Positions 1 to 64,000 of a stretch of 64,000 nt of DNA are shown piece by piece. Position numbers and translations under genes: made by a program. How positions within the stretch are numbered: the stretch's first letter is position 1; each line of letters starts with the position of its first letter. The DNA is taken from the NCBI GenBank assembly GCA_038496445.1, contig JALMLS010000440.1, forward strand, positions 1 to 64,000, given 5' to 3'. The notes under the pieces were generated by a model, which had not been told where the DNA came from, did not search any database, and was given only the letters and a program-made list of their open reading frames with translations. This DNA comes from Trichosphaerium sp. ATCC 40318 (lineage: Eukaryota > Protista > Tubulinea).

Positions 1-913
1 ACTTGTCAATCCAATTAGCGGCCGTGAAGTTGTAAAAGTAAAAGGTACAATATTACTAACAAAATTAAACTCCTCAGTGCTGGTGATTGTCACAAGGTAT
101 CCGCCTTGCTGTAAACAATATCCTTTTGATAAAGTTATCGATGATATGTAATTTTACAAAGAGTACCTTGAGCTTGAGGCCATGAGTGTCTCACACTAAC
201 AGGGTTGTAGCAATGACCTGTTCAATGAAATAAATTAAAAACAGACTTAACATGATGGTTCCTCAATACCTGAAACGTTGTTGTAGTGATCACAAGATAC
301 ATTCTGTAAATTTTGTATACAAGGAGTTGATACTAGTGGAACATTGCCAGAGGGAGCTTCACAAACGAAATACTCTGAGTCACAAGCATTTGTTATGATC
401 TATCAAAAACGATTAAATGTTGTTTCTTAAACATATTGAACGCACGCCTCCCTCAAGCGTAGGGCAGTTGGTGTCATTTATGGCGCTCCCAAGATATGAA
501 AATCTCATAGCGATGGTACTGACAAGTGAGCTGTCATACCAAAAATAATCAATACTGTTCGAAGTGGTAATATCTAAACGTAATCGCTAATCAACCTTTT
601 AACAAACATGTGATTTGAACGAAAAGTGAAATAAATTTTGTGTTATCGTCGTACGGGAAATAAAGTCATTACAGACGCTTCCATAATACTGTCAAGTACA
701 AGAGGATTGAATCCTAACGGAGTAAATAAATAATTAGGGAATAATTAGGTCCGTTCTCTTAGAAACAATACCCATTTCGCATGAATCATTGTCTGTATCA
801 TTATGGAGCGTGTATGTTGTATTTTCCCAAGTACATCTCGAAACAACTGCACACGTGCTTATGGTGATGTAAATAAACACAAACAGCGAGAATAAGGTAA
901 ATCTTGAAGTCAT
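1..913 (-). CDS. C-type lectin surface protein paralog L1 (5' part; runs off the window start)
   Basis: Signal peptide MTSRFTLFSLFVFIYITISTC. Spliced exons are nearly identical to L2 (HCYNPVSVRHSWPQAQ-GYCLQQGGYLVTI). Confidence 0.85.
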
Positions 914-1818
914 ACGATATTCGAAGATGAAAAAATCAACTATGAAATGTATGAAAATAAGAAAATGTGCAGCAGATTTATGGAACTTAGATAGAGTTAA
1001 AACACACTGTGGAACCTCCAACTGCAAGTACAGCTTATGATATTGAGAATACAAAATAGGGTTACTGGGCCACACGTGTTCCATATTTATTCAGTTCCAA
1101 ACGTCTAAACACCTATAAAACACACACAAACGAACGTACAGCAGTTAAAAGGCTAAATAAGCTAAACTGTTGGTGTAAAACTCCGCGGAATAGTACTCCA
1201 TGCGCTTAAGCGTATGCCACGCAACATCTACTTCAAGCTTGGCCCAATTAGCACCACAATGTAAATTCATAATGGCTCCTAGTTAGCAGTCTTTTATACT
1301 TGTATTGATAGGATAATACGTTGCAATGTTATTTGTGTTAGCGCTTTCTTTGTTTCAGGCTTTCTGGTAGGGCTTCGTATTCTCATACTAGTGACTCTCC
1401 AATACCATCCAGAAGTGTTATGATTACCACTTGACAGTGCTAGAAGCACATACCTCCAATACTGCCTCGTGTTAACATTTACATACTTAGTCTATATTCA
1501 CGTTTAACTTTGGTTTTGTACTCCCAAAGCATCAATTGGAGACTTTGTGTTCTTTGATGTCAACAGAAACGGCACTCAAGTTAAAGTAACGTTACTATGT
1601 TGAAGTTGTTCTAAGCAAGTATATTTTGGATTTGTTCCTCAAACCATGTGATTTCTTGCTTCCAATGATAACGTATTACTATGCTATGGCACTATCCATT
1701 CTGGTAAAAACGCTATCTACCCGATTGGGTTAGAAGATATGAGATATCAATACCAATAAACAACCATCAAAGGAAAGAAAAAAGTACAAAATGATGATTT
1801 GTGAAGATTTTATTCATT

Positions 1819-3703
1819 TTACAAAAGCAAAAACACCATGACAAGAACTAGTACAGTACAAACAGTGAGCGTTCTACTGCTACACTTGAAAATATCTATA
1901 TTGAGAGTGCTCGAAAGCGATGTAGATGTTCTTGTTTGCTCAATACACTGGTTTCTACTCAAGAGAACCATTGGAGCAACCTCTTCGCATCCTATAAGTT
2001 GTGATATCAGTATTGAAGCTGCCTACAAAATATGTGTTACGCTTAAGGCTAAAGTGAGAGATAGTGATGTACTTCAATTGATGTTGCATCAATGTTAAAT
2101 GTACCAATGATACAGCTTCCTACTTCAAATATTGTATTTGTTTTGCTCAGTTGAAGTGTCGTATTTTTGAACCTAGCATCTCCTGTCGAAGCCTGTTAGT
2201 ATCAGCGTGTAATAACTACCATTGTACCATCAAGAAAAACATCAAAATCGAGTACAACAACACTATCCGTTGGTATAAAATCTAACAACTAACATAAGAA
2301 GACATTTAACCTGATACTATGGTGTACTGTGTACCCGTTACTAGTTCATCAGTTGGGGCTGAAGTTGGCATTGCTAAAAAACAGTTAACAATTTCTTTTT
2401 TTTACCAAAAAGTCTGTACCTGTTGATGGTGTATCTGTTGGTGTGGATGTTGGAATAACTAAACAAACTCGAGTTACATACAAATGACAAGCAAACTGTC
2501 TGTACCTGTAGGCGGTAGTGTAGGACGTGGAATTGAATCAAGTTCACATATGAAAAATTCTGCTCTGTCACAAGTAATATCAGCCCAACCTATCCCCCTT
2601 ATAATTTCAGTACGTATGAATACACAATTTTCATTGGAATTAGAGTCTTGTTCTGGCTCTAAAACCAACCAGGGAGTTTGAAAAAATACTTTTCCATAAA
2701 CAAAAGGTTCATTCGTTACTGCCTTTGTACTGGTGTTAATTGATTGTAGATTTCAAGTTAGGAAATATCAAGTACCCATTGAAAATCAAGGTGCTCTCTG
2801 TATCCACTTGTCAATCCAATTAGCGGCCATGAAGTTGTAAGAGTAAAAGGTACAATATTTCTAACAAAATTAAACTCCTCAGTGTTGGTGATTGTCACAA
2901 GGTATCCGCCTTGCTGTAAACAATATCCTTTTGATAAAGTTATTTATGATATGTAATTTTGCAAACAGTACCTTGAGCTTGAGGCCATGAGTGTCTCACA
3001 CTAACAGGGTTGTAGCAATGACCTGTTCAACGAAATAAGCTAAATACAAACTTAACATGATTGTTCCTCAATACCTGAAACGTTGTTGTAGTGATCACAA
3101 GATACATTCTGTTGTATTTGTATACAAGGAGTTGTTACTAGTGGAACATTGCCAGAGGGAGCTTCACAAACGAAGTTCTCTGATATGCAAGTATTTCGTA
3201 TGAGCTATCAATAAAGCGATTAAAAATGGTAGCCTAAACCGATTGTACGCACGCCTCGTTCAAGTGTAGGGCAGCTGGTATCATTTATGACGCTCCCAGG
3301 ATATCCTGATTCCATAGCGATGGTACTGACAAGAGAGTTGTCATACCAAAAATAATCAATACTGTTCGAAGTGGTAATATTCAAACGTAATCGCTATTTA
3401 GCGGTAAATCACGTGATTTGAACGAAAAGTAAAATAAATTTTGTGTTGTCGTCGTACGGGAAATAAAGTCATTACAGACGCTTCCATAATACTGTCAAGT
3501 ACAAGAGGATTGAATCCTAAAGAGTAATAAATAATTAGGTCCGTTCTCTTAGGAACATCACCCATTTCGCATGAATCGTTATCTATATCATTATGGAGCG
3601 TGTATGTTGTATTTTCCCAAGTACATCTCGAAACAACTGCGCACGTGCTTATGGTGATGTAAATAAACACAAACAGCGAGAATAAGGTAAATCTTGAAGT
3701 CAT
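1819..3703 (-). CDS. C-type lectin surface protein paralog L2 (signal peptide, degenerate CTLD, CTLD, Thr/Pro stalk, conserved C-terminal module, GPI-like tail)
   Basis: Hand-spliced GT-AG introns give CTLD motifs WPQAQGYC..GGYLVTI, LIGL, W...EPE...ENCVF...WADITC...FICE and a hydrophobic C-terminus VCTVLVLVMVFLLL*. Confidence 0.88.
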
Positions 3704-4213
3704 GTGATATTCGAAGATGAAAACCAAATATGAAATGCATAAAAAAAGAAAATGTGAATAAATATTGTTTTAGGTGCTAAAGTAACAAAAACACGCACCA
3801 AAGGACACCTCTGTACTGAAAGCTAAAAGGAGATTTATGGAACTCCGAATAGAGTTACGGTTCCAATTTTTTCAAATATGACGGAATTTCTGAAACTGTC
3901 TCAAAAACAATGCTGGCCATGCCTCGTCAACCACTTTAAACTACAAAACTAATTTCCACTGTATTTAGACTTAGACAATACAAAACATGTTGTAAATAGA
4001 TCTCGAGAAAGTATGAAATCGCTTTCTATGGTTTGAATAAGAATGCAACAAAATTCTGGTGCTCAACACACAGTTACAAAAAAGCCTGAACTAGGTATGT
4101 GCAACTTCATTCCCCACACTCTCAATTAAGATGATACTGTCTAATTGCTTTTTTAATCGCTTAGATGGAACAACTTTTAGCTGACATATCATAGCAATAT
4201 GATCATTAGTGTT

Positions 4214-4906
4214 TCAGCTCCAATAATTACTATCCCATTTAACTTCATGTACACCAATCAATACCTTGGCACCCTCTTTAGTTGCACGTGTATCATATAA
4301 GGTAATGGTATGAACACCAACTAAGTACTTCAAACATTCATATGTAATTATAGTTCTTTCTAATTCAATCTCATGAACACCAGCCAATGCCTCTACACCC
4401 TCATCTGTAATTGAAGTACTAAGTAAATCAATTGTATGAACACCAGCTAAAGCCTTGATACCCTCATCTGTTATATTGACACAGTATGACAGCCTAATAG
4501 TATGAACACCAGCTAACGCCTTCAAGCTTTCATCTGAAATGCCATCACAGTCACGTAAGTTAATTGTATGAACACCTGCCAAAGCCTTGACGCCCTCATC
4601 TGTAATATAATCACATTCTGATAAGTTAATAGTATTTACGCCCTCCAATAAGTACAAGTGCTTATCACTGATATCTCTTGAAATGAAAACAGTCTCAATA
4701 GAGGTGTTTTGAAGCAAAGGGCTTCCAGAAAGAAGATATTCCCCTTACGCTTGTAACCTTTATTAACCCGTATCCAACATGGTTGTGAATGATATCTCGC
4801 AACGGCATGTTTGTGCTGAACGGAGCGTAAAAGAGCCTTGTTTCAGGATATGAACGATTATTTCAACAGGCAGGTATATAAGGTCCAATGTGGTACTATC
4901 TTCCAT
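4214..4906 (-). pseudogene. Intronless F-box + leucine-rich-repeat pseudogene (paralog of 53563-54579)
   Basis: Starts MEDSTTLDLIYLPVEIIVHILK. Two frameshifts (~4800 and ~4742) with an intervening TAA relative to the intact paralog. LRRs of the form ITDEGVKALAGVHTINL. Confidence 0.85.
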
Positions 4907-5423
4907 GCTGCAGATGTAATCCAGGTGTTATCAGTTAAAAAACGACCAGTGTTGACTGTTTTGACGTACACTTGGATAGTAAAGGGAAACTAATGTTTAT
5001 TATAGCGCAGACACAGTCAAGTAGTCATGCTTAGACAACATGAATACTATTACAGAGGAAGTATTAGGCAATACAATTTACACTTATGCCAGTATTCTAA
5101 AATCAGATAAGTACAGGATGTGCATACTAGCTAGTCTAGCTAGTAAAATTAGAAGACGTGCATAATGCTCTAAACTGTTTTTAACAATAGACTTGTACTG
5201 ACATTAGAAATGATACGGGAATAGTTGCGCTAATTTAAATTTTACGGAGGCTGTTACATTACTCAAAGCATACAGGGTGCCACGTGTAAGTCTATACGAC
5301 ATGTTCCAAAACCTTTCTTTCATTGAATCCGTGAGCTAGCCAACACCAAATCCAATCTATTAGTAGGAACAATAAATTTCTCGTATCAAACTACTACGTA
5401 AAAAAAAACATCGAAAATTGAAC

Positions 5424-5498
5424 GAAAACTCAACACTTTTCAAAACCACAATTTTTTTTCTATCAAATAAACGTTTCGACAAATTGTGGTTGACAACT
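5424..5498 (+). promoter_or_regulatory. Putative upstream promoter boxes of ncRNA copy 1 (GAAAACTC; AACCACAA-T8; TTGACAACT)
   Basis: The same three boxes occur in the same order and similar spacing upstream of copy 2. The CCACAA box lies ~65 nt before the RNA. Confidence 0.45.
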
Positions 5499-5509
5499 CA
5501 ATTGATACC

Positions 5510-5686
5510 AAAAGTGGGTGCTCACATGTCAACTTGCTGGTGTAGACACCACTATCACCAAATGTACCCTTGTGGTCTGTCTATGGCGTGTGCTCTAAAC
5601 CCCTGAACCTATCTTTGAAATACTTGGCATGCCTGCCTCCCCCGAGCCACGCCAGGAACTTGCACTGACTCAATCACCTCTACTTT
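5510..5686 (+). ncRNA. Unidentified structured ncRNA, copy 1
   Basis: GC-rich island homologous to 11896-12069(-), with frame-breaking indels. Nested stems AAAGT-GGGTG/CACC-ACTTT, GTCA/TGAC, TAGACA-CCAC/GTGG-TGTCTA, TGGCGTG-GCTC/GAGC-CACGCCA, GGCA/TGCC. Strand inferred from the conserved upstream boxes. Confidence 0.65.
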
Positions 5687-6299
5687 AATTAGCAAAACTA
5701 CTATTTGTGTTCTGAGACATTATTTTCTTGAGGTTTCAGACAAAATGGACATTAGGAAACAACTACAATTTTAATACAGCATTCAAAACGAAGACTAAGT
5801 TTCATTGCGCATCATGCCTTATTCTTGTTCTATGCCACGTGCTCATATACCAATGTAAGCGTTCATAGATTCTGTCGCGTTTAATGATTAAAGTGAGAAC
5901 TTGGTACACGTGACACTTTATTGTAGCTTAGTGAGTTAGATTAAATAAGCTCGGAAAGGTCAACAGTTCAGCTTATTTTTAATCTGACCATTGACTAAGG
6001 TACTACCGTTGTTAAAAACATCCAAATTTCCAATCTCGAGCATACCACAACAAGCTATATTTTCAAGTATTGTAAAAATAACACGTGGAACAAAGATAGC
6101 GTGGTGTATAGCCAGCGCTTCATGACACGTTGACTATAATATCTTGTAACATCAGCGCGGGTTATAGGTCTATTAGAGAGTGTAGCGTCTAAGCAGAACG
6201 GTGCCAGTGATTAGCTGAATCTTTATAATCAGACCAATAACGTGCACATTGTTAGAACTACTTTAAAACCATAGCTACAAATACAAACAAGTAGCGAAC

Positions 6300-8191
6300 A
6301 TGAAACTAATACTTTTGTCACTAGTATTGGTCTTGTTTACTTTAACGACTAAGAGTCAGAGCGTAATCGACTCGTTGACTACGTTCCAACCTGTTGTTCG
6401 GGCAGAAGGTACATCTGGTGGAGGCACTGTTGAAAACGAGAGTCCTGCACCTGTACCAGATCCTTCGTACCTTGGAAGTCGTTCTCTTTATGCTAGAGCA
6501 GATAACGCAAGACTTGGTGATGAAGTAAGCACTAGAGCAGTAGCAGGAGGTCTACAATGTAATATTGCGTCTGGCACAAAAGGTGTTTCCGAATGGCGTT
6601 ACAGTTCAATCTCGAACGTTGATTTGCTTTCAACTGGCTGCGGTACGCGTTTGTTTTTATAATTTGACTACACAGTCTGTAATTGTTTTACGCCTAACCC
6701 GAGACCACGTTTTTCTTTGAGTTAAAATTATAGTCTTGGCAGTATTTGGTGTTATTTTAAATCACCACAGTTACTATGCAGTGTATCTTTTCTTTTTTTT
6801 CTTAAACGAACTATTTTAGTGTTAGGACGTGTTGTCTTAATTTTTACCTACAGGGTGCTTTGCTTTGACGGAAGTCGGTCCTGATAAAAATCACAAACTC
6901 AAAGTAACAACAAAGAGTGGAGGAACATCAGCTGTTTCGACATCACCAATTCTCCCTGCTCTTCCTGGAGCTGAGAGGCTTGTGTGTATACCTATTGAAG
7001 CTCCTTTTGCTGCGTACGAATCGGTGACGAACCTTGTATTGCAAGTAGATGGCACTATTCAGGCGCAATTTGATGTGGATTTAACTCAATTCTGCTGCGT
7101 TACACCAACGACTGCTTGGCATACTATAGCACCAGGACCCTATACTGTCGGTAAATATTTTTTACGAATAGGAACCAATAAAAAGTTGCACGTGGGATTG
7201 ATTTTATTTGACTATTGTTTTTCCTTTTTTTCAGTTAAAAATGTTGATGTCTTAATTTTTTTCTTTAGGTTCTTGTACTGACTTAACTCTAAATATTCGA
7301 TCCTATGTTCGTCTTCCGTCCGCAAATGAAGATTTTACATACTCTTTCTCTATGAACGGCTTAGGTACAGTGACTGGAGGCTCTCTATCTTGTACAAACG
7401 GAGTAAGTATTTGCACAACTATTTTTTTTTTTTGAAGTCTTTGGTTGTATTTACCGACCTTAAACATGTTAAATTTACACACATAGGTATCCGGTCACAA
7501 TCGATGGCGGGTCAGGATCAATCAGCGGTGGCGGTACACTGGCCGATGGCATCTCTAGCACGTGCAGTTTTGAAGGTATAACAATAGTTATATTTTGCTT
7601 GTTTCTTCTATCCTTTTCTAGTGTGCTGGACGACTAGTGGTATGGCCGACTTTAGCGCAAGTATCAATAGCTCTAGGATTGGTAACTCATATAACTCTAA
7701 TGCTGATGTGGACCCGTGAGTAAACACAATAATCACGTGCTCTAAAATACATTTGTAGATTCAATGATTCAGATCCATACAGAAAATGTCAACCGAACAC
7801 TCCTTCAACTATAACTGTTGTAGAAGTACGTCAATATCACAATTGAAAGTACCGAAAAACCAAAAAAGAACATATAAGGAAGTACACAATTTGTGTAGAA
7901 CTTCCGTTAAGATTGTTTTTCTTCCGCTGCTTATAATACTTTGCGTACAACTGATTCACCTATTAGCCTCCAAGCACAACTACACCTCCAACTACGACAA
8001 ACCCTCCAACAAGCGCACCACAAACTACTGAACCACCAACCACACATTCTGGAACACTTCAAACTGACTCTGGTACTTGATATACTCGTTTTTAATGTAA
8101 CTCATCACTACTAGGGGATACAAGTAGTGTTGGTGTACTGCGAATAGATCTTGTGTTTCTCTTAATGACAATGATGGCTTTGGTATTGTAA
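6300..8191 (+). CDS. Secreted/GPI-type surface protein A with Thr/Pro-rich stalk
   Basis: Signal peptide MKLILLSLVLVLFTLTTKS. Multi-exon. Ends PSTTTPPTTTNPPTSAPQTTEPPTT...DLVFLLMTMMALVL*. Paralog at 12572-14477. Confidence 0.8.
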
Positions 8192-8510
8192 GGACAGTTA
8201 TTTGATACAATAAACCAACTAGTTAACCATTGCACAAAACTTTTATTTTTCTCGTAGCTAAGAATTAAACGAGAAAGTTCGCTTAGCCACCGGAAAATCA
8301 CGTGTATTTGAGCGCAAAAAATTGTTGTTAAAATGTAGGCCAATAATGCATGTAACAATTGTTATCTTTACAACCACCTCACGGTTAAATTTTACATGTT
8401 AAGGTAATTTGTTTTTGTGTTATTTACGGAAAACTCCGTTGTATCCATCATTGGAACTTTTTCTTCTATTGATATCAGTAAGTATTTTAATGATAGTTAG
8501 TATTATTCTA

Positions 8511-11500
8511 TTATTGTAATAGTACCTCTAGATTCTTTTTTAGGCATAAGATGCATCAACAGAGGAGATACAAAGTCAGTATTTACATTTTTAAAAACAA
8601 TTTCAGGTCTATGATACATAATTGTTTTTGCGATCGTCTCAATATCTCCATCCCACCTAGAACGCTCTTATGTTAAAATAATGCTCAAAGGTTACAACGC
8701 GTAGAAAAACACCAAAATTGAAAGCAATGTACCAGAATGGTATAGGAACAAGTGTCAAACCTACATAACGAAAAATGAGAACTCAGCCGAACTTTTAAAA
8801 AACCTGTACCGCTGTCTCTACATCTCTGAGCTTTCTCAGCGTCCCTGAATTGTACAGAAGAAGGAGACTCCATTCTCATAGCAGTAGTATAAAAATGTAA
8901 TTCGCCTAAGCACATGTTAATAAGAGCCTGAAAAGAGTTCGAGTTGGCAACTTTGTTGAAGTTCTTGTACCTTGGTACTCCAAACAAATATCGTAGCCAG
9001 AAACAAAGACATCAACAGATATCATTATACCTCTCTGGTTTCCAACACCAATAATATGTTCTTCATGAACTACAACATCTGGGAATAGTTGTCTTACAAC
9101 GTTAAGCAGCAATCTTTAAAAAAAAAGAGTCAAAATCCAAGAAAGTTGGTATGCGTTTACTTCTGCTTAGCCTTCTTGCCAATGAGAGGAAATTTTGACC
9201 AGTCCCACTGGAAACCTCTATCAAATTGATTGAGAATCTTAGGATAATAACCCATAAGTCCTTTAGCGCCTATGGAGCTAAGTTGAAGAACTGAAACACG
9301 ATACCTAAAAAAATAATGAACTTCAAAAGTTTGACATGGAAAAAAAAACAATGTCAACAGCTGAGTTGTAATTACACCACATTTTCGGTGTTTGGATAAA
9401 ATATATGTTTTAGGTGTAAATAGTGTATACTGCATTATTCTTTTGGTACTGCTATGTATGAAGATTTGCGTACCAATCTTCTGGTTGTTTAATGTTCAAA
9501 GTCTTTTTCGCAAACTCAAGAAAATCTTGTTGATGCTTTGTGATTTGCCAGTAACCTTTAGCCATTGGTAGTGGTCCAAATAGTTTGTCCCAGTTATGTT
9601 TAGGATATAAAACGCCAAGGGATTGCTGTAAAGAACCATACCTTGCCATAACAGTTAAAAAAATAAAAGACAATGTGAAACCAAATAACAGAAAAAAAAA
9701 CACATACTTTTTAATGCTGCTCTTCGCCAACCGGTTTACTTTTTCTGGATCGGCATTAAACCACTCTTCTAATATCTTAATATTGAGTACATTCGCTATT
9801 GAGTTAAACTGAAGTCTTTCACGGCCAAGGTAGTCATATTCTTCTTCATTTTCATCTTTTTGATAAAACTTTTTTGGTGCATTTGGATACAGCGCATCAA
9901 GCGTTTTTGCTAGCGAGTGACCGTATCTATGCTTCTATTAAAATGCCATTATACTATTCGTTATATTAAGAGTTACCTTGAAATTGCGTTGGAACCGCCT
10001 AGGCGTGTAACATCTGACCAGCTAGTGTTTATCCAATCTGACAATAATTTCACGCCTAATGTCTCTGCTATATCCTCAAATACTTTTCTATCTTGTTCAA
10101 TATCGGTAACAGGTACAATATTAAGAGATCTAAATTATCAATAAGGGATATAACTCCAAAACAAAGCCAATAAAAAACTGAAATTGACAGTATCAAAAAA
10201 CCTCATTTCAGTCATGATGTAATCAGTTTTCACACCACGTACTTGTTCTTAAACTTCCATTGTAGCCAATTATAATGCGGATAAAGAACCTCCAAGAATC
10301 GGATAAATGAGGAAAATCTAATAACATAAAATGTTAATAATGATCGATGAAGAAAGCGAAGTTGCTCTATGATATAAAATTGATAAAGCAAGGGAACATC
10401 ATACTTGGTTATTAGTGGATATCCACCGCTTTTTAATATTTCCTGATGTGTTATGTTATACCAACCACTTAAATCAGTAATACCAAGTTTCTCAGCTACA
10501 TGCTCTGCAAGCTCATGTTGATTCTTTTTATTATTCCAAAAACCCTTATTTACAGTCGACCTAAAAAAAACACTTTGGTCAGTGGTACCTATCTCAATTG
10601 CGGCATTTTATTACTTACCCTGATGATGAGGTTTTATCCACCCAATAATGGTCAGGATATATTGTCCTTAGAGCAGCAAGTAAATCCAAATCATACCTGA
10701 AACGAGAAGATAAGAAAAAGAACAAGTGTCGACAATAAAAAAGCACACTAGAAAAGTCTTGGCGGGCGACTTTGCAACAAGCAACTTGAATACATAGAAC
10801 CAAGGCCGTGATTGGTTATCACCACATCGACAGCTTTCTGCTGCGCTCATAATCATGAAACAAAATTAAAGAAAAAAAGTTTCAAAATTTTTAGTAGTTG
10901 TCAAAGAAATAAACGTTGTGTACTTTGTCATTATACCATATCCTCCATATTCTCGTATTTTATTTACAGATATACCTTGCCAATCATCAAGACATTTAAC
11001 ACCAATTAAACTTGCCATCTCATCAAATTTACTCTTTTGATTTTTAACTTCATTCCAATACTGGTTTGGAACATTGTTTCTTAACAAGCGTTATCAGTAT
11101 TTATTATCACGTGATTTAATGTAAAAAAAGTAATTGCACTAAGTATACGTACTCGAATCTCCATGTGATCCATTTTTTCTCCGGGTATAACGCTTGAAGT
11201 GCTGATACAAGTGAATTTCGATATCTGCGAAAAAAATACTCAAAAAGTCAGTTTATTCTACAACTATGGACTTTCAGATTTGTAAATTGCCCCTACGAAA
11301 CGACTAATACTAGTGATTTTATAGCATAATTTTTTGGATTGTAAGGTTCGTCTGCAAACGAGAGAGAAGTATTTCTTTTTTGAAAGTTTTTTTGATTTTG
11401 ACAAAAACGCACTTGTTTAAGATATGGTGGAGCTTGGTATCGTCTATTTGAACAAGTGATACTCTATTTACGCTGTACCAATCTCCTACTGTATGTACGC

Positions 11501-11718
11501 GAAGCTGAGGTGCCACAACTGTCTCGAAGTAGAGTTTTTGCTTACTGACATTGGCTAGGCGTTGGCGCGCCTTCTTAGGTACTAAAACAGGTTTACCAAG
11601 ATGTTTATAATCGCTTTAAACCGAAATTTGTTAAATAAGCTTTAGAATGTCCTAATCGACCGAATTTGGCGTATAAGGGCGTACGAGTTGAATACCAGTT
11701 GAATGCAACGTTCGTCAT
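8511..11718 (-). CDS. Trp-rich tandem-repeat protein (~6 repeats of ~65 aa) with C-terminal RAP/PD-(D/E)XK-like endonuclease domain; start codon uncertain
   Basis: Repeats of the form YW...NQ...F...A..L.....DWY.......GG......Y.SL..AL..LYP...W. C-terminus VDVFVSGYDICLEYQGELHFY...RDAEKAQRCRDSGLTLVPIPFWWDG. Confidence 0.75.
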
Positions 11719-11895
11719 CAAAACTCGTTTATTCGCTTGTTGGTACACTTATATCGCGCTTTTCCACTATTTCAGAGACCATTATGGTAGATTTATAGCG
11801 ATTGGACCAATGAAGTGTCAAAAGCGTGTAAAAAACTTATAGATCACCAAGCTCTTAAAAAGACAATAACTTCCCTTGATGAAGCACCAATGAAC

Positions 11896-12069
11896 AAAAA
11901 GTAAGGTGATTGAGTCAGTGCAAGTCTCTGGTGTGGCTCGAAGGCAGGCGTGCCTGAAAGAACGATAGATGAGGGTTTAGAGCACACACCATAGACAGAC
12001 CACGGGGATTCTCCGATTGATTGTGAGTGGCGTCTAAACTTGCATGTTGACATGGGAGCACCCACTTTT
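11896..12069 (-). ncRNA. Unidentified structured ncRNA, copy 2
   Basis: Same stems as copy 1, with a compensatory change (TGGTGTG/CACACCA versus TGGCGTG/CACGCCA). Ends in CACCTTACTTTTT on the minus strand. Confidence 0.65.
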
Positions 12070-12076
12070 GAGATAA

Positions 12077-12151
12077 AGTTGTCAATAACTCCATTTTGTT
12101 TACAGATTTTGTTATGAGAAAAAAATTGTGGGTTAAAAATACCGAGTTTTC
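12077..12151 (-). promoter_or_regulatory. Putative upstream promoter boxes of ncRNA copy 2, including ACCCACAA (12133-12126)
   Basis: ACCCACAA lies 64 nt upstream of the RNA and fits the Dictyostelium snRNA upstream element DUSE (WCCCAYAA, about -63) as I recall it. Confidence 0.5.
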
Positions 12152-12571
12152 AGTTAGATCTCATTATCTTTTTGTGATTATTGTTTGAAGTAGTCTTAGG
12201 TAAGAGATCAAATTGAACATGGCAAAAAACGGTTAGCTAACTGGACGTGGTTCTTTGAATAGCCATTGTACAATGTTTGCTGTGTTTTTGCATCCATAGG
12301 CAAGAGGTCGATATGAGTAGGAGTAATTTGGGTAAATTGTTACAAAGACAATACATTGATTTGTACGCTGACCTTAATACTGGAAGAGCGCTAGAATTAA
12401 AATTTCCATTAGCTATCATTGTAAAGAAGACTTTCCAGTATGAAGAATCCGGAACAGGCTTAAAGGACGTCAGGAACGGCTACTGTAATTTGTTATGAAC
12501 AGTTTACTTTTACATTCAAGCAAGGTCCTCTGTTCACTAATCTCTTATTTTTTACTGGGTTACACTCTAAT

Positions 12572-14477
12572 CTACAATGCCAAAAAGGCCATACATAGAA
12601 TCAAGACACTTGCTATAGTGAGCGCTCGACTGCTACACTTTACAACAACAACATTGAGAGTAGTTGCTATCTTTGTAGAAGACCTTGTTTGTTCAATACA
12701 TTGGCTTTCACCAAAGAGAACTTTTGGTGTGATCTCTTCGCATCCTTTGAGCTGTGATATCAATATTGAAGCTGTCTTGAATAGAAGTATGAATAAAGAA
12801 AACAGGTAAAAGAAATGAGAAGAAAGGGTTTTACCTGAACTGAATTTGCATCAATTGTAAATGGACCAACGATACAATCCTTTACTTGTATTGTAGTATT
12901 CGGTTTTGATAGTTGAAGTATTGTATTGTTAAACCTTGCTTTACCTTGACAAACGTTAATATTTAGATACTGTTACAAGCAAATGGAATAAAGTTCTTAT
13001 TCCACAGAAAGATAGATACCATCAATATAAAGATCCAAGTCAAGGATGACAACACTATCAGTAGGTATAAAGTCGCCTGGAGCAATCATTAAATAGGAAC
13101 CTATTTATAGTTATGCGAACCAGAAGGTAGTACAGTTATAGTTGAAGGAGTGTTGGGTTGACATTTTCTGTATGGATCTGAATCATTGAATCTACAAATG
13201 TATTTTAGAGCACGTGATTATTGTGTTTACTCACGGGTCCACATCAGCATTAGAGTTATATGAGTTACCAATCCTAGAGCTAGTGATACTTGCGCTAAAG
13301 TCTTTCATACCACTAGTCGTCCAGCATACTAGAAAATACATTGGTGTATTTACGTAAAAAAATAACAGCTGTTGATTGATACCTTCGAAATTGCAGGTGC
13401 CAGTAAAACCATCAGCTATCGTTCCTCCGCCAGAGATTGAGCCAGAATCTAAACCTACGACATGCGATACCTATGTGTTTATAAATTACTTACACAAAAA
13501 GCAAGTACGACTTACTCCAAGTGAACAAGATACAGAACTTTCATTCACCTCACCCAAGCCGTTCATAGAGAAAGAGTACGTAAACTCTTCATTTGCAGCT
13601 GGAAGACGAACATAGGATCGAATTTTAAGACTAAAGTCAGTACAAGAACCTAAAGAAGACGTTAAACAAACCTATCTATTGCGCTTGTTGAGAAAACATA
13701 CCGACATTGTATGGTCCTGGTGCAATAGTATGCCAAGCAGTTGTTGGCGTAAGGCAACAAAATTGAGTTAACTCCATGTCAAGTGACTCTTCGAGAGTAC
13801 CATCAACTTGCAGAATAAGATCTGTTATCGATTCATGTGCATTAAAGGGTGCTTCAAGAGGTAAACATACTAGCCTTTTTGTGGTATCGAGGTCAGTAAG
13901 CACTGGTGAAACGGAAACAGCTGTTGTTAGACCGCTCCTAGCTGTAACTCGTAGTCCGTGAAGCGAATCAGGACTGTCTTCTGTTAATCCGAAGCACCCT
14001 GTGTTTAAAAACCAGTAAACGAAGTGGGAGGGTAAAAGGTAAAGAAACAAAAATAGAATTGTTTTTTCCGATTAAAGGCTGTTTTATTTTGAACTAATCT
14101 CGCATCCACTGCTCGTGTTATATTCAAATAAGCGTACCACAGCCAGTTGAGAGCAAATCTACTTTATCAATATCACTATAGCGCCATTCGCAAATACCAC
14201 GAGATCCAATGCCCATCTGACATTGTAGACTATCCATTTGAGCTATATTTTCAACATACTCTCCTTCAGTAGCGTTATCTGCTCTAGCATATAGAAGACG
14301 ACTTCCAAGGTATGACGAATGCGATACAGATGCAGGACTCTGCTTTACAACAGTTGTTCCTGCTACTGTACCTAAAGCACGAATAGGACTCTCAACTATT
14401 ATCAAGGTATCTATAACACTTTGACAATTAATTGGTAGAGCAAACAACGCCAATAGAAGTAACGCTAGTAGTTTCAT
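12572..14477 (-). CDS. Surface protein B: paralog of protein A fused to the lectin-family C-terminal module
   Basis: The N-terminal exons align with 6300-7830 (YLGSRLLYARADNA; TQFCCLTPTTAWHTIAPGPY). The 3' exons DFIPTDSVVILDLDL / ARFNNTILQLSKPNT / ISQLKGCEEITPKVLFGESQCIEQTRS match the lectin genes. Confidence 0.82.
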
Positions 14478-15282
14478 TTTGTGCTATGGAATTTTCCTAG
14501 TTAAAATCCATTAATAAATAAACGTGATTTTTAGCCGATAACCACGTGTTTTTACGAAACGCTGCGTACTTGACAATGTGTTGTTGTATTAACTTGACTT
14601 TGTAGAGATACAGTAGCAGTTTTGGGACACTTGTGATCAAACGGTAATAGACAAAGACCAGTTTAGTTTCAAAGCCTACAAGGAACTCCTTTCGCAAAAA
14701 AAAAAAAGTTTTTTCTCCTTCCGAAGTATTTTTGTTCAAAATGACTCTTATTGGCAAAAAACTACACAACGTTGAAGCAATAGAGTAACTAAGCATGGCC
14801 GAAGGTATTTATCACTTGTTTTGATTTATTTCTTACTTCTGATAGCTAAAACGTCTACGAGTAGCACAAACGCGCCTATTGACGCGAGTGAGGTGCGTAT
14901 TACACTTGTTCGGTCAAATCGAAACTTTTGTTTTGAAGCCAATACCTTCGTTTTCGCTCAGTTCTTGTAGAAAAGTGATGTTAGTACAAAAATTACGCAG
15001 ATTGAATACAAACCAATCCCAAAGCACGATTATCAAAGCGTTGATAGTGTAGTAATATCTAAAGGTGGTATTGTACGTTATAAATGATTTTTACGCGTTT
15101 TCTCTCGTTTCCCACATTTTTTCTTCCGAAAGTGACGTGAAGTGTCTGGAATGGACTTCCTACGCATTGTTTGTTAGAAATCACTCTTATCGCTGCTATC
15201 TGACGATTTTGACACATTTACTATTTTTTTCTTTTTTTGACGTTTTTCGCCTCTAGCTCCACATAGCTGACTATATTCATAG

Positions 15283-16062
15283 GCGTACATTGCAATGGAT
15301 GATCACCTTATATCTGTCAATCTTAATGATAGTCAAGAAGGTAAAGTAACGATTGTAGAAGAAACTTCTTTTTTCTTGGACGCTCAATTGGCCATCACTT
15401 GTGATGATAAGTACTTGATAAGATTAAACGAAGTCGGTCTTACTATATACGATATATCATCAGGAAAAGTATATAAAAAATTAGAACGTGTCACGTGTGG
15501 TTCAGATGTTCACCCATTAACAGAAGACGACTATATTTTTACAGATGAGAAAGAACCAGATTTTTTTTATATCCTCGGTTCAAGCGACTCTGGTTCTATT
15601 TATAGATGTTGTATAAGTACAAGTGAAACTACACTATTCTCATCTATATTTAATGATGATTGTGATGAAAATGTTTTCGCTACACATTGCTGTAGTGATG
15701 GCGTTTCAAGCGTTTCTTACGTTTTGAATTTTGATCCAAAAAATCAGCTGTTTTCTTCTGAGGCTGGTTCAAAGAAGAGCAAGAAGGTCAAAGATAGCTG
15801 TACTTCTAGCTCTGATATTACTGCAATATGTAGGTATACACCTAAAGAGAGTAAAGGTGAAGAAACCTCAATATTGGTATGGGACAATGATCAACATAAA
15901 CTCTTAAAGATTGGAACTGTTTCTGGAGCCACTACATCTTGCGGTGTTGGAGGAGATGAAAGGACTTGGAACATTACTGCTTTAGGTATGTGGAAAGGTG
16001 ACGTTTACGGTTTTGTTATGAAAAAAGATGGACTTGTTGTTCTCAAAATGCAAGACCTTTAG
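15283..16062 (+). CDS. Hypothetical protein, possibly beta-propeller-like; probably the last exon of a gene with unresolved upstream exon(s)
   Basis: 255-aa ORF with beta-strand-like pattern, preceded by an in-frame acceptor CATAG|GCG. Confidence 0.6.
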   Translation, partial: AYIAMDDHLISVNLNDSQEGKVTIVEETSFFLDAQLAITCDDKYLIRLNEVGLTIYDISSGKVYKKLERVTCGSDVHPLTEDDYIFTDEKEPDFFYILGSSDSGSIYRCCISTSETTLFSSIFNDDCDENVFATHCCSDGVSSVSYVLNFDPKNQLFSSEAGSKKSKKVKDSCTSSSDITAICRYTPKESKGEETSILVWDNDQHKLLKIGTVSGATTSCGVGGDERTWNITALGMWKGDVYGFVMKKDGLVVLKMQDL

Positions 16063-16449
16063 AGTTGTGTTTTACAACGAAACAAAATAATAAAAAAAAA
16101 AAGCTTTTCTTCACAATGGTTTAGAAGCTTTCAATCAAATAGGTTCTAACAATATTGCATGTTTTGTGTAGTCTTAAAAGAGAGTAGTAGCCTCGGTAAG
16201 AAATTTTTGTGAAATCATGTTTTTTCCATCAAAATCACAAAGTGCTTCTTTTTAGCGTATGACTACTTGACTAACTGTCGTTCACATCATGTTTCTTTCG
16301 TATCTTTAAAACCTCATATATTAGTCAAATCCAATAGTCCCTAGCTCATCTTTATAAGACTTAGTTGTTTTAGTTTAAGCGAGACTTGATTGAAAGTGCG
16401 AAAATTACATATTGTTACGTCATCGAACAACACATAGCAGCTCTCCGAA

Positions 16450-19400
16450 ATGAAAGTAATCGCTGTTGTATGTTTCCTTACATGCGTACTATTCATTACA
16501 GGCGATAATGTGTTCCGTATTGGAAGTGTTTATCCAAACGAAGGTTTTTTTGCTACAAGCAGTCTTGTAACTCGTTATGGTCAAGAGATGTGGCGTGACG
16601 AGGTAACTACTACACCCCCGACTTTTCAATCTTTTTTTTTTGGTTTTGCTTTTCGCTAACATTGGAGTTTTTGTAGGTCAACGCACGTGGTGGTATTCTT
16701 ATTAATGGAACAGCTTATACAGTTGAACTCGTGTTTAAAGAAATAGGTACTCTTCGGAGTTGTTTTTTTTTTTGGGAGGTTTAAGTGTATTAAATTGTTG
16801 AATAGCATTCAGCGGTGAAGCTTCTGCGAATGGGACTGAAGAAATAATAAACGAAATTGATCCACATTTTTTGTTTATGGTACGTAGTTTTTTTTTTCTC
16901 GTAACAATTCTTTAGTTCTTTTTTACGCTAATGTATGTTCTTTTATATAGCCGGAATCTACTGGTTTAGGATTTCCAGCTGCTTTAGTTGCTCATAATTA
17001 CAAGATCAATAATTTATTACGCACGTGATAGTAATTTTAATCAAGCAAACACTCGTTGTAGTATGCGTTAGAAGCAAACTTTTCTTATTGAACAATTAGC
17101 TGCTACTGGAACACCGAGTGTATTTATGTGCGATGAAACGCTTCCTACACCGTGCACACAAACTGTGGGACGACGGTTACCTTACTCTATAAGTCTTGTA
17201 TTGCCCGCAGAGAAGTTTATGATTGAAGGCTTGAATTTATTAACAATACAAAATGTTAAAACAGTTGCAGTTTTTTGGGATGGTACTCCATTGTAGTTTA
17301 CTATTGTGAACTCATTTTCTAATTATAGAAAACCCATTTACATCTGTTGTGGCTGAAGGAGCTCTTCGTACCATCGATTTTTTAGATCTCGAGTTAGTTC
17401 ACAGCACTTCGATTAGAAGAGACAGTGATGAACAAATTGAAGACTTGACTGCTATGATTCAACAATTGAAAGTCCTACAACCAGGTATGTTTAAATGTGC
17501 ACAAAAGAAGAACCCCTAAAGTTTTATAGATGTTATTGTTGGCGCAACGTTTAGCTCTTGTGGGAATTTGATGCGTCTTGCAAGGGAAATGGATTTCAAT
17601 GCCAAGGTTTTTTTTGTTGCTTCGCTTGTTGCTACAGTTTTTGCTAACTCTTTAAAGGCGTATCTTTTATCCTATCCTTGCCTGGTAGATCCTGAACAAG
17701 TCAGAGAAACCATCAAAGATGATGCGAAATATGTAATGGCAGCTGGTGGATTGGTAAGTTGAATTAAGACGCATTTTGTTTTTTTCTGACTTTAGTCAAA
17801 GTGGGATTACAGGCTTCGGAGTGATTTATATGACGAAAAAGATGCTTCTGTTAGATACCACCATTTTATCAGTAATGGCACAAGTACATCAGCCGAGCTA
17901 TTTGCAGAGAAATTCAAAACTCGGTTCAATGTTGAACCAGACTTCCATGGGATGATTGGATACACTCAAGGGTACATTGTTCAATATGCACTGGAAACAG
18001 CAAAGTACGAAAGCTGATAATATTGAGTTCTATATAGTAACATTACTGTAGCACTTTGGACCCAGAGGAGATAAGAAAGGTGATAAGCGCAATGTATATG
18101 AAAGGGTTTTCGGGAGAGTTTCAGTTTGATATTTTTGGTCAAAACCTTGGGCGAAATGGATTGACTTATCAAATCGGAGAAGACCTTGAGTATGAGCTTG
18201 TTGCACCATTGTTTGCTGTTACAAAGCAATTTATATTCCCAGCGCCAAAATGGAATGAACGAGAAACTACCTACGGTTGGTACAGTACGTCACAAGCGTT
18301 CTACTTTTTTGAGAATAAACTGAGATAACATTTTTCTTTCTATTTAGAAAAGACAAGCGAGCACGTGATTCTAGCGTTGGTTTCTCTAGTAATGCTTATT
18401 ACTATGGGTCTTGTTTTATGGGTTTTACTGTACCAAAATAATAGAGTAATAAGAGCATCTCAACCCCTCTTTGTGGTTCTTACATTGGTACAAATTGCAG
18501 CAACGACCCATGACTTACTTTTGCTAGCTTGGTACTATGCTTATGTACTCCTCTGTATTTTTCTGGACACTTCATACTGATGACCTGCATTGTAATCTTA
18601 CAAGATGGCTTCTCGCAGTTGGATTCGGCGTACGTACCATCATGTTTTGATAACCCGTATTAAATTGTTTTCTTAGCTTTGCTACGGTGCTTTGTTTGCT
18701 CGCATATATCGTATTGGACAAATCTTCCTCACTCGTAGTCTTGAAGTATTCAAAGTAACAAATATGATGATTGTACCTATAATAGCTGCTATACTCGTTG
18801 TAGAGGTTATTCTCCTTGTAATATGGACAATAGTGAGTCGGGGTAAAGCTGAGCTAAACGATGCTGCACCTTTTATTCACAGCGATGATTTCTTTGAATG
18901 CAGACATACTTCCACTGATATCATTTTCTTCTCTTTACTAGCTATATTTAATATCGGTGTGTTGTTGTATGGTATTTATTGGGTTGTAAGAATATGGAAG
19001 TTAAAAGCTGTGCTCTATAATGAATCAAAGTACGCAGAAAAAACAAGAAAAAACAAAGAAAAAAACTAACTGTACTTCGCGTTCTTTTTTTTCAACTAAC
19101 GCACCCTTCAGATCTATTGGTTTCGCAGTGTATACTCTCGCGTTCTTTATTGCTATTGTTATTATAGTGCAGGCAAGATAATTGACTCTCTTTGAGTACA
19201 GGTTTTTTAACACTCTTACATAGGTGTTCGGATCTAATAACCGTGAATTGAGGTTCATACTAAGATCTCTTTGTCTCATACTAGGCCCGTTCATATCAAC
19301 AATGTCGCTGCTTATTCCAAGGATGATTTACATGACGCAAAGCGAAGAAGACAAAAGTGACACAAAGACTTCTGTTAATTCTTTAACATCAATGGGACCG

Positions 19401-19565
19401 TCAGAAGTTGCTGATTTGAGGAAAACAGTCAAAGACTTGAAGCAACAAATTAAGGTCCTCACAGATGAACTAGAGGCATACAAAGGTGGTACAGTAAGCG
19501 CTGAAGATTCTGTTATAAATACTGTTGTAAGTGGTAGACATGTTGCTAAGCAGTTAGAAGTTTAA
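16450..19565 (+). CDS. Class C (GABA-B-like) G-protein-coupled receptor with Venus-flytrap ectodomain
   Basis: Signal peptide; periplasmic-binding-protein-like N-terminus (WRDEVNARGGILING); 7TM motifs VIRASQPLF, GFGLCYGALFARIYRI, YNESKSIGFAVY; C-terminal coiled coil. Confidence 0.9.
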
Positions 19566-19726
19566 GATTCAAAAGTTCTAGATATTGTAAACCAAAAAAA
19601 AAAACTGTTTCATTCCTGTACACCTTGTTTTGTTATCTTTACCAGACTTTGCAATAATGTTCCTGTTTTGCTTGGCAAGAAAAGTATCATTGAATGGTTA
19701 CGTACTAATGTTTGGTGCTATTTATT

Positions 19727-21389
19727 TTACACTATGACCATGATTACAATAAGCAAAACTACATTCCAAATAACTGATACTAAATTACTACGACTGCTGC
19801 TACATGTTACAGTCTTGAGTTGGAAAGTACGTGCAAAGGTTGAAGAAGATCTTGATTGCTCAACACATTGGTTTTCGCCCAACAAAATCTTTGGTGTTAC
19901 TTCTTCGCATTCCTTAAGTTGTGATATCAATATCAAAGCATCCTAGCATGCAGGGTTACTTAGATCGAACAAAGAGCTTATTTGGTGGGCACCTCAATTG
20001 ATTTTGTATCAATAGTGAAGGATCCATTGATACAACCAGTCACATTCAATATTGTATTTGGCTTAACAAGTTTAAGTGTTGTATTATCAAACGTCACCAC
20101 TCCTTTTTAGATTATATTATGTTTGGAAGTTAACCATACGAATCTAAACTTACCTTCAATAGCAAGATCAAAATCAAGTGTTACGACAACATCAGTTGGT
20201 GTATACTTTCCTGAATCAATCTCGCAAATATAATGTGCTTGCCTTTCACAAAATATATCACCCCAATTTCCAATCATGAATACACAGTTTTCTTTTATAC
20301 CTCCTCTTCCGGTTGTTTTATTCTCTGGCTCATCAAATACCCATGGTCTATTCATAAAGATACTCCCATATTCAAGCACCTCGTTTGTTACTGCCTTTTG
20401 CACAGATTGTTAATTAACAACGCAATTTAGTTTTGTGAAAAATTGTGTTATTGTACCCACTGAAAGTCAAAGTGATCTCTGTATCCACTTGTCAATCCTA
20501 TCCAAATAAAACCTCTGTTTGTATCTGGTAAGATGCGGTTAATGAATTCATGTTCTTCAATGCTTGTGATTGTAGCAAGGTATCCACCTTGTTGTAAACA
20601 AAGTCCTAGCTGAAGTTCAGATATTTCTTTCTTCTTTCTATTCTATTTTTAGTACCTTGAGCTTCAGGCCATGTGACATAAGCTTTAACATAGTTGTAAC
20701 AATTACCTGTAATTATTCAATGCTCTGAAATAAACAGGCAGCGCAAGCCAGTTCATACCTGAAAAAGAGCTGACATGATCACAAGGTACATCTTGTTGTA
20801 TCTGTACACAAGGCGTTGATACTGAAGGAACAGTATTTGATGGCGCTTCACAAACAAAATGGTTTGCTGTACAGTTGCGGTGAATGAGCTACCAAAAGAT
20901 CAATAACATTTGTACGTTTTAAAGCTAGCAGAACTCACCCCTCCAATAAGCGCTGAGCAGTTTCCAGATTCTCGTACATAGGTCTGATGCAAAGCAATGG
21001 AATGTACTTTTGAGTTGTCATACCAAAGATAAGTACTGTTTATTGCGCTGCTAACATTTAAACGCAACATCTACTCATCTCAATTCGATTTACATTACAG
21101 TGGAGCAGACGTACGGGAAATAGTGTCATTACAGACGCCTCCATAATGCTATCAAGTTTAAGAGGGTTGAAACCTTCCAAGTTAATTAGAAAATAAATCA
21201 ACCACGTGCGTAACTTGGAATAGTTAATTTTGTGGTTAAAAACTTACCATTCTCGCAACTGTAGCCGTTTACATCATTGTGAAGGACGTAGGTTGTATTT
21301 TCCCAAAAACACCTTGAAATAACGTCACACGTGCTGTTTGTGGCGTAAATAAGCATAATACAAGCCAAAATAATAGTGGAAGAACTCAT
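19727..21389 (-). CDS. C-type lectin surface protein paralog L3 (no stalk)
   Basis: Same exon layout as L2; loop PWVFDEPENKTTGRGGIKENCVFMIGNWGDIFCE. Confidence 0.88.
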
Positions 21390-21633
21390 ATTAGTAAACC
21401 GGCTGCTGTTTTTTCGTATTTAGCGTAACTTTTAGTAACAGGAAGACTTGGGAGTAGTAAATGTGAGTTGTTCACATATGTACGCTAGTTATGGATCATC
21501 CGTTAGTCTCTTGCTTTCCAAGCAGCACATACACTTACTTCATTTCTTGAACGATTTTTTGATTGAACAATCTTTGTTTTTGAATCACGTGACAGTGACC
21601 AATGATACTATTGTTTGTTGATAGCCATTTATT

Positions 21634-23308
21634 TTACACTATGACCATTATTACACTCAGTAGCAACACGACATTCCCAATAACCGATAACACATTACTA
21701 CTACTACTGCTACATGTCACAGTCTCGACTTGGAAAATACTTGCAAAGGCTGAAGAAAATCTTGTTTGCTCAACACATTGGTTTTCGCCCAACAGAATCT
21801 TTGGTGTAACTTCTTCACATTCCTTAAGTTGTGATATCAACATCAAAGCATCCTACAAATACACGGTTAACTTGACCAAACAAACACTTATTTGGTGGGC
21901 ACCTCAATTGATATTGTATCAATAGTGAAGGATCCATTGATACAACCAGTCACGTTCAATATTGTATTTGGCTTAACAAGTTTAAGTGTTGTGTTATCAA
22001 ACGTCACCACACCTTTTTAGATTATATTATGTTTTGAATTAAACATATGAATCTAAACTTACCTTCAATAGCAAGATCAAAATCAAGTGTTACGACAACA
22101 TCAGTTGGTGTATACTTTCCTGAATCAATCTCGCAAATATAGTTTATTTGTCGTTCACAAAATGCGTCACCCCAATTTGTTATCGTGAATACACAGTTTT
22201 CTTTTATACCTCCGGAGCTTACATTTTGTGGCTCGAGTGAAGCCCAAGGTAGGTTCATAAAGATATTCCCATATTCAAGTATTTCATTTGTTACTGCCTT
22301 TGCACAGAGGGTTAATTAACAACGCAATTTAGTTTTGTGTGAAAAATTGTGTTATTGTACCCACTGAAAGTCAAAGTGATCTCTGTATCCACTTGTCAAT
22401 CCTAGCCAAATAAAACCTCTGTTTGTATCTGGTAAGATACTTGCTATGAAATTAGATTCCTCCAAGCTTGTGATTGTAGCAAGGTATCCGCCTTGTTGTA
22501 AACAAAGTCCTAGCTGAAGTTCAGATATTTCTTTCTTCTTTCTATTCTATTTTTAGTACCTTGAGCTTCAGGCCATGTAACATTAGCTTTAACATAGTTG
22601 TAACAATTACCTGAGTAATATTATTCATTGCTCTAAAATAGAAACAGCAGCACAAGCCAGTTCATACCTGAAAAAGAGCTGACATGATCACAAGGTACAT
22701 CTTGTTGTATCTGTACACAAGGCGTTGATACTGAAGGAACAGTATTTGATGGCGCTTCACAAACAAAATGGTTTGCTGTACAGTTGCGGTGAATGAGCTA
22801 TAAAGTACTGGCTTAACACAGAGTTGTATTCGTTTTATCGCTTGTAGTACTCACCCCTCCAATAAGCGTTGAGCAGTTTCCAGAGTCTTGTACATAGCTC
22901 CGATGCAAAGCAACAAGATCTACTGCTGAGCCATCATACCAAAGATAAGTACTGGTTGTGGTAATATTTAAACGCAACGTCTATTTACTCATCACATTTT
23001 TGAATTACAGAGGTAAGGCGCACGTACGGGAAATAGTGTCATAACGGACGTCTCCATAATACTATCAAGTTTAAGAGGATTGAAACCTTAAACAAAGGCG
23101 TAAATTTATTTAATCAACCACGTGCGTTTAACTTGGAATAGTCAATCTTGTTGCTTAAAAACTTACCGTTCTCACAACTGTAGCCATTTACATCATTATG
23201 AAGGACGTAGGTTGTATTTTCCCAAAAACACCTTGAAATAACGTCACACGTGCTGTTTGTGGCGTAAATAAGCATAATACAAGCCAAAATAATAGTGGAA
23301 GAACTCAT
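21634..23308 (-). CDS. C-type lectin surface protein paralog L4 (no stalk)
   Basis: Near-duplicate of L3; loop PWASLEPQNVSSGGIKENCVFTITNWGDAFCE. Confidence 0.88.
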
Positions 23309-24122
23309 TAGTAAATACTCCGCCTCTTGCTGTTATTTGTATTTAGCGTAACTTTTACGATCAGAAGCTTTATATTGTCTGAGTCATTCAAGTTTTAAGC
23401 CAGAACAAAAAAAATCCAGTTTCCTTATCTGTCAGATCTGACGGATTTGACACTTCTGGCAGAACTGCAAATCACACATTTAAAATGTGATGCACTCGCT
23501 GTCACGCTGCAATTTTTGCGAATGCAAGCGTTTCAAACCCACGTGATTTAACAACCGATACTGAAAATTTACGCTATAAATGGGCACATGTCGTTCACAA
23601 AGCCTAGCAGCGTTGATAGTGTTTTGTGGAGGTTTTCAGGTACTTTTATGTTAGAATACTTCTGTTTGCGTGGGGTAGGCGCCATTATAGCGCTAGTAAG
23701 TTATACCTACATTAGCATTTTTTGAAGCAAACATACTGTAAACAGAGTTTGAGCATAGCGCCATTCAGCAGTAATACAAAAACTTGGTAGCCCATTGAAC
23801 CATTTTAATTCGCTTTTAGCTCAAATACTAATGTTGTATCTTGCCATGTGCTTATTGAAACTAACATTGACAAGTTTGTTATCACTTAAGGTACGTTAGT
23901 CATACTAAGGACATCATTGCGATTAATGACACGCAAATAGTTCACATTGTGATAGATCTACACCATTTGACAGAAGTGTCAATTTGCTTTATGGGCTAAA
24001 AGTGCTAGAAACTCTGTGACAGACAATATGTTCTTGTTTTACAAGCAGTGCATACATTCAGACCAACTCCTGTTCAACGAATCACGTGAATGGCTAACGT
24101 TTCTACTTTGGTGATATTTATT

Positions 24123-25827
24123 TTACACTGCGACCATGATTACAATAAGCAAAACTACATTCCAAATAACCGATACTACATTACTACGACTGCTGTTACA
24201 TGTCACAGTCTTGAGTTGGAAAATACTTGCAAAGCTTGAAGAAGATCTTGATTGCTCAACACATTGGTTTTCATCCACCAGAATCTTTGGTGTAACTTCT
24301 TTACAGTCTATGTGATGTAGTATCAAGACTACCGATTCCTACAAATAATAATGATTGGGACATGTACTTTTTAAATACAAGTACCCTAATTGAGGTTGCA
24401 TCTATACTAAACGCTCCATTTATACAATCAGTCACATTCAATGTTGTATTTGGCTTAACGAGTTTAAGTATTGTGTTGTCGAACGTAACCACTCCTTTTA
24501 ATGAATAGGTTAGGACACTAGAAGAACCGATTGTGACTGTGTACATACCGTCAACTGATAGATCAGAATAAAGCACAACTGGAACATTAGGTGGTATAAA
24601 GTTGCCTGAATCAATCTCACATACAAAATTTAATAGCCCTTCACAATACATATCACCCCAGCCTGATCTTGTGAATATACAATTTTCTTTGACACCGTTT
24701 ATATCTCTATTCTCTGGCTCACTTCCATGCCAAGGATATCCAAATTCATTCCCAAATTGGAATGGTTCATTCGTCACTGCCTTGGTCACGTGTTAGGTAC
24801 TGTTATCGATATACAGGTATAAACATCATTCATGTACCCATGAAAAGTCAAAATGATCACTTTTATATCCACTTGTCAGTCCTATCCACCAAATCCCATT
24901 TGTTGGTAATATACTTTCGACAAAATCATGTTCTTCTCTGCTTGTGATTGTAGCAAGGTGTCCGCCTTGTTGCATACAATATCCTAGCAGGTGACATTTA
25001 GTTATCTTATAGCTATCTTCGCGTACCATGAGCCCTAGGCCATGTTGATCGGCTACCGCAAACGATATAGTAGCTACCTAATATACAATCAAAATAACGT
25101 TACAAGAGAAGAAATATTTCTAAGCTGCTATTCCTTACCTGAAAAAGAGCTGACTTGAGAGCAAGGCTCAAGCTGATTTATCTGTACACAAGGTGTTGAT
25201 ACTGATGGAACAGTATTTGAAGGTGCTTCGCACACAAAATGCTCTTCTGTACAACTACTGTTTTGTATGACCTATCCAAAAGAGGATGAAAAAATTGTAA
25301 ATAACATAGTTTTCTCGCTTTCAGGTGATATAACGAATGATACTTACTCCCCTTATGAGCGTAGGACAGTTCATGTTGTCAATGATACTCCCACGATATT
25401 CAGTATGCAAAGCGATAGGATTTACAATAGAGTTATCATACCAAACATAATCATCTACGTTTTTTCTGATAGCTAACCGCAACCACTAAATAGACGCACG
25501 TTAAAGAAAGCTCGACGCACGTGCTCAAAAAAACCCCAAAAAACCTGAATGCACATACAGGAAATAGTGTCATCACAGACGCCTCCATAATGCTGTCAAG
25601 CTTGAGAGGATTGAAACCTAACGAGTTAAATTAATAAAGTAAGTTAAGCTTACAATGCAAGTCCAAACGCTACCATTCTCGCAAGCATCACCAGCCGGAT
25701 CATTATGAAGAACGTAGGTTGTATTTTGCCATATACACCTAGAAACAACCTCACACGTGCTCTTGGGTGTCATAATACAAATAATTAAAGCGAGAGCTAG
25801 TACAGGAGCAGCGAGACTCATGTGCAT
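24123..25827 (-). CDS. C-type lectin surface protein paralog L5 (no stalk)
   Basis: Loop PWHGSEPENRDINGVKENCIFTRSGWGDMYCE; WWIGL motif; same intron positions. Confidence 0.87.
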
Positions 25828-26001
25828 TTTTAGCAAGGATTATTTATCCGATAACTTCATCTTAATTACCCCGTTGAACCAATACGAACTACCAAAAAAG
25901 TTTGAGTTACCTTGAGTGAATAGCTTACAAATAAGCGCATTTAGGTTCAACGCTATTATCAAAATCTCCGTATCACTGAACACCCAGTCAACAAAAACCG
26001 T

Positions 26002-27736
26002 TTAAGTTAGTATTACAATTTTACAATGAAACAACAACCATATGAAGCAGTACATCCAAATGTTGGAGGGTATGTGGTTGTTACTGGCATTACATTCGGT
26101 AGTCTTTAGGCGGAGAAGAGTTGCAAACCTGGTAAAAGATCTTGTTTGTTCAAAACATTGATTAACTCCCAACAGAATCTTTGGTGTGACTTCTTTGCAA
26201 TCTTTAAGCTGTGATATCAATATTGAAGCTGTCTACAATAAACACGTGATTTAGTATATCAATAAATAACGGCTTTTTTGTTAATATACAGGTACCTTGA
26301 GAGATGTCGCATCAATACTAAAGGATCCATTGATACAACCAGTCACATTCAATATTGTATTTGGCTTAACAAGTTTAAGTATTGTGTCATTGAATGTGGC
26401 CATCCCTTTTGATGGTTAGAAAATAAACAAGTACGTTGTATTTAGTGTACCATCAATGTATAGATCAACATCAAACACAACAATACTTTCGGTTGGTATA
26501 AAGTCTCCTTACAGAGCTGTTACTCCCTGAGAAACAAAACTTTGTATTTACCTGTGCTAGTTGGCATTGGTGCTAGCGTTCGATTTGTTTTTTCAATCTC
26601 ACATATAAAACCGGCAAGTGCTTGACAATATGAGTCGGCCCATTGGCTTCTACGGAACACGCAGTGTTCTTTTATACCATTTACAGTTTTATTCTGTGGT
26701 TCATTTGAAGCCCAAGGTGATTGATAAAATACAGTCCCAAAATCAAATGATTCATTCGTTACTGCCTTGTAATAATGTTAAAGACACAAGCTTATACAAC
26801 TGTGTACCCATCGAAAGTCAAGGTGGTCACTTCCATATCCGCTTGTCAATCCAATCCAAATAAACTCTGATGGGGAGATAGCTTCAATGATATCCCATTC
26901 TTCTGAATTTGTGATTGTAACAAGGTATCCACCCTGAAGCAAACAATATCCTGGAAGGTTACTTTACAATAGTTTAATTAGAAAAAGTACCTTGAGCTTC
27001 ATGCCATGTAACTAGTTTATCTGTAACTAAATTATAGCAATTTCCTTGGATAATACTCAACACGTGATGATGTGAGTCGTTTCGAATTAAATGATACCTG
27101 AAGACGGGTTTTCATAATCACATGATACATTCTGTTGTATCTGTATACAAGGTGTTGATACTGATGGAACAGTATGTGAAGGCGCTTCACAAACATAATG
27201 GTTTGATCTACAAATACCATTTTGAACAATCTATCCAAAAAAAAGATCAATAAAATCCGTTGTTAGCGTCGAGACGTAGAGAACGATGCTCACCCCTCCT
27301 ATGAGCGTAGGACAGTTTTCATCATCAATTTTAGAACCAACATAGTCCGTTTGGAAAACATTGCGATTTACTTGTGTATTGTCGTACCACGTGTAGTTAT
27401 TTCCAGTACTAACTGTAATGTTCATACGCAAAAACTAGTGTAACAGTTAATTTTATAGGTGACACGTGAAATGATTAATCACGTGCGTACGGGAAATAAA
27501 GTCATTACAGATGCTTCCATAATACTATCTAATTTGAGAGGATAGAACCCTGTGAAAGATTATTAATGTAGAACGATGGAGTTAATGTTACCATTCTCGC
27601 ATAAGAAATCACCGCCTGTGTCGTTATGAAGGACGTATGTGTTATTTTCCCAAAAGCACCTCGAAACAACCTCGCACGTACTTTTATAGGTGCAAATAAT
27701 TATAAGCAAAGATAAAAGAGCAACAGTAGAACGCAT
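26002..27736 (-). CDS. C-type lectin surface protein paralog L6 (short stalk)
   Basis: Loop PWASNEPQNKTVNGIKEHCVFRRSQWADSYCQ; same intron positions. Confidence 0.87.
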
Positions 27737-27864
27737 GTAGGACTTTAACTTTTTTTTTCTCAAAACCAAAATGTGAGTACACTTTAAGCCAAGGTCTTTT
27801 TAGGAAGTTCGTGTTTTTCTCTGTTGTTAATGCACTCGCTGAGATTGATTTATCTTGAATAGTA

Positions 27865-29663
27865 TTATTCCAAAGCCAATACAATCAAAGTAAGTATAAG
27901 CCACAACAGTACGGTGATTATGTTGCTATGACTTTTTGTGCACATGAATACTTGAACCTGGAGAATACTAGCTATTCCAGAAGAACTTCTTGTTTGCTTC
28001 ATACATTGGTTTTCACCCAATAGAATGTTGGGTTCTACTTCTTCACAGTCTCGAAGCTGTGATATCAACATTGAAGCTACCTATTAAAACATGATTAAAA
28101 AATCCGAGAAATAGAATAATACAAAAAGTTATGTGACGTACCTCAAGAGATGTTGCGTCAATGTTAAATGGGCCATTGATACAATCAGTCACGTTTAATA
28201 TTGTATCACGTTTAACAAGTTGAAGCGTTGTATTACTAAACCAAGCCTTACCTATTAACAAAGACATCAGAACGGTTTTGGAAATACAACGATACATACC
28301 ATCAACAAACAGATCAACATCAAGTACAATAATGCTATCAGTTGGTCTAAAATCACCTTACAACAAGCTAAGTAAATGGTAGTGGACCCATAAAACTGTA
28401 CCTGAGCTCGTTGGCATTGTTGTAGTTGGCTCTGCAGTTGGTGTTTCTGTTGGAATGGCTGGTTCAATTTCACAAATAAAGTTGAAAGGTCCTAGACAAT
28501 ACGCGTCGCCCCAAACAACAGCTGGTGGCATTTCATTTCGTCTGGTGAATACACAATTTTCTTGTACACCGTTGTTTATTCTATCTTCTGGCTCAATTAA
28601 GCCCCATGGGCTTTGCATAAATACTTCTCCAAAAAGACGTGATTCATTCGTTACTGCCTGTTTTGGACTATTAATAACAACAACCATGTGATCCTTGCTT
28701 TTTAGCTTACCCATTGAAAGTCAAAGTGATCACTTCTGTATCCACTCGTCAGCCCTAGCCATAGACTTTCAACTGTCACTGATGGTAAAATAAGATCAGT
28801 AATATTAAATTCCTCAATGCTTGTAATTGTCGCAAGGTATCCTCCTTGTTGCAAACAAAATCCTAATTGGTAATTATGTTTCGTTTGGTTTTATTAAGAT
28901 TACTATGCGTACCTTGAGCTGCAGGCCAAGAAAGCAATCTATCAGTAATTACACTGTAACAATTTTCTGAGGAGTATTTTGTTAGTAGAAACAAGAAAAA
29001 CAAAGCAAACTTGTTGTTCCTAATCACCCACCTGAACTTAAACTCACATTATTACAAGATACATTCCGTGATACATGTACACAAGGTTTTGATAATGGGG
29101 TGGAATTATTTGAAGGTGCTTCACAAACGAAATGATCTGAAGCACAACTGTTTTGTATAATCTATTTTGGGGAAAGACGATTAATTCATTTATAGAAATT
29201 GCCGCCCGCGTACACCTCCTACAAGCGTAGGACAGTTATTATCATTGATTATGGTCCCACGATATGCCCTATCCATAGCAAGGGTATTTACTTGTGAGCC
29301 GTCAAACCAAAAATACTCATTTGTGTTTTGAGTTGTAATATCCAAGCGTAAGTTCTTGTTTGATTAGCTCGCACGTGATTTTAGAAAGGTGCAAAAAAAA
29401 CCAATTGGCGTACTGGAAATAAAGACATTACAGATGCCTCCATAATACTGTCGACTTTGAGAGGATTGAAGCCTGGAAAAAAAGTAAATCTCTCACCTTT
29501 ACAGGCTTTTTCTCCTAAAACCGTTCATACAAGAATCGCTAGTTACGTTGCTATGAAGGACGTAGGTTGTACCTTCCCAATTACACATAGAAACCACTTC
29601 GCACGTGCTCTTTGAGCAGTAAATAATGAGAATTAACAATAAGAGCGTCATTTGGGAAGTCAT
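27865..29663 (-). CDS. C-type lectin surface protein paralog L7
   Basis: Loop PWGLIEPEDRINNGVQENCVFTRRNEMPPAVVWGDAYCL; PTETPT stalk. Confidence 0.88.
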
Positions 29664-29981
29664 GCTGTATTTGGGAACAAAGTTAGCTCTAAATTTATTT
29701 ATTATTTCTCCTTTGTGAACTTAATTATAGAACATGTGGCTTAAAGTGACTATTTAGACTATATTTTGCAATTGCCAGGATGCCCTGCAAGTGTAAGTGA
29801 TGTACTTTTTTGGTTTTCTTACAATTAAGGTTCTTCCAAATTAATAACGCAATCAGTCAAGTTTAACTCTTTTTTTTTTTTTTACAACAAATGTGTACAC
29901 GTGTTGAGCAATCTATTTAGGAAGTTCGTGTTTTTCTCTGTTGTTAATGCACTCGCTGAGATTGATTTATCTTGAATCGTA

Positions 29982-31775
29982 TTATTCCAAAGCCAATACA
30001 ATCAAAGTAAGTATAAGCCACAACAGTGCCGTAATTATATTGCTATGACTTTTTGTGCACGTGAATACTTCAACCTGGAGAATACTAGCTATCCCAGAAG
30101 AACTCCTTGTTTGCTTCATGCATTGGTTAGAACCCAATAGAATGTTGGGTTCTACTTCTTCACAGTCTCGAAGCTGTGATATCAACATTGAAGCTACCTA
30201 TTAAAAAATCATGAGTAAAAAATCCGAGCAATAGAATAATACAAAGTTATGTGTACCTCAAGAGATGTTGCGTCAATGTTAAATGGGCCATTGATACAAT
30301 CAGTCACGTTTAATATTGTATCACGTTTAACAAGTTGAAGAGTTGTATTACTAAACCAAGCCTTACCTATTTACAAGACATCAGAACGGTTTTGGAAATA
30401 CAACGATACATACCATCAACAAACAGATCAACATCGAGTACAATAATGCTATCAGTTGGTCTAAAATCACCTTACAACAAGCTAAGTAAATGGTAGTGGA
30501 CCCATAAAACTGTACCTGAGCTAGTTGGCATCGTTGTAGTTGGTTCTGTTATGGGCGCTTCAGTTGGTGTTTCTGTTGGAATGGCTGGTTCAATTTCACA
30601 AACAAAGTTGAACGGGCCTTGACAATACCCGTCACCCCAAACAATAGCTCCAAACATGTTTCGTCTGGTGAATACACAATTTTCTTGTACACCGTTGTTT
30701 ATTCTATCTTCTGGCTCAGCTGCAGCCCAAGGGCTTGTCATAAATACATCTCCAAATAGAAAAGATTCATTCGTTACTGCCTGTTTTGGACTATTAATAA
30801 CAACAATATCACGTGATCCTTGCTTTTTTAGCTTACCCATCGAAAGTCAAAGTGATCACTTCTGTATCCACTTGTCAACCCTATCCATAGACTTTCAACT
30901 GTCACTGATGGTAAAATAAGATCAGTGATATTATACTCCTCTAAGCTTGTAATTGTCGCAAGGTATCCTCCTTGTTGTAGACAGTATCCTAGCAGCAGTG
31001 GTTTATTTCTTTTAAATACTTTGTTTTAAAGCGTACCTTGAGCTTCAGGCCATGTAACCAGTCTATCAGTAATCATACTATAGCAATTACCTGCGAAAAA
31101 GCAATCAATATTATGTTCGCTATTGGTTGCTAGTCAATACCTGAACTAGTGCTATTATAATCACATGATACGTTTTGTGCTACCTGTACACAAGGTTCTG
31201 ATGTTAAAGGAATCAAAGCTGCTTCACAGACGAAATGATCTGAAGTACAACCATTTTTAATAAGCTAGTATGGCAAAAGGTGATTAGTTCATTTTTCGTT
31301 TTTACTCGCACTATCATCCACGTACCCCTCCTATCAGACTAGGACAGTTTTCATCATTGATCCTAGTCCCACGATATTCTCTATCCATAGCAAGGGTATT
31401 TACTTCTGAGCCGTCAAACCAAAAATATTCATTTTGGTTTTGAGTCGAAATATTCAACCTTAAATCCTTTGATAATTTAGCTCGCACGTGATTTTGAAGA
31501 TGAAAAACATTTTAATATCGTACTGGAAATAAAGACATGATAGACGCTTCCATAATACTATCTACTTGGAGAGGATTCCCTAAGATAAAGTAAATTTGGT
31601 GACCTTTTAAAGTTCTTTCGCCCCACAACGTACCTATCGAACAATAATCGCCATCTGTGTCATTATGAAGGATGTAGGTTGTACCTTCCCAATTACACAT
31701 CGAAACCACTTCGCACGTGCTCTTTGAGCAGTAAATAATTAGAATTAACAATAAGAGCGTCATTTGGGAAGTCAT
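29982..31775 (-). CDS. C-type lectin surface protein paralog L8
   Basis: Loop PWAAAEPEDRINNGVQENCVFTRRNMFGAIVWGDGYCQ. Confidence 0.88.
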
Positions 31776-32176
31776 GCTGTATTTGGGACACAAAATTAGT
31801 CTATTTATTTATCATTTCTCCTTTGTGAACTTAATTTTCGAACACGTGGCTTAAAGTGACTATTAAGACTATATTCTGCAATTGCCCAGGATGCCCTGCA
31901 AGTGTTGGTGATGTGTTGTATTAGGGGTTTTTTTTACAATTAAAGAATTGATAGATTACTCAAAGTATCTACAGCTGTTTTTCGGAGTTCTTCCAAAGAG
32001 ATTACAAGGATCAACTCTCCACATCTATAACGTAATACAGAGTCACAGATGGAGAGTTTAACTTTTTTTTTACAACAAATGTGTACTTTTAACCCAATCT
32101 ATTTAGGAAGTTCGTCGTTTTCTCTGTTGTTAATGCACTCGCTGAGATTTATTAATTTGAATTTAATATTATTGTA

Positions 32177-33985
32177 TTATTCCAAAACAAATGGAATCAA
32201 AGTAAGTATAAGCCACCATAGTACGGTGATTATGTTGCTATGACTTTTTGTGCATGTGAATACTTCAACCTGGAGAATACTAGCTATTCCAGAAGAACTC
32301 CTTGTTTGTTTAAAGCATTGGTTTTCACCCAATAGAATGTTGGGTTGTACTTCTTCACAGTCTCGAAGCTGTGATATCAACATTGAAGCTACCTATTAAA
32401 AACATGATTAAAAATCCGAGCAATAGAACAAAAAGTTATGTGACATACCTCCAGAGATGTTGCGTCAATGTTAAATGGGCCATTGATACAATCAGTCACG
32501 TTTAATATCGTATCACGTTTAACAAGTTGAAGCGTTGTATTACTAAACCAAGCCCTACCTATTAACAAAGACATTAGAACGGTTTCTCAAATATCTACTA
32601 AGTCATACCATCAACAAACAGATCAACATCAAGTACAATAATGCTATCAGTTGGTCTAAAATCACCTTACAACAAGCTAAGTAAATGGTAGTGGACCTAT
32701 AAAACTGTACCTGAGCTTGTTGGCATTGTTGTAGTTGGCATCGTTGTTGGTTTCTGTTATGGGCGCTTCAGTTGGTGTTTCTGTTGGAATGGCCAGCTCA
32801 ATTTCACAAATAAAGTTTTCCAGCCTTTCACAATACCCGTCACCCCAAACAACAGGTTCAATCACATCATTTCGTCTAGCGAATACGCAGTTTTCCTGTA
32901 CACCATTATCTAATTGACCTTCTGGCTCATCTGCAGCCCAAGGGCTTGTCATAAATTCATCTCCAAATAAAAAGATTCATTCGTTACTGCCTGTTTTGGA
33001 CTATTAATAATAACATCACGTGATTGTTTTGTTTTTTAGCTTACCCATTGAAAGTCAAAGTGATCACTTCTGTATCCACTTGTCAACCCTATCCAAAAGA
33101 AATCTGTGGTGATTGATGGAAAAATAAGATCAGTGATATTATACTCCTCTAAGCTTGTAATTGTCGCAAGGTATCCTCCTTGTTGTAGACAGTATCCTAG
33201 AAGCAGTGGTTTATTTCTTTTAAATACTTTGTTTTAAAGTGTACCTTGAGCTTCAGGCCATGTAACCAGTCTATCAGTAATCATACTATAGCAATTACCT
33301 GCGAAAAAGCAATCAATATTATGTTCGCTATTGGTTGCTAGTCAATACCTGAACTAGTGCTATAATAATCACATGATACGTTTTGTGATACCTGTACACA
33401 AGGATCTGATGTTAAAGGAATCGAAGGTGCTTCACAGACGAAATGATCTGAAGTACAACTGTTTTGAATAAGCTAGTATGGCAAAAGGTGATTAGTTCAT
33501 TTTCGTTTTTACTCGCACTATCATCCACGTACCCCTCCTATCAGACTAGGACAGTTATTATCATTGATTGCAGAAAAACGATAGTCCCTATCCATAGCAA
33601 GGGTATTTACTTCTGTGCCGTCAAACCAAAAATACCTCAATCTGAATTGAGTCGAAATATTCAACCTTAAATCCTTTGATAATTTAGCTCGCACGTGATT
33701 TTGAAGATGAAAAACATTTGATATCTATCGTACTGGAAATAAAGACATGATAGACGCTTCCATAATACTATCTACTTGGAGAGGATTCCCTAAGATAAAG
33801 TAAATTTGGTGACCTTTTAAAGTTCTTTCGCCCCACAACGCACCTATCGAACAATAATCGCCATCTGTGTCATTATGAAGGATGTAGGTTGTACCTTCCC
33901 AATTACACATCGAAACCACTTCACACGTGCTTTTTGAGAAGTAAATAATTAGAATTAACAATAAGAGCGTCATTTGGGAAGTCAT
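32177..33985 (-). CDS. C-type lectin paralog L9; +1 frameshift in the stalk (truncated/secreted form, pseudogene or assembly error)
   Basis: Loop PWAADEPEGQLDNGVQENCVFARRNDVIEPVVWGDGYCE. An extra A at ~32751 shifts the stalk frame. Confidence 0.8.
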
Positions 33986-34600
33986 GCTGTATTTGGGAAG
34001 ACTAGTTTTAAGTCGAGTTTAGTCGACAAAGCCAAAAGTCGAAGTTGAGGTCAAAGTCAAAAAACACATGTAAATAAAAAAACTGTTTGGCGACTCATGG
34101 ACGCTGTTAACAACACAACTAAAAAATACCAACTAGTTTTCGCGTTGATTTGTTCAGAGTTGTTTTTTTTTTGAATTCAAACAAAAAAAGTCGAGCTGTG
34201 TTTTTTGAGTTGAACAGTACTTATTTATTTATTATTCCTCCTGTTAACTTTGGAACGCGTGGCTTAAAGTGACTATTTAGACGATATTTTGCAAAAACAC
34301 AGGATGCCTTGCAAGTGTAGGTGATGTGCTGTTTTAGGTTTTTTTTTACAATTAAAGAATTGATAGATTACTCAAAGTATCTACAGCTGTTTTTCGGAGT
34401 TCTGCCAAAGAATTTACGAGAATTAACTCTCCACATTTGTTTTAGTGTGCTTGATGCAATGCACACTCCAAGTTGTATGGATTTTTTTAACCATATGCAA
34501 ATGGAGAAGTTTTCAATTAAGGTTACAGTCGAGCAAAGCACTTAACAAAGCTTTGAAGTACAAACTAATTGATTTAAGGTTCGATTTTAAGTTTCTAACG

Positions 34601-34995
34601 TTAGCGAACATCTGATTTGGGTGAAAAAATAATACGGTTTTCGTGTACAGTAATATTATTTGCACCTAAAGTAACGGATGCTTTGGAACGATGTTTTTCT
34701 GGTTTGGTTATAAACAAAACAAGTGCGGGTGCTCCAACACTACCAACGATAAATATTAAAATACTCTCAGCTATCATCCATATAGATAAAGAGAGCCCTA
34801 AATATAGTATAAGACAAGTTGACAACCACGTGATTACAACAATATTGTAAAATATGAACGATAGGTACCTAGAGTTTTACAATCATCTACAGAGAAGTAT
34901 ACAATGCCAAGTACTAATTGTATGGTTGCTAGGATATAAAAAGGGCTACCAAATAAACTAGTAAATAGAATAACAGCGTTGTTCTCTTCGGACAT
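34601..34995 (-). CDS. Small two-exon membrane protein (~105 aa) carried on a 634-bp insertion; may be a fragment of a longer gene
   Basis: MSEENNAVILFTSLFGSPFYILATIQLVLGIVYFSVDDCKTL|GLSLSIWMIAESILIFIVGSVGAPALVLFITK..., with a GT-AG intron in phase 1. Confidence 0.5.
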
Positions 34996-35219
34996 GTTGT
35001 TTCGACTATTTTAATGGAGAGTTTCAAAAAAGTTTGCGACAAAGATAAAATACCATTATCGTACACAGATTTATAACGTAGTACAGAGTCACAGATGGAG
35101 TTTAACTTTTTTTTAAAACAAATGTGTACTTTTAACCCAATCTATTTAGGAAGTTTGTCGTTTCTGTTTTGTTAATGCACTCGCTGAGATTTATTAATTT
35201 TGAATTTAATATTATTGTA

Positions 35220-37023
35220 TTATTCCAAAGCCAATGGAATCACAGTCATTATAAGCCACAACAGTGCCGTAATTATATTGCTATGACTTTTTGTGCACGT
35301 GAATACTTCAACCTGGAGAATACTAGCTATTCTAGAAGAACTCCTTGTTTGTTTAAAGCATTGGTTTTCACCCAATAGAATGGAGGGTTGTACTTCTTCA
35401 CAGTCTCGAAGCTGTGATATCAACATTGAAGCTACCTATTAAAAAACGTGTGAAAACCGAACAATAAAAAAAAAGAAAAGGCAAAGTGACGTACCTCAAG
35501 AGATGTTGCGTCAATGTTAAATGGGCCATTGATACAATCAGTCACGTTTAATATTGTATCACGTTTAACAAGTTGAAGAGTTGTATTACTAAACCAAGCT
35601 TTACCTATTAACAAGACATTAGAACGGTTTTGGAAATACAACGATACATACCATCAACAAACAGATCAACATCAAGTACAATAATGCTATCAGTTGGTCT
35701 AAAATCACCTTACAACAAGCTAAGTAAATGGTAGTGGACCTATAAAACTGTACCTGAGCTGGTTGGCATCGTTGTAGTTGGTTCTGTTATGGGCGCTTCA
35801 GTTGGTGTTTCTGTTGGAATGGCCAGCTCAATTTCACAAATAAAGTTTTCCAGCCTTTCACAATACCCGTCATGCCAAACAACAGGTCCAATCATATTAT
35901 CTTGTCTAATGAATACACAGTTTTCCTTTACGCCATTAATCATTTCATCTTCTGGCTCAGCTGCAGACCAAGGGCTTGTCATAAATACATCTCCAAATAG
36001 AAAAGATTCATTCGTTACTGCCTGTTTTGGACTATTAATAACAACAACAATATCACGTGATCCTTGCTTTTTTAGCTTACCCATCGAAAGTCAAAGTGAT
36101 CACTTCTGTATCCACTTGTCAACCCTATCCATAGACTTTCAACTGTCATTGATGGAAAAATAAGATCAGTGATATTATACTCCTCTAAGCTTGTAATTGT
36201 CGCAAGGTATCCTCCCTGTTGTAGACAGTATCCTAGAAGCAGTGGTTTATTTCTTTTAAATACTTTGTTTTAAAGCGTACCTTGAGCTTCAGGCCATGTA
36301 ACCAGTCTATCAGTAATCATACTATAGCAATTACCTACGAAAAAGCAATCAATATTATGTTCGCTATTGGTTGCTAGTCAATACCTGAACTAGTGCTATT
36401 ATAATCACATGATACGTTTTGTGATACCTGTACACACGGATCTGACATTAAAGGAATCGAAGGTGCTTCACAAACGAAATGATCTGAAGTACAACTGTTT
36501 TGAATAAGCTAGTATGGCAAAAGGTGATTAGTTCATTTTTCGTTTTTACTCGCACTATCATCCACGTACCCCTCCTATCAGACTAGGACAGTTATTATCA
36601 TTGATTATAGTACCACGATATGCCGTATCCATAGCAAGGGTATTTACTTGTGAGCCGTCAAACCAAAAATATTCATTTTGGTTTTGAGTCGAAATATTCA
36701 ACCTTAAATCCTTTGATAGTTTAGCTCGCACGTGATTAATTGAAGATGAAAACATTTTGATATCTATCGTACTGGGAATAAAGACATGATAGACGCTTCC
36801 ATAATACTGTCTACTTGGAGAGGATTCCCTAAGATAAAGTAAATTTGGTGACCCTTAAAGTTCTTTCGCCCCACAACGTACCTATCGAACAATAATCGCC
36901 ATCTGTGTCATTATGAAGGATGTAGGTTGTACCTTCCCAATTACACACGGAAACCACTTCGCACGTGCTCTTTGAGCAGTAAATAATGAGAATTAACAAT
37001 AAGAGCGTCATTTGGGAAGTCAT
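35220..37023 (-). CDS. C-type lectin surface protein paralog L10
   Basis: Loop PWSAAEPEDEMINGVKENCVFIRQDNMIGPVVWHDGYCE. Confidence 0.88.
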
Positions 37024-37555
37024 GCTGTATTTGGGAAGACTCAGTTTTAAGTCAAGTTGAGCTCGAATTCAAAAAAACCAATTTTCATTAGAGATAGTAA
37101 TGGACCCAGATTTTCGAAAACTGTTGAAAAGTGGAATTGTAAATACTGAAATAGTTCACTTTTGGTTCTTTTTTCAAAAAGTGTTAACAATTTCAGTTGT
37201 CCATACCATCTCTTCTTATTTCTTGTTTTATTTTAAATGCACAAACTTTGTATTGGCTAGGAGGGTTTATCTCACACAATCTGATGTTTGGCGACTCATG
37301 GACACTGTTAACAGCACAACTAAAAAAAAAACCAACTAGTTTTCGTTTTGATTTGTTCAGAGCTGTTTTTTTTTGAATTCAAATAAAGAAGTCAAGTTGT
37401 GTTGAGTTGAACAGTACTAATGAACAAAATTATTTATTTATTATTTCTCCTTAATGTGAACTAGAACGTGTGGCTTAAAGTAACTATTTAGACTATTGTC
37501 TGAAATGCTCAGGATGCCTTGCAAGTGTAGGTGATATGCTGTTTTAGGTTTTGCT

Positions 37556-40475
37556 TTACAATTGAAGAAGTGATAGATTACTCAAAGTATCTACAGCTGT
37601 TTTTCGAAGTTCTTCCAATGAATTTACGAGAATTAACTCTCCACATCTATAACGTAATACAACGAACCTATATGAGAAACAAATAAGTAAGCCTGCGTGT
37701 CACAACAGAAAAACGCAAAACACAAAGAAAACCAAGAAAAAAAAAGTTTGGTAACGTACAATGCAAGAGCTCCAAGCATTACAGGGTCATCAGTTGTCTT
37801 TGTTTCATCACGTAATGGTGATAACTCTTTAAGGTTAAAAAAAAGTAAGATAACATTTAGCAAAGTAATAGAAGGTACCTTCTTCATGATCAATCAATAA
37901 TTTTTTTAACAACTCTTCTGATCCTTCAAACTGTAAAAAAAAATGCATCAGCAACGATAAGTTTAACAACTCTTCATTTAGATTGTTACTCCCCATTCAT
38001 ACCTTTTGAGGTAACTGTAATCCTTCGGATGATTTATAATTTGGTAACACGTGAAGTACGTCCATATCAGATAAGACAGAGCAAGCAACAAAGCTAGGTA
38101 TGCAGTTTGGATCATCCTAAAAATACAATTAAACAAACCCTAAATTAAGCACGTGATCCAAAAACCGCATTAAAACTTGGCTTAGTAATTACTCTGTTTT
38201 TATATTAATATAAAAGCTGAAGCAAACTCAACCTAGCTACCCAGGGAAACAGATCGAAAATCAAAACATTTTTCTGTAAAAGTGAACGTACATTTATCTT
38301 TGCAATACAATTACCACAAACACGTTGAATTCTATCGATAATAGAAGTCAAGTATCTCTAAGTATACATTAAAATATTTAGTTGTAGTATGTTTTATAAT
38401 AGCATAAACACTCACTGTTGTGCCATGGTATTGAAGTAAATGAAATCCAGCAAAGAAAATGTAAATATTGACTAACTCCTTCTCTGTTCGTGCACTAAAA
38501 CGAATAAGAACTAACTTCCAGAGATGAAGAGAAATATGGAAATAATAAGTACGTACAATGAAGGATCATTGGGATTTCCTACTATCAGTTGAGTGCTAAT
38601 AGCTGTTGCTATAAAATTCGAGAATGATTCTTTTACAAGACCCAGTCCAGCCTATTAATAGATTATTTCCTTTTTGTTTGCTCATGTGACAGAAATAAGC
38701 TTAAAAATGGTAATGAACCAGTTTATAAACTCTATACTCTAGTGTACTAAGAGCACCTCTAAAAAAGAGAATTTGCCCAAAAAAAAAAATCCAATTTGAG
38801 TTGTTCCCTTGCCCAACGCTTACTTCAATAAAACTCGTGATCTGCTCAAGTGTGGAACCGTCAAAGTTTTGCACTCTAGCACCTATACAATCTGAGATGA
38901 AAGAAGCTAAAAGTCTCAATCCGTGTATCTTATACGACTTGGAGTCATCAATAGCGTTTCTGGATTCTAGCAAAAACAGAACATTTAGCAAAGTGCCATT
39001 TGGTTAAAACCTTGAATGCAGTCAACATACTGAAGGTCTCCTCAAGTTTAACAATACTTTGATAAAGGATCAAATTCTCATTAGGTTCCTGATCTTTGAG
39101 AAGAAGTTAAGAAAAAAATAAGAAAATAAAAAAGTTGTTTACAGAATAGCCCACAGAGTAGTTCAGATGACTGTATCTCTCGTTTTGTATATGGTATTAG
39201 CTTTGAAGCCTTGTTTATAGAGTCTATAGTACTACTATACGCCATTGGAAGTTTACCATTTGCTTCTGTTTTAATGTATTCCAAAAGATCAAACTTGAAA
39301 GGTTTTTTACCAAAGTTGACATAAAACTTTTCTCCGTGACCACCACAAGCTTAGAGAAGGTGAGTATTCGATATTAAATAACTTGTAATAATAACGCACT
39401 AAAGGTAGGAAAAAAACGTGTCAACCAACGCTCTGGAATAGCCCAAGAACTAACCAAGTTTCCATTTAATGTAAAAAACACGTGACTGTTGGCATAATCC
39501 ACACCAACACTAACATACAATTAGAACTACCTCCTGATAGAGAATGTTGTACCCAGGTACGTCACCAAAAGTCCAAGGTTCTGTGGAAGTAATACCCAAG
39601 CCATTCTCCAAATGAACAAATCCGGTATCAGCATGAAAACCGAACGTCTACAGATACTATTAAAACAAAATTAATAGAAAAAGTAAAAATATGAATTTAC
39701 TAGTTTACGTACGCCTGGAGCCCATCCTGGATATGATGCTCTCATTCCTAAAGGTGATACACCTATGCCTAGTAGTCTTTCAGGCGATAACGTGCTGGTG
39801 AAAGGATATCAGATTTGGAACTAACATACGAAATTTTTTGAGCTTACTCTGCGTATAATGTCGATTTTAACACTGTTAACTCAAAATAAGCGACGTTTCC
39901 ATTGCCCATGGTAAAGGATAGAGCGGGTTATTGCCTATGAGGTAGTCAGAGAGTAGTTAAATAGCTATTGGGGTTTTTTAGGTTTCTGTTTAGTAATTCT
40001 TACCGTACAGCGTGGTGATGTATTGCTCAGCTTCTTCTCCTACTCTATAAGCGGTATGGCCACCTTCGCCAACGTAATGAATGTAATTTTGTTCTTCGCC
40101 GATTACGCCTTCTCCTTCACTATCGTGTTGTACAGTAACATCATAATCGGTTATTTCGATCGTTGTTTGGAGTATTTTATGATAAAACGTCTCATAAATA
40201 CTAATAAACTCGTTTTTAACATCTAACACGCCTTGGGAGTTCGATAGAAGCGATTCATTCGAGAAACATGCATATTTCGCTAATTTCTGCCACAACCGAT
40301 CAGAATGTAACAACGTTGCCAATCGCTTATTCCCACTCAAGAATTGAACCAAATCGCTTGTTCCAATATACCTTTAAAGCGTTACTATGATTTTAATTCG
40401 TAAATAACACGCTAATTAGAACCTTGTTAATTCAGATACAATTATATCATAAGGAAGGTCGCTAATGTTGGCCAT
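37556..40475 (-). CDS. F-box + SPRY domain protein
   Basis: N-terminal ISDLPYDIIVSEL...DRLWQKL. SPRY motifs AYFELTV, PGW..TFGFHADTG, GVDYANSHVFFTLNG, FYVNFGKKPFKFDL. Confidence 0.8.
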
Positions 40476-40611
40476 AAACAAATTAAATGAACAAAAAGCT
40501 AAAAAAGTAGATAGTTCACGTGACAATTGTGCTGTGGCGCAACAGAAGTCAAAGCATGTGCATAAACAAGGGGTTATAAAAGTGGATATAATCGTGTAGG
40601 CGTACATAGCA

Positions 40612-40930
40612 TTGACTTATGTTATTGCAATAACAGACGACGAGGCATTAAGATTAATCTATCATTTCATACTATCAACTCGGTGCGAGTACATAACTTT
40701 TGAGGGTATCAAATCATTGGCTGGTGCACATGATGCATCAGATTTAAATGTGACAGATGACGGTTTAAAGTCATTTTCTGGCGTCATGAGATCGATTTGT
40801 CACAATATATATGCGACAGATGAAGGTTTTAAGTCATTGGCAGGAGCACATACTTCTTCTTGGCTTGCGTGGACTGATGCCATATGATGGTATAAAGGCA
40901 TTTGTAGGTGCTCCTATTATCCATGTGGGA
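40612..40930 (+). pseudogene. Decayed remnant of the intronless LRR family
   Basis: Degenerate repeats ITFEGIKSLAGAH, VTDDGLKSFSGV, ATDEGFKSLAGAH, then a stop. Confidence 0.7.
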
Positions 40931-40978
40931 GCTTGTGATTTATTGACATACTACTAATACGCCGAATAACAACTTTTT

Positions 40979-43900
40979 TTAAATAACAAGACAAGCACTT
41001 GCTTTATGTCCTTCACGGAATCTTATGCCGGCTTTGATACTATTATTTCTTTCAAGAGTTTCACCACGTCTTATTGACGATACTATATTGTCCATTGGAA
41101 GTAAGTTCTCAACTGTAGCATTTGGTAATGACTTTGCAATGGCCAATGCTTTCTCTACATATTGGATTGCTATTTCGTTTTTTTGATGCCGATTATAAAA
41201 GTACGTCAGTGTCATGTATGTATCAATACATCCAGGATGATCTTCTCCAAATAATGAAGTAAATATAGACAATGCCTAGGGAAAAATGAGTAACGTGGGT
41301 TGTCAAAAAATACAAAAAAACCCTAAGAAGTGAGAATAAAATAAGAATGAAGTTTGGTTTCTTTTTCATGGATGTACTTGTAGGAAATATGATTCTGCGC
41401 TTGAAAAGTCATGACCGTCATAAGCTTCACCAATATCACGTAATATAATTGCCACATCTTCGTGCTCTTCACCGTAGTGACGCTATAAAACAAAATGATT
41501 TTTTGAATTTGATACTAATTTTTACCTTGTAGATATCAAGCACTTTTAGGTAATCTTGTAGACTCTTTCTTATTCCGTATAATGATTGCTTGTTTGCTGC
41601 TACAAGCGCTAAACATCTCGCTGTTTCTATATGATGGAAGCCAAGTAATTTAGTACAAATGTTATACGCCCTATGCGAATTTAGCAGAAGACAAACATAA
41701 AAGTTTCTTACTGTTGTGAGCAAGTGAAGGCTTTTTTGTGATTACTTTGAGCTTGATGAAGACAAGCCAAGTTCTCTACAGGTAAAATAAATAATACCAT
41801 GTTAATACAAACAAGAGAATTTGAAGCATCTCGCAAATGCAGCTTGACAAAGAAAAAAAAAACATACGGAGTATCCTTGCATAGTCAATATGGTCTGTCC
41901 CTAATATTGCTTTTCTTATCTGTTTAACTTTCTCATAACTACGACTGGCTTTAGTGTACATGCCCTTTCTTGCGTATAAAGAGCCCAAATCTACAGCAAA
42001 GAAGTAAGCATGTGAGCTCTTTTTTTTTCTATTGATAAAAAAGATTCACCATTTAGAGTTAAAGCAACCTCTGGGTGTTCATTTCCGAAAACAGATATTC
42101 TAATATCAAGCGCTTGCTGGTATAATTTTTCTGATTTGCTAAAATCCAACTGTGATTGATAGTATGACGCCAAACCTGGTAGGTAGCAAAATTAATCGTA
42201 AATTTTGTTGTCAAGTCAATTTACCGTTCAAGGCCGTCGCAGTATTAGGATGATTATGGCCGAATATCTTATTACTGATATCAATTGATGTTTTAAAATG
42301 AAGTTTTGCCTTGTTATGTTTACTCCAAAGCATATACAGGCCACCCATGTTACTATAAAACAACAACGTAAGAATGGAAAAAACCTTTCTCTTTTTTTTC
42401 TGTGTTCTGCCTTAAATTACGTACTAATGCGTTTTAGATACTTCAGGGTGTACTTTTCCAAGAATCGTTTTTTTAATATCCAAGGACTACAAATGTCAAT
42501 ATTAAAACAGTTATACAAAGGGAACCAAGATGATGTCTTGTTTGGATTTTTTGGTTTTTTTGGTTTATCTAGTACCTTCATGTAAAGTTTCTCAGCTTCT
42601 TCGTACTCACTAAGATCCATATGAATAGCACCTAATATATTTATAGCAGTAGCTACTTTCACATTCAATTCACCAAAAAGATCTTTAAACATCATAATGG
42701 CATTTTTCAACAGCGGCACTGTCGGAAACAAAAAAATAAGTATGAGCAACAAATCTATTTTTAGTTTACCTGACTTATCGTACTTTCCCTGTTGTCTATA
42801 TACTTGAGCCAACCCTTGAATAGACGCAGCTAAATCAGGAGACATTGTCTCATGCGTACGACGGATTGCTAAAGCAGACTCATAGAGTGGAACAGCATGC
42901 TAAAAAAAAGTAAGAAAAAAAGTTTTGTGAATTTTCAGACCTTGCAGCCTCCTGTTATACGATAAATATTAGCCAAATTCTCCATTGCCAAAGCGACTTC
43001 CAATTCATTGCTTTCTTTTCCCAAACGCTTCTTAACACATCTTACAATATTTCTACAGAAAACATAAATAGCCGTCCATCAAAAAAGTGTTTTTTGTCGA
43101 CATACTTGTATAGCAATAGTGCGTTATTGTAACATCCTACATCCTCAAGTAACTTTGCAGCTATAGTTAATTTACTTTCCACTTGCTTTGTTAGATTATG
43201 AAAAGACCTGGAAGAGTATTAGAGATATTTATGAGGAGGAATAGCCCACATTGCTTGTTGAAGAGAAGCGAAGAATTCCTGTTCCATATCAACCGTATTT
43301 CCATTCTCAACAAAATGCCAGTACTTATACAAAGCGAGCTTATCTTGAGAGTATAGATACTCAAAATTTTCAATTATAAAGTCACATAGCTTAGAGTGAT
43401 CTTCAAGACAGTAATATTGATAAGGTAACTAAAGTAAAAAAAAATAAGCAAACGAAAAAAAAAACACCAAAAAAGGCATCCTTAAAACAAGAAAACACGT
43501 GATTGGTTACAAAATGGCAATCAAGCATTATATTAAAGAGAGATTAAATATAGTTTAAGAATGACAAGTATAGTGTGAGTGAGTTGAGATAGCAAATAAA
43601 AATACCGCAAAGGAGGGGTTTTTTTTTGCTTCAAATTGATTGTGTAGTACCTCTTCCAGTTTTCTTTCGTCTTGTCCCTTTATTGCTTTATAATAAGCTG
43701 CTAATTTTAGCCTGTGGAATGAATATCTTTGTTGCCTTTTATTTCTATATTTCCCCATATAGCGTGCTTCAACTGCTTGTCTCATGTGATCATGAAAAAA
43801 AGTGAAATATCCAGACCTTAATCACGTGAGATTGTAAAGTGAACAAACAAAATTCGTTCTTGCTTTTTTCTTACCTTGAAACTAAAGACTCCTCCAGAGC

Positions 43901-46900
43901 TAAGAATAGAGGGCTCCATTGAGCTTGAGGTAAGTTTTCTACACTTAATAGTTCCGTTTCTGTTAAACCTCGCTTTGAAACCCACAAAAGAGATAAAATA
44001 TTACCAACTAAACCGACTTTGTCCTTTGGCTCAAACTCCGTTTCCTTTTAAAAATAATTAGAAATGTTCATAGCTCCGCTCTGTTCTCAAATTACTTACC
44101 AGCCTATTGAACACCATCTCAAATAATTGAGGAAGAGTAATTGCCATCAGATAATGCGTTAGCTTATTATCTAGTTCTTCGAATGATCCAAACACACGCA
44201 GTTCTTCAAGCAAAGTCCTCAAGTACAGCTATACAAAATCAAAAAACAAGCTCAAAAACATGGTGGCATACTGGGTTCTGACACTGCTTTGCATTTATGA
44301 CTCTATCAGTCTGAGTTTGTGTAAGTGTTTTGCCATATCCAGACATGTACTCTGTAACAAGTAAACGGCGTTCAGATGAAGAAAGAGGCTTGATTTCCAT
44401 TGTTTTCCATTTCCTCTTTGTTACTTCATCCATACACCTACGAACATTAAACCACAAAACAATACAATTACACGATAGCTTACGGTCCAGGTAAAGTACT
44501 ACAAACAAGTTTGATACCCTCCGGATAGGTTACAGGAAGCCAACCCAAGTCATGTGCGCCATCACTGGTTTCAAGCTAAACAAAAAAAAAAGTTAGAGAC
44601 TTCTTCTTTACTATCTTTAGGATACTTTGAGTACAAACATACTTGATTAAGAGCATCTAATACGATCACTAGACGTCCTTCTTTAGCGCTTACATCCCTT
44701 AAATATTCTGGAAAAGCTTCAATGACTTCAGTTAAGTTCGTCTTTGGTTCCTTTTCTAGCTAGACAGAAACGAATTTAGATCTCTTCGCATCCTTTACAA
44801 ACGCACGTCAAAGGCTTCTGATATTTCTTGTAATAACCTCGAAAGCATTGCACCTAGATCGGTACTACCTGCAGTACTACCAATATAATGCGCAATAACC
44901 TTGAACAAAGTTAGATAATCAAAATAAACAACTTATTGTTTTGTACTTTGGTGCCTTGATTGCGGCTGTATCTTGATGCAAAGTTACTCATGAACGCACT
45001 TTTACCCTATAAACGTTAATACAAGATAAATTTTGTGCGGAGGAGTAAGTACTTACAGATCCACTTTGACCAACAACTACAAGTGGTTCTGATTGTGTTT
45101 TTAAATGTGTTTCAATCGTTTCAAAATATATATCTCTCCCAACGTATACACGTGCTCTAGATTCTTGAAAAGCATTATGAGCCATACGTTCTTTCTGAAT
45201 AGGTGATGGCGCTTCTTCTTCTGGAAAGTCACGGTCCAAGATGTCCTTAAAGTTGCAGTCAATAAAAATCAAGCGCTACTTCAAAAAAGCTTACGGTTAG
45301 CTGTGTCACAACCATATCCTCTAATTCTGTTGCTTTGGTATAATCAGATACACTAAGACCACTTTGTTTAATCTCGTCTTTCAGAACTGTAAGCCTTGAG
45401 TCGCCATCTTTTCGACTGTTTCAGAAGGTGTTAAGGCATACAAGAAACATTTTAAGCTCCGTACTGATCGTTTCTGAAATAGAACAATGCGTTATCTGCA
45501 GTATGGCTTCTCTTTGTGTTTAATACAGCGTGTCTTATCTCAAGCTCAGTTATACTTCTATCTGTGAATGACGATAGCCATGGGAATTTCTTAGAAGCAT
45601 TTGAAAAAGTCTTATCAAGAAGTTTATCTTGCTTGTTAGGGCTCTATTTCTTTGTTACTACAGCACTCATTCTCTGAGTTTATTTACCTTTGACCAACCA
45701 TATCTATGTCCTAGCATACACAAGAAATATGGACGACACTTGTCAATCTCAGAAAGACATATATCAATAGTGCTTCCGCTCCTTCAAAGAAAAAGTAAGA
45801 TTCTTCAAGCAGTGAGTAAGTCGTACTGTGTCTGAGAAGCTGTGATTCCCCATCTCAAGTCCACGGCAGTTAAAAATAATCCTCTAGACTTACAAAAGCT
45901 TCTCAGCTTAACAAAAGCTCTTTTTATGAGTGCTTCACGCTCAGATTTCATATCAGCGAAAGTAGAGCTAATAAACACTCTAATATTCCTTGACTTAACA
46001 CTATTCTGCCTTTCTTCTTGTTAGAATTTAAGACTATTGATACACTCATATAACGTACTGAATTGTATGCGTTTGAGAAGGGGTAGAAAGCTCTGCAGCA
46101 CTGTGACAAAAAATTAGACGTATGTTTTTTGATGCAACTAGTTTTTTTGATGACGCACTCTTCGAGGTTGTGCTTTGTATCATTGGTCTTTAGTAATCTA
46201 TTTTTTCTATCTGTAAACTCCTCTATCATTATAAACCCTTCATCTAATAGAGTCTTCAAGTTATTTATCAACTTGTCAGTATCTTCAATCCTCGTTTCGT
46301 CAACTTCTGCGCCAACAACTTTAACAGGTCTCTTAAAACAACCATCAACATCAACGTATCCTTCACCACTGTTAGCACATGATGCAGATTCGAAAAGGGA
46401 GATAAGCACATACCAACGTCCCGCAGGGATCTTATAGGTTGTAGACCAGATGGATAAGCAGGTGGCTTATCATAAGCTATAGTAGATTGAGGCATTATAT
46501 CTCGCCAGTATGTATTTACTAAAAACGGCTTTAACTTCATAGTTCTGAACATAGGAAATATTTTGGTAGTAGGTACCTTCAGTATACTCTTCTTCAATAT
46601 GATGTTGCTCGTGTGTCATATCATCATCTTGCTAGTTTATGTCATAAAAAAATGCGAAGATGCACCAAAAAAAAGGCGTACTTGAGCTTTAGCTTGCACA
46701 GTTGCTACAGAAATCATATTACTCCATGATGATTTATTGCTTAAGATATTTCTAGAAGCTGATACTGGGAATACAGCGCGATTCTCATAATTCTCAAGGT
46801 GCAATCTATAGACTTTTTAAGAGAAAAAGACATAGGCAAAGCATTGTACATACTTTCGTCTTTGTTTCGGCTTTTTGCGTTTAGCCATGCTACGTGTTTG

Positions 46901-47989
46901 TACCCGTTGACGAGTATTAGGTTTTGGAGAGGACGATTGGACTTTCTTCTTTACTGTAGTATCTCCAGGTGCTGGTCTTGAGAACGCTGAAGTTTGGACG
47001 CTTGAATAAAATAAGCATAACTAGCTGGTAACAAAACTCTATTGCTTACCCATTTGAAATCTGTTCTACCATGGATTGTATTGCATATTCGACATTTGTT
47101 TCTTCCTTGCTACTCAACTCAATTATGGATATATTAAGTGAGTCACATAGAGCCTGTTAAAAAAAGAGTGAAAAAAAAATATGAATGAATGATTAATTCT
47201 TATTTTTTTCTTACTGACCTTAGCTTCACTAAAAGATACCTGACGTTGGTCAGATCTCTCTGATTTAGTACCAATCACCACGAAAATAGTTTTTATAGAA
47301 TTAGAATATTGTGAGACTTCTTTATACCACGTTTTAACGTGGTTAAAACTTTGTTTATCTGTTATATCATAACTGATAAAATCTATCTTTATCAGAACCA
47401 TATATTAAGTATAACTTACTTCCTGCTGCACCACGATAATAAGCAGTTGTTATCTAAGTAATTTAATAAACCTTACATCATTAGAACACGCACAGAACGA
47501 AATCTTTCCTAAAACAGAAAAACATAAGTCAAAAAAAAAATCTTGCACGTGTTTATTAGTTACCTGTCCAGCTGTATCCCACAGTTGTAGTTTAATCTTT
47601 CTACCATTAAAATCATACTCTCGCACCATCTACAGGCCGTTAAGGTGTCAAAAGTCAAGATAGTCATGACAGGTTTTGTGTTTCACCTAAACGTACAAAA
47701 TCGGCACCTATAGTAGCTTTAAACGCGCTTGTGAATGTTCCATGTACAGCTCGCTTTACAAACGAAGATTTACCAGTCTGACGCCCGTTTAGTACTACTG
47801 TGCTTTTGGCGCTATGAGACGTACGCCAGAATCGCCTGTTATAATCAGTTTGTATATGTCATCTCTAGATGGCCTTCTACGCTATTGTAAGTACGCCATA
47901 GCGTTCATCAATACTGCATACGGCTTTTGTACAGGTTTTACGCGCGTTGATCGGGAAGTACCCTTTGTACCAAACAAAGCGTCAAGCAT
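40979..47989 (-). CDS. Probable single gene: Rab-like GTPase + linker/SHOCT-like helix + DUF4062 + NACHT/STAND NTPase + TPR array + CaaX
   Basis: Rab motifs GDSGTGKS, TIGADF, KLQLWDTAGQERFRS. DUF4062 IRVFISSTFADMKSERE...VDLRWG...CLSEIDKCRPYF..LGHRYGW. Walker A GQSGSGKS, Walker B LVIVLDALNQL. TPRs of the FGNEHPEVA type. Ends CLVI*. The domains are secure; the Rab fusion is inferred from splice signals. Confidence 0.75.
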
Positions 47990-48710
47990 GGCTGCTTTCA
48001 GCTAAAAGGCAGGCCTGGGTTATACACAAACAAATTTTCAAGTAAAATTAGACGACGCCAACAAACCAGAGTCAACTTCTGGTTTTTAAGTTATGGAAAT
48101 TCCATAAAAAAACTTGTCACTCTTTTTTATGTTTCCAGCGAGCCGCGGCTCCCTCTTCTCTTCGTTCATATTTCACTCCTCGTGGCAAGTAAGCAGTACT
48201 GTATAATCAACAAACTGGTCTATGCTACCTGCAACACAAGAGTTGCAAACCAATATGGTGACTATTAAGTATGTGATTCCTTTGTTCAAGTGTACAACAA
48301 TAATCTCAATACTGTTCCGCAATAATAGTGTTTAATAGTTTGTTAACCAGCTCACTAGATAGAACAACAATTAAACTGATTCGATCTCCACGTGGGTGGA
48401 GGTGAGTTTCAATATAAAGCATACTGTGTGTACCATACTTAAGGTGTGGCCCTAGGGCTGAGGGCGTTCTTGACATTGGTCTAAGAAAGATATAGAACAA
48501 GTTCCGATACTACCACCAAGTGTACAAAAATGTAAGGTCTCAACACAGCGTTTGTCAAACTAACAACCAAATAATAAGGAAAAGGCAAGCCATGTGTCGT
48601 CTACAATATTCGAACTTGTGAGTGGATATTTAAATAGTTTTCATTGAACCAATAAAATAGAAATACACCAATCTAGTCATAAATTCCTAAACTCTACAAA
48701 GAAACTTCTT

Positions 48711-49498
48711 ATGGCAACTGAATGTATTATTTCCCTACTGGGCAAAGGAGCAGTCGGGAAAACAGCTACAACACAACAATTCATAAAAAACGATTTTCAG
48801 GCCGAATATGACCCAACCCTAGAAGATGTGTACGTGTAGAGCTTTTGTGTATAACACATTGTTCAAAAAGTCGTAAACAAGCGTCAAACCATTAATAAAC
48901 ATCCAGATATCGTAAAGAAATCAATGTAGACAATATAAATACTGTAATGGATGTTATAGACACAGCAGGAGTTGAAGATTGCGATGCGTCCCTATACCTT
49001 TTTATGAACATTAAACAGGGTAATGGGTTTATTATAATGTACAGCATTACAGATAGAACCTCGTTTGAGGACCTACCAATCTTTTTTGAGAGGATTAGCA
49101 GGTGCGAAAGAGGCTATGTTGAGTGTCTTTATACACCAATGCAAAGTTTCCATGCTGAAATGAAGAATGATGAACCAAAACGGTTTTTTCTGATTGTCAC
49201 GTGATTTTTTTTTGGTTGTGATGCAACTTTCTAATTGCTACACAGGGTCAAAGATCTGGAGCCAATTCCACCTTCATATCCTATTGTACTTGTTGGAAAT
49301 AAAGTAGACTTGGAAAACAAAAGACAAGTGACAACAAAAGAAGGAAAAGAAGTGGCTAAGAAGTACAATTGTGTATTTTTTGAATCATCTGCTAAAACAC
49401 GTGTCAATGTGGATCAAGCCTTTTTTCAGGTTGTTAGACAAATTCGTAAATATAACAGCTCAAGTGCAAAACAACAACGTGCATGTATTGTAATGTGA
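48711..49498 (+). CDS. Ras-family small GTPase (3 exons)
   Basis: GKGAVGKT, effector loop YDPTLED, DTAGV, NKVD, ESSAK, CaaX CIVM. Confidence 0.92.
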
Positions 49499-51888
49499 AA
49501 ACCTATAAATGCGATTGCAAGTTCATTATATAGCTACAACATTTATTCCAAAAGAGATAGCAACGGTCACTGTAGGGTGTCTACTGGAAATCTAATATAC
49601 CAAAACGAACACAGCGCACCTGCGTCAACAACTGTGAGGTCCACTACTAATATGTATCTTCGGGGAAATTGTTTCGCATTTTACTTTGTAATGAAAACGA
49701 TATTGCCATAATGGTCGTTTAAAGTGGCTTTTCAGTCCACCATGCATCTCTTCTTACTCATAGCGTTGTTTGTACTTCCAGTGATTATCAGTGCTTCGCG
49801 TGCGTACATTTAGAATCACTACAGTAACGAACAAGCTGCTTTCTAACAACAGAAACAATAGCTCACGACAGACAGGCATGTTCTGATTTTATCCAAGTAC
49901 GTTTTTACCGTGGCTAGCCACGCGCCGTTTTTTTTTTTTTGATACCTGTATTAGCGATGTTCCAAACGAATAGAATACCGAATCTATCGCCAGAACGTAA
50001 AAAGTTGGAAATAGTCGAATATATTCCGATTCGGTTTTCAGAGAAGAGCGACTGTGAAACTGAAAGTTGTTGGCTTTTTTTTTAATCACCAAGTGCTTTT
50101 TGTTCATCCAAACCACTCTCATACGTTTTAAAATGCATATTTCTATACATAGAGTGGTTGAAAGCCCTATATTGAGTGAGTTTAAGATATCTACATTTTA
50201 GCGGTAAAACTAAGTCACAGTAAGCCTAACCGACACTTTTGTTGTGTGAAATTGTGCCAGTGGTGACGTTTTTTTGACAATTAGAGCCAATCTTGAGCCC
50301 GCCACGTGATCTATTTTTTTGCTGTCTCAAAACCACTTTTTAGTACTTTCCACGCGTAGAAATAGCCATCACTTGAGGTAAAACATATTTTAACACAATT
50401 TTGTAGTTTTATCTATGCACTTGCTCTATTAAAAAAAAGTCTCAGACGTGTTCGGATGTAAAAAAATGGGTTCAGGACAGCAATAAAGATGTAATTTGTG
50501 CCGTTTTATCTCACCACAAAAAAAGCGAGAAGAATATATTCGAATAAACCAAGAAAATTTGGTTCAAATACGAATTTTGCAATCTATCCGTTTGGAACAT
50601 CGCTAACCTGTATTTTTACGATTGAAGCACGTGACGTATAGTATTTTTGATCAAATATGATTTGGATCTGAATAACTTGATGTTCACGTGAATACTGACT
50701 TTTTTGTTATTTGAAAGAACGACTTGACGTTCAGGGTATGTATTACGTTTTGATGGATGATACTGACGCTGTTCCAGTCTCACCGTATAAAAAACGAACG
50801 CTTCGCATCAGAAACAATTAAGACTTGTAGCTCGTAAGTTGAAAGCTGTTTTCTATCGTTTATCTTCTGACCACCCTTCTCAAGGAAGTACTCTAAAATG
50901 TGCACGTTTAGTAGTAATACATACCTACAGAAAATTTGTATGCCTGATACATGTGACCAAAGCTACTACGCTGCAATGATAAACAAACTAACAGTACCTT
51001 TTTTTACGGTTTTTTTTGAACGCTCACGTGATTTAGATTTGAAAACAAACAATCTTCTTGTATTATTGAAGTGTCTTCATGCTATTACAATGACGATAGA
51101 ACAAACAAAATGACTACAAGTCTAATGTTATTGATTATTTGTGTTGGTTTTGTTTTGTTTTTTTTGACATTGTCGATTGCTGCATACGCTAAAGTACGCT
51201 GTTTGAAAAAAAGATGTAACTGACTTGATTGTTTGTAGGTAAGTAGCATCGTTAAAAGGAGAAAAAGCACAGTATCTTACGAATTGTAAAAAATGTGATC
51301 CACAATAAACCACTGTTGTTTGAGTAGTCTGTATGACTGAACTTACGCATAGGGCTTGGTTTCGTTTACCACGTTGAACGTAAACAGCCTATCTATTTGT
51401 TGTGCTACAGTATTATAGTGCCAACAGCGTTCAACAATGAAAAAACCATCATACGAGACAAGTTACAAGAAGGAAAGGAACCCACCCCTGAAGTATAATT
51501 CAATGTACAACTTAAGCACCATCAATTGGTTTACATTTTAGTGTGAGTGTGGAGCTATAAGGGATGTAGTATGCTGTGAAACGAAGTAAGTAGTTTTACT
51601 GTCAAAATAAAAAAAACGAAATGAAGAAAAAGTAAGTATTCCTTTCTACCTGTGATGATCTTGATGAATCTAACATACATCAAATAGCTATGTACATTAG
51701 GGAAGCTCGAGGAGATTAGAAATATGTGAAAGAGTCCACGTGATAATTACTTTTATTGAACTTACATTAAAATCTTTCAATGAAAGGCAACACTAGCCAC
51801 GAGACACAACATAAACACAAACCAGTGACACGTGTCTCTGTAAGTGCTAAAAACCTGAGAAAACCATCAACACTAGTTGCTTTTACAG

Positions 51889-53002
51889 ATGACTTTCTCA
51901 AACGCACTATGTGCCCTATTACACCTTCCAATTGAGCTACAGCTTGATATTGTAGATTTAGACTTTACACTGTATTTAAAGTGACCACTTTTATGTAGAG
52001 AGTCAGCAACAAACACGAGGTTTGATACTGCCTTGAATAAACATGGGAAATGGCAACAAACAATCCAATCAAACCATCGATTTATCGGTTTTGCTCATCA
52101 ATTCTGGAGACATGGTCAACGCCACGGCGAGTTCAAGGAGTGGTATAATAATGGTCTTCTACGAACCCATAGTTACTATGTGAATGATATGCTACAAGGA
52201 ATAAGCAAGGAGTTTTACAACGGACGGTTGATGTCTTGTCAATACTATGCCAATGGCAAACGAGAAGGGGAGTGCAAGGAGTGGTATGCCAAAGGTGTTT
52301 TACAAAAGCACTGCTATTATACCAATGACAAATTGGAAGGTCGTTACAAGAAATACCACCAGAGTGGTCAAATACAAAAGGACTATTATTATGTTAATGA
52401 CAAGGAAGAAGGAGAACATAAGGAATGGTACAACACGGGACAGTTGAAGAAAAGGACATATTATATCAATGGTAAAGAAGAAGGAGATTGTAAGGAATGG
52501 CATATCAACGGACAGTTAAAGAGTCACACTTATTTCATCAAAGGAAAAGCAGAAGGAGAGTGTAATGAGTGGTACAATAATGGACAATTAAAACGCCATA
52601 CCCAAAGAGCCAAAGGCCTTGTCAACGGAGTCTGTAAAACTTGGAAAAGAGATGGCAAGTTAAGTCGAGAGTTAGTGCATACTGATGAAAGTGTAACTGT
52701 TGATCTAACACATTATTTCTGGTGGCGTAACGGTCAGTTTGCAGGGCAAAGTAACAGAGCGTAACAGACAGATTGAGATCAAGAACTGGTATCCAAATGG
52801 TCAGATACAGTCAGCATCATTTTATCTTGATACGCTTGATAGAAGTACACATTTTGGCATTGAAAAAAAGTGGAACCAAGATGGTCAATTGGTTTTTGTT
52901 AAAGATCATGGTACTCAATACAAATTTCCTTATGCCACTTTTGTATGGCTATGTTTGGGTGTATTATGTTGCGGTTATTACCTGTATTATGTCGTATCTT
53001 AA
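51889..53002 (+). pseudogene. Intronless F-box-like + MORN-variant (YwqK-like) repeat gene with premature TGA and frameshift
   Basis: ATG at 51889 gives LLHLPIELQLDIV, then an in-frame TGA (~51982). 24-aa repeats EGECKEWYNNGQLK. A GTAACAGA duplication (~52752-52769) shifts the frame before the final repeats and C-terminal TM helix. Confidence 0.8.
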
Positions 53003-53039
53003 GAAAGCTATCCTCACAAAAAGTTGGAAATGTTTTCTT

Positions 53040-53175
53040 TGCCTTAATTTCACAATATACTCCAGACAATGCATTGATGCTATCATGTATACCTTTGTAA
53101 GTGATACATTAATCTCATGTACACCAAACAAAGCTTTAATGCCATCATTTGTTGTTAATTTACAATGACAAGTTA
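53040..53175 (-). pseudogene. Short decayed LRR-family remnant
   Basis: Translates to TTNDGIKALFGVHEINVSLTKV, then a frameshifted SINALSGVY. Confidence 0.6.
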
Positions 53176-53562
53176 TACTTCATACCATCATCTATGTTAA
53201 ACATTTAACAACGGGATCATGTGTTTCTCACGATAATACTCAAAATATCTCAACAGATAACGACAATACGTCAGTCATATCCACGAAAACAACTCTGTCA
53301 TATTTGTTGGCAGCCAAAAATAAATGTTGTACAATTGTTGACATAAAATGAACGTTAAAAACCAAGCATGCACGCTCGATGTTAAACAAATACGCCTAAC
53401 ACTAAACTATTCCGACAAAAGACATGTGTTCAACAGAAAAAAGGAGATCTCAAACTTGATGGTGGCCATTAAAGGAATAGAGCACAACAAAGACATGAGC
53501 TTCAAAGCTCAAGAACTTCTAAAGTTGTACTTGTAACAAAGTACAGATTACATCTTTAAAGT

Positions 53563-54579
53563 TTAGTCTAAGTCTATTATAGTGTAAGCACCAGATAATG
53601 CTTTAATACCATCAGCTGTAATTCCAAAACAATTAATAAGGTAGATGGTATGTACACTTGATAGGGCTTCTAAACCTCTGTCTGTTACTCCAGTTTCTGA
53701 TAAATCAATCTTATGTACACCTGAGAGAGCCTTGATTCCCTCATCTGTTACACCTTCACAGGCTTGCAGATGGATAGTATGAACGCCTGCCAATGCCTTC
53801 AAACCTTCGTCCGTAACTGCTGTTTCTGACAAATCAATCTTATGTACACCTGAGAGTGCCTTGATTCCCTCATCTGTTATACATTTACAGCCATACAGAC
53901 GGATATTGTATACACCTGCCAATGCCTTCAAACCTTTGTCTGTTACTTTAGTTCCGGAAATATCAATCTTATGTACACCTGAGAGTGCTTTGATACCCTC
54001 ATCTGTTATCAATTCATTTCTGTTCAACTTGATAGTATGTACACCTACCAACGCCTTCAAAGCTTCGTCTGTTACTATTGTGTATGATAAACCAATGTTA
54101 TGTACACCAGCCAGTGCCTTAACACCCTCGTCTGTTATATCACAACTATACAATTGTATTGTGTGGACTCCAGCTAATGCTTTAATACCTTCATCTGTTA
54201 CTGCTGCATGTGATAAATTAATAGTATGTACGCCTGCCAAAGCCATGATACCTTTACTTGTTATATGCTTACAATAGAACAAATTGATGTTGTGTACGCC
54301 TGCGAGTAAACTCAAGTGAAAGTCTTGTGCTCCATTAAAGGTTTCTAGAGATATCTTCGTGTTCTTCAGTAAAGGACTACCAGAAAGCCTTACCGCCTCA
54401 TTTGTGCTTCTGATATTGATTTTATTGTATCCAACATGGTTATGGATGATATCCCGCAATAAGTGGCATGTTTGAGCACAACGAAGTGTAAATATGCCGC
54501 GTTTGAGAATATGAACTACAAGCTCAACTGGGAGAGCGAGTAGGTCAAAAGTGTATTGATTAACGTTTTCTCGTTCCAT
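53563..54579 (-). CDS. Intronless F-box + leucine-rich-repeat protein (intact, 338 aa)
   Basis: DLLALPVELVVHIL F-box-like start; ~11 repeats of ITDEGIKALSGVHKIDLS. Confidence 0.9.
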   Translation of the reverse strand: MERENVNQYTFDLLALPVELVVHILKRGIFTLRCAQTCHLLRDIIHNHVGYNKINIRSTNEAVRLSGSPLLKNTKISLETFNGAQDFHLSLLAGVHNINLFYCKHITSKGIMALAGVHTINLSHAAVTDEGIKALAGVHTIQLYSCDITDEGVKALAGVHNIGLSYTIVTDEALKALVGVHTIKLNRNELITDEGIKALSGVHKIDISGTKVTDKGLKALAGVYNIRLYGCKCITDEGIKALSGVHKIDLSETAVTDEGLKALAGVHTIHLQACEGVTDEGIKALSGVHKIDLSETGVTDRGLEALSSVHTIYLINCFGITADGIKALSGAYTIIDLD

Positions 54580-54893
54580 TTAATATCAATATTGCTATGA
54601 CCCTGTGTTTAACAGTGTGGTTCTTTGTTGGTAACGAAACGATGTGCTACATACTAAGAAACACCAAGAAATTCAACACAGAGTCAAAGCGCTAAAAATC
54701 TTGCACGACAAAAAATACAAACGTGATATTGTCATAGTTTGATTTGAGAACGACTTGCATCGTCTATTAATGAACAAGTGCTTTTGTGGGCGTAGAGTAG
54801 TAGCAATAACTTTAAGGGAGTGCGTAAATGATTGGTAATGTAATAATTGGAGAGAACGATAGCGTGTTTTTTGTTGTAAATATTCTGCCATGT

Positions 54894-57501
54894 TTATTTT
54901 TTTACTTTACGTCTCTTTCTAGGTGGTTCATCTGTACTTTTTTTTCTTTTACTACTACTACTCTTTGCAGAAGCAAAGGCTGCTTTCATCTTTTCTTTAT
55001 TTTCTTTAGAAGCAACTGAGTGATCAACAATTGGCTCTGGATAATCCTACAAGAAGAAGAAAAAAGTAAGAAATCAAACAAACGTCCAAAGAAAACAGCA
55101 TCACAATCACCTATGTGTAAAATAACGATTTCCCAGGGTGACACAAGACGGGTACACCCATTACACATAAAATAATGGATCCAGACGGAGAAGAAAAAAC
55201 GAAGGAAAACAGTTAACGTACTTTTCCTATGATACACTTTGCTCGTTGTTGAACACCTAGAGGTGCCTTCCATGGTTCATATATATACTTATCTGGTATA
55301 TCCTTTAATACAGGTAGGTAATGACGAATAAATTCACCAGACTTGTCGTATTTTTTGGGAAATGTAACAGGACTATAAACACGCCAATACCTTTTGTGAA
55401 AATTATTTTTAAGTACTTCAAAAAAAAAGAACAACGTACGTATTATAAAAAGCGCTACAACTAAGCCACATCCAATTAGCATTATTTAAACTCCAATCAG
55501 AGTCTATTAGTAGTTTATCAAATACATCACGACCTGAGAAACAACATTAGGATGGTGGCAAGGTTGCAACAAGAAAGCTATAACTTGTGTTCTACCACGT
55601 ACCTTTTTCCCAACTACACCATAAATCACCACGGGTTAAAAAACACGCCACAGAATGCCTTGCTAAGTGATGCATCCATCCTTCTTCTTTTAACTGTGTC
55701 ATTATTGCATCAATCCAAGGATACCTAAAACTCCTGTCAAACAAAAGAACAAACAATAAATTAAACAACAGTACCCTGTTTTAGCGTTCTCCCATGCATC
55801 CAAAAACTCTTGATCATCTCCCCACGGGATCTGACGACATATAGAGTTCCCTTCCATTGTATCAAAACTGTTTATTGTATGCCTAGGTAGTTATTAGATA
55901 CAAGCCAGTAGGGAGATATCAACAACTCAGGAAAAGTTTAAACACGAACCCACAAAGATAAAAAAATTCACGCCAATATAGTTGTCCAACAAGTGACACT
56001 GGTGGCATTGTTTCCTTCTTTTTAGATGATTTGAATATGTCCTGTAGCCCATAGAATAATTTACGTGGTGATAAACACCCAAACTTTAAATATGGACTAA
56101 GTCCTGTTGTTTCAGCAGCCTTCTTTGATGGTACTTTTGATAATACTGAAAAAAAAATTAGTTTCACAAAAATAGTGCTCAATTACAAGGTAGGTAATGC
56201 TATTTTCATGATGAAGTAATGATTTATATTGTATTGTTTAAACCTTTTATTGAAAAACCATTGCCCAGTGAAGCCAAAAGGCGACGACTCAACAACGTTT
56301 TCTTTGAAAAAAAAAATGAAATAAAATTAAAACGTACTTATAGTTGGATCTGTGTTGGGCTTACTGAATCCTATAGCGCGTTCCTTAAAACTTAAATACT
56401 CCTACAACGATATTAATATGTAATTACACTCTAAAGCAGGTCCATTCGTACTTTACATCTCTTTAGGGCTTCTGATTCGCCGCCAACAAATGCTGATTGT
56501 TTAAATGATTTTTCGGTGGGATAATCACTGTGCAACTGTTCGAGAAGCGGCACGTCATAATTATCCTTCCAAACAGATGATTTTATTCTCTCTTGGTCAT
56601 CATCATTAAATACAGGAGAAGGAATCTTATCAGGAATATCTAATAATTCATCTGGAAGTCCAACTTTCCTCAACAAAACCTCGAAACCTTAAAAGCTAAT
56701 TTTAGCATCACCAAAAAAACCAAAACAACTCCTTTACGTTTTTGATCACGTGGCAGAAACTGAAAAAAATAAGAAAGTAAAACTTAAAGATACCGTTTAC
56801 ATGAGACGTGACTTACTTTTCATTGTTTTAGGAGTAGCTCCAGCCGTTTTTTTCAAAAGATCCAGATCGTACAATGTATGCCTAAAATTAAACTTTGTTT
56901 TTCAAATAAAAAGCTTCTACAAGCTTAAATAACAATTACCCTGATACTGAATCAACTTTTATATCATTTTCTTGCATCGCAGCAGATATTGACGCATCTA
57001 CAAAAGAGTTTTAGTCTCGGAGGTTTGAAATACCGATTTTTCCGCTATTAAATGCATAGAAGCTTTTATAGTATGTTTACCTCGTTTCTTAGCGTATGGT
57101 TCTGTGTCTTTTTCAAAAACAAACCGCGTAATTTTCCATTGGCGGCAATACGAGGGTAACACGTCTAATGGGTTTCCTTTGAGTACTATAAGCCTATACA
57201 AATGCTTTTTAGATACGCTATAATTGTTTTGGCTACCTTGACCGTTTTTCTTTCAACGCGAGGTCTAAATCGCGTAGACTCTCTAACAGGAATCTCATAC
57301 GCACAGAACCGACGTTTTTAGGGTTTGTAAAATGAGGATCGATAACAAATACAGGATATACCGATTTACTACCTTCTACGGCTCTAACCTAGTTAAAACA
57401 GACCATAAATACTTACAACAGTAATTACAAGGTTCATGTACCAATGCAGGAGAATCGTGAAGCCTCAACGACTTTCTAAACCACAGTAGCGTATTTGCCA
57501 T
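54894..57501 (-). CDS. (6-4) photolyase / animal-type cryptochrome
   Basis: [78 protein letters not shown]; C-terminal NLS-like PPRKRRKV. Confidence 0.95.
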
Positions 57502-58068
57502 GGTATATTTAGTAGTTTAGTTGTAATGGTTTCGAGTTTTGGTTTTTTTCACTAAACAAAAGATGAGTCCTACTTCGTCAACCTAGTTCCCTCGGATGAT
57601 TGTTAATAATTAAAGTGATTGCATCAACATACCGCCACTTTCCGTTCATTCTTGCGCAAACGAGTATTCATCATAATCGTATATCACGTTTTACACAAAC
57701 AGTTGCAAGTTGAAAGTATGACTTAGCAAAGATGTGTTTTATGCACTGAGAGAAGTGAGGTGTGCAATATATATTATATTGTTACGGAATAAACGCACTT
57801 CCATCTATCAGAAAAAAACAGGATCATTCAAACAAACAAACATCAACAAAAGTGTTACAAACTATTATTTTTTTTATTTTTTTTGTTTAAAAATACGTGA
57901 CATTATTGTACAAGTGTATTTGATATAGCAATACAAATACCAGTGATGTATTATGCTACTATAGTACTATTAAAAGCACATTTATAGCACTTCATCCATT
58001 TTCCCAAGCTCCCAAAAGAAGAAGAGTTTGAGGAGGCAAAAAATAAAATCTGCTTACTTTAATTCTTT

Positions 58069-59216
58069 TCAGCAAACCTTTTGCTCAACTGCTTCTGCTT
58101 CAGGAATCATATCAACTGCATCTGGTGAGCAATCAAGACTTGGATTATAAAAAGGAGTAGCTAAGTCTAAAGTAGAGACTTTTTGCTTTAAACGTAAGTC
58201 GCTTATAGTATATTTAGAACTAGCGCTCCTTATAGGTCTCTGAACAATAGGAGGTGGCTCAATAATGCCTACAAGAGCGAAACTATCCAAAACGCCAGCT
58301 GTATTAGCACGTTGCATCTCATCACTAGAGTCAGAAGACTCATTTGATGAACTTTGTGTAGGTTTAACTATCTCCTCTCCCTCTCCTTCTGCATCTCCTT
58401 CATCGCTCAATGGACCAGCACCACCTCTAAAAGACAAGTAAGACAACTTTCATAGTAGTACACAGCAATAAAAAGCAAAAGAAGAAGTTTTGTTAAAAAA
58501 ACGGAGTTTAAACAAATTAAACACGTACGTGGTTGGTGCTGACTGAGATAATGGTTGGTTGGCAATTAGAGGCCTAGTCTTTAGATGTTTCTATTGGAAA
58601 GGGTTAGAATAAACGATATTACGATGAAAGCTGGCTGAGGCGCGTTTTTTTGTGTCAACTACTCGCAAAAAACTTAAATTGCAGAAAGCGTACCTTTGCC
58701 CGTTCTAAGAGTGCTGCTTCCTTTCCAGTAAGAAAATAAAGCTTTGCTTTCTTTTTACGACTATTTATTGCTTCATACGCAGCATCAGCACTATTTAAAG
58801 GCGAACCTATACAAAACAAAAGATATTAGTTCCAAACTTAGGCAAAAGCAAAAAAAAAGTTGTACTACGCGCGTAGATAGATTTGGTTGAAAACCAAAAA
58901 AAAAAACTTAGTTCGACTCAAATGCTCTCAGTGCTGTTTAAAAACGTTAAAACTGCGAGGTGCAAACAACGTTACCGCACATAGCTATTTTTTGTTGTTT
59001 TGAGGTTAAACTACGGTGGTTATAAGTTAAGAGGTACGTACCAGCTTTAACGCGACATTTACGCTTAGCAAAGTAGAAAGACCATACAGCCCGTTCACCT
59101 TCCGGTATTTTGAGGCTATTGCACATAAATGCGTGCAATTCCTCGAGCGTCTGGTTTGGGCGTATTGATAGAGCATTGCAAGTTCCGTCTATCCGATATA
59201 TTTTGGCTGAAATCAT
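58069..59216 (-). CDS. Hypothetical multi-exon protein; N-terminus resembles a ubiquitin-like/Ras-association fold, C-terminus low-complexity acidic/Ser-rich
   Basis: MISAKIYRIDGTCNALSIRPNQTLEEL...WSFY; spliceable exons lead to the 58069 ORF. Confidence 0.6.
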
Positions 59217-59487
59217 TTTGTGTAGTTGGATTGAATAACTATTAAAAATGGTTAAGAGAGGTTCTACGGTGTATATTGTTGAATAGTAATAGAAAGTTCA
59301 TTTAAATAATTGGAAAAGTAGTCATTGAAACGTACGCTGCAAAGAAATAGACTGAATTATTGGTTAACGTGGTGTTATGAACGTTAGACCGTTTTTAAAA
59401 CTTAACCTAGGAGATAATCGTGGCGGAGGAATTTTGAAACCAAAAAGTCACGATAAAGTCATTCTTTGTTAGTTTGCTCTGTAAACA

Positions 59488-61890
<2,403 letters not shown>

Positions 61891-62013
61891 GCAACAAAGA
61901 ATAAATATTAATAAAATACTGCTTGTAAGCATTACAATACTTTAACCATCGCACCATCGTTTTTTGTTTGATAAATGCCACAGAATCAAAAAGGCATAGT
62001 CAGCTTTTTCGAA

Positions 62014-62380
62014 TCACTGCAACTGTTTATAGTCCTCACACTTTTGGTCATCAACATACATACAGTGTGTAGCTAGTTGTCCATTTCTTCGCCACTCTTT
62101 ACACTCACCATTCTTTTTATCTTCGATGAATGTACATTGTGTACCAAGTTGACCGTTTTCATACCATTGATTGAAATAGCCATTTAACTTATCATCTATA
62201 CATATACACTGTATACCAAGTTGACCGTTTTCATACCACTGATTGAAATAGCCATTTAACTTATCATCTATACGTATACACTGTATGTAAAGTTGTCCAT
62301 TCTTGTACCACTGTTTGTACTCAACAATGTGTGTGCAGTTGTCTTCTCATGCCATTCCTTGTACTCACCACTCATATTCA
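62014..62380 (-). pseudogene. MORN-variant repeat remnant containing a near-perfect 72-bp tandem duplication
   Basis: NGYFNQWYENGQLG occurs twice (62142-62285); frameshifted 5' part. Confidence 0.75.
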
Positions 62381-62819
62381 TTAAAATGAAGGAGACGCTA
62401 CATGAATATGAAGAAACATTGAACAAAAAATATACACATAAAAAACTTTTTCTCGAACGAACACACTCTCAAAGTTTCCGCAAGCATTGCTTGTTGGTAG
62501 TGCTGTATCACCATTAACCTATTATATTTACCTCTATTCTATTTGGAAGATTCTTTTCCAAACTTCCATGGATAAAAAGTTTGGTATTGTAACTGTGTAT
62601 TAATTACAGGTTTACAGGCTATGGAAATTATTGAATTTTCCACAAAATTACTTACGTTTTCGCGTATAAAATGAGCAGTTTCAACACGTGGGAAAAAAGG
62701 TAGAATTTGACCTCATAGAACTGTAACAACACAAAAAAATAACATTTACTAACGAAAGCGTACAGCTTCTTCACAAAACAAAATTCTCAGTAAAAGTTGG
62801 ACCAAAACAAACAGCCAAG

Positions 62820-63106
62820 ATGTACCAAATTAAGGTTCAATGCAATGGTACGCTCATGAATTTTGGGTGATATGGAAGTGATATTTTTAGAAATTCATAC
62901 TGCACGTTTAGAATACTATTTTTTTGTTGACACTAACCTCAATTGTAGGTATGCCAGATTACCGTGGTGGTATCACTGACTCGACGGAAGAGCTCCCTGT
63001 TGTTTACATGGTGATAAATAAAGGTGTTGTTCTTTGTCTCATTCAGCTCTTCGATTGTTTGAAGACGATCAAACCCGACAGGGATAACAAGAAAGAGTGG
63101 GAGGCG
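62820..63106 (+). CDS. Possible first two exons of a hypothetical gene or pseudogene
   Basis: ATG at 62820 MYQIKVQCN, phase-1 GT-AG intron, exon ending WEA|GTAAGT. I could not resolve a continuation. Confidence 0.3.
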
Positions 63107-64000
63107 GTAAGTCAAAAAACAAAGCATTCCTATCTTGTAAGTACAGGAGCAGATTACAGCTAATGCAACTTTGCGACAGCTCGAATTTTGGAATATAGTA
63201 ATTATTGTAGAGCAATTAGGCAATACTGTTGGTTTCATGCTTACAAAAGGACCTCAACTCTTTCGTGACACATGTCTGAAATTTATCAGTCATACAACGG
63301 AATACCTTCTACGACGTCTACAACCTTGCAAATGAAGAACCTGTTGGTAGACTACAGACCATAACACCTAGCAAGCCGTTTTCCAATCATCTGAAATATG
63401 CTTTCAGTACCTGATCACTAGTGATACTGTCAATTTGCCGAATTCTTTCATACCTCGATGTAATGTGTGCATTACGTAAACAAATAGACTTGCACAAGTG
63501 TTCCCTGTCTTGACTCTTGGCAGCCGAATACCTTTAAGTTGGCACCACGCTAAATTTAGTCCCTTTCTTGATCAGAACAGCATGGGTTCTGTCTTAATTC
63601 CTAAGGAAGCAACGATCTGAATTCTTGCTAAGGGCATTGTTGTATTTAGTAATAATTAAATAGAGAGCCTTATTTTGAAATGATTTGAACTGTGTTTAGT
63701 GACATGATATGTCATCAAACAAATAGATCATAATTTAGAAACTGAATTGAACTGCATCATTGGTACATCGAAGACTCAGTGTTGGTGGAGCTGGGTACTT
63801 CAAGTGCATTTGTTTGCATTTGGTTCTAATGATCACATTCCATAACTGTAATGTACCTTGACATGATAACGTATAACATCACGGAGTTGCTTAATAGCTC
63901 AGGGTAACAGGGAATCGTAAACGATTTTCCAAAACAGAAAGTATCTGAACTAGATCTGGTTGGTACATGCTAAAAGTAAAATGTTGAAGGTTTGTTTTTA

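Follow-up and report, generated by a model that had tools for sequence, protein, structure and literature searches.

NIR (DUF4062)-STAND-TPR proteins are NLR-like proteins of Amoebozoa and animals (NPHP3/TTC41 type) in which the DUF4062 domain is N terminal and its Glu motif is conserved. The NADase function of NIR/DUF4062 domains has been described (bioRxiv 10.64898/2026.05.01.722283 and 10.64898/2026.09.04.749371); TEP1 is active in vitro as an NAD+ hydrolase, whereas human NPHP3, NWD1, and NWD2 are inactive (bioRxiv 10.64898/2026.05.01.722283). Only in 2026 were these proteins recognised as NADase-bearing and NLR-like.

We analysed a 64,000-nt stretch of DNA from Trichosphaerium sp. ATCC 40318 (the window; contig JALMLS010000440.1, positions 1 to 64,000), in which an initial annotation had proposed a Rab GTPase fused to a DUF4062-NACHT-TPR protein with a C-terminal CaaX box. 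All the features that it listed were located where it had placed them, on the minus strand. A single gene is predicted to run from an ATG at 47989 to a TAA at 40981-40979, with 39 exons and 1,557 codons in one open frame; the 38 introns are all GT-AG and 37 to 222 nt long. The joined 1,557-residue model was used for the frame and coordinate check, and domain scans were run on the separate exon pieces. The domains, their order, the shared strand, and the continuous GT-AG frame are observed, as is the rarity of a Rab domain and a CaaX box in this family. The predicted protein appears to begin with a Rab G domain, to carry an NLR-like switch behind it, and to end with a lipid-anchor signal. GC content did not separate exons from intergenic DNA at the locus.

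Domains of the predicted protein

The proposed DUF4062 domain was confirmed with Pfam. It occupies three exons at 45465-46005 (minus strand) as a NIR, or TIR-like NADase, domain, and two of the exons matched PF13271 above the cut-off of 24.7 bits (26.5 and 31.9 bits); in a genome search, the DUF4062 score was 55.1 bits. The first strand reads RVFISSTF (45981-45958), and the catalytic-Glu motif, which is intact, reads SITELEI (45556-45536). This motif aligned to SVTEMEV of TEP1 in PDB 11gz, a weak match (E-value, 0.43), and a TEP1-like locus elsewhere in the genome (contig C75) aligned across the equivalent motif at 2e-56. The second E of SITELEI is presumably TEP1 E1008, going by the chain numbering. 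With the DUF4062 exon as query, a HMMER search retrieved nothing encoded by this gene.

Behind the NIR domain lies a probable STAND P-loop NTPase with a helical region (43106-45415, minus strand), recognised by its Walker motifs and from the nearest paralog, protein P0006 on contig C103. Walker A (GQSGS/GKS, 45071-44998) is interrupted by an intron, and Walker B reads LVIVLDALN (44672-44646). At exon level, the gene's own STAND matches were below cut-off (nSTAND1, 20.1 bits versus 27.1; NPHP3_hel below threshold), and it is P0006 that carries PF05729 (NACHT); a NACHT-type NTPase, as given in the initial annotation, is probable from both Walker motifs and the paralog. Aligned with P0006, the exons of the STAND region were 13 to 81% identical in a fragment alignment that is partly misaligned and has gaps in most columns; well-aligned exons were 40 to 81% identical. 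There follow about ten TPR repeats of the NPHP3/kinesin-light-chain type in 11 exons (40994-43052, minus strand; exon model guided by P0006). The repeats matched Pfam TPR_12 (42.8 bits; E-value, 6.3e-11) and TPR_10 (37.9 bits; E-value, 1.6e-9), which bore out their annotation, and scored below the cut-off of TPR_NPHP3. The frame closes, as had been reported, with the CaaX box CLVI and the stop codon TAA (40993-40979, minus strand), and an AATAAA poly(A) signal lies 34 nt past the stop (40939-40944, minus strand). A paralog transcript (L047) has AATAAA 13 nt ahead of its poly(A) tail. Deduced from the CaaX box alone, the product would be a membrane-anchored STAND receptor. Human NPHP3 is anchored by N-myristoylation, not by C-terminal prenylation.

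The front of the gene encodes a Rab-family G domain of about 193 codons (47050-47989, minus strand) in eight exons (47989-47933, 47881-47825, 47777-47697, 47629-47564, 47508-47494, 47453-47420, 47382-47219, and 47153-47050), separated by GT-AG introns of 37 to 67 nt. Four of these exon pieces matched Pfam Ras (best E-value, 6.6e-12), and the best PDB matches were Rabs only (Ypt6, Rab2, Rab1, Rab23, and Rab32/38). The G1 (GDSGTGKS), switch I (TIGADF), G3 (WDTAGQE), and RabF (RFRSITTAYYRGA) motifs that Rab GTPases have in common were all read in the domain. Rab GTPases also have an NKxD motif, a hypervariable tail, and a CC/CxC motif; here, in contrast, G4 is degenerate (TKSE at 47272-47258, aligned to GNKSD of Ypt6), and the domain stops at ...EQISNG in helix alpha-5 with no hypervariable tail and no CC, CxC, or CaaX adjoining it. 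The frame ends or splices directly after these residues, in agreement with the earlier description of a Rab lacking C-terminal cysteines, and the sole prenylation signal is the CaaX box about 1,360 residues downstream. By comparison, 16 of the genome's 17 other small-GTPase genes encode a C-terminal cysteine motif (CaaX or CxC). The best match among the genome's other Rabs reaches 43% identity over exon 7, the sole Rab exon searched. That low identity and the degenerate G4 are what would be expected if the Rab part were a decaying or non-functional remnant, captured beside the STAND gene and with a role in neither protein; however, each of the eight Rab exons has an open frame and intact splice sites, and G1, switch I, G3, and RabF are intact, making this explanation highly improbable.

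The junction between the Rab domain and the STAND gene

The apparent stop of the Rab domain (GGG TAA, 47051-47046; TAA at 47048-47046) overlaps a GG/GTAAGC splice donor, as originally noted. The candidate intron is a 49-nt GT-AG intron (47001-47049, minus strand) whose donor, GTAAGC, holds the TAA and whose acceptor is ttattcaag; it is in phase with the exons beginning VQTSAFSRPAP, LHLENYENR, and QDDDMTHE that had been proposed to follow it. With a PWM built from the gene's own introns, the donor scored 7.1 bits and the acceptor 6.4 bits; with an independent PWM (33 independently verified introns), the donor scored only 2.3 bits. Such matrices are unreliable here, confirmed introns of the gene having donor scores down to 1.1 bits and acceptor scores down to -6 bits. 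The same in-frame TAA arises from a GTAAG donor in two homology-confirmed introns of this gene (donors at 44483 and 43874), and this recurrence favours a fusion. A chain of in-phase GT-AG introns is uninformative by itself, given the hundreds of alternative paths, and these paths were counted against a fusion. In random sequence with the G/TAA fixed, an in-phase open single-intron link to the downstream frame occurred in 7% of trials with lenient thresholds, in 0.3 to 0.6% with a minimum of 5 bits, and in 0.03 to 0.12% at the observed splice-site strength; the rarity of such a junction by chance (0.03 to 0.6%) argues for one gene. We infer that the 47049/47001 splice is used, in which case the Rab stop codon would be removed along with the intron.

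After the intron come linker exons A to D (47000-46854, 46805-46682, 46631-46577, and 46476-46414, minus strand), all in phase. The D-E junction was initially placed at 46409-46369; this was replaced by 46413-46361, which carries a CTAAC branch site. The linker between the Rab domain and the helical hairpin is disordered and basic, of about 160 residues; the product of exons A to D is S/P/Q-rich and contains KRKKPKQRRK and a PPAY (PPxY) motif. A word search with a 172-residue linker piece found nothing, and a search of the organism's own genome found no linker paralog. Exon E (46059-46360, minus strand), within which a 66-nt intron is possible (46158-46093), encodes the SHOCT-like helix pair of the initial annotation (46271-46191). 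The Pfam SHOCT (PF09851) match was below threshold (15.2 bits versus a cut-off of 27; E-value, 0.018; model positions 4-28 of 28), and it is likewise weak in seven of nine relatives. A SHOCT-like motif lies 45 to 70 residues ahead of the NIR strand in 19 relatives and is also found in the paralogs on contigs C7 and C103. Upstream of the helix pair, exon E offers no in-frame ATG, its single one (FIMIEEF) being inside the pair; therefore, the STAND gene must extend upstream.

The linker offers two alternative start codons, the ATGs at 46888 and 46619. If a separate STAND gene began at 46888 (MAKRKKPKQRRK...), the locus would comprise two neighbouring genes in the same orientation, one for an unprenylated, 193-residue Rab-like protein with no tail, ending at the TAA at 47048-47046, and the other for a SHOCT-NIR-STAND-TPR-CaaX protein. 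Rab-like proteins without cysteines exist. Also compatible with two genes are the in-frame ATG itself, the weak donor score under the independent PWM, the paralogs of the STAND gene that have no Rab, and paralog protein P0151, which starts right at the SHOCT-like helix. However, the 158 nt from stop to ATG would have to accommodate the 3′ UTR and poly(A) site of one gene as well as the promoter and 5′ UTR of the next. Neither AATAAA nor ATTAAA occurs within 306 nt past the Rab stop, whereas AATAAA follows the stop within about 100 nt in 12 of 17 small-GTPase genes and within 160 nt in 15 of them (background, 11 to 17%). Moreover, the codons upstream of ATG 46888 are open, in phase, and coding-like, the 37 discriminating codons having a log-odds of 0.112 (62nd percentile of coding windows). 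We therefore regard two genes as rather unlikely. In another arrangement, the Rab would extend through linker exons A and B and end via a retained intron (46681-46632), and the STAND protein would start at ATG 46619 (MTHEQHH...). Such a Rab transcript could use the AATAAA at 46741-46736, and an in-frame TAG precedes ATG 46619. This would put the STAND promoter inside the Rab gene and still leave the Rab without a cysteine motif; in addition, the donor at 46681 has a strong score of 9.2 bits and joins exon C in phase. We consider this arrangement very unlikely.

The fusion put forward in the initial annotation stands as the better-supported reading, and its splice rests on sequence statistics. 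Four indirect lines of evidence favour it: the junction statistics; a Rab stop with no AATAAA within 306 nt, when 15 of 17 small-GTPase genes have one within 160 nt; a Rab lacking the cysteine motif of 16 of 17 such genes; and a CaaX-like end seen in only 1 of 163 long relatives. The missing start codon in exon E and the coding-like usage of the 37 discriminating codons also speak for it. We conclude that a single gene comprising Rab and SHOCT-NIR-STAND-TPR-CaaX is probably the best explanation (probability, roughly 0.7). The 2.3-bit donor score of the independent PWM and the ATG at 46888, which could begin a separate STAND gene, were also counted against a fusion.

Relatives and paralogs

About 190 relatives, a small part of the family, were checked in all. 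No Ras/Rab domain was present among 120 relatives listed or, by Pfam scan, in 37 N-terminal extensions, and none was found when the regions preceding the NIR domain in 160 long relatives were scanned for P-loop motifs. Nor was a G domain seen upstream (within about 6 to 9 kb) of 12 other DUF4062 loci of the genome, a scan of low sensitivity, since canonical Ras queries hardly pick up the present Rab (E-value, 0.04). The architecture is therefore without a second witness, and the lack of a Ras/Rab in relatives and upstream of those loci was counted against a fusion. It had been called unfamiliar, and within the sample it is, since none of the about 190 relatives has this layout. The relatives share the P-loop STAND NTPase and the NPHP3/KLC-type TPRs with the present protein; they differ in having no Ras/Rab domain and, with the one exception in 163, no CaaX-like end, whereas this protein has both.

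Among named relatives, those from Balamuthia and Pelomyxa are the closest. In a set of 265 proteins, P0006 alone mapped to this genome, and no protein matched this gene at an identity of at least 95%. Two scans of the JGI collection, one of its contigs for the exact DNA of the last Rab exon and one at protein level with exon E, yielded no contig of this gene. The absence of a contig in both scans was counted against a fusion; the collection does contain a transcript of the C103 paralog. The C7 paralog, of the same subfamily, starts with a near-exact histone H3 tail.

A possible NLR-like switch and comparison with known systems

From what is known of these families, the protein could act as an NLR-like switch. 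The TPRs would keep it off until a ligand bound, the NTPase would then drive oligomerisation, and the clustered NIR domains would hydrolyse NAD+, leading to arrest or death. The prenyl anchor and the Rab-like domain might place or gate the switch on an endomembrane, for example, the phagosome. More speculatively, the N-terminal extensions of this amoeba's SHOCT-NIR-STAND-TPR proteins (Rab here, H3 tail in the C7 paralog) may be baits mimicking what intracellular pathogens target in their hosts, so that effector action would release a membrane-anchored NADase death switch. The H3-tail paralog is suggestive of such decoys; judged by its sequence, the Rab would make a poor mimic (43% identity at best to the genome's other Rabs, over exon 7 only), which counts against them, and we consider the decoy idea doubtful.

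If the bait reading were true, an integrated-decoy system would have evolved outside plants. The gene with a Rab at its front and a prenylation signal at its end, together with its H3-tail sister gene, could give handles on what the family senses, and the pair would open integrated decoys in amoebae, natural hosts of Legionella-like bacteria, to direct testing. Both genes hint at where the switches might sit, on a membrane or on chromatin, and at what they might watch.

ROCO proteins (Roc-COR, LRRK2 family), a family common in amoebae, likewise have a Ras-like G domain in a large signalling protein with repeats. They differ from this protein, which has a STAND-type NTPase and in which no COR domain was seen, no piece of the gene matching COR in Pfam. 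Membership in the ROCO family was rejected, Pfam Roc scoring 23.2 bits against a cut-off of 27 and more weakly than Ras on the main exon. Plant NLR-IDs (integrated decoys) belong to another lineage and have another NOD type, and in the present gene the extra domain precedes the effector domain. As in plant NLR-IDs, a domain resembling a host target is joined to an NLR-type switch, and the paralog has its H3 tail at the same position.

The Rab domain and the modules downstream of it

Positions 47989-47050 (minus strand) encode, in 8 exons, a Rab-family G domain, as claimed in the initial annotation: Pfam Ras matches four exon pieces (best E value, 6.6e-12), and the best PDB matches are Rabs in every case. 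The G1 (GDSGTGKS), switch I (TIGADF), G3 (WDTAGQE), and RabF motifs are intact; G4 is TKSE, not NKxD. The reported absence of a C-terminal cysteine was confirmed; the domain lacks a tail, helix alpha-5 (...EQISNG) being its last element, and the apparent Rab stop, TAA (47048-47046), indeed sits within a donor, GG/GTAAGC. Ras-superfamily candidate matches in the genome number more than 1,100. A Ras/Rap-like small GTPase gene (MATECIISLLGKGAVGKT...; window positions 48711-49447, plus strand) lies head-to-head with the Rab gene, ~720 nt from the Rab ATG.

Linker exons A to D (47000-46414, minus strand) encode a basic, S/P/Q-rich stretch that contains KRKKPKQRRK and PPAY. The SHOCT-like helix pair that had been proposed downstream is present in exon E, although its Pfam SHOCT match (E value, 0.018) falls below threshold. 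An equally weak match of this kind recurs in 7 of 9 relatives, and the helix-pair motif lies 45 to 70 residues N-terminal to the NIR domain in 19 relatives. The score of the predicted DUF4062 domain exceeds the Pfam cutoff, and its SITELEI aligns, in a weak match, with SVTEMEV of TEP1, the catalytic-Glu motif being kept. Work from 2026 established DUF4062 as a TIR-like NADase ("NIR"), N-terminal in many eukaryotic NLR-like proteins and frequent in Amoebozoa (bioRxiv 10.64898/2026.05.01.722283; 10.64898/2026.09.04.749371). Walker A and Walker B motifs follow, and then a helical region. The expected TPRs amount to ~10 TPR_12/TPR_10 repeats, and the protein ends, as annotated, in CLVI, with AATAAA 34 nt after the stop. 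Exon boundaries 43293/43186 and 46158/46093 are uncertain. Nothing in the sequence was flagged as resembling human DNA or protein.

PPxY motifs occur in disordered N-terminal regions of this protein (PPAY, window positions 46465-46454) and of P0006, the protein of the closest paralog (PPNY, residues 26 to 29); judging from the motif, they are possible binding sites for WW domains or NEDD4-type ligases. At a separate locus (L004/L043; contig C75, ~169500-171400, minus strand), an open exon of 445 codons gave an E value of 2e-56 against the TIR-like domain of human TEP1, for which a structure is available; this locus is probably the organism's TEP1 (vault/telomerase) ortholog.

One gene or two

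We put at about 70% the probability, based on sequence, that the Rab domain and the downstream SHOCT-like/NIR/NTPase/TPR part (the STAND gene) are one fused gene. Joining 39 exons across 38 GT-AG introns (37 to 222 nt) gives one continuous frame of 1,557 codons, but this proves little on its own because hundreds of in-phase paths exist. We scored random sequence, with G/TAA held fixed, for junctions in which one intron leads, in phase and free of stops, into the frame downstream, as the candidate 49-nt intron (47049-47001) does. Such junctions seldom arise by chance: 7% of trials produced one at lenient thresholds, 0.3 to 0.6% at 5 bits or more, and 0.03 to 0.12% at the observed strength. At donors 44483 and 43874 of the STAND gene, GTAAG likewise creates an "apparent stop"; homology with P0006 continues unbroken across both introns, which confirms them.

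Alternatively, these could be two adjacent genes on the same strand, with a separate STAND gene beginning at the in-frame ATG at 46888. The donor at the Rab "stop" is weak under an independent PWM, which also gives poor scores to confirmed introns of this gene, and the architecture has no second witness among the relatives or the genome's loci scanned. Other observations favor one gene. Exon E has no start codon ahead of the conserved helix pair, and hence the STAND gene must extend upstream; the 37 codons on which the two models differ are coding-like in their usage. The poly(A) signal of the organism is AATAAA, found 13 nt ahead of the poly(A) tail in the paralog transcript L047. Among 17 single-exon small-GTPase genes of this genome (L048-L064), 15 carry AATAAA no more than 160 nt past the stop, versus a 17% background; none was found for 306 nt past the Rab TAA. 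CaaX or CxC forms the end of 16 of the 17, from which the Rab here differs, whereas of 163 long NIR-STAND relatives just 1 has a CaaX-like end. Since a prenylation signal acts only at the extreme C terminus, a cysteine-less Rab adjoining a CaaX-ending family member fits the prediction of a fusion.

Relatives and other DUF4062 loci

The genome (70 Mb, 36% GC) is eukaryotic, with GT-AG introns of ~50 nt. Among named relatives, those nearest to the STAND gene come from Balamuthia and Pelomyxa, both Amoebozoa. L047, a JGI transcript contig (sample 3300016894) encoding P0006, aligned with the paralog on C103 (L028 and L031, ~76700-82900) at ~100% identity across 35 introns, of which 33 were resolved as GT-AG (41 to 97 nt; median, 53 nt). 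This match indicates that a public transcriptome of the organism exists. Neither a protein nor a contig from the putative Rab-STAND gene was recovered from the protein collections and JGI contigs searched.

The architecture had been described as unfamiliar, and this was borne out: no Ras/Rab domain was found in the 120 listed relatives, in 37 N-terminal extensions (Pfam scan), in 160 long relatives (P-loop motif scan), or, within the genome itself, ahead of 12 further DUF4062 loci. By eye, the upstream modules seem to vary between other DUF4062 loci, resembling ankyrin repeats at L037 (C10) and apparently including BRCT-type and IPT-type stretches at L035 (C107), L036 (C16), and L038 (C14).

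Possible bait function and mechanism

With exon 7 of the Rab domain as the genome query, the best identity to another Rab was 43%, which, as far as this one exon tells, is poor for a mimic. A SHOCT-NIR-STAND-TPR paralog on C7 opens with an H3-tail exon (L025:7971-8081, corresponding to C7 ~221970-222080, plus strand), identical to histone H3 residues 1 to 29 at 28 of 30 positions. The exon ends at a GT donor, and an AT-hook-like RGRPRKP comes after it. No histone fold was found after this exon, and no AATAAA between it and the SHOCT/NIR exons; the SHOCT exon is 720 nt downstream. In-frame GT-AG chains connecting the two exist, but they are ambiguous. Because Legionella effectors target both Rabs and histone H3, a bait function for the Rab domain and the H3 tail deserves testing.

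In the predicted fused protein, the CaaX box, whose CLVI resembles the CLVL ending of RhoA, would fix the protein on a membrane through predicted prenylation; targeting to that membrane, or gating there, could fall to the Rab-like domain. If the protein works as STAND/NLR proteins and published NIR proteins do, the TPRs would hold the switch off until ligand binding, the NTPase would then oligomerize, and the NIR domains, once clustered, would hydrolyze NAD+.
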